Below, piece by piece: positions 1-5,648 of a stretch of 5,648 bases of DNA. How positions within the stretch are numbered: position 1 is the stretch's first letter; every line of letters starts with the position of its first letter. The stretch spans positions 1 to 5,648 of the IMG/VR virus record IMGVR_UViG_3300031963_004653, one strand, 5' to 3'. This DNA comes from a virus. The position numbers were made by a program, and so were the translations under genes. The notes under the pieces were generated by a model. That model saw nothing but the letters and a program-made list of their open reading frames with translations. It made no database searches and was not told the DNA's origin.

Positions 1-2
1 GT

Positions 3-509
3 CCTCAGTACATTATTGATGACAACTACTTAGAGAAAAGAAGTACTAATGGGCACATGGGGCAAAGAGCTGTAGAGAAGTTTTTAGGTATAGAATTTAC
101 AGACCCTGATACTTCATATGATATAAAAAAGAATATCCCTGATTTATTACCTGCAGGATTACATATTGGAGTAAAGACGCATAGAGTAGCTAATCCTCCA
201 ATGCTTGATTTTATACCGGATCAAGTATATGAGAAGCTTGATCCTGAAAAACAAAAGAAAGCTCGTTATCCTCAGATTATTGTAACAAAGGACAATAACT
301 GTGAAAAGACCTTTTATATACTTGGTGTTTATGCTCCTAAAGTTCTTTGGCATCAAGACTATGTAGATAAAGGTCTGATATATGATGATAAACTTTTAGA
401 GAAGGGAACTAAGATTCCTTTTATTGGTGTACATAAACGTATACCATTTAAAAACAAGGAAGAACTAGTTTCTATTATAGGTCCTACATGGACTTCTACT
501 GTAAGGTGA
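3..509 (+). CDS. Hypothetical protein, 5'-partial (gene probably starts upstream of the window)
   Basis: The frame of the listed 57..509 ORF stays open back to nt 3 (PQYIIDDNYLEKRSTNGH precedes the listed Met), so ATG 57 is probably internal. Stop is TGA 507-509. It is on the same strand as, and packed against, the downstream genes. I recognise no family by eye. A weak nuclease-like pattern (E in AVEKFL, D in SYDIKK, IGVKT) is not convincing. Confidence 0.6.
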   Translation, partial: PQYIIDDNYLEKRSTNGHMGQRAVEKFLGIEFTDPDTSYDIKKNIPDLLPAGLHIGVKTHRVANPPMLDFIPDQVYEKLDPEKQKKARYPQIIVTKDNNCEKTFYILGVYAPKVLWHQDYVDKGLIYDDKLLEKGTKIPFIGVHKRIPFKNKEELVSIIGPTWTSTVR

Positions 510-589
510 CGAAACTGGCAGACGTGCCTCCCTGTCTCGGAGGTGGATAGGGTTTCTTATCCTTGGAGGTTCAAATCCTCCCCTTACAG
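500..589 (+). tRNA. Class II (long variable arm) tRNA with anticodon loop CTGTCTC, nominal anticodon GUC (Asp); isotype unresolved
   Basis: Hand-folded cloverleaf. Acceptor 500-506 TGTAAGG pairs with 582-588 CCTTACA (7 Watson-Crick pairs). U8 is T507. D stem 509-511 ACG / 523-525 CGT, with an 11-nt D loop AAACTGGCAGA containing GG. Anticodon stem 527-531 CCTCC / 539-543 GGAGG, with 7-nt loop 532-538 C-T-GTC-T-C. Variable arm 544-564 is 21 nt, with stem 545-551 / 556-562 (one G.T pair) and loop GTTT. T stem 565-569 GGAGG / 577-581 CCTCC, with T loop TTCAAAT. Discriminator is G589. No CCA is encoded (590-592 is CAA). Confidence 0.75.
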
Positions 590-598
590 CAAAAATAC

Positions 599-672
599 CG
601 CGGGGTGGTGTAACGGTAGCACACTGGGCTCATAACCCAGGAATCCTAGTTCAACTCTAGGCTCCGCAACCA
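599..672 (+). tRNA. Initiator tRNA-fMet (anticodon CAU) with genomically encoded 3' CCA
   Basis: Acceptor 599-605 CGCGGGG pairs with 662-668 CTCCGCA, giving the bacterial-initiator C1.A72 mismatch. D stem 608-611 / 619-622. Anticodon stem 624-628 CTGGG / 636-640 CCCAG has three consecutive G:C pairs next to the loop. Loop 629-635 is CTCATAA, with anticodon CAT at 631-633. T arm is 645-649 CCTAG, TTCAACT, 657-661 CTAGG. A73 is nt 669 and CCA is 670-672. The 5' CGCGGGGTGG, GGGCTCATAACCC and CGCAACCA segments match E. coli tRNA-fMet as I remember it. Confidence 0.92.
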
Positions 673-677
673 CATTA

Positions 678-685
678 AATTAATT
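678..685. promoter_or_regulatory. Palindromic AATTAATT at -11..-4 of the ATG at 689 (candidate SD-independent initiation or operator element)
   Basis: The same octamer occurs at the same offset upstream of the portal ATG. I found only these two copies in the window by eye. Confidence 0.25.
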
Positions 686-688
686 CTT

Positions 689-907
689 ATGGAAAACAAA
701 GACTATGCCCTTTACAACTATGTGTTTCACTACAATGCTCATAATAAAAACTGGGCAGCTATTCCTAGAGAACTTTATAATGACTATTGGAGTGACTCTA
801 CTAAACCTGGTATTCTAAGAAGTAAGTCTATTGATACTTTGATAGAAATCTTACACAAAACAGGTGGAGACAAAAAGAAAATAAGCAAGCTAGTTGGAGA
901 AAAATAA
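689..907 (+). CDS. Small hypothetical protein (72 aa); by position a candidate TerL partner or small-terminase-like factor, function not established
   Basis: ATG 689 lies 16 nt after the tRNA CCA and is preceded by an AT-rich leader with AATTAATT at -11..-4. TAA stop is at 905-907. It overlaps the TerL ORF by 14 nt. The basic C-terminal half (SKSIDTLIEILHKTGGDKKKISKLVGEK) could be helical and DNA-binding. No family recognised. Confidence 0.55.
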   Translation: MENKDYALYNYVFHYNAHNKNWAAIPRELYNDYWSDSTKPGILRSKSIDTLIEILHKTGGDKKKISKLVGEK

Positions 908-3101
908 ACCATATATAGAAGTACCAACCTATGAAAATGGGCAGTGGGATCTAACTACTTTTTACTCAAGAGAAGAGTTCAGAGACTATTTGGTTAAGTT
1001 ATTTAAAGAGCCTGGTCAATATGGTTTTGATGAAAGCAGTCAGATATTTAATGCTGAAGCTAGAAAATACCAACAACAAGGTTTTTACTGCCCAGCCCCT
1101 GTAAAAACTAAAGACTTTATTAATTACTGGGATGACCAGAAAATGAAGTGTAAGTCAGGCATTATTGTAAAAAATAACGGTAATGCATGGTATATCAGTC
1201 GGGATTATTACATGTGGCTAAACTTTCTTCCTATCTATGATAAAGAAGAAAAACGTTTTGACTTTGCAAAAGTCAGAGATGCTCAGTATCATATGGCTTT
1301 GTATGAACAACTAGCCGAGCTACACTATAAACACTCCGCTATTTTAAAGAAACGTCAGATAGCCTCATCGTATTTCCATGCAGCTAAGTTGATCAACATG
1401 TTTTGGTTTGAAAGCGGTGCCGTTCTTAAGATGGGAGCAAGTCTTAAAGATTATATTTCAGAGAAAGGTACTTGGCGTATGCTTACTGAATACCGTACAT
1501 TTCTAAACGAGCATACTGCTTGGTACAGACCATCTGATCCAGATAAAGTATTTTCCTGGCAGCAGCGTATTAAGGTTCGTATTAGTGGACGAGATACTTA
1601 CAAGGGTAATAAATCTATTATTACTGGAACCTCTTTTGAAAAAGACCCAACAAATGGTGTCGGTGGTCCGTGTACTTACTTCTTTCACGAGGAGGCTGGT
1701 ATTGCTCCAAAGATGGATCAGACCTATGAGTATATGAGACCAGCCATGCAGAGTGGTATGATTACTACAGGTATGTTTATTGCTGCAGGCTCAGTGGGTG
1801 ATTTAGAAGCCTGTGAACCTTTGAAGCTAATGGTACTTCAACCAGAAGCTAATGATATCTATGCAGTAGATTCAAATCTTATAGACAAAGAAGGAACTAT
1901 AGGAAAGACTGGATTATTTATTCCTGAGCAGTGGAGCATGCCACCATTTATAGATCAGTATGGTAACTCTAAAGTAGAAGAAGCTCTTGCCGCAATAGTT
2001 GAAGAGAGGATAAGGTGGAAGAGAGATCTTACTCCTGAGCAGTATCAGTTAAGGATATCACAGAAACCAACAAACATAGAGGAAGCTTTTGCCACAAGAA
2101 AAGAATCGGTATTTCCTCCTCACCTTGTATCCAAACAGATTCAACGTATTCAGGATAAAGAATACTCAGTAGAATACTTAGATCTTTCTAGAAACGCAGA
2201 AGGTAAGATTATAGATAAGCCTTCAAGGAAGATTCCAATCATGGAGTTTCCTATATCTAAAAAGACAGAAGACAAAGAAGGAGTTATTTGTGTGTATGAA
2301 AGACCTGTAAAAGATCCTACGTTTGGGATGTACTATGCCGCTGTTGACCCTGTAGGAGAAGGTAAGACTACAACTTCTGAATCACTTTGTGCCATCTATA
2401 TCTACAAAAACCCGGTGGAAGTTATAAAAGATGAGGGCAACGGAAAGGTTACTAACACTATTGAGCGGGATAAGATTGTAGCCTCTTGGTGTGGCAGGTT
2501 TGATGACCTGAACAAGACGCATGAACGTCTGGAGCTAATGATTGAGTGGTACAACGCCTGGACCGTAGTGGAAAACAACGTAGCCTTGTTTATTCAGTAC
2601 ATGATTAGTAAGAAGAAACAGCGTTACCTGGTACCAAAGGATATGATCCTGTTCCTAAAAGACATCGGGGCTAACCGGAACGTATTCCAAGAATACGGGT
2701 GGAAGAACGTGGGTACACTTTTTAAGGGCACGATCTTGTCTTACGGGATAGAGTTTCTAAAAGAGGAACTTGACCATGAAACCAAAGCTGACGGAGAGAT
2801 TGTAAAGACCTTCTACGGAGTAGAGCGTATTCCTGATATCATGCTTCTAAAAGAGATGCAGGCTTACCAGGACGGAATAAACGTAGACCGGCTGGTAGCT
2901 TTTTGCTCCTTGGTTGCGTTTGCTAAGGTCCAACAATCTAACCGTGGGTTGGCTAAACGTGTAGAGGTTACAGAACAAAAGTTGGATAACTCCCAGAAAT
3001 TTAGTAAATTAAATTGGAGCCCCTTTAGACATTTAGGTGGCTCTAAAGGTGCTAGTTCTGGTATGAAAGCTCCCAGAAACCCCTTTAAAAATATAAGATG
3101 A
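894..3101 (+). CDS. terL: Terminase large subunit (ATPase plus RNase H-like nuclease); start codon uncertain (TTG)
   Basis: 735-aa ORF whose motif order and spacing match T4 gp17-type TerL. Adenine-binding-like VRDAQYH comes first. RQ of the Walker A region follows (LKKRQIASS, nt 1344-1370). Walker B-like TYFFHEE is at nt 1674-1694 and a motif III-like AAGS lies about 30 aa later. Nuclease acidic motifs are AAVDPVGEG (GAC 2346-2348), TVVENN (GAA 2571-2573) and INVDRLVAF (GAC 2886-2888). It sits immediately upstream of a portal-sized gene. Confidence 0.9.
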   Translation: MEKNKPYIEVPTYENGQWDLTTFYSREEFRDYLVKLFKEPGQYGFDESSQIFNAEARKYQQQGFYCPAPVKTKDFINYWDDQKMKCKSGIIVKNNGNAWYISRDYYMWLNFLPIYDKEEKRFDFAKVRDAQYHMALYEQLAELHYKHSAILKKRQIASSYFHAAKLINMFWFESGAVLKMGASLKDYISEKGTWRMLTEYRTFLNEHTAWYRPSDPDKVFSWQQRIKVRISGRDTYKGNKSIITGTSFEKDPTNGVGGPCTYFFHEEAGIAPKMDQTYEYMRPAMQSGMITTGMFIAAGSVGDLEACEPLKLMVLQPEANDIYAVDSNLIDKEGTIGKTGLFIPEQWSMPPFIDQYGNSKVEEALAAIVEERIRWKRDLTPEQYQLRISQKPTNIEEAFATRKESVFPPHLVSKQIQRIQDKEYSVEYLDLSRNAEGKIIDKPSRKIPIMEFPISKKTEDKEGVICVYERPVKDPTFGMYYAAVDPVGEGKTTTSESLCAIYIYKNPVEVIKDEGNGKVTNTIERDKIVASWCGRFDDLNKTHERLELMIEWYNAWTVVENNVALFIQYMISKKKQRYLVPKDMILFLKDIGANRNVFQEYGWKNVGTLFKGTILSYGIEFLKEELDHETKADGEIVKTFYGVERIPDIMLLKEMQAYQDGINVDRLVAFCSLVAFAKVQQSNRGLAKRVEVTEQKLDNSQKFSKLNWSPFRHLGGSKGASSGMKAPRNPFKNIR

Positions 3102-3190
3102 TCAGTTATAGCATACTTCCTGAACAAATAGTGTTTCAATCTACCAATACGTATGGGGTAGAAATAGTCTATAAATACGTAACTAATTAA
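3098..3190 (+). CDS. Possible 30-codon mini-ORF translationally coupled to TerL (MISYSILPEQIVFQSTNTYGVEIVYKYVTN)
   Basis: Its ATG 3098-3100 overlaps the TerL TGA 3099-3101 (ATGA arrangement). TAA at 3188-3190 lies 5 nt before the portal ATG, so the ORF fills almost the whole 94-nt spacer. It is too short for the supplied track. There is no homology evidence. Confidence 0.25.
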   Translation: MISYSILPEQIVFQSTNTYGVEIVYKYVTN

Positions 3191-3192
3191 TT
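3185..3192. promoter_or_regulatory. Palindromic AATTAATT at -11..-4 of the portal ATG at 3196
   Basis: Second copy of the octamer seen at 678-685, with the same 3-nt gap to the ATG. No Shine-Dalgarno-like purine tract is present at either start. Confidence 0.25.
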
Positions 3193-3195
3193 ATC

Positions 3196-5648
3196 ATGCA
3201 GATATATAATGCTCTAGATCTAAAGGCTGGTAAGAAGGCCGAATATAACAAGATGGGTACCCTTACCCAGCCTATCCAGTTTTTGTCTCAGAAAGAAAAA
3301 GATGAAGAATGGAGGGCGTGGAACTTAGATTGGCTAGAATTTCAGGGAATGAAGCAGCTTAGGCGTAATGCCCGTAGGCTGATGAAAAACTACAAGCTTG
3401 CAAAAGGTATTATAGACAAGTCAGATTATATTGTAGAAGAGGATAATGAGATGGCAGATTTGATAGATACTCTTACTAAAGAGGATGTATCAGCTTTAGA
3501 ATTAAAGTTTTATCCTATTATTCCTAATGTAGTTAATGTTCTTTGCAACGAGTTTTCTAAAAGAAGTTCTCGTATAATGTTTAGAGCAGTAGATGATATT
3601 TCTTATAATGAGATGTTAGAGGCCAAACGTCAAATGCTGGAAGATGTTTTGTTACAACAGGCTCAGATGAAGATGATGACTAAGATGATGGCTCAAGGAT
3701 TGGAGTTTGATTCAGAAGAAGCTCAGCAGATGATGGCTCCAGAAAATCTAAAAAGTCTTCCAGAAATTGAGGATTTCTTTAAAAAAGATTACCGTTCATT
3801 AGTTGAAGAATGGGCTTCACATCAAATGAGTGTAGATGAAGAACGCTTTAAAATGCAAGAACTAGAAGAGCGTGCTTTTAAAGATATGCTGATTACAGAT
3901 CGTGAGTTTTGGCATTTTAAAATGAACGAAGATGATTATGAAGTAGAGCTTTGGAATCCACTCCTTACCTTTTATCATAAGTCTCCAGATGTACGCTATA
4001 TCAGCCAGGGTAACTGGGTTGGTAAAATGGACATGATGAGCGTATCAGACGTTATAGACAAGTACGGCTGGATGATGAATCAAGAACAATTAGAGGCTTT
4101 AGAAGCTATCTATCCAGTGCGTTCTGCTGGTTATGCAGTACAAGGTTATCAAAATGATGGAACATATTACGATCCAACTCGTTCACATGAGTGGAACACT
4201 CAGATGCCATCCTTGGCTTATAGACAATTTACTTCTGTTTATGACACTCAGTTTGGTACAGGTGATATAGTAGAGTGGATATTATCTGACTCAGAAGACA
4301 CTGTTGACTTTGGTAAAAGTCATTTACTAAGAGTTTCTACTATTTATTGGAAGTCTCAACGTAAGGTTGGGCATCTTACTAAAATCACAGATGAAGGTGA
4401 GATTATACAAGATATCGTATCTGAAGACTTTAAAGTAACTGATAAACCACTTTATAATACAAGTTTATATAAACAAAAATCCAAAGACAACTTAATCTTT
4501 GGTGAGCATATTGACTGGATCTGGATTAATGAAACCTGGGGTGGGGTTAAGATTGGACCTAACCGTCCGGCTTTCTGGGGTCAGAATAATCCTGGAGGTA
4601 TTAATCCTATTTATTTAGGATTAAATGGTGGTAAACCAGGTAAACTTCCTTTCCAGTTTAAAGGAGATGCAACTCTTTATGGCTGTAAACTACCGGTGGA
4701 AGGTTCTGTATTTGGTGACAGGAACACCCGCAGTATTTCACTGGTTGACCTGATGAAGCCATACCAGATAGGTTATAATATCGTGAATAACCAGATAGCT
4801 GACATCCTTGTGGATGAGCTAGGCACAGTTATCATGCTGGACCAGAATGCTTTGCCTCGTCACTCTCTTGGAGAAGACTGGGGTAAAAATAATCTGGCCA
4901 AAGCCTATGTGGCTATGAAGAACTTTCAGATGCTGCCTTTGGATACTTCTATTACTAATACAGAAAATGCTTTAAACTTTCAGCATTATCAGGTACTTAA
5001 CCTAGAGCAGACCAACCGTTTGTTATCTAGGATTAATCTGGCAAGTTATTTTAAGAATCAGGCATTTGAAGTAATAGGTCTTAACCCTCAGCGTATGGGT
5101 CAGCCTATAGCTCAACAACAAACAGCTACTGGAATAGAGCAAGCTATGACAGCTTCATATGCTCAAACAGAACAATACTTTATACAGCACAGTGATAATT
5201 TAATGCCAAGAGTTCACCAAATGAGAACTGACTTGGCTCAATACTATCATTCAAAGAAACCTAGCTTACGTCTTCAATATATTACTGGAGCGGATGAAAA
5301 AATAAACTTTGAAATAAATGGAACTGATCTGTTACTACGAGATCTAAATATATTTTGTACTACAAAAACAAACTCTCGTTCTATTATGGAACAGCTTAAA
5401 CAGCTGGCTCTTAACAACAATACAACAGGAGCTTCAATATATGATCTTGGAAATGTAATTAAGTCAGAGTCTATAGCTGAACTTACTGGTGTTCTTAAAG
5501 CTGCAGAAGAAAAGAGCATGGCTCAGAAGCAGCAAGAACAGCAAATGCAACAGCAGATGCAACAAGAAATGCTTGCTAGTCAAGAACGTCAGAAGGCTAT
5601 GGATCTTGAGTTTAGGGCAGAACAAGCTCAGTTAGATCGTCAGAATCA
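3196..5648 (+). CDS. Portal protein, 3'-partial (open to the window end)
   Basis: Hand translation from ATG 3196 (in-frame TAA at 3184-3186 upstream) gives 817 codons without a stop. It begins MQIYNALDLKAGKKAEYNKMGTLTQPIQFLSQKEKDEEWRAWNLDWLEFQGMKQLRRNARRLMKNYKLAKGIID. Later stretches include FYPIIPNVVNVLCNEFSKR, LITDREFWHF, WIWINETWGGVKIG, SLVDLMKPYQIGYNIVNNQIADILVDELGTVIMLDQNALP and LNPQRMGQ. It is over 800 aa and directly follows TerL, the canonical portal position. The supplied track omits it only because no stop codon falls inside the window. Confidence 0.8.
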   Translation, partial: MQIYNALDLKAGKKAEYNKMGTLTQPIQFLSQKEKDEEWRAWNLDWLEFQGMKQLRRNARRLMKNYKLAKGIIDKSDYIVEEDNEMADLIDTLTKEDVSALELKFYPIIPNVVNVLCNEFSKRSSRIMFRAVDDISYNEMLEAKRQMLEDVLLQQAQMKMMTKMMAQGLEFDSEEAQQMMAPENLKSLPEIEDFFKKDYRSLVEEWASHQMSVDEERFKMQELEERAFKDMLITDREFWHFKMNEDDYEVELWNPLLTFYHKSPDVRYISQGNWVGKMDMMSVSDVIDKYGWMMNQEQLEALEAIYPVRSAGYAVQGYQNDGTYYDPTRSHEWNTQMPSLAYRQFTSVYDTQFGTGDIVEWILSDSEDTVDFGKSHLLRVSTIYWKSQRKVGHLTKITDEGEIIQDIVSEDFKVTDKPLYNTSLYKQKSKDNLIFGEHIDWIWINETWGGVKIGPNRPAFWGQNNPGGINPIYLGLNGGKPGKLPFQFKGDATLYGCKLPVEGSVFGDRNTRSISLVDLMKPYQIGYNIVNNQIADILVDELGTVIMLDQNALPRHSLGEDWGKNNLAKAYVAMKNFQMLPLDTSITNTENALNFQHYQVLNLEQTNRLLSRINLASYFKNQAFEVIGLNPQRMGQPIAQQQTATGIEQAMTASYAQTEQYFIQHSDNLMPRVHQMRTDLAQYYHSKKPSLRLQYITGADEKINFEINGTDLLLRDLNIFCTTKTNSRSIMEQLKQLALNNNTTGASIYDLGNVIKSESIAELTGVLKAAEEKSMAQKQQEQQMQQQMQQEMLASQERQKAMDLEFRAEQAQLDRQN

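Follow-up and report, generated by a model that had tools for sequence, protein, structure and literature searches.

A long-arm tRNA family of Bacteroidota and their phages with a GUC anticodon, a candidate second aspartate tRNA

Textbooks reserve the class II tRNA architecture of bacteria and phages for the tRNAs of Leu, Ser, Tyr and Sec, and a purine at position 37 is nearly universal. Aspartate identity is set by five strong determinants, G34, U35, C36, C38 and G73, together with the minor G2-C71, and a minimal tRNA-Asp that has neither D nor T arm can still be charged as long as it retains G73 and the anticodon (PMC9976931). G1-C72 and G2-C71 are strictly conserved in bacterial tRNA-Asp, and in E. 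coli AspRS the G1-C72 pair reportedly serves to position the 3' end (PMC9976931). Like the RNA described here, the nev-tRNAs (Hamashima et al. 2012, PMC3333845) are class II, tRNA-Leu-derived molecules with class I anticodons, conserved in one clade. The allo-tRNAs (Mukai et al. 2017, PMC5389517), proposed as suppressors or regulatory RNAs, share with it the long arm, the unexpected anticodons and the occurrence in bacteria, phages and metagenomes, and the tRNase-evading phage tRNAs (van den Berg et al. 2023, PMC10264068) are likewise phage-encoded, with a loop changed next to the anticodon.

The window analysed here is a 5,648-nt stretch of viral DNA (positions 1 to 5,648 of IMG/VR record IMGVR_UViG_3300031963_004653), and the features of its tRNA-like gene are listed in Table 1. 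A first-pass annotation had described a class II cloverleaf at 500-589 with a CUGUCUC loop, a GUC anticodon, U37 and G73, which was upheld by direct reading, ARAGORN and Rfam. ARAGORN, proposed there as a check, called tRNA-Asp(gtc) at 500-590, and the Rfam tRNA model (RF00005) gave 41.8 bits against a gathering score of 29 (E 1.6e-6), in the same register as the direct reading. All 7 of 7 acceptor pairs (500-506/582-588) were Watson-Crick, and the 3-bp D stem ACG/CGU (509-511/523-525) enclosed the 11-nt loop AAACUGGCAGA with G18 G19. The anticodon loop read C32 U33 G34 U35 C36 U37 C38 (C532 to C538), and the variable-arm hairpin GGAUAGG/CUUAUCC (545-551/556-562) closed on a GUUU loop (545-562 in all). 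Pair 51:63 was A-U, as is general in the family described below, whereas canonical tRNA-Asp has G-C. CCA beyond C74 was absent from the window DNA, which runs on as CAAAAA. The 7-bp acceptor stem, U8, G18 G19, a UUCRANY T loop and a 7-nt anticodon loop agree with a generic tRNA cloverleaf; a generic elongator has U33 and a purine at 37, but the window RNA has U33 and U37. The cloverleaf was also recovered by an unconstrained MFE fold, with a z-score of only -2.1, so that thermodynamics alone is weak evidence for the tRNA fold.

Table 1. Parts of the tRNA-like gene in the window and the basis on which each was placed.
Feature	Position	Strand	Basis
Whole RNA, 90-nt class II tRNA-like gene, tRNA positions 1-73	500..589	+	ARAGORN, Rfam tRNA, family comparison
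5' strand of the acceptor stem, UGUAAGG, with U1 and G2 as hallmarks of the family	500..506	+	sequence reading, family counts
U8 (507), G9, tRNA-Leu-type D arm, G26	507..526	+	sequence reading, D-arm pattern search
Anticodon arm: stem CCUCC/GGAGG (527-531/539-543) and 7-nt loop 532-538	527..543	+	sequence reading, family counts
Variable region, 21 nt: U44, 7-bp hairpin, UU	544..564	+	fold, family comparison
T arm GGAGG-UUCAAAU-CCUCC	565..581	+	sequence reading, family comparison
Acceptor 3' strand CCUUACA, discriminator G73 (589), encoded C74 (590)	582..590	+	sequence reading, family comparison

The window RNA was found with 100% identity in a separate Logan assembly of SRR11430613. A search for a longer contig of the window phage turned up no record with its exact TerL and yielded only a Logan contig of 1.4 kb; no close relative among GenBank phages was returned when the window was run through megablast and two long family forms through blastn. 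The TerL of the window phage was only ~25% identical to those of crAss-like phages. The site of the RNA upstream of TerL was shared with 144-nt members in the phage loci L006, L007, L012 and L016 (TerL 91% identical), and this placement was kept across a whole phage lineage. Phage copies lay 5-13 nt from other tRNAs and occupied phage tRNA slots otherwise filled by ordinary tRNAs, a position which suggests that phages use the RNA as a translation component. No conserved protein partner was found beside the phage copies, where only lineage-specific structural genes and small ORFs without known function were present. Promoter scans of the window gave nothing above chance, and a "terminator" at 530-552 was rejected as an artefact of the tRNA stems. 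An upstream ORF runs 10 nt into the RNA. Stop-codon recoding, suspected for the ORF-free stretch 3101-5274, was also rejected: the portal gene keeps frame +1 open from ~3187 up to the end of the window, so the code is standard.

The window RNA turned out to be the shortest member found of a family, which we defined by U1-A72, G2-C71, a Leu-like D arm, the loop YNGUCUC, a class II variable arm or domain and G73-C74, and it shows every one of these hallmarks. They were shared by 63 distinct viral and 130 distinct bacterial copies, and all cellular matches listed were in Bacteroidota chromosomes, whose carriers encode the RNA in 1-5 copies; culturable carriers include Pedobacter, Chitinophaga pinensis, Cyclobacterium and, with 5 copies, Persicobacter diffluens. 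Members ranged from 90 to 195 nt because the variable arm, 18 to ~100 nt across the family, is in most relatives a structured, often multi-helix domain of 60-100 nt. Within this domain the long forms carried a small conserved hairpin with a bulged A and a U(U/A)GA loop; the GGGUUGACCAC apical hairpin motif was missing from short forms, including the window RNA. The GAC of this conserved apical hairpin (GGGUUGACCAC) was considered as a partner of the GUC anticodon, and neither side varies. The idea that the long variable domains contain a hammerhead or another ribozyme was rejected, as CUGAUAAAG resembles CUGAUGA but the catalytic G is missing and Rfam gave no match; kinship with Y RNA/YrlA through a UUGACC motif was likewise rejected, since the motif lacks a complementary strand and neither an Rfam match nor a Ro/TROVE neighbour was found. 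Bacterial copies were preceded, at a distance of 40-70 nt, by a Bacteroidota -7 box and followed by terminators. These flanking signals, the close spacing of phage copies to other tRNAs and the encoded G73-C74 speak for a tRNA-like biogenesis. The encoded G73-C74 matched neighbouring ordinary tRNAs, and C74 conservation was dismissed as a special trait since nearby ordinary phage tRNAs also encode N73-C74 without CA.

One 23-nt degenerate D-arm pattern retrieved both family members and ordinary tRNA-Leu genes with A73, and tRNA-Leu is the probable source of the family body. The first-pass annotation had spoken of a "Ser/Leu-type" body, which was right as to class II and too generic otherwise, the D arm being tRNA-Leu-like; its "chimeric tRNA" proved to be no isolated phage chimera but the minimal member of a Bacteroidota chromosomal family. 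This large family is apparently undescribed; it is not in Rfam 15, and the literature searched held no description of a long-arm GUC tRNA family. ARAGORN and Rfam pick up its shortest forms only, and the gene class is missed by standard annotation.

Comparison of 141 distinct family cores showed 98% of stem cells paired and double-sided changes in 16 of 20 pairs, with pairing of the acceptor stem imposed by core extraction and that of the D, anticodon and T stems not imposed; the observed pairing was reached by 0 of 500 shuffles. These data bear on the reading that the window RNA is a decaying or accidental tRNA-like sequence, be it a pseudogene, an artefact of assembly or sequencing, or a fold that arose by chance. 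The low z-score, the lack of a detectable promoter in the window and the 10-nt overlap by the upstream ORF would fit such an origin. However, compensatory changes occur in every stem across ~190 distinct homologues, the loop and discriminator are invariant, the second assembly carries the identical sequence, and the site upstream of TerL is conserved in the phage lineage. We regard this reading as extremely improbable, and the comparative data effectively refute it. The comparative support is decisive, and the observation of a real tRNA-like RNA with a GUC loop and U37 is confirmed.

In the viral set, with a search pattern that imposed none of these positions, G34 and U35 were each found in 63/63 copies, C36 and C38 in 61/63 and G2-C71 in 63/63; the last pair was also present in 141/141 cores. 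C38 was present in 130/130 bacterial copies, where it was part of the search pattern and G73 was not. G73 was found in every family member, viral and bacterial; it served as the filter parting the viral family from tRNA-Leu, and all class II matches excluded in this way were ordinary tRNA-Leu. The AspRS determinants listed for the window RNA in the first-pass annotation (G34, U35, C36, C38, G73 and G2:C71) are thus present, and they are invariant or almost so across ~190 distinct homologues. Pair 1:72 was U-A in 139 of the 141 cores and A-U in the other 2, never G-C, and position 10 was unconserved (A, G or U). At 51:63, G-C or C-G occurred in 0/193 family copies vs 25/25 co-resident tRNA-Asp and tRNA-Glu.

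Among the distinct copies, 62/63 viral and 130/130 bacterial ones had U37, which together with the identical separate assembly excludes the miscall or sequencing error that had been envisaged. A purine at 37 was seen in 1/63 viral and 0/130 bacterial copies, as against 99% of ordinary tRNAs of the same loci (n=362), and U33 in 55/63 and 118/130 (87-91%), as against 98% (n=362). Loop positions 34-38 were invariant or nearly so, while 32 and 33 were variable: five different dinucleotides occurred at 32/33 among phages with TerL at least 90% identical, the window's own subclade. The homologues showed compensatory stem changes and conservation of loop positions 34-38, but not of 32 and 33. Other anticodon registers, with a U-turn at U35 and CUC or UCU as anticodon or with loops of 8 or 9 nt, were rejected, as pair 31:39 covaries (C-G 135, A-U 6) and no alternative helix is conserved. 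In two phage members the anticodon had switched from GUC to GUU with the rest unchanged, which mirrors the AspRS/AsnRS pair. Nine phage arrays carried both the family RNA and a canonical 73-75 nt tRNA-Asp (loop CUGUCAC, G1-C72).

Such a loop could also be displayed by a tRNA mimic that is never charged and serves as decoy or regulator; it would present GUCUC and G73 to a tRNA-Asp-binding protein outside translation and titrate or sense it. The target could be an anticodon nuclease, a toxin, a tRNA-modifying enzyme, a regulator or AspRS itself, and the big variable domain would offer a further platform for binding. The dispensable U33 and the absent purine-37, both mattering mainly on the ribosome, agree with this, as do the coexistence with canonical tRNA-Asp, the five 32/33 dinucleotides among close relatives and the bulged-A hairpin, whose U(U/A)GA loop resembles a protein or tertiary-contact site. 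There is also the precedent of phage tRNAs that neutralise tRNA-targeting defences (PMC10264068; PMC11464382). However, the fully conserved acceptor end (G73, C74, 7-bp stem) and canonical T and D loops go beyond what loop display needs, the GUC to GUU switch suggests that the meaning of the anticodon counts, the window version lacks the variable domain and retains all else, and 1-5 copies in the bacteria themselves are odd for a pure anti-defence decoy. We consider a mimic rather unlikely. The related first-pass proposal of nuclease escape or decoy gains circumstantial support from the hypervariable 32/33 in the window subclade and the altered loops of other phage Asp tRNAs; the window-type loop is, however, the bacterial norm as well and hence not a phage-specific escape mutation. 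We know of no Asp-directed nuclease of Bacteroidota.

The acceptor end and the variable arm speak to another first-pass reading, a mistranslating class II tRNA that SerRS (or LeuRS) would charge by shape and G73, placing Ser (or Leu) at GAY codons. Class II body, long arm, G73 and G2-C71 are all present, serine identity rests mainly on the long arm, and an A73 to G73 change can switch Leu to Ser identity in some contexts or systems (PMC9976931); nev-tRNAs, class II with non-Leu/Ser anticodons, are Leu-charged and decode in vitro (PMC3333845). On the other hand, no member has the A73 that LeuRS requires, G73 acts as a LeuRS antideterminant (PMC9976931), and U1-A72 takes the place of the G1-C72 pair that bacterial tRNA-Ser conserves absolutely. 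The D arm is of the Leu type whereas E. coli SerRS recognises the tertiary structure of tRNA-Ser itself (PMC9976931), and the arm varies from 18 to ~100 nt although its size is the major Ser element. Moreover, anticodon-blind enzymes leave the invariance of G34, U35, C36 and especially C38 unexplained, and phylum-wide chromosomal Asp-to-Ser mistranslation would be costly. The loop-base invariance and the lack of both A73 and the G1-C72 of tRNA-Ser weaken this reading, and we judge it improbable.

Our preferred reading, to which we give about an even chance, is that the family RNA is an AspRS-charged, specialised tRNA other than the routine Asp decoder. An Asp acceptor in class II shape, one of the readings first proposed, agrees best with the conservation pattern, and it is from this pattern that aminoacylation is argued. 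The family, carried on Bacteroidota chromosomes, would have been picked up by their phages, and the window phage carries a stripped-down version with a plain hairpin as variable arm. The window RNA would be cut from a longer transcript by the normal tRNA-processing enzymes and then completed with CCA. Host aspartyl-tRNA synthetase would charge it with aspartate, reading G34, U35, C36, C38 and G73, which are all fixed in the family; AspRS is known to accept tRNA bodies that have been drastically altered. Routine GAY decoding would be left to the coexisting canonical class I tRNA-Asp. Since the RNA is kept beside a normal tRNA-Asp, it probably serves some purpose other than routine decoding. Its departures from tRNA-Asp (body, U1-A72, pyrimidine-37, 32/33 and A-U at 51:63) fall at contact points of other machinery, namely enzymes of tRNA modification, anticodon nucleases, EF-Tu and the decoding centre of the ribosome, suggesting a second, orthogonal aspartate-type tRNA that the ribosome would use poorly. 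For queuine insertion, TGT needs U33-G34-U35. The 51:63 pair bears on EF-Tu affinity, as the thermodynamic-compensation literature has it, and applying this principle to the family sequences would point the same way. Such an RNA might serve as a spare that stays intact when the anticodon loop of the normal tRNA-Asp is attacked or modified, or it might carry Asp (or Asn) for some use outside the ribosome.

Against AspRS charging stand the replacement of G1-C72 by U1-A72 and the unconserved G10. AspRS nears the tRNA from the variable-arm side, as in the yeast complex, and a long arm, more so a 100-nt domain, might clash with it. The invariance of G34-C38 could be explained equally by decoding or by binding of some other protein.

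Near the bacterial copies the conserved neighbour was an AsnC-like regulator, divergently transcribed in 75 of 120 loci; in E. coli, asnC is divergently transcribed from asnA. This arrangement would be consistent with a more specific possibility, which we hold to be a long shot: that the family is a dedicated, ribosome-excluded aminoacyl carrier. AspRS would load Asp, the U1-A72 pair would let GatCAB convert the product to Asn-RNA, and U37, the relaxed 32/33, A-U at 51:63 and the bulky variable domain would bar EF-Tu and the ribosome, leaving a tRNA-like cofactor for regulated synthesis of asparagine or other Asp-derived products, borrowed by phages. In indirect pathways, the U1-A72 pair is what amidotransferases go by in selecting their substrates (PMC9976931).

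An entire phylum, together with its phages, thus keeps beside normal tRNA-Asp a class II tRNA that combines an Asp anticodon with U37 and an arm that can grow to a 100-nt structured domain. Aspartylation of this RNA would mean that a class IIb synthetase takes a class II body as substrate in nature, and the purpose of a second orthogonal Asp-tRNA (defence-proof spare, non-ribosomal Asp/Asn carrier or regulator) would become a new question for the biology of Bacteroidota and crAss-like phages. Serylation would make it a phylum-wide natural mistranslator. Either way, it offers a natural scaffold for tRNA engineering because its arm tolerates large insertions.

Compared with known tRNA kinds, the window RNA shares GUC, C32, U33, C38, G73, G2-C71 and a normal T loop with canonical tRNA-Asp, and co-resident phage tRNA-Asp genes likewise encode G73-C74 without full CCA. 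Canonical tRNA-Asp, however, has a class I body with a 4-5 nt variable region, against 21 nt in the window and up to ~100 nt in relatives, and G1-C72, A37 and G-C at 51:63 where the window RNA has U1-A72, U37 and A-U; positions 32/33 vary in the family, and the same phages can carry the two kinds together. Bacterial and phage tRNA-Leu has a D arm near-identical to that of the family (GUGRYGAAAYUGGCARAC), with a 3-bp D stem, G18 G19 and a long arm. Its A73 is essential, whereas all family members lack this bacterial tRNA-Leu discriminator and have G73, a non-Leu anticodon, U1-A72 and an arm that is often a 60-100 nt multi-helix domain. Of tRNA-Ser features, the long arm, G73 and G2-C71 are present and G1-C72 is absent, the D arm being Leu-type. 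tRNA-Sec and the staphylococcal cell-wall tRNA-Gly are extra, isoacceptor-like tRNAs kept off normal elongation, which exist beside the normal tRNA and deviate at sites read by EF-Tu or the ribosome; a likeness to them is functional speculation, and they use dedicated partners (SelB, FemX). The nev-tRNAs, eukaryotic (nematode) where the family occurs in bacteria and phages, keep the Leu determinants and are Leu-charged with the anticodon ignored, whereas the family has lost the Leu discriminator and keeps the AspRS-read loop bases invariant. Allo-tRNAs have 8/4 or 9/3 acceptor/T-stem geometry and Ser identity, in contrast to the ordinary 7/5 geometry of the window RNA. The tRNase-evading phage tRNAs, among them the T5 tRNA-Lys acting against PARIS (PMC11464382), are ordinary tRNAs apart from point changes, whereas the window RNA differs in its whole body. 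With them the family shares flanking loop positions that change fast among close relatives, but its loop is the norm in the host chromosomes.

The RNA at window positions 500-589 was read directly as a cloverleaf, and the fold and GUC anticodon reported for it in the first-pass annotation were borne out: the cloverleaf was the MFE structure with no constraints imposed, ARAGORN called 500-590 tRNA-Asp(gtc), and the Rfam tRNA model gave 41.8 bits against a gathering score of 29, in the register of the direct reading. The shuffle z-score was only -2.1, so the case for this RNA was built on comparison, not on energy. A terminator-like site at 530-552, returned by a consensus scan, was rejected as an artefact consisting of the 3' half of the anticodon arm and the variable hairpin, followed by UUUCUU.

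Features of the window and parts of the long GUC RNA
Feature	Position	Strand	Details
150-aa ORF	57-509		no Pfam, PHROG or NCBIfam match
Long GUC RNA	500-589	+	
Acceptor stem	500-506/582-588		seven Watson-Crick pairs; U8 next
D arm			stem ACG/CGU, 3 bp; loop 11 nt with GG
Anticodon arm	532-538 (loop)		stem CCUCC/GGAGG; loop CUGUCUC
Variable region	545-562 (hairpin)		21 nt; 7-bp hairpin
T arm			loop UUCAAAU
Discriminator	589		G
tRNA(CAT)	599-672	+	initiator hallmarks
72-aa ORF	689-907		no Pfam, PHROG or NCBIfam match
TerL	894-3101		PHROG 6681
Portal gene	3187 to window end		PHROG 6547

The window uses the standard genetic code, and an ORF desert after 3101 was only apparent, as an ORF runs past the window end. 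The 150-aa ORF ends 10 nt into the RNA gene, its TGA stop (507-509) falling on tRNA positions 8-10; both it and the 72-aa ORF are conserved next to the RNA in about 50-60 loci of related phages. Only 9 nt separate the long RNA from the tRNA(CAT), and the two therefore probably share one transcript. The tRNA(CAT) has the C1xA72 mismatch typical of initiator tRNA-fMet, an anticodon stem (CUGGG/CCCAG) closed by three consecutive G-C pairs, and an encoded CCA. TerL is about 25% identical to terminases of crAss-like and Flavobacterium/Cellulophaga phages, and has hundreds of IMG/VR relatives at 77-93% identity.

IMG/VR was scanned with an anticodon-neutral D-arm pattern, after which T arms and acceptor strands to match were sought, and the results showed 63 distinct viral family members of 90-171 nt, most of them 141-161 nt and the window copy the shortest. 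Ordinary tRNA-Leu genes retrieved by the D-arm pattern were 74-85 nt long with A73. The length excess of the longer members lay entirely in the variable region, and four phages with TerL 91% identical to that of the window (L006, L007, L012, L016) have a member of 144 nt in exactly the same position, which indicates that the plain hairpin of the window RNA is a reduced variable domain. ARAGORN also called a 95-96 nt tRNA-Asp(gtc) in the equivalent place upstream of TerL in ten related loci. Among the 80 loci of TerL relatives (L001-L080), the slot directly upstream of TerL held the long GUC RNA in 20, and Leu(TAG), Leu(CAG), Cys(GCA), Met(CAT) or no tRNA in others; since its contents differ by relative, it is a variable tRNA cargo site.

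Constrained folding resolved the variable domain into a closing stem, a stem of 2-3 bp that covaries, a conserved internal loop (5' GAUAAAC / 3' GCUAAC; phage variant CUGAUAAAG / CCUAAAG) and an inner stem, the long forms having a junction with a conserved small hairpin, G-GG-U(U/A)GA-CC-A(bulge)-C, and a variable hairpin. The window RNA has none of these elements, so the core must be able to work domain-free, whatever the role of the domain.

Several neighbouring RNAs were recorded in the viral loci. A GOLLD RNA (Rfam 316 bits; L143:1007-1411, on the 298-kb jumbo phage contig 3300002835_000001 of IMG/VR) follows a family member of 151 nt (L143:77-227) at a distance of about 0.8 kb. Phage-encoded tmRNAs edge large tRNA arrays containing the long GUC RNA at L095, L101:1813-2171, L138, L173, L185 and L189, giving these phages a near-complete translation-RNA kit. 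Two more odd genes are class II-like: a 98-nt 'tRNA-Pro(agg)' call (L132:9734-9831) that combines a long arm with a Leu-like D arm, and a relative at L105 (about 8079, minus strand) with extra sequence between the D arm and a CUUGUCUCG segment.

A family-specific pattern matched at least 120 loci in a species-representative genome collection. All records among the matches listed were Bacteroidota, the expected host phylum of crAss-like phages, with Pedobacter, Chitinophaga, Cyclobacterium, Algoriphagus, Spirosoma, Saprospiraceae, Fulvivirga, Persicobacter and Aquirufa among the carriers. The distinct bacterial copies, at least 130 of 107-195 nt, stand alone outside tRNA operons, 1-5 in tandem. 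A Bacteroidota-type -7 box (TAnnTTTG) was enriched 40-70 nt upstream and terminators (hairpin/T-run) lay shortly downstream, indicating that the copies are independent transcription units whose products would need 5' and 3' processing. Two tandem paralogues occur in Pedobacter and relatives (L242, L246, L249, L256, L273, L295, L298, L306), a short one that lacks the GGGUUGACCAC hairpin (107-112 nt) and a long one (140-145 nt); Persicobacter diffluens (L221) has five tandem 123-nt copies with a period of 172 nt. In 75 of the 120 matches listed (L195-L314), a divergent Lrp/AsnC-family regulator (PF01037/PF13412) lies about 165 nt upstream on the opposite strand, followed by sufB and sufC. Its best NCBIfam was AsnC at 161.6 bits, below the cut-off of 227, the next family reaching 74 bits. 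This adjacency may reflect functional linkage or merely inherited synteny.

The first-pass annotation had proposed looking for covariation in homologues, and the stems do covary: across 141 distinct family cores 98% of stem cells were paired, acceptor pairing being imposed by extraction and that of the other stems free, double-sided changes affected 16 of 20 stem pairs, and the observed pairing was reached by 0 of 500 shuffles. G2-C71 was present in 141/141 cores, and the U37 singled out in the same annotation proved a family trait. We conclude that the window RNA is real, not an artefact, and of wider interest than one chimeric gene.

Conservation of core positions in distinct family members
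Position	Viral	Bacterial
U1	61/63	130/130
U33	55/63	118/130
G34, U35	63/63	fixed by search pattern
C36	61/63	fixed by search pattern
U37	62/63	130/130, fixed by search pattern
C38	61/63	130/130, fixed by search pattern
G73	63/63	130/130

Position 32 is C or U in the family, and where U33 is absent the base is mostly a purine. In the window subclade (TerL identity of 90% or more) positions 32-33 read CU, UA, UG, CA or CG, and no core site other than position 33 has three states. As a control, ordinary tRNAs of the same viral loci (362 distinct) had U33 in 98% and purine-37 in 99%. Two phage members have the loop CUGUUUC, with the Asn anticodon GUU in an otherwise unchanged frame.

Other Asp-type loops in these phages are also odd. 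A 74-nt class I tRNA-Asp at L149 has the loop UUGUCUA with U37 and an encoded CCA, and class I Asp-like tRNAs at L098:3663-3738 and L192:607-682 have an 8-nt loop, CAAGUCAA, with no U33, and adjoin family members with A1-U72. They suggest that Asp anticodon loops are under unusual selection in these phages. One role considered is a spare Asp decoder that would be out of reach of enzymes targeting the loop of canonical tRNA-Asp, among them anticodon nucleases and those of queuine insertion or position-37 modification. The odd loops favour it, the hypervariable positions 32/33 of phage copies are in line with an arms race, and it agrees with the proposal that phage tRNAs evade tRNases via loop changes (PMC10264068); however, the loop is not confined to phages. 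The odd loops and the 32/33 variation likewise give circumstantial support to the nuclease escape or decoy of the first-pass annotation, and the presence of the loop in bacteria likewise counts against it; we keep it as a minority possibility. An uncharged mimic or decoy was also considered.

The long RNA and a canonical class I tRNA-Asp (73-75 nt; loop CUGUCAC, G1-C72, G73) coexist in nine large-array loci (L096, L138, L151, L152, L166, L173-L175, L189), where a tRNA-Ser often precedes the long RNA by 5 nt. Both the long RNA and the tRNA-Asp have G73-C74 encoded but no complete CCA, so that the long RNA follows the local 3' trailer rule of real tRNAs. They differ at pair 51:63, which is G-C or C-G in 25/25 co-resident tRNA-Asp/tRNA-Glu but in 0/193 family members; there it is A-U or U-A in 175/193, resembling tRNA-Asn. 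In the light of thermodynamic-compensation work, this pair may matter for EF-Tu binding. The long RNA is not simply the phage's tRNA-Asp, and its non-ribosomal-looking loop flanks, the 51:63 pair and the coexisting canonical tRNA-Asp suggest a specialised role.

Codon reading does not need C38, so its invariance points most specifically to AspRS, and for this reason we lean, on sequence grounds, towards aspartylation as the charging of the family RNA. Asp identity has five strong determinants, G73, G34, U35, C36 and C38, the anticodon being strongest in bacteria, with G2-C71 a minor determinant and G1-C72 strictly conserved and aiding 3'-end positioning (PMC9976931). The family matched this set exactly, pair 1:72 excepted, which supports the earlier reading of an Asp acceptor in class II shape. 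As for the Ser/Leu mistranslator proposed alongside it, the family failed the Leu identity test. Ser identity was ambiguous: its main elements are the long arm and tertiary structure, bacterial tRNA-Ser also having invariant G1-C72 and G2-C71, and a Leu to Ser switch by A73 to G73 is possible in some contexts (PMC9976931). The mistranslator, with Ser as the role considered, is kept as a minority possibility. Amidotransferases of indirect pathways recognise U1-A72 (PMC9976931); given this pair and the AsnC-like neighbour, an attractive candidate role is to carry Asp for a non-ribosomal purpose, or to serve as scaffold for Asp-to-Asn conversion.

Rfam 15 has no family for this long-arm GUC RNA; its long forms matched nothing in Rfam, permissive single-sequence scans included, and only the shortest forms reached the generic tRNA model. 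Among 50,697 GenBank phage records there were 0 matches. A literature search, with subscription journals mostly outside it, found no published description of the family and returned analogues only, namely nev-tRNAs, allo-tRNAs and nuclease-evading phage tRNAs. Compared with these, the tRNA-derived family is unprecedented in combining Asp determinants and U37 with a class II body whose variable domain can expand.
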